Shown here: in pieces, positions 1-64,000 of the stretch
Numbering within the stretch: the first letter of the stretch is position 1
Layout: the number at the start of each line of letters is the position of its first letter
IMG/VR virus record: IMGVR_UViG_3300028384_001275
Span: 32,001 to 96,000 of that record
Length of the DNA stretch: 64,000 bases
Direction: 5' to 3' (one strand)
Origin: a virus
The notes under the pieces: model-generated
The model's input: the letters and a program-made list of their open reading frames with translations, nothing else
The model's database searches: none
What the model was told of the DNA's origin: nothing
Program-made: the position numbers and the translations under genes

Positions 1-54
1 GGCACTGTGCCACAAACAGGAGATAACATTCAGATCCGTGAATTGGTCATCTAA
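1..54 (+). CDS. 3' end of an upstream virion structural gene (partial)
   Basis: Frame 1 reads GTVPQTGDNIQIRELVI-stop; it is followed by a late promoter and the next gene. Confidence 0.6.
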   Translation, partial: GTVPQTGDNIQIRELVI

Positions 55-56
55 AA

Positions 57-63
57 ATAAATA
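57..63 (+). promoter_or_regulatory. T4-type late promoter (ATAAATA)
   Basis: ATAAATA lies just upstream of ATG 86; the same motif precedes most structural genes here. Confidence 0.7.
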
Positions 64-85
64 GATAGTAAACAGAGGGTAACCA

Positions 86-955
86 ATGTCCACCAAAATT
101 ATAGGCAATCAGATTGATGCCACAACTAGGGCGATTATGGAAGCTCTAGATGTGACCGAGCAAATCAATCTGCCTGCTCTCAATCAATCTTCCATCAATG
201 CCTTAGGCACACCTGCTTATGGCACTTTAGTGTATAATAGCACTGAAGATATGGCGCAGATTTATCTGCAAGATGCTGCACAAGGCGTGCCTGGTTGGGA
301 TGATGTTGGTGGCGGTGGTCCTTCTGTTGGTGAAGACTCCATTATTCGTACTAATGGACCCACCATTGAGCAAAACATCACTGTTGGTCCTGTTGCAAAC
401 GGTGGTGTTGAGTTTACTAATGGTTTCACAGCGGGTCCTGTGACTATCGCAAACGGTTATACAGTTACTATTGAGAATAATGCTACTTGGCAGGTTCTCG
501 GTGATGATGCAGATGCAGTCCTGGAATACAGTGACATTTCAACTGGCACTCTATCGGTGTCTGGTATTCTTCACTTTACAGAAACTAAAGAAGCAGTCAC
601 TTACTATAATTCAAGTGGCACTGTCACACATAGTTTCAACAATAACAATACTGTTTGGGTCACGAAGACTGGCGGTGGTAATTTCACATTTAATCTGAAT
701 GATGTGCCAGCTGGCGGTTTCGCTGATGGTAACGCATTCGGCATTACTGTGATCATTGAAAATGCTGGTGGTGCAGGTATACCTAGCACCTTCAATATCA
801 ATGGCGTAAGTCATACAATCTACTGGTCAGGTGGAGCTGCTCCAGCTATGGCCGATACCTATATGGTATGCTCGTTTGCAATTACTGCAAAACAACCAGC
901 AGGACAGTCTAGTCAATCTTACACTGTTTTTGGCAGTGCAGGTCAATACGGTTGA
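86..955 (+). CDS. virion structural / tail-fibre-associated protein
   Basis: 289 aa, beta-rich G/T/N composition, GTLVYNST and AGPVTIANGYTVTI fibre-type motifs, late promoter. Confidence 0.6.
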   Translation: MSTKIIGNQIDATTRAIMEALDVTEQINLPALNQSSINALGTPAYGTLVYNSTEDMAQIYLQDAAQGVPGWDDVGGGGPSVGEDSIIRTNGPTIEQNITVGPVANGGVEFTNGFTAGPVTIANGYTVTIENNATWQVLGDDADAVLEYSDISTGTLSVSGILHFTETKEAVTYYNSSGTVTHSFNNNNTVWVTKTGGGNFTFNLNDVPAGGFADGNAFGITVIIENAGGAGIPSTFNINGVSHTIYWSGGAAPAMADTYMVCSFAITAKQPAGQSSQSYTVFGSAGQYG

Positions 956-963
956 GGTAAATT

Positions 964-1755
964 ATGGGAAGATTTGGTGCATTTTCGGGGCAAACTCCTA
1001 CAGGATCAGGACTATATTCTGCTGGCAATAGCGGCGGCGGTGGTGGAGCTGCTCCTTTAGGTAGTGCTTCTAATCCTGCCCCTAATGCTGAGGCACTTCG
1101 TGCAGCTGGTATTACAACAGAAGGGGCGTATTACATTAGTCTTCCTAATGTGGGATCGAAACTGACATATTGTGCTCCATCATCAGGATTTGCTGGTGGT
1201 GGTTGGATGCTTGCATGGAAATGCACTCGTGGATCTAGATTCTCTTGGGGATCTAACTACTGGACAAGCTCCAATATATATCGTGAGACTGATATGGGTC
1301 GGTCTGATAATGATGCAAAGTATGATGTATTCAATAACTACAGTGCTTCTGCATTCCTTGCTATCTTCCCTGATATTGGTCGTAATGGTGGGCAAGCATC
1401 TGGATATGGTAATGGTTGGAGTTGGTTGCAAACAGGACAAAATAGCACCTGTTTGAGTAGATTCCAAACCCAAAGCCAGATCTCAGGTAACCCTCGTGGG
1501 CAGAATATGTGGCAGGGATCTGGATTCTCTGCACAGGGTGGATTCCAATGGTATGGATTTAACTATACAGGCAATGGTAGTCATAGAGTCCGTTGGGGAT
1601 TTGGTTGGAATAATGAAGGCGATCAAAATTCTAATGACGTGCAAGGTGGTATCGGCACTCAGCGTGGCGGATCATCAGCAGGAGATCATATCTATTGTTG
1701 TCAGACAACAACTGGTGTAAATAGGACTATCAGAGCGGAGATTTGGGTCAGATGA
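964..1755 (+). CDS. fibrinogen-C-like / lectin-like virion protein
   Basis: GSASNPA...G.YYI...TYC...GGGWML signature resembles fibrinogen-related domains; Trp/Gly-rich C-terminus. Confidence 0.55.
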   Translation: MGRFGAFSGQTPTGSGLYSAGNSGGGGGAAPLGSASNPAPNAEALRAAGITTEGAYYISLPNVGSKLTYCAPSSGFAGGGWMLAWKCTRGSRFSWGSNYWTSSNIYRETDMGRSDNDAKYDVFNNYSASAFLAIFPDIGRNGGQASGYGNGWSWLQTGQNSTCLSRFQTQSQISGNPRGQNMWQGSGFSAQGGFQWYGFNYTGNGSHRVRWGFGWNNEGDQNSNDVQGGIGTQRGGSSAGDHIYCCQTTTGVNRTIRAEIWVR

Positions 1756-1985
1756 CATATGAAAGTTATTTGAGAGAAGCAAAGAAGTTATATCAATCTC
1801 GTGATGGTCAGCATGTTATAGACTTCGCGAAGAAGGTTGCTACTGAGTTTGATAAGGTAGTCGCAGAAGAGATTACTATTGAGCAGTTTGCGGATAATGT
1901 GCCTGACAGTGAATACACTGAAGATGCTCCGATCAGACACCTTAACTACATCAAGTCTCAGTTAATTCATTATTATCCTGAATAA
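1752..1985 (+). CDS. hypothetical protein
   Basis: ATGA overlap with the upstream stop; GTAAATA late-promoter-like motif at 1717-1723. Confidence 0.6.
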   Translation: MTYESYLREAKKLYQSRDGQHVIDFAKKVATEFDKVVAEEITIEQFADNVPDSEYTEDAPIRHLNYIKSQLIHYYPE

Positions 1986-2013
1986 ATAAAATAGGAAAGG
2001 ACCTTTATCCAAT

Positions 2014-2823
2014 ATGGCACAGTTAAGAGTTGGAGCTGTAAAAGACCTCAGTAACATTGGTGGATTTACATTTTCCTCTGGTGGAGTTACTGCTAATGGT
2101 GCATTGACAGTTACTAATCTGGAAGTTACTGGATCTATCACAGGATCGTCTAATTTCTTGATCCCTAATCCATCAGGTAATGCAGGTCAATATCTGACTA
2201 CCAATGGATCTTCTATGTCATATGGTGAGCTGAGTACTGCAGCGGGTGCCAGATCTATGCAGGTCTGGACATCTAATGGGACCTGGACTAGACCGAGTGG
2301 TGTTAAAACCATTATGGTCACAGTTACTGGTGCTGGTGGAGGTGGATCTGGTCACTGTGAATCGGGTGGTGCAGGTGGCACATCTCAAAGACAATTAGAT
2401 GTTACAAATATCTCTTCCGTATCCGTTACTGTAGGTAATCCTGGTGGAGGCACTAATTACTCTGGTTGTGGTGGAGGTGGTAACTCATCTTCATTCGGAT
2501 CTTACTGTAGTGCAGGAGGTGGTACGGGAGCTAACTGTAGACAGCAACACTCTGGTGGAATCGGTGGTAACGGATCTGGCGGATCGCTAAACATCTATGG
2601 TGGCGGCGGTAACGGTCATGGGTCACACTATTCCTATGGCAATCACACTGCTGGTCCATCATATTGGGGTGGCACTCAGCCCTCATCTCATAGACAGAGT
2701 AACTACTCCCACCGTCATCAGAACCATTGTGCCTGGGGTGCTGGCGGTAACGGCGCTCAGCACGGCAACCGTGGCGCTCGCGGTCGTGAAGGTGTAGTTG
2801 TTGTCCATGAATTCTTCGGCTAA
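2014..2823 (+). CDS. glycine-rich virion/fibre protein, paralogue 1 of 3
   Basis: 269 aa; FTSSGTWT-like (WTSNGTWTRP..V...VTGAGGGG) Gly-rich domain; ATAAATA at 1982-1988. Confidence 0.75.
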   Translation: MAQLRVGAVKDLSNIGGFTFSSGGVTANGALTVTNLEVTGSITGSSNFLIPNPSGNAGQYLTTNGSSMSYGELSTAAGARSMQVWTSNGTWTRPSGVKTIMVTVTGAGGGGSGHCESGGAGGTSQRQLDVTNISSVSVTVGNPGGGTNYSGCGGGGNSSSFGSYCSAGGGTGANCRQQHSGGIGGNGSGGSLNIYGGGGNGHGSHYSYGNHTAGPSYWGGTQPSSHRQSNYSHRHQNHCAWGAGGNGAQHGNRGARGREGVVVVHEFFG

Positions 2824-2842
2824 ATACTAAAAAAGACCTAAC

Positions 2843-3652
2843 ATGTCACAGATTAAAGTATCTTCAATTAGGGATCTTACTGACGCTGCTGGTTTTACTC
2901 TGGCATCTGGTAAGATTATTACTGTAGGCACACTGACAGTTTCTAATATCACTATTAATGGTGATATTTTTGGTGGGTCTTCCTATATTATTCCTGAGCA
3001 ATCTGGTAACGCTGGTAAACTCCTGAGATCTACAGGTAGTGGTCTTGAGTGGGCTGAAGGTGCTGGGGCTGCTGGTATTAGATCCATGCAAGTGTGGACA
3101 TCTAATGGCACCTGGACACGCCCCACTGGTGTTAAATCTATTATTGTAACAGTTGTTGGTGCTGGTGGAGGTGGATCTGGTCACTGTGAATCTGGCGGTG
3201 CTGGTGGTATGGCTGAGCGTGTAGTTGATGTTACTAATGTTTCATCAGTTTCGGTAACCGTAGGTAATCCTGGTGGAGGCACTAATTACTCTGGTTGTGG
3301 TGGAAACGGAGGTACAACATCTTTCGGGTCCTATTGCTCAGCATCTGGCGGATATGGTGCTAACTGCCGCACACAACATGCTGGAGGTATCGGCGGCAAC
3401 GGATCTGGTGGTAGTGTTAATGTATACGGTGGTGGTGGTAATGGTCATGGATCTCACTATTCCTACGGAAATAATGTAGGGGGTAAGTCTTACATGGGTG
3501 GTTCTCAAGCATCGTCACATAGTCAGAATAACTATGCACATAGACACCAAAATCATTGTGCTTGGGGTGCTGGTGGCAACGGTGCTAAGCATGGTAACCG
3601 TGGTGCTAGAGGACGCGAAGGTGTAGTTGTCGTCCAAGAATTTTTCGGTTGA
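2843..3652 (+). CDS. glycine-rich virion/fibre protein, paralogue 2 of 3
   Basis: 269 aa, colinear with paralogue 1; CTAAATA at 2820-2826. Confidence 0.75.
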   Translation: MSQIKVSSIRDLTDAAGFTLASGKIITVGTLTVSNITINGDIFGGSSYIIPEQSGNAGKLLRSTGSGLEWAEGAGAAGIRSMQVWTSNGTWTRPTGVKSIIVTVVGAGGGGSGHCESGGAGGMAERVVDVTNVSSVSVTVGNPGGGTNYSGCGGNGGTTSFGSYCSASGGYGANCRTQHAGGIGGNGSGGSVNVYGGGGNGHGSHYSYGNNVGGKSYMGGSQASSHSQNNYAHRHQNHCAWGAGGNGAKHGNRGARGREGVVVVQEFFG

Positions 3653-3678
3653 TAAATAACTAAACAAGGGCATAAGAC

Positions 3679-4488
3679 ATGAGTGTACTCAAAGTAAGTC
3701 AAGTCAGAGACGTTGCTGGTATTGGTGGATTCAACCTTTCTAGTGGGTCGATTACTTCTGTGGGCACACTTAAAGTGAATAATATTGTTATTAATGGCAA
3801 TATTTCTGGATCTTCAAACTATGTGGTCCCTTCACAATCTGGTCAGTCAGGTAAATATCTGACTACCAATGGATCAACTTTGAGCTGGGGGGAAGTATCC
3901 CAAACATCTGGATTTAGATCTATGCAGGTGTGGACATCTAATGGCACTTGGAATAAACCATCAGGTGTCAAGTCTATTAGAGTGCAGGTAGTTGGTGCTG
4001 GTGGAGGTGGATCGGGTTATTGTGAATCGGGTGGTGCTGGTGGTATGTCTGAACGTGTGATTGATGTTACTAATGTTTCATCGGTCAGTGTCACTATAGG
4101 TAATCCTGGTGGAGGCACTAATTACTCTGGTTGTGGTGGAAATGGTAACACAAGTAGTTTTGGTAGTTATTGCTCAGCATCTGGTGGATATGGTGCTAAT
4201 TGTCGTCAACAACATGCTGGCGGTATTGGTGGCAACGGATCAGGTGGCACTTTGAATGTGTATGGTGGTGGTGGCAATGGTCACGGATCTAACCACTCTT
4301 ATGGTAACTATAGTGCTGGCATGTCTTATATGGGTGGATCACAACCTGGATCCCATAGACAACAAAATTATGCCCACAGACATCAAAACCACGCTGCGTG
4401 GGGTGCTGGTGGCAACGGGGCTAGAAACTCAAACCGTGGTGCCCGTGGTCGCGAAGGTGTCGTAGTTGTATTTGAATACTACGGTTGA
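3679..4488 (+). CDS. glycine-rich virion/fibre protein, paralogue 3 of 3
   Basis: 269 aa, colinear with paralogues 1 and 2; ATAAATA at 3652-3658. Confidence 0.75.
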   Translation: MSVLKVSQVRDVAGIGGFNLSSGSITSVGTLKVNNIVINGNISGSSNYVVPSQSGQSGKYLTTNGSTLSWGEVSQTSGFRSMQVWTSNGTWNKPSGVKSIRVQVVGAGGGGSGYCESGGAGGMSERVIDVTNVSSVSVTIGNPGGGTNYSGCGGNGNTSSFGSYCSASGGYGANCRQQHAGGIGGNGSGGTLNVYGGGGNGHGSNHSYGNYSAGMSYMGGSQPGSHRQQNYAHRHQNHAAWGAGGNGARNSNRGARGREGVVVVFEYYG

Positions 4489-4518
4489 TAAATAACAACG
4501 AAGGAGATTTTTCTAACA

Positions 4519-4947
4519 ATGGCTAAGTACGCAATCGTTAATGGTGAAAACGGATCTTTTAGTGACATCGTAGATGAAGAAGATAAGTTTGAAATCTATG
4601 AGGGTCCCGATTCTAAAGTCCGCTGGATGGAAGTGCCCGATGACACCACTTATGAGCATCTGATGGTTAATGGTGTTGTTATTCACCATAGTGAGCAAGA
4701 AGATCTTCGTGAAGGTGCTGTTGTTAATCGCATGATTGCTTATGGTGACATCGGTGAGCAAATGGACATGATGTTTAGAGATGCCCGTGATGGCACAACT
4801 ACATGGAAAGATCATATTGCTAATGTGAAAGAAACTACAACTTCACCTGGATCTATTCCTGAATTTGTACCCGATCCTAAAAAGACTCAACTTGAAGGAC
4901 GTATGGCATGGGATCCCTGGGTTGACAACTGGGTAGCACCCGAGTAG
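4519..4947 (+). CDS. hypothetical protein, possible tail-fibre assembly chaperone
   Basis: RBS AAGGAG; ATAAATA at 4488-4494; the R..AY..IGEQMDM.F.D...G..TW..HI..VK motif is typical of small proteins that follow phage fibre genes. Confidence 0.55.
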   Translation: MAKYAIVNGENGSFSDIVDEEDKFEIYEGPDSKVRWMEVPDDTTYEHLMVNGVVIHHSEQEDLREGAVVNRMIAYGDIGEQMDMMFRDARDGTTTWKDHIANVKETTTSPGSIPEFVPDPKKTQLEGRMAWDPWVDNWVAPE

Positions 4948-4950
4948 TAT
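4922..4950 (+). promoter_or_regulatory. sigma70-type promoter for the halogenase/oxygenase cluster
   Basis: TTGACA (4922-4927), 17-nt spacer, TAGTAT (4945-4950). Confidence 0.55.
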
Positions 4951-4973
4951 ACATAATGTAAAGACTTTACATT

Positions 4974-6596
4974 ATGCGCGTAGAAAGTATTTGCATTGTT
5001 GGTGGTGGAAGCAGCGGATGGATGTCCGCTGCTTTGTTGTCTAAAACCTTTCCAGATATTGAGGTAGCATTAATAGAACCTGAAGACAGTAATCCTATTG
5101 GTGTAGGTGAATCTACATTAGGACACTTCAATCGGTTTCTAGCTAGATTAGACTTGCATGATGAAGATTGGATGCGAGAATGTCAAGCAACCTATAAAAC
5201 TTCTATTGCATTCAAAAACTTTAGAGAGGGTAATGGGGAGAGATTCCAGTATCCTTTCGGTGGATTTGATATGACCGAATTCAAAGATGGAATCATGAGA
5301 TTCTTTGAATTGCAATGTCAATATGGTCAAGAAGAATATCCACCAGAAGAATTTGCCCGTTTTGCCAATCACAACACTTATCTAGCAGAAGAGTGTCGTA
5401 TTACAGACGAAGAGATTCCATTCTCAAATTACAGTTTTAAGAATGACACTGCATATCACTTTGATGCTGCATTATTTGGTCAATATCTAAAGACTAACAT
5501 TGCAATTCCCAATGGTGTAACACACCTGTTGGGTGATGTTGAGAATGTTGTAAAGCGCCCCGATGGATCTATTGAGTCCATTGTGACAACCACAGGTGGT
5601 GTAGTTAGTGCAGATCTATTCGTTGATTGCACAGGATTTAAGTCATTGTTGCTTGAGCAACATATGGGCGTTGAGTTTCATTCTTATAATGATCTTCTCT
5701 TTAATGATAGAGCACTTGCCACTCAAATTCCTTACACTGAGGGTAAGCGTGAGCAACAAATGGAGACCTACACTGATTGTGTAGCTATGGATCATGGTTG
5801 GGTGTGGAATATCCCACTATGGCATCGTGTGGGCACAGGATATGTTTATAGTAGTAAATATACCACTGATGATGATGCTGAGCGAGAGTTTAGAGAATAT
5901 CTATATTTTAGATATGGACCTAAGATTGCTGAAGAAGCATATATGCGACCCATCAAAATTAAGCACGGTAAGCATACGAAAGGGTGGGAGAAAAATGTTG
6001 TTGGTATCGGACTATCTTATGGATTCCTTGAGCCTTTGGAATCTACGGGGTTGATGACAACACACGAAAATCTTATTTACTTGTGTGATACATTACTGCG
6101 TCGTAATAGAATTATTACGAAGATGGATTGTGATAGTTATAATTACACAGTGGATCAGATGATTGAAACTATGAAGAATTTCGTAGCACTTCACTATTCA
6201 TTGAGTAGTCGTGAAGATAATCAATACTGGTCTGATTGTGTTAATAAAATGGAATTTATCAATCCAGTAGATTCACCACTGTCAACAATTCTGGGTCAAA
6301 GTGGTATTGAATCACTAATGAATAGTGTTGAAAATAGTTTCTTTAATGAAGAGAAATTTGCTGGATTCATTTATATCACTGCTGGTCAAGGATACCGTCC
6401 AATCAACCCTGAAATATATAAAGAAAGATCTGACATTGATCGAAAATCTGTCGTTGCAACTATTCGCGAAGAATATATACGACAGAAAAAGTTTATGCTA
6501 CAATGGGCAAGCGAGCAACCTACACATTACCAATATCTTTTGGAGCACATTTATGGGACTGATGAATATCTTCAAGAAAAGGAAACCTTGGGTTAG
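4974..6596 (+). CDS. prnA: flavin-dependent tryptophan halogenase family protein
   Basis: GGGSSGW FAD motif, IGVGEST, FVDCTGF, WVWNIP (WxWxIP), FLEPLESTG. Confidence 0.9.
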   Translation: MRVESICIVGGGSSGWMSAALLSKTFPDIEVALIEPEDSNPIGVGESTLGHFNRFLARLDLHDEDWMRECQATYKTSIAFKNFREGNGERFQYPFGGFDMTEFKDGIMRFFELQCQYGQEEYPPEEFARFANHNTYLAEECRITDEEIPFSNYSFKNDTAYHFDAALFGQYLKTNIAIPNGVTHLLGDVENVVKRPDGSIESIVTTTGGVVSADLFVDCTGFKSLLLEQHMGVEFHSYNDLLFNDRALATQIPYTEGKREQQMETYTDCVAMDHGWVWNIPLWHRVGTGYVYSSKYTTDDDAEREFREYLYFRYGPKIAEEAYMRPIKIKHGKHTKGWEKNVVGIGLSYGFLEPLESTGLMTTHENLIYLCDTLLRRNRIITKMDCDSYNYTVDQMIETMKNFVALHYSLSSREDNQYWSDCVNKMEFINPVDSPLSTILGQSGIESLMNSVENSFFNEEKFAGFIYITAGQGYRPINPEIYKERSDIDRKSVVATIREEYIRQKKFMLQWASEQPTHYQYLLEHIYGTDEYLQEKETLG

Positions 6597-7431
6597 ATTT
6601 TATTCTATTGATCCTGGTGTAGCTGATCTTCACCCATGGTTTCCTGCTCGTAAGTTACATCGTAAATGGAGGACTGATGCCCTAAAGGCACAAAATGCTC
6701 CTGAAAAACGCTGCCCTTATAAGAAGGTAGAATCGATGTGGAAAAGAATGTCCGCTGAAATGATGGGTGAGCAAGCAATGCCTGAGATTTATACTCATGG
6801 TGTTACATGTCCTGCCCTCGCATCTGTAATGGATTCGGGATATATTCTTCCTGCTCCAGCTGATATTTTGATTAAAACTGATGGTAGTGGTGTCAACTTT
6901 GAGTGGTTATCTCCAATGTTGTTTCACAACAACAGTCAATATGTAAAGGCACACATTCCCCAACAAACTGAGGGTATGAGAGAGTTAGTCAATCAGCAAG
7001 AAGATGTGCTTGATTGGACTATCAAACTAGAGTTGCCATGGCGGGTCCAGTCTCATCCAGATATTTTATTTTTACAGCAACCTATTCCATATTGGGATGA
7101 AGATAGATTTACACCACCTACAGGTATTGTAGATCCATCATTTTCATATGATATTAATCTTCAACTATTCTGGCATAAAATAGAAGCAGGGGAATACTAT
7201 ATAAAAGCAGGCACACCTTTGTGTCAGTGGATTCCCTTACATCGTGACTTCTTCAAGATGAAAAACTGGGATATTTTCATTGAAACTGCAAATGATCATG
7301 ATATTGAAAACAATAAGATCATGGATTATCAACGAGGCAGAATCTTTATTGAAGGTGACGACTTAAAGGGTAGAATTAAAGTCCAGAGGCAAATACTTGG
7401 ACTAAATAAAAACATCAAGAGGTTTATGTAG
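6553..7431 (+). CDS. conserved cyanophage hypothetical protein (beta-rich)
   Basis: CP...D...GYILPAP, K.ELPW, PTGIVD and IKAGTPLCQ.IP motifs; start re-called to MGLMNIF. Confidence 0.6.
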   Translation: MGLMNIFKKRKPWVRFYSIDPGVADLHPWFPARKLHRKWRTDALKAQNAPEKRCPYKKVESMWKRMSAEMMGEQAMPEIYTHGVTCPALASVMDSGYILPAPADILIKTDGSGVNFEWLSPMLFHNNSQYVKAHIPQQTEGMRELVNQQEDVLDWTIKLELPWRVQSHPDILFLQQPIPYWDEDRFTPPTGIVDPSFSYDINLQLFWHKIEAGEYYIKAGTPLCQWIPLHRDFFKMKNWDIFIETANDHDIENNKIMDYQRGRIFIEGDDLKGRIKVQRQILGLNKNIKRFM

Positions 7432-7432
7432 T

Positions 7433-7789
7433 ATGTCTGAAAATGTAAAAGAAGTCAACCTGACTGAGGTTGCTGGTGTGAAAACAACTGAAGAGAAACT
7501 TCAAGAAAGCAAAGAGAATGAGGTTACTGATCTTATCTCTTATGACGATCTTGTTTATAATTTCTTGCAACAGTTTGAGGATACTAAAGAGGAGTATAAG
7601 AAACTGCAAGAAGCACTAGACAATATGCACTACACTTCTACAATCACCAAGATTTCACTAGAAGAAATGCAAACGAAGAAAGACCATATGAATAAGCTTG
7701 CGGGTGCTATTGAGGCAATGTATCTGTATAAAAAGCATGTCAATCCCGAGTGCTCCGATAAAGATTTTACTTTTGAAGATGAAGACTAA
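7433..7789 (+). CDS. hypothetical acidic coiled-coil protein
   Basis: 118 aa; CTAAATA at 7402-7408; RBS GAGG. Confidence 0.6.
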   Translation: MSENVKEVNLTEVAGVKTTEEKLQESKENEVTDLISYDDLVYNFLQQFEDTKEEYKKLQEALDNMHYTSTITKISLEEMQTKKDHMNKLAGAIEAMYLYKKHVNPECSDKDFTFEDED

Positions 7790-8429
7790 ATTATTATTTC
7801 CCACACCTGTCTGGATTCAAGATGAGTGTGGGATTGATCTTAATAAATTAACTGAATTTTGTTATTTTGTAGAGAAAGAAGATCCAGAAGGAAGACACGC
7901 AACCAATGATGGTGGTTGGCAATCTCATGACTTTGTTGATAGTGTCATGAAAGATAACCCACTATCTGAAATACGTCAAAAAATTTATGAGTTAGCATAT
8001 GCAGCTTGTGATCAATGGGGGTATCAATATTATTCTCTAAAGATGACTAATTTGTGGATTAATATCAATCGCAAAGGTCATTCTAACCTTATGCACACAC
8101 ATCCTGGATGTATTTTGTCGGGAGTTTATTATGCTAAAGTGCCCGAATGTTGTGCTGGAGCACTTTCTTTTGTCCGAGATTTTAGAGAGCAACATCTAAA
8201 AGAATCATGGGGCAATGCTGCTAACTTTTCAAAGTGGGATGAAGACATGAATATGGATGAATATGATGTTTATCCAGAGGCAGATAAGATGGTATTGTTT
8301 CCGTCATGGATGCCACATGTGGTGAGTAGATCTTCATCCGATGGTGATAGAGTATCTCTATCTTTTAATATCCTTGCATTTTCCAATCATTATAATGAAA
8401 TATATCCAACTGGACAACATAATCGGTAA
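7779..8429 (+). CDS. 2OG-Fe(II) oxygenase (TIGR02466-like, HxH type)
   Basis: LFPTPVW, W.NIN..G..N..HTHP...LSGVYY, LFPSW.PH.V, R.S.SFN. Confidence 0.85.
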   Translation: MKTKLLFPTPVWIQDECGIDLNKLTEFCYFVEKEDPEGRHATNDGGWQSHDFVDSVMKDNPLSEIRQKIYELAYAACDQWGYQYYSLKMTNLWININRKGHSNLMHTHPGCILSGVYYAKVPECCAGALSFVRDFREQHLKESWGNAANFSKWDEDMNMDEYDVYPEADKMVLFPSWMPHVVSRSSSDGDRVSLSFNILAFSNHYNEIYPTGQHNR

Positions 8430-9060
8430 GACACATCTGTCTAGGTTGTTTCATATTTTATCCGCACCTGCTGGTGGATTCCCTTGGTTTTTCCTATCGG
8501 AAGATGTTAGCTATAGCACCAATGATTATACCTTTGGTGATGTGCATATTTTAGATATTCCTGAAAAACAAAAAAGTATTGGTTTCACTCATGTGTTGTT
8601 AGATAGTGATGGAAGTAAGAGTCCTTATTATGAGATCTTTGCAGCACTATTAGATGAAATCCAAGATGCCTTACCTGCCCCTATCGAGTTTTTTCGTGTT
8701 AGACTTGCATTGCAGTTGAATAATGGTATAGACTCACATAATGCAGCACATACTGATAGTGAGAAAGATCATTATGCTGCATTATTTTACTTTCATGATT
8801 CATCTGGAGACACTGTATTCATGGATCAATATGATAATCCCAATGAAGGTACAATTGATGAAAGATGGATGAGAGCGAGGACTCAAAACTACACTATTCA
8901 AAAGAGAGTAACACCCAAAGCGAATAGATTGTTTGTATTTGATGGTCATCAATTTCATTCATCATCCAATCCAACTGACAATAAGTTTCGTATTATTCTG
9001 AATCTCAATTTCACTTCTGATGTCGATCTCTTCGCTGCTGCAAACACTAACAACAACTAA
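8395..9060 (+). CDS. 2OG-Fe(II) oxygenase
   Basis: HTD...GDT...PKANR..VFDG..FH.S..P...R..LN.N. Confidence 0.8.
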   Translation: MKYIQLDNIIGKTHLSRLFHILSAPAGGFPWFFLSEDVSYSTNDYTFGDVHILDIPEKQKSIGFTHVLLDSDGSKSPYYEIFAALLDEIQDALPAPIEFFRVRLALQLNNGIDSHNAAHTDSEKDHYAALFYFHDSSGDTVFMDQYDNPNEGTIDERWMRARTQNYTIQKRVTPKANRLFVFDGHQFHSSSNPTDNKFRIILNLNFTSDVDLFAAANTNNN

Positions 9061-9724
9061 AAACTGGGATATTGATGATACTCCCCAATATTGGCAGAAT
9101 ATATGTGATGATCCCAGTGTATTTGCTACATGGAAAGAAGTTGAGTATTGCCTTAATAATCCACAGGTATTTGATATTCAGCTAATTGATTCTAGGACTA
9201 ATCAATACTACGATCTGCAATACTTCCCCAGACACTGGTCTAAACCTTGCCCTGATGTGTCTGATATTATGGATGCTGTCTCCAATGGACATAATATCGT
9301 AATCAATAATTTTAGCTGGGTTAATCACAAAAAACAAATACTATTGGATCAAATTGAGAATACTTTTCATGGTATAACTGCTGACTTTCATGTTTATGCT
9401 GGCATCAAAACTTCAAAGTCATTTAGAATACATGAGGATTATTCTAATAACTTTATTGTCCAAGTGGAAGGAGAAACGCACTGGAAAGTATATAACAATC
9501 GTCGATCATTCTTAAACACACAAATAAATTATATTCTTAATGAGGATGATTTAGATTGTATTATTGATGTTAAAATGCAACCAGGAGATATTCTCTACAT
9601 ACCACAAGGGTGTTATCATTTAGCACAACCACAAGAAAAAAGATTGTCTATTAGTATTCCTATGCAATCTAGATTGGCACACTTAAAAATGACAGATCGT
9701 AAGTATTATGCTCTCCCCAGTTAA
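9020..9724 (+). CDS. JmjC/cupin-4 family 2OG oxygenase
   Basis: SF..HED....F.VQVEG...W.V, PGDILYIP.G.YH.A, R.SISI. Confidence 0.85.
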   Translation: MSISSLLQTLTTTKNWDIDDTPQYWQNICDDPSVFATWKEVEYCLNNPQVFDIQLIDSRTNQYYDLQYFPRHWSKPCPDVSDIMDAVSNGHNIVINNFSWVNHKKQILLDQIENTFHGITADFHVYAGIKTSKSFRIHEDYSNNFIVQVEGETHWKVYNNRRSFLNTQINYILNEDDLDCIIDVKMQPGDILYIPQGCYHLAQPQEKRLSISIPMQSRLAHLKMTDRKYYALPS

Positions 9725-10313
9725 TGTATTTCCATACATTTATAAAGCACAGTATGATTTTAATTTTGAATCTATTCAGCATGTAGTAGATCAACATTTA
9801 GATGATGCTCGTGAGCGTGGCAATCCTGTTACCTTAGAAAAGAATGGTGGCGTCACGAGTGTTGTATTGTGCAAGGAGAATCCTCCTCATGGGTGGCCTT
9901 TGTTTGATGATTTTAAGGAGTGGTTGTTTCCTACTGTAGATGAATTGTGGGAAACTTGGAGAATGCAACCATGCTGTAAAACATTATCTGAGTCTTGGAT
10001 TAATGTGCATCCCCCTGGTGCATATACTGCTGAGCATCATCATCAAAATGTCCAAGTTGCTGTATCCTGCTATCTCTCAGTGCCAGAAAATAGCGGTAGG
10101 TTTGTCATACAAAATCCACTAAACATTTATAAGTTGGGTGAACCACTCAACTATCACTATTATGATCAGGAGATGGATTGGATGCCTATTGATGTGCAAA
10201 CGAATGATGTGCTATTCTTCCCAGGTTGGTTAAACCATAAAACTGAAGTCAATAAATCAAACGACAATAGATATATTATGTCAATGAATATCATGGGTAA
10301 TCTTAATGCTTGA
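9708..10313 (+). CDS. 2OG-Fe(II) oxygenase (TIGR02466-like, HxH type)
   Basis: SWIN...G.YT..HHH, FFPGWL.H.T..N.S...R..MS.N. Confidence 0.85.
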   Translation: MLSPVNVFPYIYKAQYDFNFESIQHVVDQHLDDARERGNPVTLEKNGGVTSVVLCKENPPHGWPLFDDFKEWLFPTVDELWETWRMQPCCKTLSESWINVHPPGAYTAEHHHQNVQVAVSCYLSVPENSGRFVIQNPLNIYKLGEPLNYHYYDQEMDWMPIDVQTNDVLFFPGWLNHKTEVNKSNDNRYIMSMNIMGNLNA

Positions 10314-11010
10314 AGTCCACGACACTAAAATTGTAAATTGGCAGTTGTTTGAGAAGATTGTGCATCTTCCCTACAAATTCACACGCACTGATGTGCCACC
10401 AACAGAATCACGTCCAGAGATAGATTTCGCTGGTCTTTATTGGACTCATCAGCTATACAATTACTGTCCAGTTTCTGACCCTGACTATTTTCAGAATGCA
10501 GGACTTGATGGTAGTGATGATCCTATGTGGAAAGATATCCTCACCTATCTAGAGGCAACTGTGCCTAGTATGCCCCCTCGGGATAATCTTTATAGTGCAT
10601 ATATTAATGTATTGCGAGAGGGCAACAATCCTGGCATTCATGTTGATGCACCATATTTTGTGCCTGACAATCAAACAGTGCTGTTATATTTGAATCCTGA
10701 TTGGGATCCAGAATGGGGTGGCGAAACTATATTTTTTGATCATGATCTTGACGCAAAAACTCTTGTTGCTCCTCGTGCTGGTCGTATTGTTATCTTTGAT
10801 GGCAGGATCCCCCACACAGGAAGACCACCAACGCCAAAATACAACCACAACAGGTATATTATGGCATTCAAATATATGAATCCAGAAGAGCGAGAGAAAC
10901 TATTTGTTGACTATGAATTGAATAACATGCCACCTGTTGAGGATCGTGGCATCGCGGGTTTTGATTCCCTGACAGTAAAAGAAATCTGGAAAACACTTGA
11001 CAAAATCTAA
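10306..11010 (+). CDS. 2OG-Fe(II) oxygenase (prolyl-4-hydroxylase-like)
   Basis: HVD, T.LLYLN..W...WGGET.F, P..GR.VIFDG.IPH..R.P, R. Confidence 0.85.
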   Translation: MLEVHDTKIVNWQLFEKIVHLPYKFTRTDVPPTESRPEIDFAGLYWTHQLYNYCPVSDPDYFQNAGLDGSDDPMWKDILTYLEATVPSMPPRDNLYSAYINVLREGNNPGIHVDAPYFVPDNQTVLLYLNPDWDPEWGGETIFFDHDLDAKTLVAPRAGRIVIFDGRIPHTGRPPTPKYNHNRYIMAFKYMNPEEREKLFVDYELNNMPPVEDRGIAGFDSLTVKEIWKTLDKI

Positions 11011-11056
11011 AGAGTGGATATTGTTAAATAGTATTGGACCCTCTAGGGAGGATCAA

Positions 11057-11218
11057 ATGTTCACAGTCAAGTCAGCACTCCTCAATCGTGAGGAAAAAAA
11101 CCTAGTCAGACGTGCCCTCTTTCTTTATCAGAAAGATTGTTATAATCGATATGGTGATCTGACAGACGAGCAACACGAACTAATAGCGGAGATTGCGGAC
11201 AAACTACATTTACGATAA
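11057..11218 (+). CDS. small hypothetical protein
   Basis: GGAGG RBS before ATG 11057; TTGACA at 10997 and TAAATA at 11025 upstream. Confidence 0.6.
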   Translation: MFTVKSALLNREEKNLVRRALFLYQKDCYNRYGDLTDEQHELIAEIADKLHLR

Positions 11219-11220
11219 TT

Positions 11221-11841
11221 ATGGAAGTATTGCCTTTATTTTCTACCCCTGTTTATCTTGATACCTGTGACATTCCTGAGATAGACTTTAACATGGAGTG
11301 GCAGAATCCTTGCGGTGATGATCCTACTTACGGCAACAATGGTAAGATCTCAGCTAATACTAATTGGTTAGAAGTTGGATTGTATAGTGATCTGAAACGC
11401 ACGATTGAAGCACACCTCTCACAATATGTTTTTGGTGTGCTGGGTAGTGGTAAAGGCATCACATTAGAGCACCAATCCTCCTGGGTCAATAGACACGACA
11501 GGGGAGATCGTGCTGCCAATCATGTGCATGTGAATAGCATGTTTAGTGGTGTTTTATACTTAGAGGTCCCACCAGATTCGGGGGATCTAATTTTTAATGT
11601 TCCTGCATCTGTGCCAACCTATTGCACCAACACCGTAAGTTTGGATATTGTAGAACCCAACGTCTACAATCAGCGTGAAGTCCCATTCACACCTGATAGG
11701 GGAGATATTATTATTTTCCCATCACATCTTCCACATTATGTTACAGCTAACAACAGCGATTTGCCAAGATATAGTCTGGCATTCAACTATTTTGCTAAAG
11801 GTGTGGTAGGATACAACGAATCGCGGTTGCATCTGAAATGA
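11221..11841 (+). CDS. 2OG-Fe(II) oxygenase (TIGR02466-like, HxH type)
   Basis: LFSTPV, SWVN...G.....HVH.NS.FSGVLYL, IFPS.L.H.V..N.S...RYSLAFN. Confidence 0.85.
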   Translation: MEVLPLFSTPVYLDTCDIPEIDFNMEWQNPCGDDPTYGNNGKISANTNWLEVGLYSDLKRTIEAHLSQYVFGVLGSGKGITLEHQSSWVNRHDRGDRAANHVHVNSMFSGVLYLEVPPDSGDLIFNVPASVPTYCTNTVSLDIVEPNVYNQREVPFTPDRGDIIIFPSHLPHYVTANNSDLPRYSLAFNYFAKGVVGYNESRLHLK

Positions 11842-12185
11842 CAACACCTTTAATGATCGGTGAAAGTGTGCCACTAGAAGTTAAAAAGATTATAGAGACA
11901 CTTACATTGGGACGTAGAGCAAGATTTAGAGGTTGTGAGGGATTCATTGATTTTATTTCAGATCAATATATAACTATTTGTTATAAGCAGAAGAAAAGTT
12001 TGCCTGGTAGTCGTAGACCATATGAAAACTCTAGTATTTTAGTATATCATTGGGACTGGGATGATTTAGAGGTTGATGATAGTGCCATGCACGATGTTAG
12101 GCAATATAGAGGAAAGATTAATGATCACCCAGGTAACGAAATGTTACCGTATACGCCCCAGGCGGCGGATGTTGCCATTCTCTAG
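11838..12185 (+). CDS. hypothetical protein
   Basis: ATGA overlap; 115 aa. Confidence 0.6.
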   Translation: MTTPLMIGESVPLEVKKIIETLTLGRRARFRGCEGFIDFISDQYITICYKQKKSLPGSRRPYENSSILVYHWDWDDLEVDDSAMHDVRQYRGKINDHPGNEMLPYTPQAADVAIL

Positions 12186-12201
12186 CGTGATGGTGTATAA
12201 T
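12172..12201 (+). promoter_or_regulatory. sigma70-type promoter
   Basis: TTGCCA (12172-12177), 18-nt spacer, TATAAT (12196-12201), upstream of ATG 12225. Confidence 0.6.
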
Positions 12202-12224
12202 TTCAGAGTAACGCACCCCACCCG

Positions 12225-12827
12225 ATGACCAGCACCCTCTCCAAGGTATACCGCGACCTGATCCCCGTTGCCCTGAATGAGATGACCAGCATCCTGAATC
12301 AAATGCTTAGTGTGATCGATAAGGACCTGGATGGTATGGGTGGCACTGTTGATAAGACTAAGTTTCTGGCACATGTGCAACCCGTAGCTTTTAAGAATGC
12401 TGCTGCACGTCTTGGCATTGACTATAACTTTGTCAATGCAAATGGTTACGACACTGAGATCAACATCCACGAAGAAGGTGCTGAGATCCGTTTTCGTATT
12501 GAGGACAAAATGTCTCTGATGGAATCCACTGATTCTTTTGCTACTGGCAATAACCACAGCAAAGTCAAAGATTACACTCACTTTGTGATGAAGTTGCAGA
12601 ATGTGGGTAACATCTTCACATCATGCTTTGCTGCTCTAATTGATGTCCCCAATCTGTCAGATGGCAGCGGTTGGAATGATACTGTCACCAAGTCAGGTAA
12701 GAATAACAATGGTTTCTCTTCCCTGAAGATTCTTAAGGAAGATGCTGATAAGATTGAGGTGATCTATGGTAGCATTCGTAATGCCAAGAAATTCATCCAC
12801 TCCGAATACGAAACTCTCGATGCTTGA
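12225..12827 (+). CDS. hypothetical protein, possible PD-(D/E)xK restriction endonuclease
   Basis: GYD...IEDK motif; overlaps the start of a DNA methyltransferase gene. Confidence 0.4.
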   Translation: MTSTLSKVYRDLIPVALNEMTSILNQMLSVIDKDLDGMGGTVDKTKFLAHVQPVAFKNAAARLGIDYNFVNANGYDTEINIHEEGAEIRFRIEDKMSLMESTDSFATGNNHSKVKDYTHFVMKLQNVGNIFTSCFAALIDVPNLSDGSGWNDTVTKSGKNNNGFSSLKILKEDADKIEVIYGSIRNAKKFIHSEYETLDA

Positions 12828-13607
12828 TATTAATACCACACACCACATGAATTGCATCGATGGGATGCAACAAATGGATGCTGAAAGTGTTGACCTAGTT
12901 ATCACCTCTCCTCCATATTCATGAAGGTTGCAGATGAGTTGTCTCGTGTGCTCAAACCTGGTGGAGTCATTATGTGGAATGTCAACGATGCCACGGTGAA
13001 AGGTAGTGAAACTGGTAGTAGTTTTCGGCAGTGCCTTTACTTTATGGATGCTCATGGTCTCCGTTTACATGATACTATGATCTATGAAAAGACAGGCACA
13101 GCGTTTGCATCTGGTCCAAATAGTGTGAGATATACTCAGATCTTTGAGTATTGTTTTATTCTATCCAAGGGCAAACCTAAGACAATTAATCTTATTCAAG
13201 ACAAGAAGAATAAGTGGGCAGGATATACTTCATTCGGCAATGCTGTGACTAGGAAGAAGGATGGCACCTTCAATGATCCTGGTAAGAAGAGTAATGCCAT
13301 CAGAGAATGGGGAGTGAGGACTAACATCTGGAAGATCAAGAATAGTGGTGGTTTTGGACAATCATCCAAGGCAAGTTACAAACATCCTGCTACAATGCCT
13401 GAAGAGTTAGCTAGAGGTCATGTAATTACATGGTCTAATGAGAAAGATCTAATTCTTGATCCTTTTATGGGTGCTGGCACCACTGCCCAGGTTGCCCTAG
13501 AAGAAAACCGCAATTTTATTGGTTTTGAGATTGATGATACATATCATCAAATGTGTGTTGACAGAATCACACCAATGCAGGACAATTTATTGACACGGTT
13601 ATGCTAA
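12820..13607 (+). pseudogene. N6A/N4C DNA methyltransferase (beta class), split by a frameshifting lesion after SPPY
   Basis: 12820-12924 encodes MLDINTTHHMNCIDGMQQMDAESVDLVITSPPYS-stop. 12921-13607, in another frame, encodes RVLKPGG, HPATMP and ILDPFMGAGTT (motif I). Confidence 0.8.
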
Positions 13608-13804
13608 GAAACAAAGCAAAAGTAACACCTAAGAGTGATAAAGCAAAGAAGATCTTTGCTGAATATCTCAACAGTAAACCTATTGTAACTGTTGAGCATA
13701 AACGTGAGGACCGTTGGTTTTTCTCTAGCATAGATAATCCAGACTTCTGGTTTTGGGTTGATGTGCCTAAAGATATCAACTGGGAGTATACTTTAATCGA
13801 TTAA
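13601..13804 (+). CDS. hypothetical protein
   Basis: 67 aa; overlaps the upstream stop. Confidence 0.6.
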   Translation: MLRNKAKVTPKSDKAKKIFAEYLNSKPIVTVEHKREDRWFFSSIDNPDFWFWVDVPKDINWEYTLID

Positions 13805-14137
13805 TTGCCCCAACTGCCCTACATGTCCATGACTGTAACTATCACCAGCGAGAAATCTATGTCTAACTATGAGAAATTGGTAGAAGACCTGAAAGAATTG
13901 ATTTCAGGATATGTTGAAGAAGATCAAGTATCTCCCACACAATTTGTGTGTGCTCTAAGAGCAGCATTGGCAGAGTGTCATGAATGGCATGAAACTAGAT
14001 CAGTATTGCTCGAAGATACTCTAGAATTGCTCAAGACAAGGAAAACTGTAGTCACTGAGCGTGAGTTACTCTTAGAGACCACAGAAGATGTCGCTAAAGT
14101 AAACTATCAAGCAGGTTTTTGGCCTGGAAATGATTAA
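13805..14137 (+). CDS. hypothetical protein
   Basis: ORF in the tightly packed + strand array; true start may be a downstream ATG. Confidence 0.55.
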   Translation: MPQLPYMSMTVTITSEKSMSNYEKLVEDLKELISGYVEEDQVSPTQFVCALRAALAECHEWHETRSVLLEDTLELLKTRKTVVTERELLLETTEDVAKVNYQAGFWPGND

Positions 14138-14364
14138 TGAGTGCAGCAGATAACGCAGAGCAAGCATCACGAAAGATGCTTGCTAAATTACAAGAATATA
14201 ACAATAAGATTCTTGGTAGTGATGACATCGAAGAATCAATTATTGAGCGAGTGAATGCAGCAACAGAATTGCGGGACATATTGCAATCAACCCGAAAAAT
14301 GCAAGAGTTGGCAGCAAAGCAACATCGACATTCTAAGCAGAGTGAGACTACCGATGAAGTATGA
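14137..14364 (+). CDS. hypothetical protein
   Basis: TAATG stop/start coupling; 75 aa, helical. Confidence 0.55.
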   Translation: MSAADNAEQASRKMLAKLQEYNNKILGSDDIEESIIERVNAATELRDILQSTRKMQELAAKQHRHSKQSETTDEV

Positions 14365-14911
14365 TAAACCTATAGTTATTGATAATTACTTTCCAGATTG
14401 GTTAGTTGATCATGTTGGAGATTATTTTGCTGGTTATCCTGTAACCTTTACAAATTCTCCAACTGCTGTATATGAAAATGCCAAATTCTTTGGCAATATG
14501 ATAATGACTGACGATCAATGGACTGTGCCTGAAGATATTCAGTCTTGGTTTATTGAATACTTTAATAACTGCATTTATTTTGATATTTGTAAGAATGATA
14601 ACATCACACATTGTCATCGCATTCTATTAAATGGGCAGGTGAAAGGTCAAAAATCACAGAATCACTGTGATTCAGATTATGATTGTTATTTGAGTGTGAT
14701 TTATCATGCTTCAGGCACATCTGGAAGCACAGTGTTTGTGAATGATTCTGATGAGGATGTGCAAGAGGTAGAGTTTAAGCCTGGGCGCATGATTCTCTTC
14801 AATTCTACACTCTGGCATCGTGGAGATCCACCAGTTGATGATAACTATCGTGTGAGTCTTGGTTGTGTTTATCCCATGGTGCCCATTCAGGATCTTCCCC
14901 ACCCCGTGTGA
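14354..14911 (+). CDS. 2OG-Fe(II) oxygenase
   Basis: VIDNYF, HCD, G.T.F, V.FKPGR.ILFNS...H.G.PP...R.SL. Confidence 0.8.
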   Translation: MKYDKPIVIDNYFPDWLVDHVGDYFAGYPVTFTNSPTAVYENAKFFGNMIMTDDQWTVPEDIQSWFIEYFNNCIYFDICKNDNITHCHRILLNGQVKGQKSQNHCDSDYDCYLSVIYHASGTSGSTVFVNDSDEDVQEVEFKPGRMILFNSTLWHRGDPPVDDNYRVSLGCVYPMVPIQDLPHPV

Positions 14912-14977
14912 CGGTCGGCAAGGTGCCCACTAATCTGGCACAGCACCTCTAAAGCATGTATATTAAAAGAGTCAAAG
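14907..14977 (+). promoter_or_regulatory. repeated early-type element, copy 1
   Basis: TGTGACGG-N8-GTGCCCAC, 28 nt, then TATATT within TGTATATTAAAAGAGTCAAAG. Confidence 0.75.
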
Positions 14978-14992
14978 GGATCGCACCAAACG

Positions 14993-15157
14993 ATGACCAA
15001 ACGCGAAGCAAAAGCTAACTTTCTGGCAGTATCTGTCCCCGAAGGTCTCAACGATAAACCTGCAATGCGTTACGCTTGGGGTTTATATACCGACCTACTT
15101 TGCAAAGAAGGTTACATCACCATGAAACAGTATGAAACCTGGACCTGCCCTTTCTGA
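14993..15157 (+). CDS. small hypothetical protein (54 aa; not in ORF track)
   Basis: MTKREAKANF...LCKEGYITMKQYETWTCPF, directly downstream of element copy 1. Confidence 0.65.
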   Translation: MTKREAKANFLAVSVPEGLNDKPAMRYAWGLYTDLLCKEGYITMKQYETWTCPF

Positions 15158-15194
15158 CCGCAAAAGTTACATCAAACCTCCAACATTTTCTACG

Positions 15195-15434
15195 ATGTCT
15201 GACTTTATTTGTGCTTACTTTGGTAAAGATTGGACCATCACTGCCCGAGGATTTGCATCACTCAAGCAGGCAGAATCGCATGGTAAATACATGATGCCAA
15301 TGGCAGGATGTTTCGGTTTCGCTGTTATCTCAGAAGACCCAGATTCTTGGATTGTGTTTGATCAATTCAGCATGTTGTCTGGTAAAGAGACAGTAACTCG
15401 CGACGACTTCAAAAACTTCACTGTTTCCTTCTGA
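15195..15434 (+). CDS. small hypothetical protein
   Basis: MSDFICAYFG...; start re-called so it does not overlap the previous ORF. Confidence 0.6.
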   Translation: MSDFICAYFGKDWTITARGFASLKQAESHGKYMMPMAGCFGFAVISEDPDSWIVFDQFSMLSGKETVTRDDFKNFTVSF

Positions 15435-15601
15435 TGATTACTTCCAAGAGTCAAATGCTCCGCATAATGAAAAATTGTGATGGAGCAGATATTCTCACCC
15501 GAGAGGAAAAGTTTCAGGTATTTGTGAGAGTTTGCGACAACATGTTGGAGCAAGGTAGAATGACCAAAGCAACTCACAAACGTTTCACCCACATTTTCTG
15601 A
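15434..15601 (+). CDS. small hypothetical protein (55 aa; not in ORF track)
   Basis: TGATG coupling at both ends; MITSKSQMLRIMKNCDGADILTREEKF... Confidence 0.6.
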   Translation: MITSKSQMLRIMKNCDGADILTREEKFQVFVRVCDNMLEQGRMTKATHKRFTHIF

Positions 15602-15741
15602 TGCCATCATTCACTGATAAACAACTAGAAATCATTCTTGATGCTGTTGAGGATTATGGTGTGCTAGCTGATGAGAATCTTGCCGACGATTGTGCTGAGA
15701 TTCTTGACATCATCGAAGCATACATGCTTAACAAGAAATAG
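15601..15741 (+). CDS. small acidic hypothetical protein (46 aa; not in ORF track)
   Basis: MPSFTDKQLEIILDAVEDY...; its stop abuts element copy 2. Confidence 0.55.
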   Translation: MPSFTDKQLEIILDAVEDYGVLADENLADDCAEILDIIEAYMLNKK

Positions 15742-15812
15742 GTGGACAGTCGGCAAAGCGCACACTGATCCACCCATTCGCCCCTAAATCCTGTATATTA
15801 AAAGAGTCAAAG
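15742..15812 (+). promoter_or_regulatory. repeated early-type element, copy 2
   Basis: GTGGACAG-N8-GCGCACAC, 28 nt, then TATATT within TGTATATTAAAAGAGTCAAAG. Confidence 0.75.
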
Positions 15813-15825
15813 GAATTCACACCAC

Positions 15826-16077
15826 ATGCAACTCACTTCCAAAGATGGTAACATGGTTGTTGACTTTTATCCCATCAAATTTGCAACGGGTGAAACTCAC
15901 AATCGTCTGATGCTTAAGATTGTTACTTTCATGGGACAATCTCAGTCTAAGCGTTACATCAACAAGAAAGAAATGCAGCGTGAGATAGATTCTCGCGTTG
16001 AGGGTTATGGTTACGAAGTAACCGAGATTCACACAATCCCACAACTCTTCAACTCTGCAATGGGGATGGCGTGCTGA
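15826..16077 (+). CDS. conserved cyanophage early hypothetical protein
   Basis: MQLTSKDGNMVVDFYP...; lies downstream of element copy 2. Confidence 0.65.
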   Translation: MQLTSKDGNMVVDFYPIKFATGETHNRLMLKIVTFMGQSQSKRYINKKEMQREIDSRVEGYGYEVTEIHTIPQLFNSAMGMAC

Positions 16078-16379
16078 TGACAACTTACGAAGATGTGCTA
16101 GAGTATGAAAACTATTCTCCTTCAAGTCCTATGTCAATGATGAAACAAATTGTGATTGATAAGATGAATTCAAGTGACAATCGTGTGCCATTATGTGACA
16201 TCGACATGACATCAGAGGAGGAGAATTGTATTCTCTGTCTGCTTGAAGAATATGGTTTGGATGATCCTCTCTGGGGTGAAACTGTCCGATCTATTCTTAA
16301 CAAGAATCTGCAAAAACTGCGTGAGCTAAATGATACAACGTCTTCTGAATTGGTTGACAGTTCGTTTTACATTCTCTAA
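16071..16379 (+). CDS. hypothetical protein
   Basis: Packed ORF; ATG 16077 is a likely start. Confidence 0.5.
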   Translation: MLMTTYEDVLEYENYSPSSPMSMMKQIVIDKMNSSDNRVPLCDIDMTSEEENCILCLLEEYGLDDPLWGETVRSILNKNLQKLRELNDTTSSELVDSSFYIL

Positions 16380-16381
16380 AC

Positions 16382-16663
16382 TTGGTATACCTTACTATCC
16401 GCCAAAAAATGAATCCAATCGTGAATCCTGACACAACTTATCACAGTCAAAGATTTGATCGACTCGTTGATGCTGTCGATGACTATCTTACTGATGAAGA
16501 TATATCTTCAGAAAGATTCTACAAAGACTTACTAGAGGCGATCAAAAATGGGGCAGACTATCACGATCGCTATGCGAGAAAGTATCATGAATCATACCTA
16601 AAAGTGTGTGGATTGTTGAAAGATGTCAGTGTGCCACCTGACGAGGTGTCCACTATCGGTTGA
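16382..16663 (+). CDS. hypothetical protein
   Basis: Packed ORF; TTGACA(16354)-17-TAAACT(16377) promoter candidate upstream; true start is probably a downstream ATG. Confidence 0.55.
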   Translation: MVYLTIRQKMNPIVNPDTTYHSQRFDRLVDAVDDYLTDEDISSERFYKDLLEAIKNGADYHDRYARKYHESYLKVCGLLKDVSVPPDEVSTIG

Positions 16664-16687
16664 TCTGGACCCGTTTTCCTGTATTCT
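16630..16687 (+). promoter_or_regulatory. repeated early-type element, copy 3
   Basis: TGTGCCAC-N8-GTGTCCAC, 28 nt, then TATTCT. Confidence 0.7.
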
Positions 16688-16693
16688 AAGGAC

Positions 16694-16921
16694 ATGGAAA
16701 ACAACGCAACCACAATGGTCTCACTGCTCCAAGACTCCAAATTCATCGATGCTATTCAATCGATGCAATCTTTCGCTTTTGAGATGAATCCTGACATCGA
16801 CATGTGTTACGATTATGTGTGTGAAATGGCAGGCATTTCCACCTTCGTTGCTGATGCTCCCGCATGGGATCTTTTCTACGATATGTGGGAAGTAGTTAAG
16901 GAGGAAAATGGTCTTGACTGA
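16694..16921 (+). CDS. small acidic hypothetical protein
   Basis: ORF downstream of element copy 3. Confidence 0.55.
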   Translation: MENNATTMVSLLQDSKFIDAIQSMQSFAFEMNPDIDMCYDYVCEMAGISTFVADAPAWDLFYDMWEVVKEENGLD

Positions 16922-17195
16922 CACTAAATCTTATCCACTGTTTTCTAATCTCACTAAAATGATCATCTCTTCCGAATCTCGCACCATCAACAACATGGAT
17001 CATAAAGTTATCACTGCCGATGGTCTTGATCGTGTCCAGATTAACAATCAGCTCCACTATCTGAATGTGGAGATGGATAAACTTAAAGCGAAACAATCTG
17101 TTTTGCTTGCTGCTCGCGATGCCATTGATTATGAGTGCGAGCGTATGGAAATCGGCAACGATTGTGACAACTTGTTTGAGCAGATGTTTGAATGA
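16908..17195 (+). CDS. hypothetical protein
   Basis: GGAGG RBS; helical C-terminus. Confidence 0.5.
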   Translation: MVLTDTKSYPLFSNLTKMIISSESRTINNMDHKVITADGLDRVQINNQLHYLNVEMDKLKAKQSVLLAARDAIDYECERMEIGNDCDNLFEQMFE

Positions 17196-17443
17196 TTTCC
17201 CTACCTAATTACAGCAAACCACTCTCAACATTTCATCCCATGATTACTGAAAAGGATCTCACTAATCTCAAAGAGAAGTATTTTGATTTCATCATTGATA
17301 ACATGGACTACGATGGTTTATGTCAATTAGCATGGGATGCGTTGAGTGATTCCTACAAAGATTCTTCATGGGATGATGTAACCGAAGAGATCAAAGATCT
17401 TTATGATGAAGAGACTCTAATCCAACTTATTCCAGAATCATGA
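17192..17443 (+). CDS. small acidic hypothetical protein
   Basis: ATGA overlap; IIDNMDYD.L...EEI...YDEE pattern. Confidence 0.55.
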   Translation: MISLPNYSKPLSTFHPMITEKDLTNLKEKYFDFIIDNMDYDGLCQLAWDALSDSYKDSSWDDVTEEIKDLYDEETLIQLIPES

Positions 17444-17574
17444 GAATTTGTCTTGCTGCTATTGTTATCATCATTACTGCTAACATTGGTCTATTAGCTA
17501 TCAACAAGGTCCAAGATCTTCAGGATCAAAGAATGCAGAAACTTTGCAAAGTTGATGCAACTTATTGCATGTGA
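17440..17574 (+). CDS. small membrane-anchored hypothetical protein (44 aa; not in ORF track)
   Basis: ATGA overlap; hydrophobic N-terminus MRICLAAIVIIITANIGLLAI; ends LCKVDATYCM. Confidence 0.55.
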   Translation: MRICLAAIVIIITANIGLLAINKVQDLQDQRMQKLCKVDATYCM

Positions 17575-17640
17575 CACCTCACATGCTGTCCACTCGGGAC
17601 GCTACGGCGTCCCTTTTCCTGTATATTAAAAGAGTCAAAG
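17570..17640 (+). promoter_or_regulatory. repeated early-type element, copy 4
   Basis: TGTGACAC-N8-CTGTCCAC, 28 nt, then TATATT within TGTATATTAAAAGAGTCAAAG. Confidence 0.75.
17596..17617 (+). terminator. intrinsic terminator embedded in element copy 4
   Basis: GGGACGC-TACG-GCGTCCC-TTTT (UNCG tetraloop, one G-U-free 7-bp stem). Confidence 0.6.
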
Positions 17641-17650
17641 AAACGCACCA

Positions 17651-18889
17651 ATGATCACCCTTCGTCCCCATCAGTCCCGTGCTCTCGCAGCAATGAGCGC
17701 CGCTGATCACGGTCAGGTTATTGTGCCAACTGGTGGCGGCAAGACTATCATCATGATTGAGCACGCTAAGCAACAACTAGAGCAAAAACCTTCCACCATT
17801 GTTGTTGTCGCTCCGCGCATTCTCCTCGCTAATCAACTCAGCACGGAGTTTATGCAAACAATCAGCGCAACATGGACGCATGTTTGCCATGCTCACAGTG
17901 GCGAAACGCATTACTTTAGCTCTACCAAGAGTGACAAAATTGCACTCTTCAATGATACTGCACGGGCAGCAGGTGAGTCCTGCATCATCTTCACTACCTA
18001 CCACAGTTTGCGTCGTGTTGTTGATAGTGGCATCGACGTTGATGCTATCTATTTTGATGAAGCACACAATGCTTGCACTAAACACTTCTTTGTAAGTGTT
18101 GCTGCTATGAGTATGATTGCAGACAAAAAGTATTTCTTCACTGCAACACCTCGCGTCAGCAATAAGCATGACCGTGGTATGAATAACCGTGAGATCTTCG
18201 GTCCCGTTATTGAGAATGTCCCTGCCCCTGAGTTAATTCAAGGCGGTCACATTCTTCCCCCTACGATTGTCCCTTTCGAGACAGATCACACCGTTGATAA
18301 GAAGAATCCACACCTTGTGCATAGCAACACTGTGCAGGATATTATTGACAATCTCGATGAGACTGACGCTGCAAAAGTGTTGGTAGCTGTGCCATCTTCC
18401 CGTGTGCTGGGTAACATTCTGGGTCACACAGATCTCTTGTCTGAGTTGTCTGATCGTGGATATGATGTCCTCCACGTTACATCTAAGTTTGGCGCATATG
18501 TCAACAAACAGAAAGTTTCCCGTGAAACATTCTTCGACACGTTGACAGCATGGGGCAAAGATTCTGATCGTAAATTTGTACTCTTCCACTACAGCATTCT
18601 GTCGGAAGGTATCAACGTCCCTGGTCTCACTCATTGCATCATGCTCCGTAATCTTAACGTGGTTGAGATGGCACAAACGATCGGACGTGTTATCCGTCTC
18701 GATCCTACTGACGCTGCTAAATTGCAGTCGGGTGAGTTACAGCCTCAGCAGTGGGGTTTCTATAACAAACCCACAGGATTTGTGACTGTCCCAGTTCATC
18801 GTAACTACGGCAAAGCAGTTATTAAGCGTTTGCAGCGTATCACGGATGAAATTTTTGTAAAGGGAGTGCCTGCCACTGCATTAGTCTAA
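17651..18889 (+). CDS. superfamily 2 (DExH) helicase
   Basis: LRPHQ, PTGGGKT (Walker A), FDEAH, TATP, LSEGINVP, QTIGRVIR. Confidence 0.9.
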   Translation: MITLRPHQSRALAAMSAADHGQVIVPTGGGKTIIMIEHAKQQLEQKPSTIVVVAPRILLANQLSTEFMQTISATWTHVCHAHSGETHYFSSTKSDKIALFNDTARAAGESCIIFTTYHSLRRVVDSGIDVDAIYFDEAHNACTKHFFVSVAAMSMIADKKYFFTATPRVSNKHDRGMNNREIFGPVIENVPAPELIQGGHILPPTIVPFETDHTVDKKNPHLVHSNTVQDIIDNLDETDAAKVLVAVPSSRVLGNILGHTDLLSELSDRGYDVLHVTSKFGAYVNKQKVSRETFFDTLTAWGKDSDRKFVLFHYSILSEGINVPGLTHCIMLRNLNVVEMAQTIGRVIRLDPTDAAKLQSGELQPQQWGFYNKPTGFVTVPVHRNYGKAVIKRLQRITDEIFVKGVPATALV

Positions 18890-18944
18890 CCAGTCGTTGA
18901 AGTGGCACAGAGGCGCTTGTAGGTGCCTCTCCGTGCCCTATATT
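18886..18944 (+). promoter_or_regulatory. repeated early-type element, copy 5
   Basis: CTAACCAG-N8-GTGGCACA, 29 nt containing the hairpin AGAGGCGC/GTGCCTCT, then TATATT. Confidence 0.6.
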
Positions 18945-18997
18945 AGATACATCGGAGGGGCACAGAAGACCGCCTCTCTTCACTCTCTTTTCTCATC

Positions 18998-19348
18998 ATG
19001 CGTAAGATCGAATCTCAAATGTGTGCCGCAGTCCAGAAAAACATTGACTGGCAATCTGGTAACACTTCTGTTCACTTTGATCCTGAAACTGGCGTCTCTG
19101 TTGTGCGTCTTCATGGCAACAAGATCGCTGAGGTTTCTGATAACGACATGACAATTTTTGATGGTGGTTGGCAGACTACTACCACTAAATCACGTCTGAA
19201 TGCACTTTGCCAAGAATTTTGCATTGCTGGTGAAGGTGTTTTCCAGAAAAACTATCAGTGGTTTGTGCGTAAGTTTGTTGCAGAATCTCCCATCACTGGT
19301 AAAGTTTATAACGTAGAAGATTTTGAGAATGGTTTCATCTTTGCCTGA
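18998..19348 (+). CDS. conserved cyanophage hypothetical protein
   Basis: MRKIE..M..A.....W.SGNT...LHGNKIA...DGGWQT.TTKSRLNAL...FQKN..WF. Confidence 0.75.
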   Translation: MRKIESQMCAAVQKNIDWQSGNTSVHFDPETGVSVVRLHGNKIAEVSDNDMTIFDGGWQTTTTKSRLNALCQEFCIAGEGVFQKNYQWFVRKFVAESPITGKVYNVEDFENGFIFA

Positions 19349-19350
19349 TT

Positions 19351-19539
19351 ATGTTTGCAACACTTTCTAAGAAAAGATCCAAATCTAATCTCATCACAAT
19401 TCACATGAAATTCCTTCTTCTCGTTATCATCGGTGTCCTGATCTACAATAGCAACGACACTCGATTTTTTATCTCAGATCAATTAAACAATGCTGCTGAG
19501 ATTGTCCGCCCCGATCCTAACATTCAAATTCGTTTCTGA
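19351..19539 (+). CDS. small membrane hypothetical protein
   Basis: Hydrophobic stretch MKFLLLVIIGVLIY. Confidence 0.5.
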   Translation: MFATLSKKRSKSNLITIHMKFLLLVIIGVLIYNSNDTRFFISDQLNNAAEIVRPDPNIQIRF

Positions 19540-19574
19540 TCTGCTATAATTACTAACAAAGCTAATTAACAACA

Positions 19575-20207
19575 ATGTCTGACAATCTTTCACCTAATCT
19601 ATCTGATTCAATCACACAGGAAACTTATGCTCTCTTCCCAACTCCTGTCACTAGATATCATCTCCGTAACCACGATGATATAAAGAAACAAATCCTAGAT
19701 TGGATGAAAGAGCAACAAATCCTCCCACAAAATCCTAGACAAGCAATCTGCCATAACGTCGCACAAATTGGTCCTAATAATGCACCAACTAACGACATTC
19801 CTGACTTAACTAAATCCCTCCTCCAAGCAGTTGACTTTCATAATGCTAACGCATCTGCTTACCAATCTAACTTCCAAATCTCAGATTCTTACCTAGAGTT
19901 AGCTAATGAAGGTGCAATCTATGCTCCTCACGAACATTCAAACTGCATCTATTCCCTCACCTATTTCATTAACTTTCAAGACTCAACTCAACACTCTTTC
20001 CTTAAATTTAGAAAAAATGTTGCATCTAATCATTACCCAATCCTTCAATTAGATTCTGATACCCCAACAGCATATAATCTCACAGAAGCAACATTTAACA
20101 TGGAAGAAGGTGATGTTATCATCTATCCATCAAATCTTACTCATGGTTTTGACTCTAACCCACAACAAGATAGAATTACCCTAACCGCTAACATCATCAC
20201 TGCCTAA
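19575..20207 (+). CDS. 2OG-Fe(II) oxygenase (TIGR02466-like, HxH type)
   Basis: LFPTPV, PHEHSN...S..Y, EGD.II.PS.L.HG...N....RITL.AN. Confidence 0.85.
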   Translation: MSDNLSPNLSDSITQETYALFPTPVTRYHLRNHDDIKKQILDWMKEQQILPQNPRQAICHNVAQIGPNNAPTNDIPDLTKSLLQAVDFHNANASAYQSNFQISDSYLELANEGAIYAPHEHSNCIYSLTYFINFQDSTQHSFLKFRKNVASNHYPILQLDSDTPTAYNLTEATFNMEEGDVIIYPSNLTHGFDSNPQQDRITLTANIITA

Positions 20208-20217
20208 ACTAACAACA

Positions 20218-20400
20218 ATGCCCCAAAGACTTCAACTCCTACTTGACCTCTATGATCAACAAACTCTCCCCCCTGATCAACAAATAGAAATGGCACAGTT
20301 TCTAATAGATACGGGACTAAATGAAACCCTCTTACAATATCAACAACTATGCGACTATTTCATCATTGAAGGACTATGTTATGATGTCCAATATACATGA
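20218..20400 (+). CDS. small hypothetical protein
   Basis: 60 aa; shares the CTAA(A/T)(C/T)TAACAACAATG-type leader with the gene at 19575. Confidence 0.55.
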   Translation: MPQRLQLLLDLYDQQTLPPDQQIEMAQFLIDTGLNETLLQYQQLCDYFIIEGLCYDVQYT

Positions 20401-20410
20401 CTAAACTAAC

Positions 20411-20446
20411 AGTTTTCCACAACTATCCGCGTTTCTGTGGAAAACT
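20411..20446. repeat. inverted pair of DnaA-box-like 9-mers
   Basis: AGTTTTCCACA-N14-TGTGGAAAACT, a perfect 11-bp inverted repeat in intergenic DNA. Confidence 0.75.
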
Positions 20447-20571
20447 AAAAAGCATTAAATAAATATAGGTTGGTGTTTTATATGCCCTCCTAAATAGGTC
20501 CACAAATAGTTACCTCGGACTGTAACACATCGACTCTGAGTTTGTCAACTATTCTCGGAGACTAACACAAA

Positions 20572-20613
20572 CTGCCCACAGTGCTTGACAATGCCCACCA
20601 AATCTGCAACAAT
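20572..20613 (+). promoter_or_regulatory. sigma70-type promoter with a degenerate copy of the early element
   Basis: CTGCCCAC, then TTGACA (20585-20590), 17 nt, AACAAT (20608-20613); same 28-nt half-site to -10 distance. Confidence 0.5.
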
Positions 20614-20656
20614 ACATACATCAACTCAAGGAGGAGTTTCTAACATCAACTGACTT

Positions 20657-20845
20657 ATGGGAAGGACTTACAAACGCAACGACCTGCACAATAGCAGACG
20701 ACCCAAATCTATCAGAGAAAAACGACAGTTTAGCTCTGGTAAAAAGAGATCTCTTGATGATGACTTTTCCACAGACTTTTCCACAGGAAAGTATCAACAA
20801 AAGAATCAACGTATTGATGACACTAACTGGCAGGACAATCAATGA
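20657..20845 (+). CDS. small basic hypothetical protein
   Basis: MGRTYKRND...RRPKSIREKR; contains a tandem GACTTTTCCACA repeat. Confidence 0.6.
   Translation: MGRTYKRNDLHNSRRPKSIREKRQFSSGKKRSLDDDFSTDFSTGKYQQKNQRIDDTNWQDNQ
20762..20785 (+). repeat. tandem 12-bp repeat containing two TTTTCCACA boxes
   Basis: GACTTTTCCACA occurs twice in tandem. Confidence 0.8.
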
Positions 20846-20961
20846 ATGACATCCTTAACGAAGATTGGATCGATTCTCTACTACAAGAGGACGAATCCTT
20901 AGACATTGATGACTCTATCCCTACAGAGTTTGATGAAGACCTCCGAGGTGATTGGACATGA
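20842..20961 (+). CDS. very acidic 39-aa peptide (not in ORF track)
   Basis: ATGA overlaps at both ends; MNDILNEDWIDSLLQEDESLDIDDSIPTEFDEDLRGDWT. Confidence 0.55.
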   Translation: MNDILNEDWIDSLLQEDESLDIDDSIPTEFDEDLRGDWT

Positions 20962-21122
20962 AAACTATTCAACTCCCCACACATCCCCCAGTAAATATCA
21001 AGATCTGGGACAAACATAACAAACACTTTTGGCAATACGATTACGACGGTTGTCCTAAGTATGGTCCCTTCAAATCCTCTCAGCAGGCTATCGCTGACGC
21101 AGAGGTATATTCAAGGGGTTGA
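20958..21122 (+). CDS. small hypothetical protein (54 aa; not in ORF track)
   Basis: ATGA overlap; ...GCPKYGPFKSSQQAIADA... Confidence 0.6.
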   Translation: MKTIQLPTHPPVNIKIWDKHNKHFWQYDYDGCPKYGPFKSSQQAIADAEVYSRG

Positions 21123-21413
21123 CAACACTCTGGGGACAGTTATTCTGTCCCTGTTTGTATCATCCGCGAAGCGGGTATATTAAAAACGCCTACTTCCCTA
21201 ACCTACAAAAGTATCTCAGCGACCTCGATATATTAATCAAATGAAATTGCGGGTCCCCCCTACACAAAAAAATTTTCCAGGGTATAATTCCTCCTGGGAG
21301 GTCTCTACAAAGACGACCTTTCGGGAGGAATTCTTATATATTATAGAATGCGCCGTAGAGACCTCTAGGATCGCCTGTAGCGCCCTTCTAAGTAAGTTTA
21401 CGAGGTAATCATC
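21123..21413. other. palindrome-rich non-coding region; candidate replication origin or structured RNA
   Basis: GGGACAG/CTGTCCC, CCGC-GAA-GCGG, AATTCCTCC/GGAGGAATT and GAGGTCTCTAC/GTAGAGACCTC; sits at the skew switch. Confidence 0.55.
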
Positions 21414-21917
21414 ATGACTAAGAGAGATCAAGAGTTTATGTCTTTACAGGAGGAGTATGCAGATCTGTTAGGGCATGTATGGAAGGGGAATAAGATGTAT
21501 GGATGTTATGAGATTATTCGGAAGTATTACAAGTGGAAGTATGATTATGAGATGATTGACTTCAATGGTAGGAGGAAGTTAACGTTATTTACTGAGGATG
21601 CGATTAAGGAGCAAGGAGGTAAGTGGGTATATCGCTCAGAGTGGGGAGATAGTGAGATTGATTTATCAGAGCTACAGCAAGATGATGTCCTAGTGTTTAG
21701 ATTGTATACCACTGCACTGGACGGATCATATAGCGTAAGCAGTAGGCATAATCTTCCAAATCATGGTGGTGTGTATCTAGGCAATGGATTTATGTTGCAT
21801 CATCCATATAAGCATCATTCAATGATTGTTGATTTACAAAATGAAACTAACTCAGTTTATCTAATGTCATGTGTAGGAGCGTTAAGGTCTGGTGAAAACC
21901 TGGACAATGCTACATAA
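21414..21917 (+). CDS. NlpC/P60 family peptidase (tail assembly K-like)
   Basis: GCYEIIR.YY (catalytic Cys), D.L.F, NHGGVYLGNG.MLHH. Confidence 0.8.
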   Translation: MTKRDQEFMSLQEEYADLLGHVWKGNKMYGCYEIIRKYYKWKYDYEMIDFNGRRKLTLFTEDAIKEQGGKWVYRSEWGDSEIDLSELQQDDVLVFRLYTTALDGSYSVSSRHNLPNHGGVYLGNGFMLHHPYKHHSMIVDLQNETNSVYLMSCVGALRSGENLDNAT

Positions 21918-21939
21918 AAGTAATAAGGCGTATAGGGTT

Positions 21940-22107
21940 ATGAGTAAAAGGTATGTACTAGAAGTGCAAGAGGATGAGTATGGTGATGTATTTGTGACAC
22001 TACCTGATGAGTTACTTGAGGAAGCTGGTTGGGATGTTGGTGATGTGTTAGAGTATGAGGAAGATATTGATGGTAGTGTAATACTACATAAAATTATTGA
22101 AGAGTAA
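21940..22107 (+). CDS. AbrB/MazE/SpoVT-like small DNA-binding protein
   Basis: V.LPDELLEEAGW.VGD.LE......G.V.L.K swapped-hairpin pattern. Confidence 0.65.
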   Translation: MSKRYVLEVQEDEYGDVFVTLPDELLEEAGWDVGDVLEYEEDIDGSVILHKIIEE

Positions 22108-22137
22108 AAAAATCGCGAAAAACCGCGTTTTAAGATT

Positions 22138-22392
22138 ATGAGTGAAAAAAATCCGATCCTGCAATTTGAAAGCGACGAAGAATATTTGAAGTGGGCGCTA
22201 GAGACGTTATCTAAGGCGGTGGAAAATTTATCTCGACGGCAAGCAATTATTGAGCAAGCGATTCAGAAGATGCCACCACCTGGTCCTGATATGATTCAAT
22301 ATAAGATTCCAGGTGATGATGACTATAGTAATATCAAAGTCATTTTAGATAATGTGTTTAAGCGTCTAAATAAATTGGAAACAGAATCTTAA
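22138..22392 (+). CDS. hypothetical protein
   Basis: 84 aa, helical. Confidence 0.6.
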   Translation: MSEKNPILQFESDEEYLKWALETLSKAVENLSRRQAIIEQAIQKMPPPGPDMIQYKIPGDDDYSNIKVILDNVFKRLNKLETES

Positions 22393-22398
22393 TACATA

Positions 22399-25300
22399 AT
22401 GGTTGCTTTTTTGCAGGAGACAGGTAGAAGTTTTCCGAATCCGATCAGCTCGGAGCAATACACTCGTCCATTTAAGCGACCATCATCAAGTAAGTATGAG
22501 TCTCATGATAAGTATCCCAATATTGGGACAGGGACTGATTACTATATTCAATTTGAGAAAGGTGGTCCTGGGTCTAAACCCCTAGGATCTGATACTGTAC
22601 ATTATTTGGGTGATACTCCTAAGATTGATGTGCGGTTTGATTCTAGTGGTAATATTGTAGTTGCGGGTGGCACATGTGATTTAGGACTCACACTACAATG
22701 GGATGATAATACAGGGACTGCTGGCACAACAGGTGCAGACGTATCAGCATCAATTAATGGATCAACAATTAGTGTATCACATGGTAGTGGTGAAAAAGGA
22801 AGTGATAGATCTAATTTAGTTTCTAACGTCGGACCTGGCACATACTCAACCAGTATTAGTAGTAATTACGGTAGGAGTATACGGGACGATCAGATTTGTT
22901 TTTATGATGATGATGGTAATGATTGTAATGCCACATTATCAATACGGGTGCAGAATCAAGAGCCAACACCAAATGCTCTTAGTTATGCAACCCATCCTAA
23001 TTTTGAGCGGCAAGCAATTTATCGTTTCTTCCGTGGTGCAAAGAATGATCACAAGTATAGTGATCTTGCTGGCATGTCTCGCGAAGACTTTGGTTGTGAG
23101 AATGAAGATTGGAGTGGAGTTGCGCGAGGGTATAACAAAGAGCCGCGTGATGGCAGACCTTCATTCTACCTGATGAATAAAGAGGTAACAGGCAGTAGTC
23201 CAATCAAACTATATTATTCATATTGGCCAGATAACACAGTATTACACTTTGGTAGCGGAAACCCATCGGGCATTACAGTTGGATGTGGTAGAAACAAATA
23301 CAAATATGTAAAGACCATTGGATATGGTTTTGCAACAGAATCTGCTGCGGGTGATTTCAAGGGATCTGCAGAGAATGCAGTGCCTTTATATCATTATCGC
23401 AAAGGTGTATATCAAAATGGACAGCAGGGAAAAGATATCGATGATTTATATACGATCGATCCCGCAAGTGAAGTTAACCTGAGTGGCGGTCCTATTGCTC
23501 CTAAGGATGCCCTGAGCGGAGAATATGTGTATCAGGGTATCTTGTGTTATATTTTTGCGTCAGATGTTGTAGATGCACCTACGATCGAATATGTTGAGGG
23601 CACTGCAATCGGACCCACAGGTCAATGTGTAGATAAAACTGACTGGTATGACTATGGAATTGAAGGTAGCGGATATGGCGATGATGAATATCGCAGATTT
23701 GATCCAGCCTCATATGCAAACTATGTGGCTGAGAGTGAGAATAGTAAAGGATATGCACCAACCACTCCTGGCACTGCGCTCTGGAATAGTGATAATGTAA
23801 CTATTCAAAATGAAGATGCACACTTCGAGTGGTTTTACGGATTGAATGGCGCAGTCAAAGCAGCACTTCCTCGTTATCTTGGATTTGAGGATGCATACGA
23901 TTCTCAGTTTATGTTTTATCTGTATGACACATCATACCCATGGAATGGTCCGATCTATGGAATCCAATATACATTGAATGATGTGCCATGTTGTCCCAAT
24001 ACAACTATTCCTGGACAAGGAGAAGATGATGATGAGCCTGGATGTGTTCCTCATGAATCATACCATTCACATTTTTATGAAATCAAACGAGACGCTTGGG
24101 AAACAACCAAGACACGTCTAAAGATCAATGATGGTAAAGAAGATGTCAATGCAAACTTTACTGAAATTGATACACTAAGTCCAAGAATTTTATTTCGTTA
24201 TACAAGTAGAGATGGTGATTGGAATCGTGGTGATACTATTAATGGATGGTTTGTTAACGCAGTTTTCTATTATGGAGATGAGTTGAAAGTTGGTGTTATG
24301 CACCTTAGTGGCAATGGTAATGATTTCACTTATAACTCGGCATATACATCTACAGACGGTGGTGCTATTCGCGTATTGGCAGGATATGGTATTCCTAACA
24401 AAGCTGCATTTGCTGGCGTCTATGAATTTCCAAAGAAGATTTCATATTGGAAGGTTGAGATTTCACCCAATGCATTGATTCCGAATCGCACACTTGATGA
24501 AGCGGTACTAAAAGCATATGTTAATAAGAAGGGTGAAGTCAGTGAAATTGAAATTATCAATTCTGGTAGAGGATATGAAAACCCTCTGATTAAAGTTATC
24601 AACCCAGGTCTACTGGAAGATTTTAATGCTAACGATACTGCAAAAATTATCAAAGCAAAAGTTGGCATGAATGCCGACTTTGAAAAAGCTATTGAAAATC
24701 CAAATGTCACTTTTTCATCAAGAGATATTGGAAAAGATAGTCATGAGGTATTTGGTATCAAGACAGGACAGTTTAGACCAAAGAATAAAAACAAAAGTCC
24801 TTATGTTTCTAAGGAAGCAGTCATTGAAGTAACTAAACTTACAGATGAGGGTGGTATTGATAGTGTCCGCATTATTGATGGTGGATCAGGATATAGTAGT
24901 GATGAAATTCCTGATGTGTTGGTAGCAGATCCTGAGTATATCAAATATGATTCACCTCCCCAACCAGGCAAACAAAAAAATAGATTTAATAAGTCTCTAG
25001 AATCTATGGGTGCTCATATGGCAGCATCATGGTCTGAAGTGCAAAACTTGAATTCACTTGCAACATCAAACAAATCGGGTAAGACTAACAAAAAAGAAAG
25101 TGGTCTATTAGATACCAGCACTGAATATACTCAGTCTTCTGTAAACTTTATCAGAGATGGTATTAGTGTAGAGATACCAGATTCTTACATTAGAGTGCCT
25201 CAAGAAGAGATTAGTGAAGACGAATTGCACATGTGCTTTGACTTGCCTGCAACATGTATTAAAGTTGATGCAAGAACAAACCTTAGTAAGGCATTACCCA

Positions 25301-26613
25301 AACAGGATCAATTTTCAGAAGTTAGTAAATTTAGCACTGGAATTTCAGAATTTGAAAAAGAAGCCATGCCCTATGTTGCTAGGGCAGGAGACTCGGTAGA
25401 TGCACATGGTGAAAATATGTCACACCTCTATGCGCCCTTCGGAAAAGATCGGTGTATTAAGATGGGACAACCTAAGCTTTATAATATTCAAAGATGGTTT
25501 GAGATGCCTTGTCCCTATTTGGCACAGAAGCAAGGGGGAGATGAAAACCTCGGTGAAGGTGTATCAAAGAAGAAAAGGAAGAATAGAAAATATGGAAATA
25601 AGCAAAGAGCATATGGATATCTTCCATATCAATATTGTGCATCTAAGGAAGAGAGTGCATCCTTCACAGTATCCATGGAATTTGAAGGTCGGACTATTGG
25701 ATCTCAGGGCGAAGCATTTATGAATTATCTAAACAGAATGCCCAAACCAAAACTTGCTCCTGTAAGAAAAGTTACTAATGGTAAGAAAACATGGAATTGT
25801 AATGATGGTGATGTTGAGGGTAGATGCTATCACAATGATGACGGTGATGTTGTATTTGTTGCTATCGGGGGAGATGAAAATACCTATGACTATAACAGCA
25901 TCGATGGGTATAGTGAGTATGATCAATTTCAAACTTGGTTACAAGACAACCTAACATCACAGCTAACTCCCACAAGTGCTTATTGGACATTTACAACCAC
26001 AACCACTACTCCTGGATCAGGTGTAGAAGGAGATCCAGATTATGTCCCCCCTGTTACTACCACTACTACCGACAATGAAGATGGTGTAGACTTTAATTAC
26101 CCATATACAGCGTTTAGTGTAGATTGCTCTACACCATATCCAGCGCATGAGTGTTGGGATACTTATGCTGGATCTAATGGACCCCTAAATGTCTATTGCG
26201 GATACGATAGAAATGGCACGGGCATACCTGGAAAACGGTGGTGGGAAATTACAGCATTTAATAGGACAAATCCATTTTGTACATCTTGCCCTCCTGTAGT
26301 TTATGGATCTGCATATGCATTCTTCAATATGAATCAGGGGTCAGGAGCTAGTGTCGGATTGACATATGTGAATGATGCATCTATTGCAATCAATCCACAA
26401 AGAATGACAGAAGATGATGAGTTAAATAATAAGAAAAGAATGGTGCTTGGTCCTTACGACGGAAAGGTTACTATTCGCAACTGGTTGACTGGTGGCACTA
26501 TTGCTCTAGGTAGATCCATTAACAATTTTGGCAATCCATTCTTTGATGAATGCTCTCAGCCAGATGAGGGTAGTGCATGGACAGATGGTCAAACAATTAA
26601 TGAGGAGTTTTAA
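22399..26613 (+). CDS. large virion structural protein (tail/baseplate associated)
   Basis: 1404 aa; CTAAATA at 22366-22372; I.I.N.G.GY repeats shared with the baseplate proteins; lies upstream of the PAAR and gp25 genes. Confidence 0.65.
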   Translation: MVAFLQETGRSFPNPISSEQYTRPFKRPSSSKYESHDKYPNIGTGTDYYIQFEKGGPGSKPLGSDTVHYLGDTPKIDVRFDSSGNIVVAGGTCDLGLTLQWDDNTGTAGTTGADVSASINGSTISVSHGSGEKGSDRSNLVSNVGPGTYSTSISSNYGRSIRDDQICFYDDDGNDCNATLSIRVQNQEPTPNALSYATHPNFERQAIYRFFRGAKNDHKYSDLAGMSREDFGCENEDWSGVARGYNKEPRDGRPSFYLMNKEVTGSSPIKLYYSYWPDNTVLHFGSGNPSGITVGCGRNKYKYVKTIGYGFATESAAGDFKGSAENAVPLYHYRKGVYQNGQQGKDIDDLYTIDPASEVNLSGGPIAPKDALSGEYVYQGILCYIFASDVVDAPTIEYVEGTAIGPTGQCVDKTDWYDYGIEGSGYGDDEYRRFDPASYANYVAESENSKGYAPTTPGTALWNSDNVTIQNEDAHFEWFYGLNGAVKAALPRYLGFEDAYDSQFMFYLYDTSYPWNGPIYGIQYTLNDVPCCPNTTIPGQGEDDDEPGCVPHESYHSHFYEIKRDAWETTKTRLKINDGKEDVNANFTEIDTLSPRILFRYTSRDGDWNRGDTINGWFVNAVFYYGDELKVGVMHLSGNGNDFTYNSAYTSTDGGAIRVLAGYGIPNKAAFAGVYEFPKKISYWKVEISPNALIPNRTLDEAVLKAYVNKKGEVSEIEIINSGRGYENPLIKVINPGLLEDFNANDTAKIIKAKVGMNADFEKAIENPNVTFSSRDIGKDSHEVFGIKTGQFRPKNKNKSPYVSKEAVIEVTKLTDEGGIDSVRIIDGGSGYSSDEIPDVLVADPEYIKYDSPPQPGKQKNRFNKSLESMGAHMAASWSEVQNLNSLATSNKSGKTNKKESGLLDTSTEYTQSSVNFIRDGISVEIPDSYIRVPQEEISEDELHMCFDLPATCIKVDARTNLSKALPKQDQFSEVSKFSTGISEFEKEAMPYVARAGDSVDAHGENMSHLYAPFGKDRCIKMGQPKLYNIQRWFEMPCPYLAQKQGGDENLGEGVSKKKRKNRKYGNKQRAYGYLPYQYCASKEESASFTVSMEFEGRTIGSQGEAFMNYLNRMPKPKLAPVRKVTNGKKTWNCNDGDVEGRCYHNDDGDVVFVAIGGDENTYDYNSIDGYSEYDQFQTWLQDNLTSQLTPTSAYWTFTTTTTTPGSGVEGDPDYVPPVTTTTTDNEDGVDFNYPYTAFSVDCSTPYPAHECWDTYAGSNGPLNVYCGYDRNGTGIPGKRWWEITAFNRTNPFCTSCPPVVYGSAYAFFNMNQGSGASVGLTYVNDASIAINPQRMTEDDELNNKKRMVLGPYDGKVTIRNWLTGGTIALGRSINNFGNPFFDECSQPDEGSAWTDGQTINEEF

Positions 26614-26615
26614 TC

Positions 26616-27146
26616 ATGGCATTTGGATTTCTTAAACCAGTATCATCTTTGAATGGATTGCCTTGCTCAGGGCATGGACTGTGCCTACCCTCTACTATCC
26701 ACTCAGTGCAGGCATGTGGCACTCCTGCAATTCCATATCCAATATTGATTAAAAATTTCACATGTTGGTGGCCACCTCTCCCAATGGTGCCAACATTTCC
26801 TGTAACTCCTGAGCGAGCCACAGTTCTTGTGAATCGAGTGCCAGTTAGTGTAATGGGAGATACGTTTTCTTTGCACCCATCTACTTGCACAAATATTGTT
26901 GTCCATATATGTCCATGTGGCAAATCAATGTGTGCTATACCATCGCCAGTCCCCTGCAGTGCCTTAACGATTGAAGATGGTGGTGTTGGGCATGTGAGAG
27001 TTGTAGTTGCAACTAGCTTAACAGTTTTTGCATTCAAACGACCCATTGCTAGGATGCTAGACCCTCTTGGTGTTGGATTTCCTGGATTTTCACTGCCTTG
27101 CTCATCTACAGTTGCGTTTGGGCACCCGACTGTGCTATCATCATAG
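26616..27146 (+). CDS. PAAR-like spike-tip protein (T4 gp5.4-like)
   Basis: C.GHG...PP...TVLVN..PV...GD....H...H.....S.TVF....PIAR..D...C...VA.G..TVL. Confidence 0.7.
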   Translation: MAFGFLKPVSSLNGLPCSGHGLCLPSTIHSVQACGTPAIPYPILIKNFTCWWPPLPMVPTFPVTPERATVLVNRVPVSVMGDTFSLHPSTCTNIVVHICPCGKSMCAIPSPVPCSALTIEDGGVGHVRVVVATSLTVFAFKRPIARMLDPLGVGFPGFSLPCSSTVAFGHPTVLSS

Positions 27147-27163
27147 GGTCCTAAAGGAGCAAA

Positions 27164-27313
27164 ATGGCAGCAAAATCACGAGTAGGTCTCTCAGGAGGCA
27201 ACTTTATTGGTGGAAAACCGAAGACAACCCGACAAGGGTCATCTAAGAACACTAAATATTCAGCAACTTCCTCAAATGCAAAGAAAAAGCGGTATCGTGG
27301 ACAAGGACGCTAA
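27164..27313 (+). CDS. small basic protein (49 aa; not in ORF track)
   Basis: AAGGAG RBS; PK.TRQG...NTKYSATS.N..KKRYRGQGR. Confidence 0.7.
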   Translation: MAAKSRVGLSGGNFIGGKPKTTRQGSSKNTKYSATSSNAKKKRYRGQGR

Positions 27314-27470
27314 GGTAAAAACCACACCACAGTTGGTTAATGAGTCCAATTTGGCACTCTACCGTGTCTCTATGAATGTCCCGCAAGCAGCAAAGCATTG
27401 TGGAATGACTCTTAGAGAAATGAAAATGACATTTAGGGAGTTTCTAAAAACAAATCCTCCTGAAATGTAA
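27276..27470 (+). CDS. small HTH-like hypothetical protein
   Basis: CTAAATA at 27252-27258; MN.PQAAKHCGMT.REMKMTFREF. Confidence 0.6.
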   Translation: MQRKSGIVDKDAKVKTTPQLVNESNLALYRVSMNVPQAAKHCGMTLREMKMTFREFLKTNPPEM

Positions 27471-27970
27471 TGAAAAATCTCCTCTTCATCAGTCAAGATC
27501 GGGAAATGGCTCTCATACAAGAGTTAATTTACAAGATCAAAAAGTGGCAACCTGATTGGCACCCCTCTCGGACTTGCTTTTTGTGTGTATCGCCCGACTA
27601 TTCAAGCATTGTTACTCAACATTTGAGTCATGCTTTGACTGTTGATGGGGAGATTTTCAATATTGAAGCGGTAAACGTGCCGTTTCCTGATGAAAGTCAT
27701 ATGAATTATAAGGTTGACTTTGAAATCAACCTTCAGCAATGGAAACAAAAGTGGGAAAGCTTTGTCTTAATTGAAGCTGGAGTCATCAGAGGGGGCAACT
27801 ACACCTGGTTGACTGAGACAATGGAAGCAAATAGTGTCTCAGATTACGACACAGTTGCACTATGTGAGAATGTTAAGAGTAAATTCCAGTCTGATTTTGT
27901 TTCGCTTTACTACGATAACGATATTGACGATCTCCATTTCTGGTGGGAGCAGCCAAACAATCATTGGTAA
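27470..27970 (+). CDS. phosphoribosyltransferase-fold hypothetical protein
   Basis: FVLIEAGVIRGGNY resembles the PRPP-binding loop (VLIVDD...TG.T); C-terminal F.WE. Confidence 0.45.
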   Translation: MKNLLFISQDREMALIQELIYKIKKWQPDWHPSRTCFLCVSPDYSSIVTQHLSHALTVDGEIFNIEAVNVPFPDESHMNYKVDFEINLQQWKQKWESFVLIEAGVIRGGNYTWLTETMEANSVSDYDTVALCENVKSKFQSDFVSLYYDNDIDDLHFWWEQPNNHW

Positions 27971-28002
27971 CCCAATAAATAACTCAGAGAGTCATCATTA
28001 CT

Positions 28003-28158
28003 ATGGCAAACTCCCCTGTCCCAGACCAGTCTGAAGATTTCCTATCAAGAATGACACTTATCACTGACCCGAGGAGTGATAAATATCTCAAGCGAGTCAA
28101 AAAATCACTAGAGTCTGATAAATGTCAAGATACAGATTCCGATCAGAAAAATATGTAA
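28003..28158 (+). CDS. small hypothetical protein (51 aa; not in ORF track)
   Basis: ATAAATA at 27975-27981; MANSPVPDQSEDF...LITDPRSDKYL. Confidence 0.55.
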   Translation: MANSPVPDQSEDFLSRMTLITDPRSDKYLKRVKKSLESDKCQDTDSDQKNM

Positions 28159-28535
28159 GTAGAGGATACAAGGATTTTGCAATTTCTTTTGCACCCAATC
28201 CTTCTACTGAAGATTTTGGAGCTGTTAAAAATGCAAATGCAATTAAACAGTCCGTAAGGAATCTTTTACTTACTCGTTTTGGGGAGAGACCCTTCCAAGA
28301 AAATATTGGGTCGCGGATTAAGTCTCTATTATTTGAGCCATTTGATCCATTTTCTGTGGATGAAATGAAAATGGAGATAATTAATGTCCTCACACGTCTA
28401 GAACCGCGCATCGAAATATCTAGAATTGAGATTTTAGACGAAAGTGATGTAAATTCCGTAAAAATTGAGCTAGATTTCAACATCGTTGGTGAAGAATTAG
28501 TCCAAACTATCGACTTCCTCTTGGAAAGAACGTAA
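28122..28535 (+). CDS. gp25: baseplate wedge subunit
   Basis: YKD....F..NP.T.D...KN.NAIKQSVRNL.LT..GERPF...IGS.I..LLFE...EPRI. Confidence 0.92.
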   Translation: MSRYRFRSEKYVSRGYKDFAISFAPNPSTEDFGAVKNANAIKQSVRNLLLTRFGERPFQENIGSRIKSLLFEPFDPFSVDEMKMEIINVLTRLEPRIEISRIEILDESDVNSVKIELDFNIVGEELVQTIDFLLERT

Positions 28536-28536
28536 A

Positions 28537-30723
28537 ATGCCTGCAATTCCCTCACAATTAACGTCTTTAGACTTCTTTGAGATCAAAGAATCAATCAGAT
28601 CGTACTTGAGGACTCGTAAAGAGTTTACTGATTACGATTTTGAGGGAAGTGCTGCATCTTATTTGATTGATATCTTAGCATATAATACTTACTACACCGC
28701 ATTTAATGCCAACATGGCGCTGAATGAGGCATTTTTGGAGACTGCTACGGTTAGAGACAACATTGTCAAGCTAGCAAAACAGTTAAATTACACTCCTAGG
28801 TCGATTAAAGCTCCAAAGGGGTGTGTTAATTTGATTGTGCAGACCCAACAATCTATTAATGGTGCAACATTCCCCGAATTTGTCACTATGAAGGCGGGCG
28901 ATGTCTTTGTTGCTGATAATTCTACGGATAGTTTTACCTTTGCTTTGATGAGAGATATCAAAGTTCCCGTAGAATCGGGCACTGGTAAGGCATATTTTAA
29001 CAATGTCACCATTTATCAAGGCAATCGACTCCATTACAACTATACAGTTGATTATACGAAGAATCAAGAATTCATTATTCCCGATGAAAACGTCGATACT
29101 GAGCTTTTAGTAGTCTCAATTTCTCCAAATGCACAATCTTCAGAGAAAGATGCTTATAATTTGGCGGCAAATGTGACTACTCTCGATTCAAATTCGCGAA
29201 TTTACTATCTTGAAGAAGCAGAAGACCTTAGATATCGTCTAGTTTTCGGTGATGGTGTTATTGGACGCAAATTAATTGATGGAGAATACATCACAATTAC
29301 ATATTTGTCCACAGAAGGCGTTGAAGCTAACGGAGCAAGTGATTTTTCATTCATTGGACAAGTCGTAGACAGTGATAATCGAGTTATTGCCCCAAATAAG
29401 ATTTCTACAGAGACAAAGGACAAGGCACAGCAAGGAGAAAATCCCGAATCTGCATTATCAGTTAAGATGAATGCTCCTAGAGCATATGCAGCTCAAAATA
29501 GGGCAGTTACTGAGTCTGATTATGAAACCATCACTGCTCAGATCTATCCCCAGGCTGCGTCTGTAACCGCCTATGGGGGCGAGAAACTGACTCCTCCTGT
29601 ATATGGCAAGGTCTTCATTGCAATTCGCCCCAAAACTGGCACAAAGCTAAATGCATCGACTAAAAAGTCGATTGAGAATGATTTGAAAAAATATACAGTT
29701 GCATCAATTCTTCCTGAAGTAATTGATCCCACTACTTACTACATCATTCCAAAAACTTATGCATATTATGACGGTAATGCAACTAATCAAACAGGATCTG
29801 AAATTGGCACATCAATCCTGCAAAACATAGACAAGTTTAACAGGGATGGTCAGCAGAATCGTTTTGGTGGTCGTATTGATGGATCTAATTTTGGATCAAT
29901 GATTGATAATAGTGATACTGCAGTTAGGGGTAATGTCACTCAAATGACAGTTGGTCAAAACCTTGATCAATTTACATTTGGAAATGTTTTTACTCAGTGC
30001 CTTAACTATGGAAATCCACTTTCAGATCCAGGTAAATATTCTGGCACCCCAGATGGCAGTAATAACGGCGACGGCAATGGTGATGGAGATGGTAATAATG
30101 GAAATGGTGATGGAAATGGTGATGGTGATGGTGATAATGGAAATGGTGATGGTAACGGCGGTGATGGTAAATGTAAGCCTTCATTCTCGACAGTTAAGTC
30201 GGGCACTTTTTACGCAACAGGGTATACCGAGCAACTGGCAAACCTTGCTGCAGACGGAAGTGGTGTAGCACCAACTCTTGTCGATTCTGCATTTACATCG
30301 GGCGATACTACTGAAACTCTTGTCCCTGTAAATATTAGAGATGACGGTCAAGGAAACCTGATGTTGGTGACACTCAGAGACGAATCTGAAGTTGTCCTGA
30401 ATCCTACGGTAGGTACAGTTGATTATGCTAATGGTGTTGTTTGCGTAGGACCACTTGCAATTTCTGGCACACCCGATGATACTGAAAGGGTGCCTATTCA
30501 AGTCGTCCCATTTGGTGGATCTATTACTATTCCACCTGGTGTTGACCCCACTATCTTTAATCCTACGGTCAATCCAATCAACTTTAGAATTGAAGATATT
30601 TCAATCCCCAACTTCGATCCCAATAACTTTAGTGGTTATAACTACGGTGATGTGGGGGGTATAAATATCATTGATTATCCAACGGATAACTTCACATATC
30701 CAGTATCGGACTCTTGTTTCTGA
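28537..30723 (+). CDS. gp6: baseplate wedge subunit
   Basis: LDF.EIK..I..YL.....FTDYDFEGS....LID.LAYNTYY; QNRAVT..DY; PP.YGKVFI.I.P. Confidence 0.93.
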   Translation: MPAIPSQLTSLDFFEIKESIRSYLRTRKEFTDYDFEGSAASYLIDILAYNTYYTAFNANMALNEAFLETATVRDNIVKLAKQLNYTPRSIKAPKGCVNLIVQTQQSINGATFPEFVTMKAGDVFVADNSTDSFTFALMRDIKVPVESGTGKAYFNNVTIYQGNRLHYNYTVDYTKNQEFIIPDENVDTELLVVSISPNAQSSEKDAYNLAANVTTLDSNSRIYYLEEAEDLRYRLVFGDGVIGRKLIDGEYITITYLSTEGVEANGASDFSFIGQVVDSDNRVIAPNKISTETKDKAQQGENPESALSVKMNAPRAYAAQNRAVTESDYETITAQIYPQAASVTAYGGEKLTPPVYGKVFIAIRPKTGTKLNASTKKSIENDLKKYTVASILPEVIDPTTYYIIPKTYAYYDGNATNQTGSEIGTSILQNIDKFNRDGQQNRFGGRIDGSNFGSMIDNSDTAVRGNVTQMTVGQNLDQFTFGNVFTQCLNYGNPLSDPGKYSGTPDGSNNGDGNGDGDGNNGNGDGNGDGDGDNGNGDGNGGDGKCKPSFSTVKSGTFYATGYTEQLANLAADGSGVAPTLVDSAFTSGDTTETLVPVNIRDDGQGNLMLVTLRDESEVVLNPTVGTVDYANGVVCVGPLAISGTPDDTERVPIQVVPFGGSITIPPGVDPTIFNPTVNPINFRIEDISIPNFDPNNFSGYNYGDVGGINIIDYPTDNFTYPVSDSCF
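30052..30168 (+). repeat. low-complexity (G-D/N) repeat inside gp6
   Basis: GGT(G/A)AT-type hexamer repeats encoding DGSNNGDGNGDGDGNNGNGDGNGDGDGDNGNGDGNGGDG. Confidence 0.85.
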
Positions 30724-30728
30724 GATAG

Positions 30729-33700
30729 ATGCCTAAACAGAATATTAACGTATCGGACAGAGTTGAAAATCAACTTCCTGAATTTATTCGGGAAGAAGAT
30801 ACTCAGCTTGTAAACTTCCTTTTTCAATACTACAAGTCTCAGGAAAAAACAGGTCGTCCTTATGACATCCTGAATAACTTACTGAATTATCTCGACCTGG
30901 ATGCATATAGCACCCGAGAGTTGACAGGTAGCACTGAGCTCCTGAATGATATTGATACTGCGAATACTAAAATTGAAATCGAGTCAATCGATGGATTCCG
31001 TGATAAAAACGGATCGATCATGATTGATAATGAGGTGATCTACTACGAGACGGTCACCCGTGGTCCTGATGCGATTATTACTCCTGGACTATCTTATCCA
31101 CAATTCAAAAAGAAAGAGCAGCAACTAGAGAATCCATTTCCTCTGTTTGATGGGACTCGGACTGCATTCCCTCTTTCCTTTCTCGGCACCCCTGTAACAC
31201 CCCCTTCCGCCGAGCACCTGATTGTTATTGCATATAATCAGTTAATGATCCCTGGTGTTGATTACACCCTTGATAATAGCACTATTAATTTCACATCTGC
31301 TCCTAGAGCAAGGACTGGTGCGGATAACTCTGACTTCACACAGTTTACTTATCTGGTAGGTTACGCTGATCAGACTATTAAGACACTCGATACTGTCGAT
31401 GGTAGTGTTTATAATGGCAAAAAAGAATATCCATTAAAATTTAATACTGAAAATTATAGTCCAACATCAGAGAGTGGTCTTCTTGTCAATAAGAATGGCA
31501 GACTTCTCACACCATATGAAGATTATACTATCTTCTACGATAAGCTGATCTTTGATAATCCTGTAAGTGGATCAGACGCTATTCATATCAGATCTGTTGA
31601 ATATATTGCTCCTTCCTATGGATCTGGTGCTGTTGGTATTGTAGAAGTTGATGATTCTGGAAGTGTATCTAAAATTAGATCTAAGGTTGGTGGATCTGGT
31701 TATCGTTTGGATTTTAATCCAAAAGTTTCTATTCAATCAAATACTGGTAGAGGAGCAACCGCTCGATCTCTTGTCGGTGGTGTTAAAAACATTAATCTAA
31801 TTGATGGTGGACAAGGATACACTTCATATAACCCACCCATCCCCATAGTAGCACGACCATCTTCTGCTAACGGCAGTCCAGCTAAGTTGTCACTAACAGT
31901 CGATGATGAGACTGGTCAAGTTTCAGAGATTTCCCTTGACAATAGTGGTAGTGGATATGAATTTATTCCAGCTATTACGTTTGTTAACCCTGGTGGGGCA
32001 AAAATTTCTGGAGCTACTATTGACTCTGAAGGTCGTCTAAACCAAGGCAGTATCGTTGTCGATAATGGTGGACTTAATTATACCAATCCTCCAATGGTAT
32101 ACATTGATCCCGCTCCTATTGGTGGTATTGATGCGAAAGCAACTGCTCGTATTAATCAAGAATCTCAAGTTTATGAGATTCTGATTACCAATCGTGGTAG
32201 AGGTTACACCACTGCGCCCAGAGTTGCGATTATTGATCCTGTTGGTGCCCAGGTCCTTGATGTTACTGTAGCATCTGGATCAGTAACCAATATTGAAATG
32301 TTGACAGGTGGTAGTGGTTACACCGATGCACCTTCGGTGTATATTGTTGACGATAGAAAAGACTCTGCAGGTGTATCTATTGGTGGCACAGGCGCTACAG
32401 CAGTTGCAACTATCTTCAACGGCGAAATTACCGATATTAACATTACCAATTTCGGTCAAGGATATTCTACTACAGAACCTCCTAAGATTTTTATTGCAGA
32501 ACCTAAAGCAGCACGAGCATCGCTTGAAGTTGGATTTGGTGAGGTAACAGGTTACGATATTATTGAGAGTGGTGCAGGATATACACCTTCAGCATTTGAA
32601 GGATGCTCTAGAGGAGTGTCTGGTGCTGTCAGGTTTGATAATTTTAATAATGAGATTTATGCTAAGGAAGATCAGCTGAGACAATCCAGTCATAATGAAG
32701 GAGCGACTGTTGTTTCTCTGGATTCTCTGTTTATTAAACAAGTTTTTGATAAGTTTAGACGACAGTATCTGCCAACTATTGAGATTGATTATACCAAGAT
32801 CAATCCAATTCAGGTTATTAAAAATATCAGTGACTTCTATGCATCGAAGGGCACCGAGCTCGCTACACAGTATCTGTTTAAGATCCTATTCGGTGAAGAT
32901 GTTTCCCTTTACTATCCTAGAGATGAGATTATTAGTCCTTCTGCAGCAACTTGGGTTGTCGATACTGTCCTCCGTGCTCAACTGATTGAAGGTGACCCCA
33001 ACAATCTGATTGACTCTCAAGTTAATCAGTATGCCGATGCAGTTGATCAGAATATCAAGGCAGCAAATGCTCTAATTGAGAATGTCATCACAATCATTGA
33101 GGGCACCGATACCATTTATGAATTGGCAATCTCAGAGGAAACTCTTGAAGGTGAATTTAAGATTCCTTATAAAACAACTCTGGTTGAGCCTCTGACAACA
33201 GATGGTCAGATTATTACTGTTGACTCTACAATCGGATGGCCAGAAAGAAACGGCACTATTCGTATTAATGATGAAGAAGTTGTCCAGTATAAAGAGAAGT
33301 CTCTCAATCAATTTATCGAATGCACCAGATCTAAGAATGGTGTAGTTGAGGATTGGGATCCTGGCACCACTATCACATCAGATATCTACATCTATGTGAA
33401 TAGAGGTACAGCACAGGAATGTAAGTTAAGAATTCTCGGTATTGCTGAAGCTGGTACTACAGTACTGGATGACACTGGATCATATTATATCCCTGGTGAT
33501 AAACTAAAGGTTGCAAACCTCGGATCTACTGCAGTAGAAGAGCGTCTATCTTCTTGGTTGTATAACGTTAAAAAACTGATTTCAGTTACTTCTATTACAC
33601 CTGGTGGTATTAATAATCAGACTGCAACTGTAGTTTGCAGGAATCCTCATGGATTGTTGGTATCTGATCAGGTGACTGTTTATGGCGCTAACCCCGTTGT

Positions 33701-36700
33701 ATATAACGGCACGTTTACAGTCACTTCTCGTATTGATGATTTCACATTTTCTTATCAGATTGCAACTGGCACCGAGCTAATCCCTCAGGGAAATATCCTT
33801 TTGTCGGTTGACCTGAATAGAGGTAAGTCTGATATTGCTTCTATTAATAAGGTTATCAGTGAGTTTACGACTAATATCCAAAACTCTTTCTTTAATGATC
33901 AATACGTTTATGTAGCTGCATCTGGTCTACCCAACTATAAGATTGGTCCTTTCACTGGATCGGCATTGATCCCTGGCAACCAACGTAAACTGCTTAGATT
34001 CCCCAGAAACGTCGAGACTATCTCTGAGCGTAAGAATATTAAAGAAAACTCTCCAATCGGTGCATGGGTCAATGGTGTTTCTATTTGGTCTTACAAGTCT
34101 ATTGAGTCTGTCCAGTTTGGTCCTCTGACTTCCATCTCGGTTACTTCACCTGGTGAAGGTTATGATGCTGGTGCCAAACCAAACCTTGAGATCAATGGTG
34201 GTGGTGGAAGTGGCGCAGTAGCCTCGGTTGTAGTTGATGGTAGTCTTATAGGATTCTCAGTTACTGCTAGTGGTAGTGGATATACCGAGTCACCTCTAGT
34301 TTCCATTGTTGGTGGTGGCGGTAGTGGTGCAACTGCACAAGCTGTTATCACTGGTGGACGTGTTACTAGAATTTTGGTTGAGCAACCAGGTAGTGGATAT
34401 ACTTCCCAACCATCTGTTTCTATTACTGGTGGGGGCGGCACAGGTGCAGAAGCAACTGCACAAGTCCGTGGTCCTATTTCTAAAGTCAACGTTACCAACT
34501 TTGGTAGTGGATATACATCACTACCTGAAGTTAAAGTTAACTCTGGTGAAGGTGCTCTGGCACAACCCATCGTTATTAATGGTCGTATCGTTTCGATCGC
34601 TATTATTAACTCTGGTCAAAAGTATACCAGTGCTCCCAATGTCATCATCAATGGTGATGGTTTCGGTGCTATTGCACAAGCAACTATTGGCACAACTGGT
34701 GAAGACAAGGGTCGTGTCCTTTCTATCCAAATCACCAACAAAGGTATTGGTTACACCCAAGGCAATACTACAGTCCGTCTGGAATCTGTTGGTCAACTGG
34801 CAACTTTTGAGGCTCAGGTCTTTAAGTGGAATAAAAACCTTCAGTATGACTTGAGTGCAAAGTATGATAATGCAAGAGGTTACGTCTTTACTGGATACAA
34901 CAACCAGTTTGGTGGTGAATATGCTCACTTGAGCGATCCCAAAGAATTGCGTTATGTGGTAGGCGATAATGTTTTCCTCGACCCTGTTACACAAAGATTC
35001 CAGGAGCTAGAATCCAACTACAGACACTCCCCAATTCTGGGTTGGGCATTTGATGGTAACCCCATCTATGGTCCTTATGGTTACATCGATCCCACTGACC
35101 AAAATAGTGGTATCAGAAGACTTCGCACTTCATACAAGCTGAAAGATAATGTTGTATATGACGAGGATACTAATCCAAATCCCGCTCGTGAAGATGGTCC
35201 TTCTCTGACCACTTATCCAGCAGGCACCTTTGTTACTGACTACACTTATGACTTCCAGTCTGGTGATCTTGACAACTATAATGGTCGTTTCTGTAAGACG
35301 CCCGATTATCCAGACGGCACTTATGCTTACTTCATCACGATTGATGCATCTGATGCAGGTATTGCTGAATTCCCATATATTATTGGACCTCAGTTTAACT
35401 CACTACCCGATGAATGGAATTTCTCACAGACTGCAACTCAGGAAAATATCCCTGCAGGGGTTGTAAGATATAGAGATCCTTACGTTGACGTTGATATTGA
35501 TATCGATCGTCAACCTAACCAGGAAGCAGATGTCCTGACAACTGAGCTTGAAGGTTGGCCAATCATTTTTGAAATTCAAGATAGCAATAATGATGGCATT
35601 ATTGATGCAAATGAGCAACAAGAAATCTTGGAGATGTCAGAAGAGGCAACTCTGCAGATTTATGATTACTTCCCCCAAGTCTCCGAAGAGTCTCGTGTTG
35701 ATATTGAAGTTGAAACTACTACTCAATTTGAAAATGCACAAATTGATGGTTTTGTGATTGAAAACCCTGGTAAATCCTACCAGGTCAACGATACTGTCTT
35801 CTTTAATAATGAAGGGACTGGTGGATTTGGTGCATCGGCATTTATTGAGTCGGTTAAAGGTCAAAAGATTAGTGCATACACCAAAGAGATCATTAATGAC
35901 CGCCCCTATGGTGTAATTACTACTGAGACAGATCATGAGTTGAGACAACAAGACGAAATTATTGTCAACTCTCGCCCAATTACCGATAATACAAGTAAAA
36001 CCTTCAAAGTTAAGGTTGTCTCGGGTATTGAAGGTATTACGATCAATCAATCTGGCACAGGATACAACTCTGACATTCCTCCTACCTTTGAATTGATCAC
36101 TTCTGCTGGTCAAGATGCCCAGCTAGAGTTGAAACTGGAGAATACTGGTCAGGTTAACGAAGTTAATATCATCAACTCTGGTAATGGTTACGATTCTGAT
36201 AATCCCCCTCAGATTCGTATTTCACATCCTCAGCAATATAAGAAAACTCGCTATTGGGTATCCGAATTAAATGAATCTGCTGGTAATGTAGTTGTTTTAG
36301 ACACTCAAACAACTGATGATCGTCGGACATATGTCTGCGGATATGTAACTGAAGCAGATGGAGACCAGTCTGGATTCCTTGCAAAATTTGATGACTTGGG
36401 TCAGTTGGTTTGGAAGCGCACATTGCTTCCTCAAAACACTGGTGTCAAAAAAGCAGAATTTGTCAAGATGTATATCAATTCTGCTCCAGAAAACGACCTC
36501 ATTTATGTTGCAGGCCAAACATATGACCCATCAAACACCACTTATAACCCAGATGTTTGGATTGGTCTTTATGAGTCTGGATTTAACAATGCAAATGATC
36601 CTGATGGCATTCTGAAGTGGCAAAAATCGATTGCTGGTATCTCTGGTAGCACTAGAAGAGATTATATCACCACAATTACTCTGGACCAAGAGCAACGTAT

Positions 36701-39700
36701 TTATTTGGGTGGTTATACCGACTCCAACTCACCCGATCCCAATGATATGTGGATCATTCAGTGTGATATTGAAGGTAATCTGGTTGAGAAGAGAAAAATC
36801 GCGTCTGAAGACGGATCTGAAGAGCTTATGCAGCTCGAATGGATTGCAGATGACAGATTCTTCTTCGTTGGCGTTAATCAAGAAAATGATGACTGCATTT
36901 TTGGCGTATTCTTCTTCGATGGTGCAAATCTGGAGATCGATTACATCAGACAGATTCCTACTGTTGGTGGTTATGTAAGAAATCCTCGTTTTGTTATTGA
37001 TGGGTATGATGATGTTGTTCTGGTGTGGGATATTTACAATAATGCTGCATCCAAGCAAGATAAGATTCAGGTCAATAAGTTTGCTGTTTCTACAGCACAA
37101 ACCGCATGGGAATGGAGTAAGTCTTTAACAATTACAGGTGATTTTATTTCTATTAGTCATGCTGGAGTCAGCGTAGACGTATTTGGTAATTATACGATTG
37201 TTTCTGACATCGTAGAGTCCGAAAACTCTCGCTATAGCATGATTACTTACATGAAGTATGATGGCACCATTATTAAAGAATCTAAGATTGTAGATACTGA
37301 CAATATTGGTTTTGAAGTAAAAGCACATAGTGTTGATAACTCTGGCGACCCAATTTTGGCTGTTGATCGTCGTAAAGCAGATCAACTTGCTGCATATAGA
37401 TTCGATACTACCGATACAATCAATGATGATGTCACAAAACGTGATTTGGGCACGTTTGTTTATTTTGATGCTGACGAAACATCCCTCGACACGGCAATTT
37501 ACAAATTTGGCACCTCTTCTCTTAAATTGAATGATGTAGCACCAGTTAGTATCACTGGATTTGCACAGACAACTCAAGAGTGGAGTTTGCGTGGTTGGTT
37601 TGCAATGAATACCACAGCTCATGGCACAGATCATAAGCCTGTGCTATTTGCAGTAGACCCTGTAAGTGGTAGTAATGCTTATATGGTCCTAGATGGTGAT
37701 TCTTCATCTGCAGACTATGGTAAGGCATTGATTTTCATCAATAATGCCCAAGTTGCTTCTTCTACCTCTACAACTAACTGGACAACCTTTGCATCTGCTG
37801 CATGGGTCCATGTGACCTTCCAGAAGCGTCTGGAATCCCTGGGTCTGTATCAGTATGAAGTTTATATCAACGGTAACCTAATTACTAATTTCCAGTCCAC
37901 AACTGACATTGGTCTTGATGATGTAGTCTTGGGTGGTCCTATTTCCAGTCCCACCACTGCTAATTCTTTCCGTGGTCATATTGACGATATTGTGGTAGAT
38001 GACGATGCACCATATACTTCAACTTATACCATTCCTACCGCATATATTCCTGTTACAGATTCGGTTTCAGATATTGCTCTAATTAAATTTGATCGGAATC
38101 ATACAAAGCGTAATGATTCCTATACAATGACTGGTCTTGATAACTGGTCCACTTTTGCAATGCAAGCAAGTGAGGCAGCAACTGTTTGGACCTCTCTTAA
38201 TCAGTCTGCAATTAGTGTTTGGGAAATTGGACCTGGTGGTCTGCAGATTTTGGACATGTCTCAAACTTCTGCCAACCTCCAACCTGCAACTTACACATTT
38301 AGTGATGAAAAATTTGAATATGCAACTAGAACATCGACAATTCCTTCGCCTCTGGGCAAGCAGATGTCGATTGAGGCAAATGTCATCAGTAAATTCTATC
38401 TGCGTGATGCACTATATCAGAAGATTGACAATGTTAAGGAATTTACCTTTAACCAGAATGTAAAACTGACCAAAGGCAGTATTCTACAGCAGTTTAACTC
38501 TGCTGGAATTACCCAAGCCTATGGCACTATTGTCGAAGTGCCTGTAGGCACTCTTACCAATCCTGGATTTGGCACTAAGTATAAGATTGGTAAAATCTTT
38601 GGCAACTTCAATAATGATAATAGATTCCGTACAACTGCCAATGATGTCAATCAAATAACAGGGGAATATTTCAAAACTGAAGAAGAGGAATCTCCTTGGC
38701 AAGCATCTACTGCATATGCTGCAGGAGATCGAGTATATAATGCTAAGAGAATTTACGAAGCACAAGGAGCTGGCACTTCTGGCACTATTGCCCCAGTCCA
38801 TACTGCAGGTGCAGCATCTGATGGTGTTATTAACTGGTCTCTAGTTGCTGATGCTGGATCATTCGATATTGATTTAACACAACATCCATATCCCAGACCC
38901 CAATACTTAGGTTTGGATATGCCTGAGTGGCAACCACATATCCTGTATGCAGTTGGGCAAAAAGTTTGGTATCGTCTTAATGTTTATGAAGTAGCCCCAT
39001 CTGGTGGTGGCGTTACTACCACCACACCACCCACTCATACTACTGGTGATGTTTCTGATGGCACTGTAACATGGAGATTTGTCTCCACAAGCGAAGCTAT
39101 CAGTGCTAAGGCTCGCCTTATGGCATACGATCAGGGCAACAACTACACAGTTGAGATCGTTAAAGTGCATCCTGGATCCACGTTTATCCCTGGAGATGTA
39201 GTTTCTCTGAATTCAAATAATATTGATCTTGCCGATGATGAAAAGAGTGTAACTATTTCTGGATTTGCGTCTGTCAAGGAAATCAAGGTTACTGCACGTC
39301 TTGAAAAAGATATTCTTCGCACCACTGAGGCAAGGACTAATCTGGTGTATTGCACCTCCAATAGTCCACATTACTTCAAAGAAGATGAAATTATCTTCAG
39401 CGAAGGATTCCAAGGAGATCAATTCAATGGATCTTTCTTTGTTGATCAAGTTATTGGATCTAGAGAATTTACTTTTGCTATCCGTGCTACTGCAGTAAGT
39501 GATCCTGCTTTTGAGCAAAATGCTATTGCAAGAGTCAACATTTATGGCAAACACCCAACGTTGGAATTTACTAGAGATCATCAATATGTCTTCGATGTAT
39601 CTGATCCTTCTAACTTTGGATATTATCTCTCCTTCTCCCAGGATAACCAATTCAAGTTGGAGTATTCCTTCAATAATATTACTAGAGAGGGCACCCCAGG

Positions 39701-42700
39701 CATTAATGCTGCTGGATCTACAGCACCTTTTGTCAAATTCTCTGTCCTGGGTCAGGTTACGAATATCTCGTATTACTTCGATCCATCACGGACTGGTGCA
39801 GATTCACCTGTTGGATCTAATTCGTTTATTGACGTTATTACAACTCCATATCAAGGTATTTTCAGAATTTCTGAAGTACCTACTGATAAGCAATTCAAAT
39901 TCCCCCTGCTCAAAGAGCCTGAGAGAAATGCTGCTGAAGTTATTGATGATGAGTTTGACAACCCATATTCTTTCTACTCCACAACTTCGACAAGAGCAGT
40001 TGGACCTATCAATAGTATCAAACTGGTTTCTCCTGGTGGATTCTATCAGAAACTGCCTATTATCTCTGATATTGCTTCTTTCCGTCAAATTGAAAAATTG
40101 GTTATCAATGACGGTGGCACTGAATATGCGCCTGGTGTATATTCGCAAATTGATGTTGATGGAGACGGTGAAGGTGGTAAAGCAACTATTACAGTTGAAT
40201 TTGATGACGAAGTTGGATCTGGCACTATCACTGAGGCAGTTATAACCGATCCTGGTAAAGGTTACACCACTGCTAGTATTGATATTGATGGTATTCCTGG
40301 AATCTTAGGATCAACTCTCGCTGGATCTGGTGGATCCGTCTCTGTTATTATTCCAGACGAGGGTGAGGGTGCATCCGTCTTCCTGACTGGTAAGAATATT
40401 GGTAAGATCAGAAGACTGAAGAATAATGAATTTGGTTTCGGATATTCTCATGACTATACTCTCAAACCTGAGATTACCTTCCCCGTTAACCTGCAACTCT
40501 TTAACACTTCGATTCTTTCTGAAATTAAGATCACTAACCCTGGTAGTGGTTATACATCCACACCTGCTGTAGTCATCGAAGGTGGTGGTGGCGAAGGTGC
40601 AGACGCAGAGGCAGTTGTCAAGAATAATCGTCTTTCTGAAATTATTATCAAGAATCCTGGTGCTGGTTACTCTTCTGAGCCTACTGTCACACTGAAGTCT
40701 GAGTTTAACTACGTTGTCAACCTCGACCTCAACTATCTGCAGTTTAACTTCCCTCACGGTATTACAACTGGTGCAGAAGTGCAATTTAGAGCAGATGATG
40801 TTGGTAGCACCGAGGGTCAGTTGCCTAGACCTTCTAGCGCAGGTCTGACTGCATTGATTGAAGGGCAAACATACTATGCTATTGCTGGTAATGTTAATGG
40901 TCTGGAATCTGATCAGATTAGATTTGCATTGACCGCCGCTGCAGCTGCATCTGGAGACTTTATTACATTCCTGACTCAAGGTGAAGGTCGTCAAGTCCTT
41001 CTTACTGAAGTGTTTGGTGGTGCTGCCGAGGCAGTTGTTGAAACATCCAGATTCTTGGAAGGTGAAACTGTTTTCCAAGGGACAAACATTGAGCAAGCGA
41101 CAGCAACAGGCACGGTTTCTAACAATACTGGTTGGCAGATTGGTCCTAAAATTCTTAAGATTGTTGATTACACTGGTGATTGGGAATCGGGCGAAAGAGT
41201 AACTGGCACCATTTCTAAGGCATCTGGTGTAATTGATAACTTCAGCATTGCTCGTGGCGTGTTGAATATTGGATCTTTGACTCGCACACCTGGTCGCTTT
41301 ATTGATGACGTAGGTAAACCCTCTGAGATTGTCCAGAAGATTCAAGACTCCTTCTTCTATCAAAACTTCTCTTACGTTATTAAGTCTGAAACTCCAATCA
41401 CTAATTGGAAAACTCAGATTCTTGAAAATAATCACCCAGCTGGATTTAACCTCTTTGGTCAGTTAGAGCTATCTGGTGGTAAGGATGTCTCTGGTCGTAA
41501 GATTGGCACAGAATTCACCAAGCAGGTGAATATCAATAACTACAGCAATGTTAATGAGATTACTTCATTCGGTGCTGCACAACCCATCTACACAGATTAC
41601 AACAACACTGAAGTCCTCTTCCGTAAGAAGCGTCTGACCTCCTCCGAGGAAATTCTGACTTCTATTGTTAAGAAGCTGGATGATATCTCAGGTAGATTCA
41701 ATGGTATCGATAAACAATTCCCCATCACCGTTGAAGGTGAGCAAGTTATTGTCAATCAAGATCAGTTGATGATCACTTTGAATGGTGTGATTCAGGCACC
41801 TGGCGATTCATACTCTGTGGTCGGTGGTAACCTGGTCTTCTCTGAGCCTCCTAAGCCTCCCTCTAAGGTCAACTACAGAAATATCTCTATTAGCACAATT
41901 CCCATCACCAGAATCAATCTATATTCTGGTCAAGTTGGCATTCCTAACTATGGTATTTTCCCCACTCTGGGTCAGCAGATCCAAGGAGAAAACTCGGATG
42001 CAGTTGCTACTGTTATTGGATCTGGCACTAATCACATTGATGTTATCAATATCAATGGCGTATTTGAGTTGAATGAAGAGATCGTCCGTGGATCACTCTT
42101 CTCAGCATTGGTCCAGTCGATTGAAGTCCAGAATACTAATACAATCTATGAATTTGGTGAGTCTATCACCAATCTGAATGGTGACACTGCAATCATTGAA
42201 GAAAATAACCTTAGTGATGGTGTCATCTCCGACGACCTGGTTATTTCTAAGACATCGGGCACAGCTAAGTATGAGACTGGCATTTTCAATATCAGACTAA
42301 ATGATTATATTATCTCTGCTAAGTCTAATATTGCTGCTCAAGTTACCAGCATTTCACCTTACAGAGATCCAAATACAAGTGATATTGTAGATGAATTGAT
42401 CATCAACCAAGGATCTTCTTTCTTTGGTCTGCTGTTTGAGCGTTTGGTTTCTCTAACCAATCCTAACGTAATCCTGGATGATATTTCTAAGTCCTCGATT
42501 ACACCCACTGAATTGTATGATGCTTCAGAGCGTATCAACGCCGACTTCCTCGACTTTGAGGAAATTAGAAGCACTGAGATCGTTTATACAAATCTTGCAA
42601 ATGGCACTTTTGAAGAAGGCGATACCATTATCAACAAAGAAGTTGATTATGGTAATGCAACCTCGGTATATCATGGTGGAGCTGCAAATAGATTCAAGGA

Positions 42701-45700
42701 TTCCTCAAGAATGATTCTTGGGAATAAGCAAGAAATTATTGACTTCGGTGAAGCAGAAATCGCAGTTTGGCATCCTGGATTCTATTTCCCAGGAGATGTT
42801 ATTACAAATTCCTGGTCTAGATTCTCTGATGCATATCGTCTGATTCAGCGTAACAAGCTGTATATCGCTGCTCGTGCATACGATGAGATGATTACTCAGT
42901 ATCCTTCGCTGTCTGTCCCCGACGAGGACAAGTGTCTGCGTGACCTGGAATACTACATCGATGCAATCTCCCTGGATATCCACAGAGGTGGCAATGTTTA
43001 TACTCGCAAATTTGTCCTTAAGTATTTTAATGCTGGCACATTTGATTATGTGAATAGCGAAGTTGCTGAGACTCGTTTTGGATATGAAAAAGCGAAAGAT
43101 TGGATGATCAAGGCACTTACAAACAATATCGATCAAGATTACACTGGTCTCAGTGGTCCTAATGCAGGTATTGTCTTCAAACCTTGGAATGAAATTGATA
43201 AAGGTGGTAGTAGGGGATTGGGTATTACTGCTGACCCATCACCTAATGATGATTATGGCACAGCTGGTAGTAATGCTGATAATACCGACGTTAATGTTTG
43301 CACCGATGTGCAAGATGCGATCACTACTCTGTATGGAGTGATTGATGAAGCACTGGAAAATGGCAATACAACAGATCTTCCTGATGAGACGGAAGGCACT
43401 TATTCTGTTGGTCAAACCAAGTGTCGTCGTGATGTGGGTCTTCTGGTCGATGCTATCGCGGGTGATGTTAGCCAAGGGGGCAATTACAACATTGTCGAAT
43501 TCGCTAAGAGATATTTTGATGCAGATGGCAATCCTATTACTAACGGTCTTATTGGTGAATATGCAGAATCTCTAACTGCATTTGAAAAGGCAAGAGACTT
43601 GTGCTACAGAGCGATTAATAACCTCCTCTATTATCAGGTTAATACTACTACACCTGAAACTGGTTACATGTTGAATGATCCCACCACTTATGCTGGTCCT
43701 TACAGCGGTGGTGAGACCTCAGTAACTCAACTGGATGTGAGTGCAGCATCTTATACTGCTTCTACTGGTGAATTGATATTGACCGTTGGGTCTGGTCATG
43801 GTCTGACGACTTCCGATACTCTGTATGTCCGTCCATATTCTCTGAGATTTACTTGTGATAGTGATAATCATGCAACTTTCCATGATTATCCTCGTAGTGG
43901 TGATCCTGCATTCAACAGTGCAAGAAATATTACCGCCACAAGCGCGACCACGCTTACTATAAACATAGGGGCTTCTACGAATAGCAGCTTCACTCCTACT
44001 GCAGCAACATATAACACTCAGACAGGTGATCTGACGCTCACAATCGGCACTCACACTTTGGGTCTGAATGATTATGTGACGATTGCAGACGATGCTCTGA
44101 CTTTCACCTGCACTCAGGATGATGATGCAACCAGTCACACATATCCTCGGTCTACTGACCCTGCGTCTGGACAGAGACTGTTTATTACAGCAAAAACTGA
44201 CACCACGATTACAGTCAATGTTGGTGCTTCTCCTGTCGGTCAACAGTATGACCACACCTTCGTTTCTGCAGTTGCCAACTCGGTTACCTACGGTGGTGGA
44301 TATACCCACACCTTTATCAAGGCACTCGACAATGCAGTTTACTCAGGTGGTGGCACACGGGCACAATATTTTGATCAAAACTACTCCTCTGGTAATAACC
44401 AGCAGATTGGTAACTGTGCAAACGTCCAGGCATATATTCACACCCTGGTCAATATCGCATCAACTGCACTTGAGGCAGGAGATCTAACTAATATCAACGC
44501 TCTATCTTCGGTCACTGACGGCACATTTGTTGATGGTGAAACTGTCAGGACTACCAAGCTGGGATATGATGATAAGTCCACTGGTCTGTTTACGACCAAT
44601 GACATCATTAAAGGAGTTAGCTCCAACGCTTCCTTTACTGCAGTTGGCGTTAATTCTGGTCTGAAATGGTTGTTTGCTGGAAATATTACAGGGACATTTA
44701 CTATTGGTGAATACATCACAAACTCCAGACTAACAAATCAAAATAGCGTCACACAATCTGTCATTACTAAGAAAACTGAATTGTCTGGAACTAAGTCCAT
44801 TGCATTCCCTGCAACTGGATACTTGAATATGCCAGAAAGCAATGATTTTGCTTTTGGCACTGGTGAATTTACAATTCAAGGTTGGATTCGCGTCCCCAAC
44901 GTTGTGGGACTCAAGACTTTGTTTGATCTGCGTCGAGTATCAACTACAGGATTAAGATTTGTCCTTGATGGCACAACTTTGAGAGCATATAATGGCACAT
45001 CTCAACTGGTATCTGGAGGAACTTTAGCAGCAGATACTTGGTATCACATTGCTCTAATCCGATCTTCTGCTGTTACTAGAATTTATCTAGATGGCACACA
45101 AGTTGGTAGTGATGCTGCTGACACTAATGATTATGGTTATGCGCCTCTTTACATTGGTGCTGACTTTAATGGATCTAATAGCTTCCAAGGTTGGATGGAT
45201 AATGTGGTGGTCAAGAAGGGCACTGCTGACTATAGCTCGGCATTTACTGCTCCTACTCAGATCAATTATGCCAACCAAAATAATGATATTGTCTTCGGTC
45301 TTGACGGTGAAGGTCCCTTCATCCTGTCTACAACTGAAACATATGCAACTCTGACTGGACAAAAAACTTCTTCTGCTACTGTTAAGAAGGTAGATTATAC
45401 TGCAACCTCCTTGATTATTAAAGATGTTGATCTTGGTAGAGCAGTATACAAGAATTTGGCTGATATTGTTGAGTTGAATGATGAGTGGATTGCTGAAGAA
45501 GCAGTCGGCAGAATGAAGGCGAAATTCCCTGATTTCATCATGCCTGGCGATAACGCAGCTGAAGGTCTCTATACAGGCACCAACTACTGCTTGCGTGATA
45601 CCAAGGACTTCATCATCGGATCTCTGGTTAAAGATCTCAGAGAGGGTGGCAACTATCATACCCTCTACACAGGTCGGACCTATCTGGAAGCATCTGGAAA

Positions 45701-48700
45701 ACTGAAGCACGTTGGTAATGAGATTCTTCAGACCCTCTATACTTGGAATGAAGTTTATGACATTATTGAAAACAGCATTGTCAGAAACAACGCCGATACT
45801 GGTGTGGGTGTCTACACCACGAGACTGAGAATTCCTCAGACTCAATATCCTACGGTGACTTCTACTGTCCAAGCATTCTTGGATGAGACTCGTCTGCTGA
45901 TTGACGACCTGTTGGAAGTCCTGGCACCTACTGGTGATCGCTTCCGTGATGGTGGTGTTAATATCTGGAAAAACCGCGATTACATCGCTGAGGAGACTGT
46001 TGGTTACCTGCAGAATAAGTATCAGGCAACTCTCAACGGCACTGATTATGATTTCCTTGAAATGCCTGGTGGTGGTGAGTCCTCTTGTAAGCGCGATATT
46101 CGCACACATATCATTCCTGCGATCATTGGTGATCTTTGCACAGGCGGCACCTATCAGACTGAAAAGATCCTCGATTCCTATCTGGATTCTCAAAACAACA
46201 TTCTTTATGTTGAAGAAGAGTTGAATCCAATGATTGATGCCTTCCATTTCACTAACATGTTGTGTCAGAAGGCTGTTAATAATCTTCTGCTTTCTCCTGG
46301 TGAGACTGCAGGTGAGTTGAGTGTCCCAGCGTGGGTCCAAGACGATTACTATTCTCCTCTTTATACATCTCGCGCTGCTTATAAAGATAATACGCTTGAG
46401 GTTGATCCTCAAGGATATCCTCAAAATAATCGCAATTCCAATGATCGTTATATTGATGCTGTCAACACCATTCAGCGCAATAAGGATATTATTGCTATGG
46501 AATCTGTTGCAACCATGAATGACTTCTCCAAGTTTGAGAATCTGGCCATTCCTGGCGGTCCTGTCAACTGCGAAGATGACGTTAGAGACATTATTGATGC
46601 AGTCTCCCATGACCTTCTCTTCGATTGTAATGAGAAGACTTATGACGCAGCTGCTCTCTATGTTGAGACTGAGAATAACTCACTGAAGCATATTGAGTCT
46701 GAGTGGGAAGCATCTGTTACCACTTATAAGATCGCTCGCGACATGATGACGTTGACCATGCGTAATGGATTTGGTCGTGACTATGTGGATGGAAACGATC
46801 CTCTGACAGTGCCCGTCCAGTCATACGAGCAGAATCCTAAGGAGGACATCTACAGAGATGCTGCTGATGCAATCGATGCAAACATCAGATACATTGCTGA
46901 GCAAGCAGTTGATGCTGGAGAAACTCAGTATCCTTCACTGGTTATTCCTGGCGGATCTATTAACTGTGTCCATGACGTTACTGACATCCTCCGTGCTCTG
47001 GTATTCAACCTGAAGTATGGCGGTAACAATATGCTTCAATATGCAACTGAATTCTATGTGAATGATGCAGGTAACCTGCAGCATATCTCCTCCCAGTCTG
47101 CTGAAACTATTTGGATCATTAACAAGGCAAGAGATTTTGTTAAGCGTGCAATGAAGGGTCAGATCATCACCAATACTTCTGGTTATGGTGTTGCTCAACG
47201 ATTCTACGATAGTGTTGCTAAACCCACCAACCAGCTACGTCCTTCCAACCAGACTGATGGTGTTGATCTGACAGCATTTAATAACTTGGTTACTAGAAGT
47301 TTTACCAACGGCACAACCGACATTAATAATTCTGAAAACTCGGCAACGGGTCAGGCAAATAATGAAGACCTTGTTTGTCGTGTCACCACAACTCTCCCCT
47401 CAGGCACTCCTACAGATGGCGTCCTCTGGGAAGGTGGTGGAAGTGATTATGGATCTTGGATTGGTATTAGAGATAGTGGCACATACTTCCGTCTCCGTGC
47501 TGGTGATGGTGGCAACTCCTTCGCAGGTGGTGCAACTTACACAGATACTGGTCTGGCATTGCTGGATATTCCCATCTCCGATCTGTCAGATTATTTCGAT
47601 GGTGGCACTCATGAGATCGTCTGGCAGATCAATGTTGGCGGTAATACTGCAACAGGTCCTGGTCTCGTCAAGGTCTGGTTTGATGGAGTCCCCGTGGGCG
47701 AAGCACAGACACCTGGCACTAGCAACACTGGACTTGGTGCTAACTCTGGTTATTGGTCTGGTGGTGGCAATGGTGGTTTCGGTGCAACTTCTGGTGTTTC
47801 TGGTGGTGTCCCATCAGGCGAGCCTACAGCAGCATGGGCATATACAACTTCTGATCTGGATTACTATCGCGCACGTCGTGTTGATGAGTCCTACACAGGC
47901 ACTGAGACCGATGAGGTTAGCAGTGAGATTGATACTCTGATGGCATTTGTTACTGATGGTCTGGCATCTCCTGCTCAGGTTAATAGTCGTGGTTACGATA
48001 TGCCTATCATCTGGCCAATCAAGTTTACCCCTGAAGTTACTATTAGAGATCTAGGTATCACATATGATACTGCTGGTGGTGGTCAAGATGCTGATGGCAC
48101 TTGGAATCAGACTTGCTCTCAAGTTGCATCTTCTATCGATACCCTGATGGACATCGTTATTGATACAATCTCCGAGGCTGCAAATAATAATGTATATCAT
48201 CTGACTAGCATCACCAAAACTACACCAGCAACTAATAACACCATATATCAAGCTGGCACATGTTATAACGTAACCTCTTCGATTGATACTCTCTTTGAGA
48301 TCATGACAGACACCCTTGGTGGTGGCACTGAGAATGATAAGATTGTTGCTAATAGACTTCTGTTTAATTCCCATGCGGTTGCACAAAGAGCATTTGCAGA
48401 TACTCAAGCACAATTCTCAGATACGAATCTAACTATTGAATTTGCCGAAAAACTCACTAAGGCAGTCCGTTATGACCTTATTACTGGTGGTAATGCAGGA
48501 GCATTTGCACTTGCACAAGAATGGTTTGACGGTGAGGGCAATTTCATCGCATTCACTGATGTTATTCGCACACACATCATTTACTGCATGACTCGTGTTA
48601 GAGAATATATTAAGTCTGTAATGTATTTGATTGATACTGATCCTGGTTGGGATACTTATGATCTCTATAATCCTGCAGAAAGATTTGAATGGAATCAAGA

Positions 48701-51626
48701 AGCTGCAGAGTTTATTATTGACTCTTCTATTAACCCCATTGAATATGCTCTGGAATTGTCTAAATTCCCAACAGAAGCGAAGGTAACTTTCATTGCATCT
48801 ACAGATGTCCAGAATCTGTCTAATTCTTATGAAATGGGTGTTGACTACAACACCGATCCCGCTCTGGTATCATTGACTCCTGTGGTGGATGTTGGATTTG
48901 ATCGTCAAGAAGATAGAATCAGAATTAATCGTACTAACTTCTTTAGAAGAGGTGATATTCTTCAGTATATCCCTGTGCAGGGAGCAACAACACTTTCTGG
49001 CGTTGGTGACATTGGACAATCTTATTATTATGTGATTACAGGAACTGCAACTTGGTTTGAAATCGGTCGTCATTATATCCACGATGGTCGTTTCAGAGAT
49101 CTCAGTGCAGATACTGCAAATACAGGATCTCACCAAATGCAAGTTGTGAGACGGAGTGGTGTGAATCGTGCAACAATCAAGTATCCTGAAGATCCTTCAG
49201 AGACACCAATCCAGGGTGGATTTAATCCTGCAGACGTTTTGGTTGGATCAACTTCCAATACAACTGCTGAGGTTTCTCGCATCGATCAAAACGTTGCAAA
49301 AATTCGCACAATCACAACTTACTATAAACTTACTGGAGTTGGCACAGATAACTTCATTAATGGAGAAACTGTCCAAGTCCAAGGTGCAGCATCCAATAAT
49401 GGTAAGATCTATCAGACAAGGAATAAAGATGCAGATAATGAAACGTTTGTGAAGTTGATTAGTATTGCTGGCACAATTTCTGCTGGTGATGTATTGGAGG
49501 GTGTTACTTCTGGTGCTACTGGCACAGTTTCTTCTACTGCAGGAGACATTAATGAGCGTATGTTAGTTAATGTCAAGTCTGGATCTTACGCTACAGATGA
49601 CTGGTTCTTTGATAAGAATTCAGCAACTGAAGCATACATGTCCACCTATACCAATAAGTCTGGATCACTTACTGGCAATACTGGAGGTCGTGTTACTATT
49701 GATGTTGAAACTATTCAGGGTGCATGGGATGCTGGCGATATAGTTTATGGAAGTGATACTGATTATATTCTTGATATTAAGGGTATTTCTGGCACACAGA
49801 TTCAGCTCAATCAATATATTCACGGCACCAATGTTTATCAACTTGAATTGGGCACGGCAATTACAGACACTGGTGTTTCTGATACTTTCCGTCCAGGCGA
49901 TGAAATCTCTCTGCTAATTGGCACAACTGAAAAGAATCCAGGTTTCCGTGCAACAGTTACCAAATATATTAATGGCACTAATGCAGATCCAGAGGATCCC
50001 AATTATGGTATCCATCGTTTATGGATTGGTAATTTGAGAGATGTTGGCGCTGGAGCTGAGATTTCTGAGGTCACTAACAGCAATAACAACATCGGTAAAT
50101 TGGATATTGGATCCAACTTCCCAACAATCTATGCACCTGTTTCTTCTTATACAGACACTGGATATTCTTCTTATGGCAAAGTAATTGCTATTGAGCAGAG
50201 TGGTATCACAGCAACTATTTGGGTTGAAAATGCTGTTGGTGAATTTGTAGATAATATGACTGTCAAATCTGATGATGGATGGGGTGGTGCTGTCACATCT
50301 GCACGGACACTTACTGGACGAGTTGATCGTTACTTCCGAGGTTTCGATGGCACTCAGACTCAGTTTGATATCACAATTTCCAACGGTGAGGCATATTTCC
50401 CAGATGCTGCTGGACACTTGTTGGTATTTGTCAATGGTGTGCTTCAACCCCCTGGCGCTAATGCTTCTTACGTTGCCTTCTCCGATAAGGTTAACTTCAC
50501 TGAGGCACCTGACATTGGATCTGAATTTATTGGTTACTACGTCGGCAAACTCCGTCAACTTGATGACATTAGTTTTGAGTTTGATTCGCTGAGATCTTCC
50601 TTCAACCTGAAACGTGACGGTCTCTTCTACTCGCTGACTCTGACTGAGGGTGTTTCTTCTAACACAATCCTACCCGAAAATAACATCATTGTTTCGCTCA
50701 ACGGTATCATCCAGGAAGCTGGAATTGCTTATGAGTTGGTTGGATCTAGAATCATCTTCGCAGAAGTGCCTCGCGCAGGTAGCACATTCGTTGGATTCTC
50801 CTACATCGGATCTGACGCTGACGTTATCGCAGCAACTGTGATTCCTCCTGTTGAATCTGGCGACCAGTTGAGAATTGAAGGTGAGGAATTTAATCGTGAG
50901 GTTGCTCTGATTGAATCTTCCAATTCTTTGATTACATTTGAATATACTGGATCCGTTAAAGGTCGTAATGCAGACGCACTATCCACAGTCATTGGTGGTC
51001 AGGTTACTAATGCAGTGCTTACAAATTCTGGTGATGGTTATACCTCACGTCCCAACGTTGACGTTATCTCCTCCACTGGGTTTGACGCTCAGATCAAGGC
51101 GCTGATGGGTATTGCTCGAATTGATGTGAAGTCAAGTGGTGTTGGATATCAATCTCCTACCGTGCTGATTGATAATGAAGTCCCTGATGACTTCACAACT
51201 CCTACAGGCACTCCAATTAATGGTGGATTTGATATTTACGCAGGCGAAGGTCCTCAAGGTGAAGGCGGCACAACAATACCCGCTGGCACCATTGCGATCG
51301 TCCAAGATCCTGTCAATGTCACCGTCAACCAAGGTCAAAGTGCATCCTTTAGTGTGGTTTCCACAGTGACTAATAGTCAAACTATGAATTATCAATGGCA
51401 GAAGAAGGAGTATGGCACACAAGTCTGGTCCAATATTATTGGTGCTAACCAGTCTGTATATAACACTGGAGTAACAGTCCAAGCTGATGATGGTGATGAA
51501 TATCGTGTAGCAATCACTGCTGCTGGCGCAACTCCTGTGTATTCCTTGTCTGCTATTCTCACAGTCCAGACTGGAGCTACTGTAATCAGCAACTTCAGTC
51601 CTGCCAACATCTTCTCTAGCAACTAA
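30729..51626 (+). CDS. gp7: giant baseplate wedge initiator / multidomain virion protein (6965 aa)
   Basis: N-terminal V..QLPEFIREE...V.FL..YY; I..FY.SKGT...LFKILFGE; IQDSFFYQNFSYVIKS...HPAG; TATAAATA at 30660-30667; lies between gp6 and gp8. Internal YHYH-like, LamG-like, CBM5/12-like, Ig-like and phycobiliprotein-like segments. Confidence 0.85.
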   Translation: MPKQNINVSDRVENQLPEFIREEDTQLVNFLFQYYKSQEKTGRPYDILNNLLNYLDLDAYSTRELTGSTELLNDIDTANTKIEIESIDGFRDKNGSIMIDNEVIYYETVTRGPDAIITPGLSYPQFKKKEQQLENPFPLFDGTRTAFPLSFLGTPVTPPSAEHLIVIAYNQLMIPGVDYTLDNSTINFTSAPRARTGADNSDFTQFTYLVGYADQTIKTLDTVDGSVYNGKKEYPLKFNTENYSPTSESGLLVNKNGRLLTPYEDYTIFYDKLIFDNPVSGSDAIHIRSVEYIAPSYGSGAVGIVEVDDSGSVSKIRSKVGGSGYRLDFNPKVSIQSNTGRGATARSLVGGVKNINLIDGGQGYTSYNPPIPIVARPSSANGSPAKLSLTVDDETGQVSEISLDNSGSGYEFIPAITFVNPGGAKISGATIDSEGRLNQGSIVVDNGGLNYTNPPMVYIDPAPIGGIDAKATARINQESQVYEILITNRGRGYTTAPRVAIIDPVGAQVLDVTVASGSVTNIEMLTGGSGYTDAPSVYIVDDRKDSAGVSIGGTGATAVATIFNGEITDINITNFGQGYSTTEPPKIFIAEPKAARASLEVGFGEVTGYDIIESGAGYTPSAFEGCSRGVSGAVRFDNFNNEIYAKEDQLRQSSHNEGATVVSLDSLFIKQVFDKFRRQYLPTIEIDYTKINPIQVIKNISDFYASKGTELATQYLFKILFGEDVSLYYPRDEIISPSAATWVVDTVLRAQLIEGDPNNLIDSQVNQYADAVDQNIKAANALIENVITIIEGTDTIYELAISEETLEGEFKIPYKTTLVEPLTTDGQIITVDSTIGWPERNGTIRINDEEVVQYKEKSLNQFIECTRSKNGVVEDWDPGTTITSDIYIYVNRGTAQECKLRILGIAEAGTTVLDDTGSYYIPGDKLKVANLGSTAVEERLSSWLYNVKKLISVTSITPGGINNQTATVVCRNPHGLLVSDQVTVYGANPVVYNGTFTVTSRIDDFTFSYQIATGTELIPQGNILLSVDLNRGKSDIASINKVISEFTTNIQNSFFNDQYVYVAASGLPNYKIGPFTGSALIPGNQRKLLRFPRNVETISERKNIKENSPIGAWVNGVSIWSYKSIESVQFGPLTSISVTSPGEGYDAGAKPNLEINGGGGSGAVASVVVDGSLIGFSVTASGSGYTESPLVSIVGGGGSGATAQAVITGGRVTRILVEQPGSGYTSQPSVSITGGGGTGAEATAQVRGPISKVNVTNFGSGYTSLPEVKVNSGEGALAQPIVINGRIVSIAIINSGQKYTSAPNVIINGDGFGAIAQATIGTTGEDKGRVLSIQITNKGIGYTQGNTTVRLESVGQLATFEAQVFKWNKNLQYDLSAKYDNARGYVFTGYNNQFGGEYAHLSDPKELRYVVGDNVFLDPVTQRFQELESNYRHSPILGWAFDGNPIYGPYGYIDPTDQNSGIRRLRTSYKLKDNVVYDEDTNPNPAREDGPSLTTYPAGTFVTDYTYDFQSGDLDNYNGRFCKTPDYPDGTYAYFITIDASDAGIAEFPYIIGPQFNSLPDEWNFSQTATQENIPAGVVRYRDPYVDVDIDIDRQPNQEADVLTTELEGWPIIFEIQDSNNDGIIDANEQQEILEMSEEATLQIYDYFPQVSEESRVDIEVETTTQFENAQIDGFVIENPGKSYQVNDTVFFNNEGTGGFGASAFIESVKGQKISAYTKEIINDRPYGVITTETDHELRQQDEIIVNSRPITDNTSKTFKVKVVSGIEGITINQSGTGYNSDIPPTFELITSAGQDAQLELKLENTGQVNEVNIINSGNGYDSDNPPQIRISHPQQYKKTRYWVSELNESAGNVVVLDTQTTDDRRTYVCGYVTEADGDQSGFLAKFDDLGQLVWKRTLLPQNTGVKKAEFVKMYINSAPENDLIYVAGQTYDPSNTTYNPDVWIGLYESGFNNANDPDGILKWQKSIAGISGSTRRDYITTITLDQEQRIYLGGYTDSNSPDPNDMWIIQCDIEGNLVEKRKIASEDGSEELMQLEWIADDRFFFVGVNQENDDCIFGVFFFDGANLEIDYIRQIPTVGGYVRNPRFVIDGYDDVVLVWDIYNNAASKQDKIQVNKFAVSTAQTAWEWSKSLTITGDFISISHAGVSVDVFGNYTIVSDIVESENSRYSMITYMKYDGTIIKESKIVDTDNIGFEVKAHSVDNSGDPILAVDRRKADQLAAYRFDTTDTINDDVTKRDLGTFVYFDADETSLDTAIYKFGTSSLKLNDVAPVSITGFAQTTQEWSLRGWFAMNTTAHGTDHKPVLFAVDPVSGSNAYMVLDGDSSSADYGKALIFINNAQVASSTSTTNWTTFASAAWVHVTFQKRLESLGLYQYEVYINGNLITNFQSTTDIGLDDVVLGGPISSPTTANSFRGHIDDIVVDDDAPYTSTYTIPTAYIPVTDSVSDIALIKFDRNHTKRNDSYTMTGLDNWSTFAMQASEAATVWTSLNQSAISVWEIGPGGLQILDMSQTSANLQPATYTFSDEKFEYATRTSTIPSPLGKQMSIEANVISKFYLRDALYQKIDNVKEFTFNQNVKLTKGSILQQFNSAGITQAYGTIVEVPVGTLTNPGFGTKYKIGKIFGNFNNDNRFRTTANDVNQITGEYFKTEEEESPWQASTAYAAGDRVYNAKRIYEAQGAGTSGTIAPVHTAGAASDGVINWSLVADAGSFDIDLTQHPYPRPQYLGLDMPEWQPHILYAVGQKVWYRLNVYEVAPSGGGVTTTTPPTHTTGDVSDGTVTWRFVSTSEAISAKARLMAYDQGNNYTVEIVKVHPGSTFIPGDVVSLNSNNIDLADDEKSVTISGFASVKEIKVTARLEKDILRTTEARTNLVYCTSNSPHYFKEDEIIFSEGFQGDQFNGSFFVDQVIGSREFTFAIRATAVSDPAFEQNAIARVNIYGKHPTLEFTRDHQYVFDVSDPSNFGYYLSFSQDNQFKLEYSFNNITREGTPGINAAGSTAPFVKFSVLGQVTNISYYFDPSRTGADSPVGSNSFIDVITTPYQGIFRISEVPTDKQFKFPLLKEPERNAAEVIDDEFDNPYSFYSTTSTRAVGPINSIKLVSPGGFYQKLPIISDIASFRQIEKLVINDGGTEYAPGVYSQIDVDGDGEGGKATITVEFDDEVGSGTITEAVITDPGKGYTTASIDIDGIPGILGSTLAGSGGSVSVIIPDEGEGASVFLTGKNIGKIRRLKNNEFGFGYSHDYTLKPEITFPVNLQLFNTSILSEIKITNPGSGYTSTPAVVIEGGGGEGADAEAVVKNNRLSEIIIKNPGAGYSSEPTVTLKSEFNYVVNLDLNYLQFNFPHGITTGAEVQFRADDVGSTEGQLPRPSSAGLTALIEGQTYYAIAGNVNGLESDQIRFALTAAAAASGDFITFLTQGEGRQVLLTEVFGGAAEAVVETSRFLEGETVFQGTNIEQATATGTVSNNTGWQIGPKILKIVDYTGDWESGERVTGTISKASGVIDNFSIARGVLNIGSLTRTPGRFIDDVGKPSEIVQKIQDSFFYQNFSYVIKSETPITNWKTQILENNHPAGFNLFGQLELSGGKDVSGRKIGTEFTKQVNINNYSNVNEITSFGAAQPIYTDYNNTEVLFRKKRLTSSEEILTSIVKKLDDISGRFNGIDKQFPITVEGEQVIVNQDQLMITLNGVIQAPGDSYSVVGGNLVFSEPPKPPSKVNYRNISISTIPITRINLYSGQVGIPNYGIFPTLGQQIQGENSDAVATVIGSGTNHIDVININGVFELNEEIVRGSLFSALVQSIEVQNTNTIYEFGESITNLNGDTAIIEENNLSDGVISDDLVISKTSGTAKYETGIFNIRLNDYIISAKSNIAAQVTSISPYRDPNTSDIVDELIINQGSSFFGLLFERLVSLTNPNVILDDISKSSITPTELYDASERINADFLDFEEIRSTEIVYTNLANGTFEEGDTIINKEVDYGNATSVYHGGAANRFKDSSRMILGNKQEIIDFGEAEIAVWHPGFYFPGDVITNSWSRFSDAYRLIQRNKLYIAARAYDEMITQYPSLSVPDEDKCLRDLEYYIDAISLDIHRGGNVYTRKFVLKYFNAGTFDYVNSEVAETRFGYEKAKDWMIKALTNNIDQDYTGLSGPNAGIVFKPWNEIDKGGSRGLGITADPSPNDDYGTAGSNADNTDVNVCTDVQDAITTLYGVIDEALENGNTTDLPDETEGTYSVGQTKCRRDVGLLVDAIAGDVSQGGNYNIVEFAKRYFDADGNPITNGLIGEYAESLTAFEKARDLCYRAINNLLYYQVNTTTPETGYMLNDPTTYAGPYSGGETSVTQLDVSAASYTASTGELILTVGSGHGLTTSDTLYVRPYSLRFTCDSDNHATFHDYPRSGDPAFNSARNITATSATTLTINIGASTNSSFTPTAATYNTQTGDLTLTIGTHTLGLNDYVTIADDALTFTCTQDDDATSHTYPRSTDPASGQRLFITAKTDTTITVNVGASPVGQQYDHTFVSAVANSVTYGGGYTHTFIKALDNAVYSGGGTRAQYFDQNYSSGNNQQIGNCANVQAYIHTLVNIASTALEAGDLTNINALSSVTDGTFVDGETVRTTKLGYDDKSTGLFTTNDIIKGVSSNASFTAVGVNSGLKWLFAGNITGTFTIGEYITNSRLTNQNSVTQSVITKKTELSGTKSIAFPATGYLNMPESNDFAFGTGEFTIQGWIRVPNVVGLKTLFDLRRVSTTGLRFVLDGTTLRAYNGTSQLVSGGTLAADTWYHIALIRSSAVTRIYLDGTQVGSDAADTNDYGYAPLYIGADFNGSNSFQGWMDNVVVKKGTADYSSAFTAPTQINYANQNNDIVFGLDGEGPFILSTTETYATLTGQKTSSATVKKVDYTATSLIIKDVDLGRAVYKNLADIVELNDEWIAEEAVGRMKAKFPDFIMPGDNAAEGLYTGTNYCLRDTKDFIIGSLVKDLREGGNYHTLYTGRTYLEASGKLKHVGNEILQTLYTWNEVYDIIENSIVRNNADTGVGVYTTRLRIPQTQYPTVTSTVQAFLDETRLLIDDLLEVLAPTGDRFRDGGVNIWKNRDYIAEETVGYLQNKYQATLNGTDYDFLEMPGGGESSCKRDIRTHIIPAIIGDLCTGGTYQTEKILDSYLDSQNNILYVEEELNPMIDAFHFTNMLCQKAVNNLLLSPGETAGELSVPAWVQDDYYSPLYTSRAAYKDNTLEVDPQGYPQNNRNSNDRYIDAVNTIQRNKDIIAMESVATMNDFSKFENLAIPGGPVNCEDDVRDIIDAVSHDLLFDCNEKTYDAAALYVETENNSLKHIESEWEASVTTYKIARDMMTLTMRNGFGRDYVDGNDPLTVPVQSYEQNPKEDIYRDAADAIDANIRYIAEQAVDAGETQYPSLVIPGGSINCVHDVTDILRALVFNLKYGGNNMLQYATEFYVNDAGNLQHISSQSAETIWIINKARDFVKRAMKGQIITNTSGYGVAQRFYDSVAKPTNQLRPSNQTDGVDLTAFNNLVTRSFTNGTTDINNSENSATGQANNEDLVCRVTTTLPSGTPTDGVLWEGGGSDYGSWIGIRDSGTYFRLRAGDGGNSFAGGATYTDTGLALLDIPISDLSDYFDGGTHEIVWQINVGGNTATGPGLVKVWFDGVPVGEAQTPGTSNTGLGANSGYWSGGGNGGFGATSGVSGGVPSGEPTAAWAYTTSDLDYYRARRVDESYTGTETDEVSSEIDTLMAFVTDGLASPAQVNSRGYDMPIIWPIKFTPEVTIRDLGITYDTAGGGQDADGTWNQTCSQVASSIDTLMDIVIDTISEAANNNVYHLTSITKTTPATNNTIYQAGTCYNVTSSIDTLFEIMTDTLGGGTENDKIVANRLLFNSHAVAQRAFADTQAQFSDTNLTIEFAEKLTKAVRYDLITGGNAGAFALAQEWFDGEGNFIAFTDVIRTHIIYCMTRVREYIKSVMYLIDTDPGWDTYDLYNPAERFEWNQEAAEFIIDSSINPIEYALELSKFPTEAKVTFIASTDVQNLSNSYEMGVDYNTDPALVSLTPVVDVGFDRQEDRIRINRTNFFRRGDILQYIPVQGATTLSGVGDIGQSYYYVITGTATWFEIGRHYIHDGRFRDLSADTANTGSHQMQVVRRSGVNRATIKYPEDPSETPIQGGFNPADVLVGSTSNTTAEVSRIDQNVAKIRTITTYYKLTGVGTDNFINGETVQVQGAASNNGKIYQTRNKDADNETFVKLISIAGTISAGDVLEGVTSGATGTVSSTAGDINERMLVNVKSGSYATDDWFFDKNSATEAYMSTYTNKSGSLTGNTGGRVTIDVETIQGAWDAGDIVYGSDTDYILDIKGISGTQIQLNQYIHGTNVYQLELGTAITDTGVSDTFRPGDEISLLIGTTEKNPGFRATVTKYINGTNADPEDPNYGIHRLWIGNLRDVGAGAEISEVTNSNNNIGKLDIGSNFPTIYAPVSSYTDTGYSSYGKVIAIEQSGITATIWVENAVGEFVDNMTVKSDDGWGGAVTSARTLTGRVDRYFRGFDGTQTQFDITISNGEAYFPDAAGHLLVFVNGVLQPPGANASYVAFSDKVNFTEAPDIGSEFIGYYVGKLRQLDDISFEFDSLRSSFNLKRDGLFYSLTLTEGVSSNTILPENNIIVSLNGIIQEAGIAYELVGSRIIFAEVPRAGSTFVGFSYIGSDADVIAATVIPPVESGDQLRIEGEEFNREVALIESSNSLITFEYTGSVKGRNADALSTVIGGQVTNAVLTNSGDGYTSRPNVDVISSTGFDAQIKALMGIARIDVKSSGVGYQSPTVLIDNEVPDDFTTPTGTPINGGFDIYAGEGPQGEGGTTIPAGTIAIVQDPVNVTVNQGQSASFSVVSTVTNSQTMNYQWQKKEYGTQVWSNIIGANQSVYNTGVTVQADDGDEYRVAITAAGATPVYSLSAILTVQTGATVISNFSPANIFSSN

Positions 51627-51640
51627 ATAAAAGTAAAAAG

Positions 51641-53233
51641 ATGACTGCAACTGCCAGTTACGTTTCTGCAACTAGGATGATAACGGTGTCGGGTGATGGT
51701 TTGCCCGCACCTGTCTCCGCAGGCACTTTTCCAAATACCAATAATCCTAATACCATTCAGGAGCAGGATTTTGACCACAACTTCTATCATCGTGGTGGGA
51801 CTTTTGGTATCACCAGGACTTTTGATGACAATACATGGTCTCAAGATGGATTCATTAGATCCATCACTATTTCTGTAAATGATCTTAGTTTGTTTACAGG
51901 AGAAAATCCCAGTATTTCAGTCGGTGATTATTTGTTATTTACATTTAGTGATGGATTGAAACAAAGATTCATTTTTAGAGGGACTGCATTCACTTCTATT
52001 TCGGGTGAGTGCAGATTAGCTTCAGATGACAAGTTAGATATTATTGTTACAGATCAAGGCAGTGGAAGTGGCACTTATGAATACTTTGATCAAAGAGATG
52101 GTAGGACAACAACTCCCCTAGGTGCTATTGGCATTGCTGCCAATGGTGTTATTTTGTATAACCCATCAGCGGGTGGTGGAGGAAATCCCCCAAGTGGATT
52201 TAGTTGGAATAGTGTTGCAGCTACTGTAGTAAGTTTTGGAGATGATACATGTGGTGGTCATCCAGAGCAAACGGGACAATATAATTATGATGATGCTAAA
52301 TTTCTGACCTGTTGGAAAGCAAACTCCAGCATGGCTGGATATAATGATTATTATGGCACAACACAATATAATGGTGATGTTTTAAGGCATCCTGACGGAC
52401 ATTCAAAAATACTTGGTATTGCATTTGACGGATTCCCAATTTATGGTCCTTATGGATATGGCGACCCATGGGACACCTCTACTGCGGTAAGACCCATAAC
52501 ATCATCATATGCGATCCGAGATACTGAAGTAGACGGTCGTCCAGATTATGGCACTGATGATACAAATCCTCCCGCAGGATCTTTAATGGAAGATTATGAA
52601 TTTGTTGAAGGTAGTGGAGATCTTGATTATCACAATGGTCGTTTCTGCATTACTCCTGAGTTTCAGGATGGCACCTATGCATATTTCATAACAGTTGATC
52701 CTGACAATGTAGAAACCCCTACGTTTCCATACATCGTGGGTCTCACTTCTCGGATGGGTCTAAACAAACCAGCAGATGATGGTGCAAATCCTGTGACTAC
52801 GGATCCTGGCAGTGGTGGAGGTGGTGGCACCGTTACACCCGAGACATTGCGGTTTACACTGCAACCCCAAAACGTTTCAGTCAATCCTGGTCAAACGGCA
52901 ACATTTACAATTATTGCAGATATTATCCCTGGAGGTGGCACAGTTGCCTATCAGTGGTATAGATCCACAGATGGTGGTTTTGCATTTGCAGCGATCACTG
53001 GAGCAACCTCTTCAACTTATGAGGTGACTGCTCTAGCATACATGACAGGATATAAGTATCGCTGTCGGATTACTGGACCTGTTGGTGAGACAGCAGCAGA
53101 AAACTCACCCCTTGACTCCAATGCTGTTACGTTAACAGTTACTGGATCTGGTGGAAGTGGTGATACTGCTAATAGATTCGACTCTACAAGCAGCACATTT
53201 GACTCCACATCACAAACTTATGATGGCACCTAA
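51641..53233 (+). CDS. YHYH-domain and Ig-like-domain virion protein
   Basis: GAIGIAANGV, D..GGH....G.YNY, HS.I.G.AFDGFPIYGPYG, GDLD..NGRFC.TPEF..GTYAYF; C-terminal QPQN...YQWY...YRC Ig pattern; CTAAATA at 51623-51629. Confidence 0.75.
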   Translation: MTATASYVSATRMITVSGDGLPAPVSAGTFPNTNNPNTIQEQDFDHNFYHRGGTFGITRTFDDNTWSQDGFIRSITISVNDLSLFTGENPSISVGDYLLFTFSDGLKQRFIFRGTAFTSISGECRLASDDKLDIIVTDQGSGSGTYEYFDQRDGRTTTPLGAIGIAANGVILYNPSAGGGGNPPSGFSWNSVAATVVSFGDDTCGGHPEQTGQYNYDDAKFLTCWKANSSMAGYNDYYGTTQYNGDVLRHPDGHSKILGIAFDGFPIYGPYGYGDPWDTSTAVRPITSSYAIRDTEVDGRPDYGTDDTNPPAGSLMEDYEFVEGSGDLDYHNGRFCITPEFQDGTYAYFITVDPDNVETPTFPYIVGLTSRMGLNKPADDGANPVTTDPGSGGGGGTVTPETLRFTLQPQNVSVNPGQTATFTIIADIIPGGGTVAYQWYRSTDGGFAFAAITGATSSTYEVTALAYMTGYKYRCRITGPVGETAAENSPLDSNAVTLTVTGSGGSGDTANRFDSTSSTFDSTSQTYDGT

Positions 53234-53259
53234 ATAACACTGTAAAAGAGTAACTATCC

Positions 53260-54747
53260 ATGGCTAAGCAAAATCTTAATATTGGATCGGCGGCTAACGA
53301 CGGCACAGGTGATAGTCTCAGAGATGGCGCTATCAAATTAAATAGCGTGATTAATGAGCTGTATACTGCTCTTGGAAATGATACCAACCTTCAAATTAAT
53401 ATCGATAGTCCGACTACAGGACAGTTATTGAAATGGAATGGATCATTATTCACTGAGGGATCATTTAATTCATTAACTGAAAATCTAGATGTCAATGATC
53501 AAAATATCACATCATCTGATGGTGGTGATGTAGTATTGAAACCTCATAGCACAGGCGATATTAAATTGTGGGCAGGTGGCACTGGTAGTGCTCTTACATA
53601 TATCGATGGCGCTGACGGTAAACTAAAGTATTCAAACTTTTTTTCCCAGTTATCAGATCTACCTGATGTGTCCACTCATCATGGTATGTTTGCTCATGTC
53701 CATGATGAAGCACATGGTTACTTTGCACACTCTTCTTGGATTCAGTTGCTTGATACTGGATCTTCCATCGGTGAATTGTCTGATGTAGACATGACTGTTG
53801 GTGGCGGACCCTCCGCTGGTCAAGTGCTGAAGTGGAATGGCACTGATAATAGATGGGAGCCTGGAAATGATGCTACCGCAGATGGTGGTGGTGGTGGCAC
53901 TACACAAAACTTGTTTGAAACTGTTAATGCCGATAGTGGATCGACAACTGCTTCTGCTGCAACAGATACATTAACCATCGCTGGCGGCACACTTATTTCG
54001 ACAGAAATAACTGGAGATACTGTTACTATTAACATGACAGGATCTTTGGGAGATCCCGATCAAAACCTCTTTTCCGTTGTTGGATCAGATTCTGGATCAA
54101 AGACTGCCAATTCCACGACAACGACTATCAACTTTATTGGTGGCACTGGAATTTCTACTGCTATCAGTGGAGATAATCTGACTATTACGAATGACTCCCC
54201 CAATGCAGATCAAAATATCTTTGCTACTGTTTCGGGTGATAGTGGTGGATCAACTACGGCAGATGCAACTAATGCAACACTAACTGTTGCAGGTGGCACA
54301 GGTGTTTCTACAGCAATTACATCTAATACAGTTACTGTAAATGCTGAAGTTGCATTTGCGTCAGCTGGCACACCGAATGCCAATACAACTTTGATTGCCG
54401 ACGAAAACGGCATGTATTATAAGGCACCTTCACCTACTGTTGGTTTTACAGTTAGTGCTTTTGGATCTACCGCATATACCTTTGAGGGTGGTGGGGTAAA
54501 TAGTAGCACAAACAACCCAACGCTCTATGTGTATCGTGGGTTTACTTACAGATTCAATAATACAGCAACTTCAGCACACCCCTTTGCTCTTCGGACTTCT
54601 AATGGTGGTGGAGCTGTATCTGGTGTTGCAGGATCTCAGTCTGGTGTCCAATATTGGACAGTGCCAATGGCATTAGCTGCAGGCACGACATATGTGTATC
54701 AATGCACAATTCACTCTGGTATGGTCGGCAATATTGTGGTGGTCTGA
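53260..54747 (+). CDS. baseplate wedge tail-fibre connector (T4 gp9/gp10-like N-terminus) with C-terminal cupredoxin-like motif
   Basis: MAKQ...IG..ANDGTGDSLR.G..K.N....ELY; C-terminal HPF...YQCTIHSGM; CTAAATA at 53230-53236. Confidence 0.75.
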   Translation: MAKQNLNIGSAANDGTGDSLRDGAIKLNSVINELYTALGNDTNLQINIDSPTTGQLLKWNGSLFTEGSFNSLTENLDVNDQNITSSDGGDVVLKPHSTGDIKLWAGGTGSALTYIDGADGKLKYSNFFSQLSDLPDVSTHHGMFAHVHDEAHGYFAHSSWIQLLDTGSSIGELSDVDMTVGGGPSAGQVLKWNGTDNRWEPGNDATADGGGGGTTQNLFETVNADSGSTTASAATDTLTIAGGTLISTEITGDTVTINMTGSLGDPDQNLFSVVGSDSGSKTANSTTTTINFIGGTGISTAISGDNLTITNDSPNADQNIFATVSGDSGGSTTADATNATLTVAGGTGVSTAITSNTVTVNAEVAFASAGTPNANTTLIADENGMYYKAPSPTVGFTVSAFGSTAYTFEGGGVNSSTNNPTLYVYRGFTYRFNNTATSAHPFALRTSNGGGAVSGVAGSQSGVQYWTVPMALAAGTTYVYQCTIHSGMVGNIVVV

Positions 54748-54750
54748 TAA

Positions 54751-56613
54751 ATGACAAGGACAGTCCCTGGATCAGGAGCACAGATACAACCCGTATTTAA
54801 TAGTATATACGGTGTTAGAGAAGTATATGTAACTAATGGTGGATCTGGATATAGTCCCAGTAATCCACCTAGACTTCGTATTGGAAATTGTGGCACTCCC
54901 ATTAGAGATGCTGTGCTTCGTCCAATCATTGAAGGGGATAATGGAGAAATCACAGCTGTTGAGGTTTTAGACCCAGGTGAGGGTTATGATCCCCTAAGAT
55001 TGTTTATTGATGATGATAGTAGTAATGGTGGAGCTACAGGCATTATCAATCTAACTGATGATGGGGGTGTTGACTATATTACAGTCACTTCATTTGGCGA
55101 TAATTATTTTGATTCTGTAGCAGAAGTAAGAGGTGGTGGAGGATCTGGAAGTGAGCTGGTCCCCATTACGGGTCTTGTTACAGGTCTTTCAATTACTAAT
55201 CCTGGTCGTAATTATACTGAGAATGATGTAAATATCATTATCTCTGGTGGTGGCGGTGATGGTGCAACTGGTGTTGCATCGGTAAATCCATTTGGTGAGG
55301 TTGCATCTATCAATCTTACAAATGCAGGTGAATTCTTCGAGACTCCCCCACTAATCCAAATTATTGGTGGTGGTGGATCTGGTGCTACTGCAGAGGCATT
55401 TATTGACCTTGGTAGAATTACATCTATTGATTTATTGTCTGGTGGTGGTGGATATACATCAAGTCCACAAATCATCTTTACTAGAGATACTGATTTAATC
55501 AGGACAACACGAAATAGACAGTCACTTAACTCAGTCCTATTTAACCTTACAGGTCTTACTAAAGACGTTGGATCATCAGATACTACAGTTAATGTAGAGA
55601 CCACTGGTGCATTTGTTGGATCTGGCAAATTTCTCATTGGTAGAGAAGTTGTCAGATATACAGGCAAGACTGCAGGATCTTTTACTGGATGCACCCGTGG
55701 CACCAATTTCAGATTTGACCAAAAAGTTATTCTCGATTCATTGCAAGATGATGCAGATACGGGATTGACAAACTATCAATTCCGAGTCACAGACCGCGTA
55801 AAGCGTGTTGTTGAAAACTCAAATAACCGAGTTGCAATCGTTTATGACTGGGATAGACCTACTAGATCGCTTTATCTAACATTTGAAGTTGATGAGCTGG
55901 CGTTTATTGATGGTGGGCGCTCTAATGAAAAGGCAAAAATTATTGCATTTGTTGCTGGCACTGCAGGCGCATCAGGCACAGGTGTAGCACCTCACATTTT
56001 GTTAGAAGCAGAAGGTCAAAATATTATTGCATTTACAAACCCATTTTCTGAAATTCAAAACCGTAGGTTTGAAGATGATGATGAGTTGGATGGTGCTGGT
56101 GATGGCATCATCGACTTGGTTAATACTGGGACAGAGTTTGAAAATCAAATCAATCTTGATGGTGGTATTGCATCCTCCAGATATGGTATTGAAGAGACTC
56201 TTGGTGGACAAAACACCACTCTGCTTCAGGTTGGCGATCAAATCTATGATGGCAGCCCACAACCCTTAGTTGCATTTGTGCAAACTGCAGGTGCGTTGGG
56301 TGACGGTGATACTCATCAATCTACTGCAAATATTGTTATCGAGTATTCATCATCAACTCTATTTAATGTGCCTGGTGCTGGTGGATCAGAAGAGGTAGTT
56401 GAGGGTCTCACTTCGGGTGTAACAGCAACTACTGTTAGTAGGGTTACTGGACCAAAGACAGGGCAATTCACTTTGTCTGTTAAGAGTATTACAAATGATG
56501 ACACAACTTACAAGTTTAGTCCAGGTGAAACTCTGCGAGGTAACACAAGTGGTGCCCAAGCACTTATCAAATCAGTTGAATATACAAGCTTCCTCAGAAA
56601 TGAGGACACCTGA
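54751..56613 (+). CDS. virion structural protein (baseplate associated)
   Basis: Repeated I.I.N.G.GY...P.I.I.GGGG.GA.A units, as in gp7. Confidence 0.7.
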   Translation: MTRTVPGSGAQIQPVFNSIYGVREVYVTNGGSGYSPSNPPRLRIGNCGTPIRDAVLRPIIEGDNGEITAVEVLDPGEGYDPLRLFIDDDSSNGGATGIINLTDDGGVDYITVTSFGDNYFDSVAEVRGGGGSGSELVPITGLVTGLSITNPGRNYTENDVNIIISGGGGDGATGVASVNPFGEVASINLTNAGEFFETPPLIQIIGGGGSGATAEAFIDLGRITSIDLLSGGGGYTSSPQIIFTRDTDLIRTTRNRQSLNSVLFNLTGLTKDVGSSDTTVNVETTGAFVGSGKFLIGREVVRYTGKTAGSFTGCTRGTNFRFDQKVILDSLQDDADTGLTNYQFRVTDRVKRVVENSNNRVAIVYDWDRPTRSLYLTFEVDELAFIDGGRSNEKAKIIAFVAGTAGASGTGVAPHILLEAEGQNIIAFTNPFSEIQNRRFEDDDELDGAGDGIIDLVNTGTEFENQINLDGGIASSRYGIEETLGGQNTTLLQVGDQIYDGSPQPLVAFVQTAGALGDGDTHQSTANIVIEYSSSTLFNVPGAGGSEEVVEGLTSGVTATTVSRVTGPKTGQFTLSVKSITNDDTTYKFSPGETLRGNTSGAQALIKSVEYTSFLRNEDT

Positions 56614-56647
56614 CCCCTATAAATAAAAAGAAGGCAATTTCCCTAAG

Positions 56648-58183
56648 ATGGCTCTACTTACTGACCAATTTAGAATTTTTACTGCGGAGAGATTCCGAAA
56701 AGCACTTGAGGGACCTAATCCCACTGAGAGTGATTTGGACGCAGGTGCCAGTCGCGATCGACTATATGTTTTTATCGGTCGTCCCCAATCCTGGGATAAT
56801 GAAAACTCTCCTCCAGATCCTGTAGATTCTCTTCAGGAATTTGCCGATGACTATTCGGATATGATTTCGCTTAAGCGCGTGCTAGCGAATGATACTGTGC
56901 AGGTTATCCGTCGTATTGACTGGATTCCTCCTGAGCAAACCACTGGTGGTTTGGGTTATGTTTATGATATGTATCGCCATGATTACAGTGCTACGAAGAC
57001 GGCATCTTCGGGTGCTACGAAACTATATGACTCGGACTTTTACGTTGTCAACTCTTCATATCAAGTCTATAAGTGCATTTACAACGGCACATCTCCTTCT
57101 GATCCTAACGGTAAGCCTTCTACTGTTGAGCCTACTGGCACCTCAACTTCTGTTATCACAACTGCTGACAGTTATCGTTGGAAGTATATGTATACGATTC
57201 CTGTGGGTCAGGTGTTGAAATTCTTCTCTAATGAATATATGCCTGTGCTGAGTGACACTGCTGTGGTGTCTGATGCAATCGGTGGTGAAATTGATACCGT
57301 TATTATTGCAGCTGCTGGATCTGGTTATAACAATGGCACTTATGAAAACGTCCCCATCAAGGGCGATGGAGTTGGTGGTCGAATTTCCCTTGTGGTTGAT
57401 GGTGGTCGTATTGTTTCGGCAACTGTGACTTCTGGTGGTAGTGGTTATACTTTCGGTAAGGTCGTGATCGATGAGGTCAACGGTATCGGTGCTGGCACGG
57501 GCACAGGTGCCAGTGTTGAGGTTGTTATTCCTCCCGTTGACGGTCATGGTGCAACACCTGCTAATGAGCTGGGTGGTTTCCGAGTGATGATTAATACCAA
57601 ATTCACTTATGCTGAAGGTAGTGGTGACTTCCCGACTGATAACGACTATCGTCGTATTGGTTTGGTGATCAACCCATTTAGGTATGGCACCGAAGAATTG
57701 ACCTCTGCCATTACACTGTCTGCCACAAAGGCAGTTATCTTCTCCCCCACATTCACAGGTCAGTTTACTACTGATGAAATCATCACACAGTCTAGGACTG
57801 TTGGTGGTCAGCAAGTTACTGCTCGTGGTCGTGTTATCTCTTGGAATAACACAACAAAAGTCTTGAAATATTACCAGAATAGAATTGATGGAATCTTCCC
57901 TGAATTCACTGGTAGTTTGATTGAATTTGAAGGTGGCAACCCTGTGCTGGGTGCAACATCTGGTGCATCTGCTGACCCCGATATTAACTTCCCCATTGTA
58001 TCAGGATCTTCCACCCGTGTCATTAATAACACTGAATATGACCTCGGTATGGCATTCACCAACGGTTATGCAAAACCTGAAGTTGAGCCTAACTCTGGCG
58101 AAGTCATCTACATAGATAACAGAGGCGCGATTACTCGTGCTGGTGACCAAATCGAAGATATCAAAATCGTAATCGAGTTCTAA
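56648..58183 (+). CDS. gp8: baseplate wedge subunit
   Basis: Y.FIGRP..W, YDMYRHDY, FYV.NS.Y.VYKC..NG, Y.WKY.YTI, YR.IGL..NP, SGE.IYIDNR..ITR..DQ.EDIKI.IEF; TATAAATA at 56618-56625. Confidence 0.92.
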   Translation: MALLTDQFRIFTAERFRKALEGPNPTESDLDAGASRDRLYVFIGRPQSWDNENSPPDPVDSLQEFADDYSDMISLKRVLANDTVQVIRRIDWIPPEQTTGGLGYVYDMYRHDYSATKTASSGATKLYDSDFYVVNSSYQVYKCIYNGTSPSDPNGKPSTVEPTGTSTSVITTADSYRWKYMYTIPVGQVLKFFSNEYMPVLSDTAVVSDAIGGEIDTVIIAAAGSGYNNGTYENVPIKGDGVGGRISLVVDGGRIVSATVTSGGSGYTFGKVVIDEVNGIGAGTGTGASVEVVIPPVDGHGATPANELGGFRVMINTKFTYAEGSGDFPTDNDYRRIGLVINPFRYGTEELTSAITLSATKAVIFSPTFTGQFTTDEIITQSRTVGGQQVTARGRVISWNNTTKVLKYYQNRIDGIFPEFTGSLIEFEGGNPVLGATSGASADPDINFPIVSGSSTRVINNTEYDLGMAFTNGYAKPEVEPNSGEVIYIDNRGAITRAGDQIEDIKIVIEF

Positions 58184-58186
58184 GAG

Positions 58187-61100
58187 ATGCCCCAGAATAC
58201 TAATCTAAACATCAGTCCTTATTTTGACGATTTCAATAAGGATGATAACTACTACAGAGTCTTGTTTAGACCTGGGTATCCGATCCAGGCAAGAGAGCTT
58301 ACCACCATGCAGAGTATTCTGCAGAATCAGGTGGAATCGATTGGTCAGCACTTCTTCAAAGAAGGTGCGATGGTCATTCCTGGTCAGGTAGGATACGATC
58401 TAGAAGTCCAAGCGATCATCCTGCAGCAGAATTTCTTGGGTGTCGATATTGAAACTTATCGCACACAACTTCACGGTCAAATTGTTGAAGGCATCACTAC
58501 TGGCATCAAGGCGAAAGTCCTCTACTCGATTTCATCTGCAGAATCAGATCGTAGTTATGTCACTCTGTATGTGAAGTATATTGACTCTGGAGATACTTCA
58601 TCTGACACTACGTTAAAAACTTTCCAACCCAATGAGCAGTTGCTCGCTGAAAAAGAGATTACGTTTGGCACAACTCTAATTGAAATTGGATCTCCATTTG
58701 CACAGTTGTTGCCTGTTAATGCGACAGCTACTGCATCTACAGCGTATGTCAATCAAGGTGTTTATTTTATTAGAGGACACTTTGTCGATATTCCCTCTTC
58801 TTATTTGATCCTGGATCAATACAGTAACTCTCCTTCTTATCGTGTTGGTCTGGAAGTTAGTGAATCCATTATCACTCCTGAAGATGATCCCGATCTGAAT
58901 GATAATGCAGCAGGTACGTCAAATTATTCGGCACCTGGTGCTCACAGATTTAGAATCAAAACACAACTCGTCAAGAAGGCGATTAATGATTCTACCGATA
59001 AAAACTTTATTGAGCTACTTAGACTCAACAACTCTAAAGTTGAAGAGTTTGTAACAGCTACTGCATACTCTGAGCTTGAAAAGTCCCTCGCACGTCGCAC
59101 ATATGAAGAGTCTGGCGACTATGTGATTGATACATTTACAGTTACTGCTAGAGAGCATCTTGATGATGGATTCAATAATGGTGTCTATAGAGCAGGTCAA
59201 ATATCCCCAGAAGGGAACCTTGCTTCAGATGACCGTGTTGCTTTTGAAGTTTCTCCTGGTCGTGCTTATGTGAAAGGTTATCGGGTCGAATTCCTAACTC
59301 CTCAATATGTTGATGCTCTTAAACCTCGTGACTTTGAAGGTGTCCAAAATGCTATCCTTTCATTCCGTTTAGGTCAATTTGTTAAAGTATATGACGTATA
59401 TGGTTGGCCAGATCTTACTGGAGAAGGTGTAACCAAAGCATATCAAACTCTTGAGTTGTATGATGATTGGACTTTGAATACCACTAACACTGTTGTTGGT
59501 AGACAGATCGGTCGTTGTCGCACAATTCAGCTCCAAGAAGACACGGATACTACATATGATCTGTGGATTTTTGATGCACAGATGTATACTGCATTGAATT
59601 TTGCAACAGGTAATAATAGTGTCACTGTTGGCGATCGTTTGAAGGGTCGGACATCAGGTGCTACTGGTTTTGTCGCTGATGCAGGATCGGGCACATATTG
59701 TCATGTTGAGCAAGTATCTGGCAACTTTGTAAATGGTGAGGTCATTGAGAGAGATGGTCGCGTTATCGGCACCCTGGAAGCAGCACATACATTCAATCTA
59801 ACTGATACTCGGTCCTGTCGTGGTCGTAACACCAGCAATCAGATTATCTTTGGTGCAAACTGGTTGCTGAATGATCAGCAGCAGATTGAAGGATCTACAA
59901 TTACCTATGAAACATCTCCAGACCACCAGCTGGTTGGTTTCCGCACCAAGTTTGCTGATGATCTTCGTCCTGGTGATGTTGTAACACCAACTCAGTCTAG
60001 TGCAGAAGGAGAAAATTCTCTTAGAATTACAAGAGTCAATCCTCAACAAATTGCAACTAGAGTGGGTAATGCATATACAGGTGCCACCAGTTATATCTTC
60101 GACTATCTAGACCAAGAAGCATCGATTGATAACAGTCTAAAGAAGGGCACAGTTAATGCTGGTGAATACAATACCTTGGTGAGAATGCGTCCTTTCGTAT
60201 TCCAAAAGGACTATCAGAATGGTGAAATGACAATCGATGCACCTAGAGTATCGATGAAGTCAATTTCTGACGAATCATTCTTTGTCTTTAGGACGTTTAA
60301 TAATAAGACTGTTGTATCTGGTGGTGTTACCGTTTCGTTGCCAGAATCTGAGCAGTTTGCAACTCTAGATGATGAGAATTATATTCTCACGGTCCTTGCA
60401 GAATCTGGTTCTGCTTATACTGTGGGTCAAAATCTCGATATTGATGCACTGAATGATGCAGGCACCCTGACAGTTACCTTCGGTGCTGATAGACAATCTG
60501 TGACTATTGATGGTCTGGCAAATGTCAACACGATTAAGTTGACTGCATTGGTATCTAAGAATATTGTCACTAAGAAAATTAAAACCGCATCTAAGATGCG
60601 TGCCATGAAGGTTATTAGGACCGACAAGAATAATGACGATCCCAAGTATGGTCTGGCATATGGTAACCTATATGGCACCCGTATCGAAGACGAAGAGATT
60701 TCATTCGCTCTGAATGATGTCTATAAGATTCATGCTGTGTATGAGTCTGAAGATGATAATGATGCAACACCTCCTTATGCAGTCCTGACAGAATCTACAT
60801 TCTTCGACAACGGGACTGTTGTAGTTGGTCGGACATCAGGTGCTAGAGCTCGTGTTATTCAGTTTATCAATAGCACCTTGAGACTGTATTATGTTGCTCT
60901 AAACGAGATTCCTTTCCAGCCTGGTGAAACAATCGACGGTGTGGATGACGACGGTAATGCTTTGACTGCAATTATTGATGACGCTGAGGGATCAGTTATC
61001 AAGGGCAGCAAAGTTATTACTTCTCAATATGAATTAGATCCTGGTCAGAAGGCACACTTCTATGATGTGTCTAAGATGCTGAGAAACCCTGCATTCACAG

Positions 61101-64000
61101 CACCCATCCGTAAGTTGATGGTTATCTTTGATTACTTCGTCCATGAATCTTCAGGTGACTACTTCTCCAACCAGTCATACACAGGTATTCCATTCAAGGA
61201 TATTCCTAAGTATAAACTCGACGGATCTATTAACTTCCTGAGAGATCAGGTTGACTTCCGTCCTGGCGTTGGTGAGTTGGCATCTGGATCGGGCACAGTA
61301 TCTGCACCTTTCTTTGTGAATTGTGCTTCTCTCGATTTTGGTGCTAGGACATTTGATACATCTGGTGGTGCAGGTGGATCAACTATCTTTGATGTGCCTA
61401 AAGTTAATACCGAGATCCGTATGGATTATGAGTATTATCTACCTAGAGTTGACAAACTTTTCCTGACTCATGATAGTCAGCTTAAGTTGGTGAGTGGCGT
61501 ATCTTCGGAAGAGATGCCACCACCAGATAATGTGCAGAATGCAATGCTTTTGGCACAAATTGAGAATAGACCATATGTCTATGATGTAGAAAGAGACATT
61601 CTGCTGTATCCAGAAATTATTCGTCGTTATACGATGAAGGACATCGGTGAAATTGAGCAGAGACTGGAGCACGTTGAATATTATACTGCTCTGTCGATGC
61701 TTGAATCACAGGCAGAAAATACTAAGTCCTATGATGACAACGGATTCGACAGACTGAAGAATGGTTACGTTGTTGATGACTTTACTGATCATACGATTGG
61801 TGACGTGCTTAACGTGGACTATAAGGCATCCATGGACTTCCAAGAAGGATGGTTGCGCCCTGCTCACTATACTACCAATGTACCTCTGGAGCTGAATCTT
61901 TCAGAGTCTACAAATATTGTTAAAACGGGTGGTAATATGGCAATGTTGCCATATGAAAATCTAGCAATTATTACTCAACCATATGCATCTCGTGTTGAAA
62001 ATGTAAACCCATTCAACGTGTTTACATTCATTGGTCGTATTGATTTGTCCCCTGCATCCGACGACTGGATTGACACTAGACGTAGACCTGCTCGTATCGA
62101 AAACGTTGAGGGCGACTTCTCTTCTGTTGCTAGAGACTTACAGATTGACCAGAATGGTTTTGCTCCTATCCAATGGGGATCTTGGCGGACTAATTGGACT
62201 GGACAATCTCTAATCTCTAGGACTCGATTTAGAAATAGATCTGGTAGTTTCTCTGCAGGTGGTCGTCGTTTGGGTCGTCTGGGTCACGGTCAAGGTCGTC
62301 AACCCATCTTCGTCCACGAGAGACGCACATGGCGTGTTGTTAATAACCAAGCGAGACAGGGCATTCGGACCCGTGTTGTGCCCAAGATTGATAAGAAATC
62401 TTTGGGTGATAGCGTGCTGTCGGTCTCAGCAGTGCCCTGGATTAGATCCAGAAATGTTTCCTTTAACTCTGAGCGACTGAAGCCTCGCACCAGAATGTAT
62501 GCATTCTTTGATGGTGTAAATGTAACTGGTTATATCACACCAAAAGTAGTTGAATTGGTTAAAAATTCTACTGCTGATCCAAATACAAACGAAACACCTT
62601 TTGTCGTTGGTGAAACTGTTAGAGGTCTAACTTCCAAGTGTAAGATTAAAGTTGCAGCTGCTAATGATGCTTATGTAACAGACCCTTATGGTGTAGGAGC
62701 TGCTACTTTGGCAGAATCTTATGCATCACAAACCAGTTTCCTCAACATTGATACAGAAGCGATGTCTGCTACTGTCAATCCTAATTTCTTTGGAAATATA
62801 ACTGTTGGCGAAGTGCTTTTGGGAGAAACTTCTGGTGCTCGTGCGGTTGTGAAAGATCGCCGTCTTCTCACAGATAATGTTGGTAACCTCCGTGGTGTCC
62901 TCTTTATTCCAGATCCCAAGAATGATTCTAATCCTCGTTGGGCAACTGGCACAAGGACTTTTAGATTTACAACATCCGATACTAACAGTAGAGCATCTGG
63001 TGAAGTTGATTCTTCGGCAGATACTACATATGCTGCACAAGGCACATTGAGAGTTGTTAGAGAGAATATTCTTGCAATTCGTAATGCTGAAATTCAGAGA
63101 GATACCGTCCGTGATCGACGGACTGTGATTACTACTAGATCATCTACACGTCAGATTGGTTGGTATGACCCTCTAGCACAATCTTTCTTGCCTCAGGAAG
63201 AAGGTGGTGTTTTCTTGACGGGTGTTGATATTTTCTTCAAGACTAAGGACACGAATGTCCCCATCTCGATGCAGATTCGCACCATGGAGAATGGCACTCC
63301 AACTAAAGAGATTCTACCTTTCTCTGATGTAACTATTTCACCTGATCAGGTTGAGTTGTCTGATAACGCAGCTATTCCTACTAGATTCACATTTAGATCT
63401 CCAGTCTATGTCAAATCTGATATTGAATATTGCTTCGTCTTGTTGTCAGACTCTAATGAATATCAAGTCTGGATCTCCAGAATGGGTGATGTTGACGTTA
63501 CTGGCACAAGGACTATTTCCGAGCAACCATATTCTGGTGTGCTCTTCAAGTCACAAAACGCTTCTACCTGGACTGCAGACCAATATGAAGATCTCAAGTT
63601 TACTATTTACAGAGCAAAATTCACACAGTTGAATGGCACAGCTATTCTGAATAATGCTGAATTGGGTGAAGGTAATGGTGGTATTCATAATCTAATTGAA
63701 AATCCAATCCTTACAATTAAACCCAAGCAAACTTTGCTCCTCCCCACAGGAGGTAATTACAACTTCACTATTGGTGCAAGAGTCTTGCAGCAACCTTCAG
63801 GTGCTTCAGGTACTGTTACTGCTTTTGATGCAGTTTCAGATCCTGAGGAATTGACACTTACTGATATCCAAGGAAATTTTGCCGCAGGTTTCCTTGATGC
63901 TCAGAATAATCCTTTCCAAGGTCTGACATCATCTCAGTCGGTTGCAACGATTGTACTTTCGGCAATTTTCAATGGTGTGTTTGAAGTTGGCGATACTGTT
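58187..64000 (+). CDS. VrlC-like (DUF4815) large virion structural protein, 3' truncated by window end (not in ORF track)
   Basis: MPQNTNLNISPYFDDF....NYYRVLFRPG.PIQARELTT.QSILQNQ.E; later APGAHR, RRYTMKDIG, DPLAQSF and LFKSQN.STWT..QYEDLKF. Confidence 0.85.
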   Translation, partial: MPQNTNLNISPYFDDFNKDDNYYRVLFRPGYPIQARELTTMQSILQNQVESIGQHFFKEGAMVIPGQVGYDLEVQAIILQQNFLGVDIETYRTQLHGQIVEGITTGIKAKVLYSISSAESDRSYVTLYVKYIDSGDTSSDTTLKTFQPNEQLLAEKEITFGTTLIEIGSPFAQLLPVNATATASTAYVNQGVYFIRGHFVDIPSSYLILDQYSNSPSYRVGLEVSESIITPEDDPDLNDNAAGTSNYSAPGAHRFRIKTQLVKKAINDSTDKNFIELLRLNNSKVEEFVTATAYSELEKSLARRTYEESGDYVIDTFTVTAREHLDDGFNNGVYRAGQISPEGNLASDDRVAFEVSPGRAYVKGYRVEFLTPQYVDALKPRDFEGVQNAILSFRLGQFVKVYDVYGWPDLTGEGVTKAYQTLELYDDWTLNTTNTVVGRQIGRCRTIQLQEDTDTTYDLWIFDAQMYTALNFATGNNSVTVGDRLKGRTSGATGFVADAGSGTYCHVEQVSGNFVNGEVIERDGRVIGTLEAAHTFNLTDTRSCRGRNTSNQIIFGANWLLNDQQQIEGSTITYETSPDHQLVGFRTKFADDLRPGDVVTPTQSSAEGENSLRITRVNPQQIATRVGNAYTGATSYIFDYLDQEASIDNSLKKGTVNAGEYNTLVRMRPFVFQKDYQNGEMTIDAPRVSMKSISDESFFVFRTFNNKTVVSGGVTVSLPESEQFATLDDENYILTVLAESGSAYTVGQNLDIDALNDAGTLTVTFGADRQSVTIDGLANVNTIKLTALVSKNIVTKKIKTASKMRAMKVIRTDKNNDDPKYGLAYGNLYGTRIEDEEISFALNDVYKIHAVYESEDDNDATPPYAVLTESTFFDNGTVVVGRTSGARARVIQFINSTLRLYYVALNEIPFQPGETIDGVDDDGNALTAIIDDAEGSVIKGSKVITSQYELDPGQKAHFYDVSKMLRNPAFTAPIRKLMVIFDYFVHESSGDYFSNQSYTGIPFKDIPKYKLDGSINFLRDQVDFRPGVGELASGSGTVSAPFFVNCASLDFGARTFDTSGGAGGSTIFDVPKVNTEIRMDYEYYLPRVDKLFLTHDSQLKLVSGVSSEEMPPPDNVQNAMLLAQIENRPYVYDVERDILLYPEIIRRYTMKDIGEIEQRLEHVEYYTALSMLESQAENTKSYDDNGFDRLKNGYVVDDFTDHTIGDVLNVDYKASMDFQEGWLRPAHYTTNVPLELNLSESTNIVKTGGNMAMLPYENLAIITQPYASRVENVNPFNVFTFIGRIDLSPASDDWIDTRRRPARIENVEGDFSSVARDLQIDQNGFAPIQWGSWRTNWTGQSLISRTRFRNRSGSFSAGGRRLGRLGHGQGRQPIFVHERRTWRVVNNQARQGIRTRVVPKIDKKSLGDSVLSVSAVPWIRSRNVSFNSERLKPRTRMYAFFDGVNVTGYITPKVVELVKNSTADPNTNETPFVVGETVRGLTSKCKIKVAAANDAYVTDPYGVGAATLAESYASQTSFLNIDTEAMSATVNPNFFGNITVGEVLLGETSGARAVVKDRRLLTDNVGNLRGVLFIPDPKNDSNPRWATGTRTFRFTTSDTNSRASGEVDSSADTTYAAQGTLRVVRENILAIRNAEIQRDTVRDRRTVITTRSSTRQIGWYDPLAQSFLPQEEGGVFLTGVDIFFKTKDTNVPISMQIRTMENGTPTKEILPFSDVTISPDQVELSDNAAIPTRFTFRSPVYVKSDIEYCFVLLSDSNEYQVWISRMGDVDVTGTRTISEQPYSGVLFKSQNASTWTADQYEDLKFTIYRAKFTQLNGTAILNNAELGEGNGGIHNLIENPILTIKPKQTLLLPTGGNYNFTIGARVLQQPSGASGTVTAFDAVSDPEELTLTDIQGNFAAGFLDAQNNPFQGLTSSQSVATIVLSAIFNGVFEVGDTV

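Follow-up and report, generated by a model that had tools for sequence, protein, structure and literature searches.

The GC-skew flip in this cyanophage DNA is real and extreme, and it is made up of two short, oppositely biased gene blocks on the same strand, the left of which avoids G while the right avoids C and is purine-rich, with both amino acids and synonymous codons contributing to the bias. The conserved hub between the blocks combines promoter-like sequences placed back to back, an AT-rich tract and DnaA boxes that match the host type exactly; complete relatives that have the boxes have them in a single cluster. The same gene families keep the same sign of bias in relatives, the present lineage having been pushed to the extreme. 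The reading that we favor, tentatively and with a little less than even confidence, is that the two blocks meet at a conserved control hub and that the bias of its flanks arises from a strand-specific pressure. The flip is a local gene-block bias and not a footprint of fork direction, and any link of skew to the hub is local and indirect at best.

A short and extreme skew flip on a single coding strand

The window, the whole 64-kb stretch of DNA that was analyzed and to which all coordinates refer, is part of an incomplete 104.5-kb contig of a T4-like cyanomyovirus, a virus of marine cyanobacteria. Over the whole 104.5 kb, 1-kb windows have a mean GC skew of +0.06 (sd 0.088); the lowest of them is found at 19501–20500 (−0.39, ~5 sd) and the highest at 21501–22500 (+0.32, ~3 sd), which places the skew minimum and maximum of the contig only 2 kb apart. 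By segment, the skew amounts to −0.30 over 19560–21100, −0.12 in the gap at 21123–21413 and +0.45 over 21400–22110. The base counts given in the preliminary description are exact (18 C and 7 G at 19801–19860; 20 G and 2 C at 21481–21540), and we likewise confirm that 21.4–22.1 kb is strongly G-rich, that the gap at 21123–21413 is palindromic, in that it holds inverted repeats, and that the switch falls inside it, at a local cumulative-skew minimum. The claim of strong C-richness from 19.56 to 21.1 kb holds for 19.4–20.6 kb but not for 20.66–21.4 kb, where the skew is nearly neutral (−0.05 to −0.15). As had been stated, there is no change of coding strand: every credible gene here is on the + strand, with family support for Kyano_Gp96, a 2OG-Fe(II) oxygenase and a MazE/AbrB-type fold and a weak NlpC/P60 match for a further + strand ORF, and the − strand ORFs of the region are merely 30–73 amino acids long. 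The blocks and the DNA between them are as follows.

19351–20400, + strand: G-poor (C-rich) left block of three genes
19351–19539, + strand: o62, small membrane-type protein; skew −0.34, silent-site residual z = −3.0
19575–20207, + strand: 2OG-Fe(II) oxygenase (Pfam PF13759); skew about −0.43 to −0.44, silent-site residual z = −6.1
20218–20400, + strand: o60; skew −0.33, silent-site residual z = −3.7
20401–20656, no strand: non-coding hub IG-A between the blocks, conserved in a 19-locus alignment
20657–21122, + strand: small overlapping genes o62b, o39 and o56; skews −0.05, +0.04 and −0.15
21123–21413, no strand: non-coding gap IG-B, with the local cumulative-skew minimum at 21,294
21414–22392, + strand: C-poor (G-rich, purine-rich) right block of three genes
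21414–21917, + strand: o167, weak NlpC/P60 likeness (Pfam); skew +0.38, silent-site residual z = +5.2
21937–22107, + strand: AbrB/MazE-type protein (Pfam); skew about +0.67 to +0.68, silent-site residual z = +4.0
22138–22392, + strand: o84; skew +0.19, silent-site residual z = +2.8

The region as a whole is a hyperplastic array of small genes with repeated promoter elements between them, in which the hub marks the border of accessory early-type genes and the baseplate module, and uvsW lies 1.5 kb upstream. Searches against Rfam returned nothing credible over 18.8–22.6 kb and no family matching IG-B. The late promoter motif TATAAATA has no copy near the region, and a late promoter as the block boundary was rejected. 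Early versus late expression was set aside as a cause because early-type promoter-like sequences stand ahead of each block, and so was Rho-dependent termination as the cause of a C-rich, G-poor transcript, since cyanobacteria, to our knowledge, lack Rho.

Amino acids and silent sites both carry the bias

Depending on the gene, between about a third and two thirds of the bias is due to amino-acid composition, and the rest to codon choice. The skew expected from the amino acids is −0.24 in the 2OG gene, +0.18 in o167 and +0.41 in the AbrB-type gene, compared with about −0.44, +0.38 and about +0.67 observed, and the silent-site residuals of these three genes are among the largest of the contig. 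At the 87 four-fold degenerate sites of the 2OG gene there are 0 G and 16 C, compared with 1446 G and 2301 C in the background, and the left block as a whole has G at 2 of 134 such sites. The three genes on the right show the opposite, with 25 G and 6 C (23% G, 5% C), together with a rise in A to 40% (background 27%) and a fall in T to ~30% (background 47%). The bias is also present at two-fold sites: codons for K, E and Q end in G in 14% of cases in the left block versus 45% in the background (p = 5e-6), and two-fold codons of the right block end in C in 14% versus 32% (p = 2e-4). Under Szybalski’s rule, the mRNA-synonymous strand is purine-rich; such purine loading of the coding strand is seen in the right block (purine fraction 0.58–0.63) and is missing from the left (0.42–0.48). 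For a rough polarization of the changes at conserved sites of the left block, the consensus of the orthologues took the place of the ancestral sequence, and other lineages served as controls. By this measure, there are 14 lineage-specific replacements of G by C and 0 of C by G, and the numbers of G to A and A to G are balanced (10 versus 9).

A conserved hub with DnaA boxes lies between the blocks

The following elements were located in and around the hub and in IG-B.

20413–20421 (+) and 20436–20444 (−): inverted pair of DnaA boxes, exact 9-mers
about 20445–20480: AT-rich tract of ~36 bp in IG-A
20470–20496: weak promoter-like pair (promoter scan)
20548–20543, − strand: backward-facing TTGACA, with a TG-extended TACAGT at 20524–20519 (N18 spacing)
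20585–20613, + strand: forward TTGACA-N17-AACAAT (promoter scan)
20765–20773 and 20777–20785: two tandem DnaA boxes within the o62b coding sequence
21119–21124: TTGACA at the edge of IG-B
21131–21153 and 21164–21174: two hairpins in IG-B
21176 and 21229 (TATATT), 21283 (TATAAT): −10-like sequences in IG-B, ~53 bp apart
21286–21365: interleaved inverted repeats in IG-B
21402–21405: ribosome-binding site in IG-B, ahead of o167

The four exact copies of TTTTCCACA make up a consensus DnaA-box cluster that is kept in relatives. The 9-mer occurs five times in the 64-kb window, where 1.07 copies are expected, and four of these fall within 373 bp; this is the single cluster of the contig, and there is likewise one per genome in G004, G005, G006, G007 and S-WAM1. 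TTTTCCACA is the cyanobacterial DnaA box (PMC4674748). The 40 bp directly after the inverted pair are 78% A+T, and no clear DnaA-trio periodicity was recognized by eye beside the boxes when judged against a published layout (PMC8287927). In orthologues, each F-S-T at the position of the tandem boxes is encoded by TTT TCC ACA (9 of 9). The alignment of 19 diverse loci shows conservation of the inverted pair as well as of the promoters; the backward −35 element TTGACA is nearly invariant, its −10 element is poorly conserved elsewhere, and the backward TTGACA-N18-TACAGT (20548–20519) faces the AT-rich tract. The inverted pair is found in at least 120 viral contigs, and gp96 lies within ~2 kb of it in about 45 of the 80 fetched viral loci that have the pair. 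Among the matches listed for bacterial genomes, it occurs in many phyla, a spread that is uninformative about the hosts in particular. Further to the right, the leader upstream of o167 is kept in four loci (L008, L009, L013 and L044). We regard the hub as a fair candidate for an origin. The preliminary description had suggested an origin near the skew switch, and a candidate element, which it did not name, does stand between the blocks, with promoters, an AT-rich tract and four DnaA boxes that match the host type exactly, although 0.6–1 kb to the left of the gap that had been pointed out.

The sign of the flip is kept in most hub loci

In 51 of 63 non-redundant hub loci the right flank has a higher skew than the left (means −0.05 left and +0.06 right), as opposed to 46% at control anchors; the flip has the same sign in these loci but is weak, and the present genome is the extreme case. 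In the meta-profile of the hub loci, skew falls to −0.06 immediately left of the hub and reaches a maximum of +0.13 some 1.2 kb to its right; outside the present genome, both flanks of the hub are rich in purines on the + strand. Silent-site G/(G+C) in these other loci is 0.33–0.36 on the left and 0.43–0.45 on the right, a mild difference that runs for kilobases, as expected of a module boundary. The 800 bp upstream of the hub belong to the lowest 0.3% of the genome in the contig, S-WAM1 and G004, and merely to the 8th–9th percentile in G005 and G006.

Individual families keep their sign as well, with mean skews of −0.23 for o62, about +0.25 for o167, +0.25 for the AbrB type and +0.13 for o84, while 2OG genes linked to the hub range from −0.02 to −0.43. 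One of them, at locus L158, reaches −0.39 with a 2OG protein that is just 61% identical; P0002, the closest 2OG protein, shows 70% identity, and a viral scan with it as query found no closer relative. Some loci have the exact box pair beside the 2OG gene yet little skew (L010, −0.07; L011, −0.11; L128, −0.02). On either side of the hub, left in 39 loci and right in 28, the gene gp96 has the same skew (0.02 and 0.04), which argues against a general position effect. In most families, gene identity and hub side are confounded, so that a bias that travels with the gene and one that is set by position are not cleanly separable.

Possible causes of the flip

In the explanation that we favor, host DnaA would dock at the hub, the leading candidate either for a site where replication starts early or for a DnaA-sensing promoter region, and a strand-specific pressure would disfavor C on the outward-reading strand of the cassettes. 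This pressure might be selection, or it might be a local mutational effect of transcription or unwinding initiated at the hub; genome-scale replication asymmetry would not be its source. It is tempting to speculate further that the hub serves the Kyanoviridae as their early replication origin, at which host DnaA would open the AT-rich tract by the back-to-back promoters and whose flanks would be selected for C-poor outward-reading strands, either for stable transcript hybrids or for displaced strands that are unstructured for helicase loading. We consider this extended proposal unlikely.

Alternatively, the hub might be unrelated to the skew, and mobile accessory cassettes with their own histories, amino acids and codons might simply have come to lie side by side at the accessory-baseplate border. 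This is a possibility that we rate as doubtful on balance. It agrees with the array of small genes and repeated promoter elements, with family biases that are kept with or without an exact box pair nearby, with an amplitude that differs widely among orthologues and with the lack of a side effect in gp96; moreover, the G-richness begins exactly at the o167 start codon, the adjoining non-coding DNA not being G-rich. On the other hand, the lowest and the highest skew of the 104-kb contig both lie within ~1 kb of its sole DnaA-box cluster, and the genome-wide skew minimum adjoins the hub in two complete relatives, even in G004, which has no 2OG gene there. The left bias also enters non-coding DNA (7 C and 2 G at 19540–19574; IG-A skew −0.24), and only in the present genome is o60 G-poor (−0.33, as opposed to −0.04 to +0.21 elsewhere), and there it directly adjoins the hub from the left. 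Finally, no near-identical donor turned up in the phage records, which, gp96 excepted, hold no match above ~80% that would indicate recent acquisition from a sequenced phage.

A third explanation, to which we assign a low probability, is a transcription-primed origin, in which promoters of the hub would fire both ways and outward G-rich, C-poor transcripts (antisense on the left, sense on the right) would form stable RNA-DNA hybrids or leave unstructured displaced strands and thereby prime or load the phage replisome, with host DnaA helping to open the AT-rich tract. On both sides, the outward-reading strand is indeed poor in C, and the nearly invariant backward TTGACA is followed here, 18 nt downstream, by a TG-extended TACAGT and then by the AT-rich tract and the boxes. 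The 14-to-0 excess of G to C in the left block resembles selection on strand composition at constant G+C, and IG-B, just ahead of the G-rich block, has the contig’s highest density of runs of three or more G (10 per 500 bp); G-quadruplex motifs are absent from both blocks, the sole match of the contig being near 14.9 kb. In T4, oriF and oriG act via promoter-derived R-loops and oriE needs an early promoter (PMC3016281). Against this explanation, the backward −10 element is poorly conserved in other loci, the box pair could fold into a hairpin that stops the backward transcript, the + strand of other hub loci is purine-rich on either side, gp96 is indifferent to its side, and the G-richness on the right sets in ~800 bp from the forward promoter of the hub, precisely at a start codon.

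The classical bidirectional origin of the preliminary description, with forks leaving a fixed point in 21123–21413 and long single-strandedness of the lagging-strand templates deaminating cytosine, is highly improbable. The flip does have the sign of an origin, from C-rich to G-rich on one strand (−0.39 to +0.32 within 2 kb), it extends to four-fold sites, in two-fold codons G gives way to A on the left and C to T on the right, and a DnaA-box cluster is nearby. Nevertheless, its range is only ~1 kb on each side: cumulative skew rises steadily but for a dip of ~270 counts ending at 21,294, and after detrending there is no extremum at the locus in the contig or in the complete relatives S-WAM1 and G004, the extremes being 5–12 kb and more away. 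The silent-site bias is accompanied by an amino-acid part, a start-codon boundary and the absence of a gp96 side effect. Nor is the spectrum that of deamination, which would bring a gain of G+T and a loss of C and A; four-fold sites of the right block change in the opposite way by gaining A and losing T, and the loss of G on the left runs to C with G to A in balance. In addition, most replication of T4, the one well-studied T4-type phage, is recombination-dependent, and fork direction is therefore not fixed (PMC3016281). It had been held that an origin would be refuted if amino-acid composition or independent recent gene acquisition explained the skew and the cumulative curve had no extremum here; amino acids explain part of it and the detrended curve has no extremum, while the codon-choice remainder and the local dip stand.

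Comparison with known systems

T4-like cyanophages are among the most abundant marine viruses, and our literature search turned up no publication in which one of their replication origins is mapped. If the hub is an origin, a short, intense skew flip by host-type DnaA boxes would mark it from the letters alone, and a T4-type phage would be borrowing the host initiator; if it is an early one, the flip would be a signature of a phage origin without a change of coding strand. If it is not, the locus would caution that a textbook origin-like switch can come locally from gene-block composition. Origin-like skew needs checking by silent sites, genome-scale cumulative skew and base spectrum.

In bacterial chromosomes, as known from Lobry-type analyses, GC skew switches at the origin owing to replication-linked strand asymmetry. 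The present flip resembles this in that the top strand passes from C-rich to G-rich and that the change is visible at silent codon positions, but its amplitude is several-fold larger, it spans ~1 kb instead of a replichore, it is partly gene-bounded and it shows no G+T enrichment. A second parallel comes from the RNA II primer of ColE1 and from GC-skewed, R-loop-forming regions that follow promoters: in both there is a G-rich, C-poor non-template strand downstream of promoters, with G clusters ahead of the G-dense stretch. Here, unlike there, the RNA-DNA hybrid is hypothetical, and the left flank would need a putative antisense transcript.

The origins of T4 itself are promoter-based, with R-loops at oriF and oriG and an early-mode promoter at oriE, and several of them lie at shifts of nucleotide compositional bias (Kreuzer and Brister 2010, PMC3016281). 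The likeness to oriE, oriF and oriG is that here, too, in a T4-type phage, promoter-like sequences stand by an AT-rich tract at a bias shift, and that uvsW is encoded upstream; in T4, the uvsW product unwinds the R-loops of origins. The bias shifts of T4 coincide with a switch of the transcribed strand, whereas there is none here, and the T4 review reports no motif shared among origins and makes no mention of DnaA boxes (PMC3016281). Unlike cyanobacterial oriC, where the boxes are next to dnaN (PMC4674748), the phage has two to four boxes, an AT-rich tract of ~36 bp, no DnaA-trio run recognized by eye and no replichore-scale skew switch, and it encodes its own replisome. The 9-mer TTTTCCACA is identical in the two, its next letter is often G, and it is arranged both head-to-head and in tandem; in the cyanobacterial contig L230 seven such boxes within 130 bp form comparable arrangements.

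Extent of the skew flip and its genomic setting

The window covers bases 32,001-96,000 of a single virus contig of 104,523 bases, whose DNA matches are marine Synechococcus and Prochlorococcus myoviruses, with S-WAM1 (Kyanoviridae) as the top partial match. As the preliminary description had stated, every credible gene in the region lies on the + strand (o62, a 2OG oxygenase, o60, o62b, o39, o56, o167, an AbrB/MazE-type protein, o84 and a 1,404-residue protein), while the − strand holds short ORFs only.

Features of the region and its surroundings
Left of the region: accessory gene array with several 2OG-Fe(II) oxygenases, a JmjC protein, a tryptophan halogenase and a DNA methylase
17651-18889: UvsW-type helicase, between the accessory array and the hub region
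18998-19348: family protein Gp96, following the helicase
19351-20400 (+): left block, G-poor genes o62, 2OG oxygenase and o60
20401-20656: hub, conserved non-coding stretch
20413-20444: inverted DnaA-box pair, in the gap after o60
20765-20785: tandem DnaA-box pair, inside o62b
21123-21413: second non-coding gap, IG-B
21414-22392 (+): right block, C-poor and G-rich genes o167, AbrB/MazE-type and o84
Right of the region: baseplate module with gp6-, gp8- and gp9/10-like proteins and a 6,965-residue ORF

The skew flip is real and extreme, but local. Against a contig-wide 1-kb GC skew averaging +0.06 (sd 0.088), the lowest 1-kb window of the contig is 19501-20500 (−0.39) and the highest 21501-22500 (+0.32), and a recount of the bases reported for 19801-19860 and 21481-21540 was exact. 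The C-rich stretch, previously placed at 19.56-21.1 kb, is strong at ~19.4-20.6 kb but gives way to near-neutral skew at 20.66-21.4 kb. G-richness sets in abruptly at 21,401-21,500, that is, at the o167 start codon (21,414). The left bias carries on into non-coding DNA, whereas the non-coding DNA adjoining the G-rich genes is not G-rich (−0.12 in IG-B and 0.00 in a 30-bp spacer). The preferred reading of the flip is a pair of gene blocks with opposite bias, one on each side of a conserved hub that holds DnaA boxes and promoters.

Elsewhere in the window, three tandem + strand ORFs of exactly 269 residues each (2014-2823, 2843-3652 and 3679-4488), which are probably tandem paralogues, are likewise strongly G-skewed (+0.14 to +0.25), and the glycine-rich domain PF21722 is matched by the first of them. 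The 6,965-residue ORF of the baseplate module (30729-51626, +) has gp6-like and gp8-like genes on either side.

Contributions of protein composition and codon choice

The codons of each gene were redrawn from the contig's own codon usage with the protein held fixed.

GC skew expected from the protein, observed skew and silent-site residual
2OG oxygenase: expected −0.24, observed −0.44, z −6.1
o167: expected +0.18, observed +0.38, z +5.2
AbrB-type gene: expected +0.41, observed +0.67, z +4.0

Since the expected skew of the remaining genes averages +0.07 (sd 0.09), about one-third to two-thirds of each gene's shift comes from protein make-up. Amino acid composition thus accounts for part of the flip, with codon choice giving the rest. 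Not one of the 87 four-fold sites of the 2OG gene is G, and the left block avoids G-ending K/E/Q codons (14% versus 45% background, p = 5e-6). Four-fold sites of the right block carry 25 G versus 6 C, and this block avoids C-ending two-fold codons (14% versus 32%, p = 2e-4). We also observed a domain of A-rich four-fold sites at 21414-27146 (~40% A versus 27% elsewhere on the contig), which is wider than the G-rich block and covers o167, the AbrB-type gene, o84, the 1,404-residue protein and o176.

The conserved hub and its DnaA boxes

The 9-mer TTTTCCACA, described as a cyanobacterial DnaA box (PMC4674748), occurs five times in the window versus 1.07 expected, and four of these copies fall within 373 bp. 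When 19 diverse cyanomyovirus loci were aligned, a conserved composite emerged: the box pair is joined by a short AT-rich tract, a weak promoter-like pair, a strong TTGACA-N17-TACAAT-like promoter in forward orientation and a conserved segment in which a TTGACA faces backward. The inverted pair is present in at least 120 viral contigs, with gp96 within ~2 kb in ~45 of the 80 loci examined. Among complete or near-complete genomes, S-WAM1 and the relatives G004, G005, G006 and G007 have one box cluster each, and two others have no exact cluster. In the o62b orthologues with F-S-T at the box site, the codons are TTT TCC ACA in 9/9 cases, which suggests that the DNA sequence as such is constrained. 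The o62b family (20657-20845; loci L008-L011, L024, L033, L128 and L158) combines an almost invariant basic N-terminus, MGRTYKRND...RPKSIREKR, with a variable acidic tail, within which the boxes lie as identically encoded F-S-T.

Association of the skew with the hub versus the genes

Two candidate explanations are both supported. The first is that the skew is tied to the hub, in which case its silent-site part may come from selection on strand composition linked to transcription or unwinding that proceeds outward from the hub. Skew is higher on the right flank than on the left in 51 of 63 non-redundant hub loci (means +0.06 and −0.05), compared with 46% at control anchors in the same loci, and when the other loci are averaged, skew falls to −0.06 between 300 and 900 bp to the left, changes sign at the box pair and reaches its maximum of +0.13 ~1.2 kb to the right. 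In this contig, S-WAM1 and G004, the 800-bp stretch upstream of the hub is among the lowest 0.3% genome-wide; G004 has no 2OG gene there. The extension of the left bias into non-coding DNA favors the same explanation, as does o60, which is G-poor only in this genome, where it abuts the hub.

Alternatively, the skew may be a property of the genes, with composition travelling with cassettes. The o62, o167, AbrB-type and o84 families hold their skew sign with or without an exact pair nearby, 2OG orthologues at the same place span −0.02 to −0.43, and the upstream stretch reaches only the 8th-9th percentile in G005 and G006. Moreover, gp96 lies left of the hub in 39 loci and right of it in 28, with equal skew on either side. 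Silent-site G/(G+C) in other loci differs mildly (0.33-0.36 left versus 0.43-0.45 right) and over several kb, which fits a border between accessory and structural modules. An equally extreme, G-poor 2OG orthologue (61% identical; skew −0.39, third positions −0.67) adjoins an exact DnaA-box pair in locus L158 (IMG/VR contig 3300010370_000117).

Promoter-like elements in the second gap

IG-B contains, in order, a TTGACA, two hairpins, a TATATT, two more −10-like hexamers and interleaved inverted repeats; its three −10-like hexamers are spaced by ~53 bp, and its density of G3+ runs is the highest in the contig. It probably serves the G-rich genes as a leader with several promoters. In four other loci (L008, L009, L013 and L044), the first ~130 bases of IG-B are conserved ahead of o167, and the conserved leader (21176-21300), which contains CTAACCTACAAAAGTAT and a GGGTCCCCCC run, matches no Rfam family. 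The promoter-like element that includes this TATATT, TATATTAAAAGAGTCAAAG, recurs at 14959, 15794 and 17622 (+), each time with a stem-loop upstream, where it precedes successive small gene cassettes and uvsW. This arrangement resembles the promoter-plus-stem-loop cassettes of T4-type phages. The contig's only four-run G-quadruplex-like motif lies at ~14870-14905 (−).

Replication-fork signature and comparison with known origins

The preliminary description had taken the C-to-G switch on the top strand as the classical signature of a bidirectional origin, and the evidence is against this reading: the detrended cumulative skew has no extremum here, the substitution spectrum is unlike deamination and the adjoining non-coding DNA is not G-rich. 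Cumulative G minus C climbs almost steadily along the contig, as would be expected with nearly all genes on one strand. It dips by ~270 counts to a local minimum at 21,294, in IG-B, where the switch had been placed; IG-B itself bears no origin mark. Once the trend is subtracted, neither this contig nor two complete relatives, S-WAM1 and G004, have their extremes here. Silent sites of the right block have gained A and lost T, which is the wrong spectrum for cytosine deamination of an exposed strand. In the left block, sites where orthologues agree show 14 G-to-C versus 0 C-to-G changes in this lineage, with G-to-A (10) and A-to-G (9) balanced; the G-to-C excess is absent in four control lineages.

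The skew does not show that replication starts at the hub. It is nevertheless reasonable to regard the hub as an origin candidate: the origins of T4 are built on promoters, and a number of them coincide with changes in compositional bias (PMC3016281). A cyanobacterial contig carries an oriC-like array with box arrangements like those in the phage hub.
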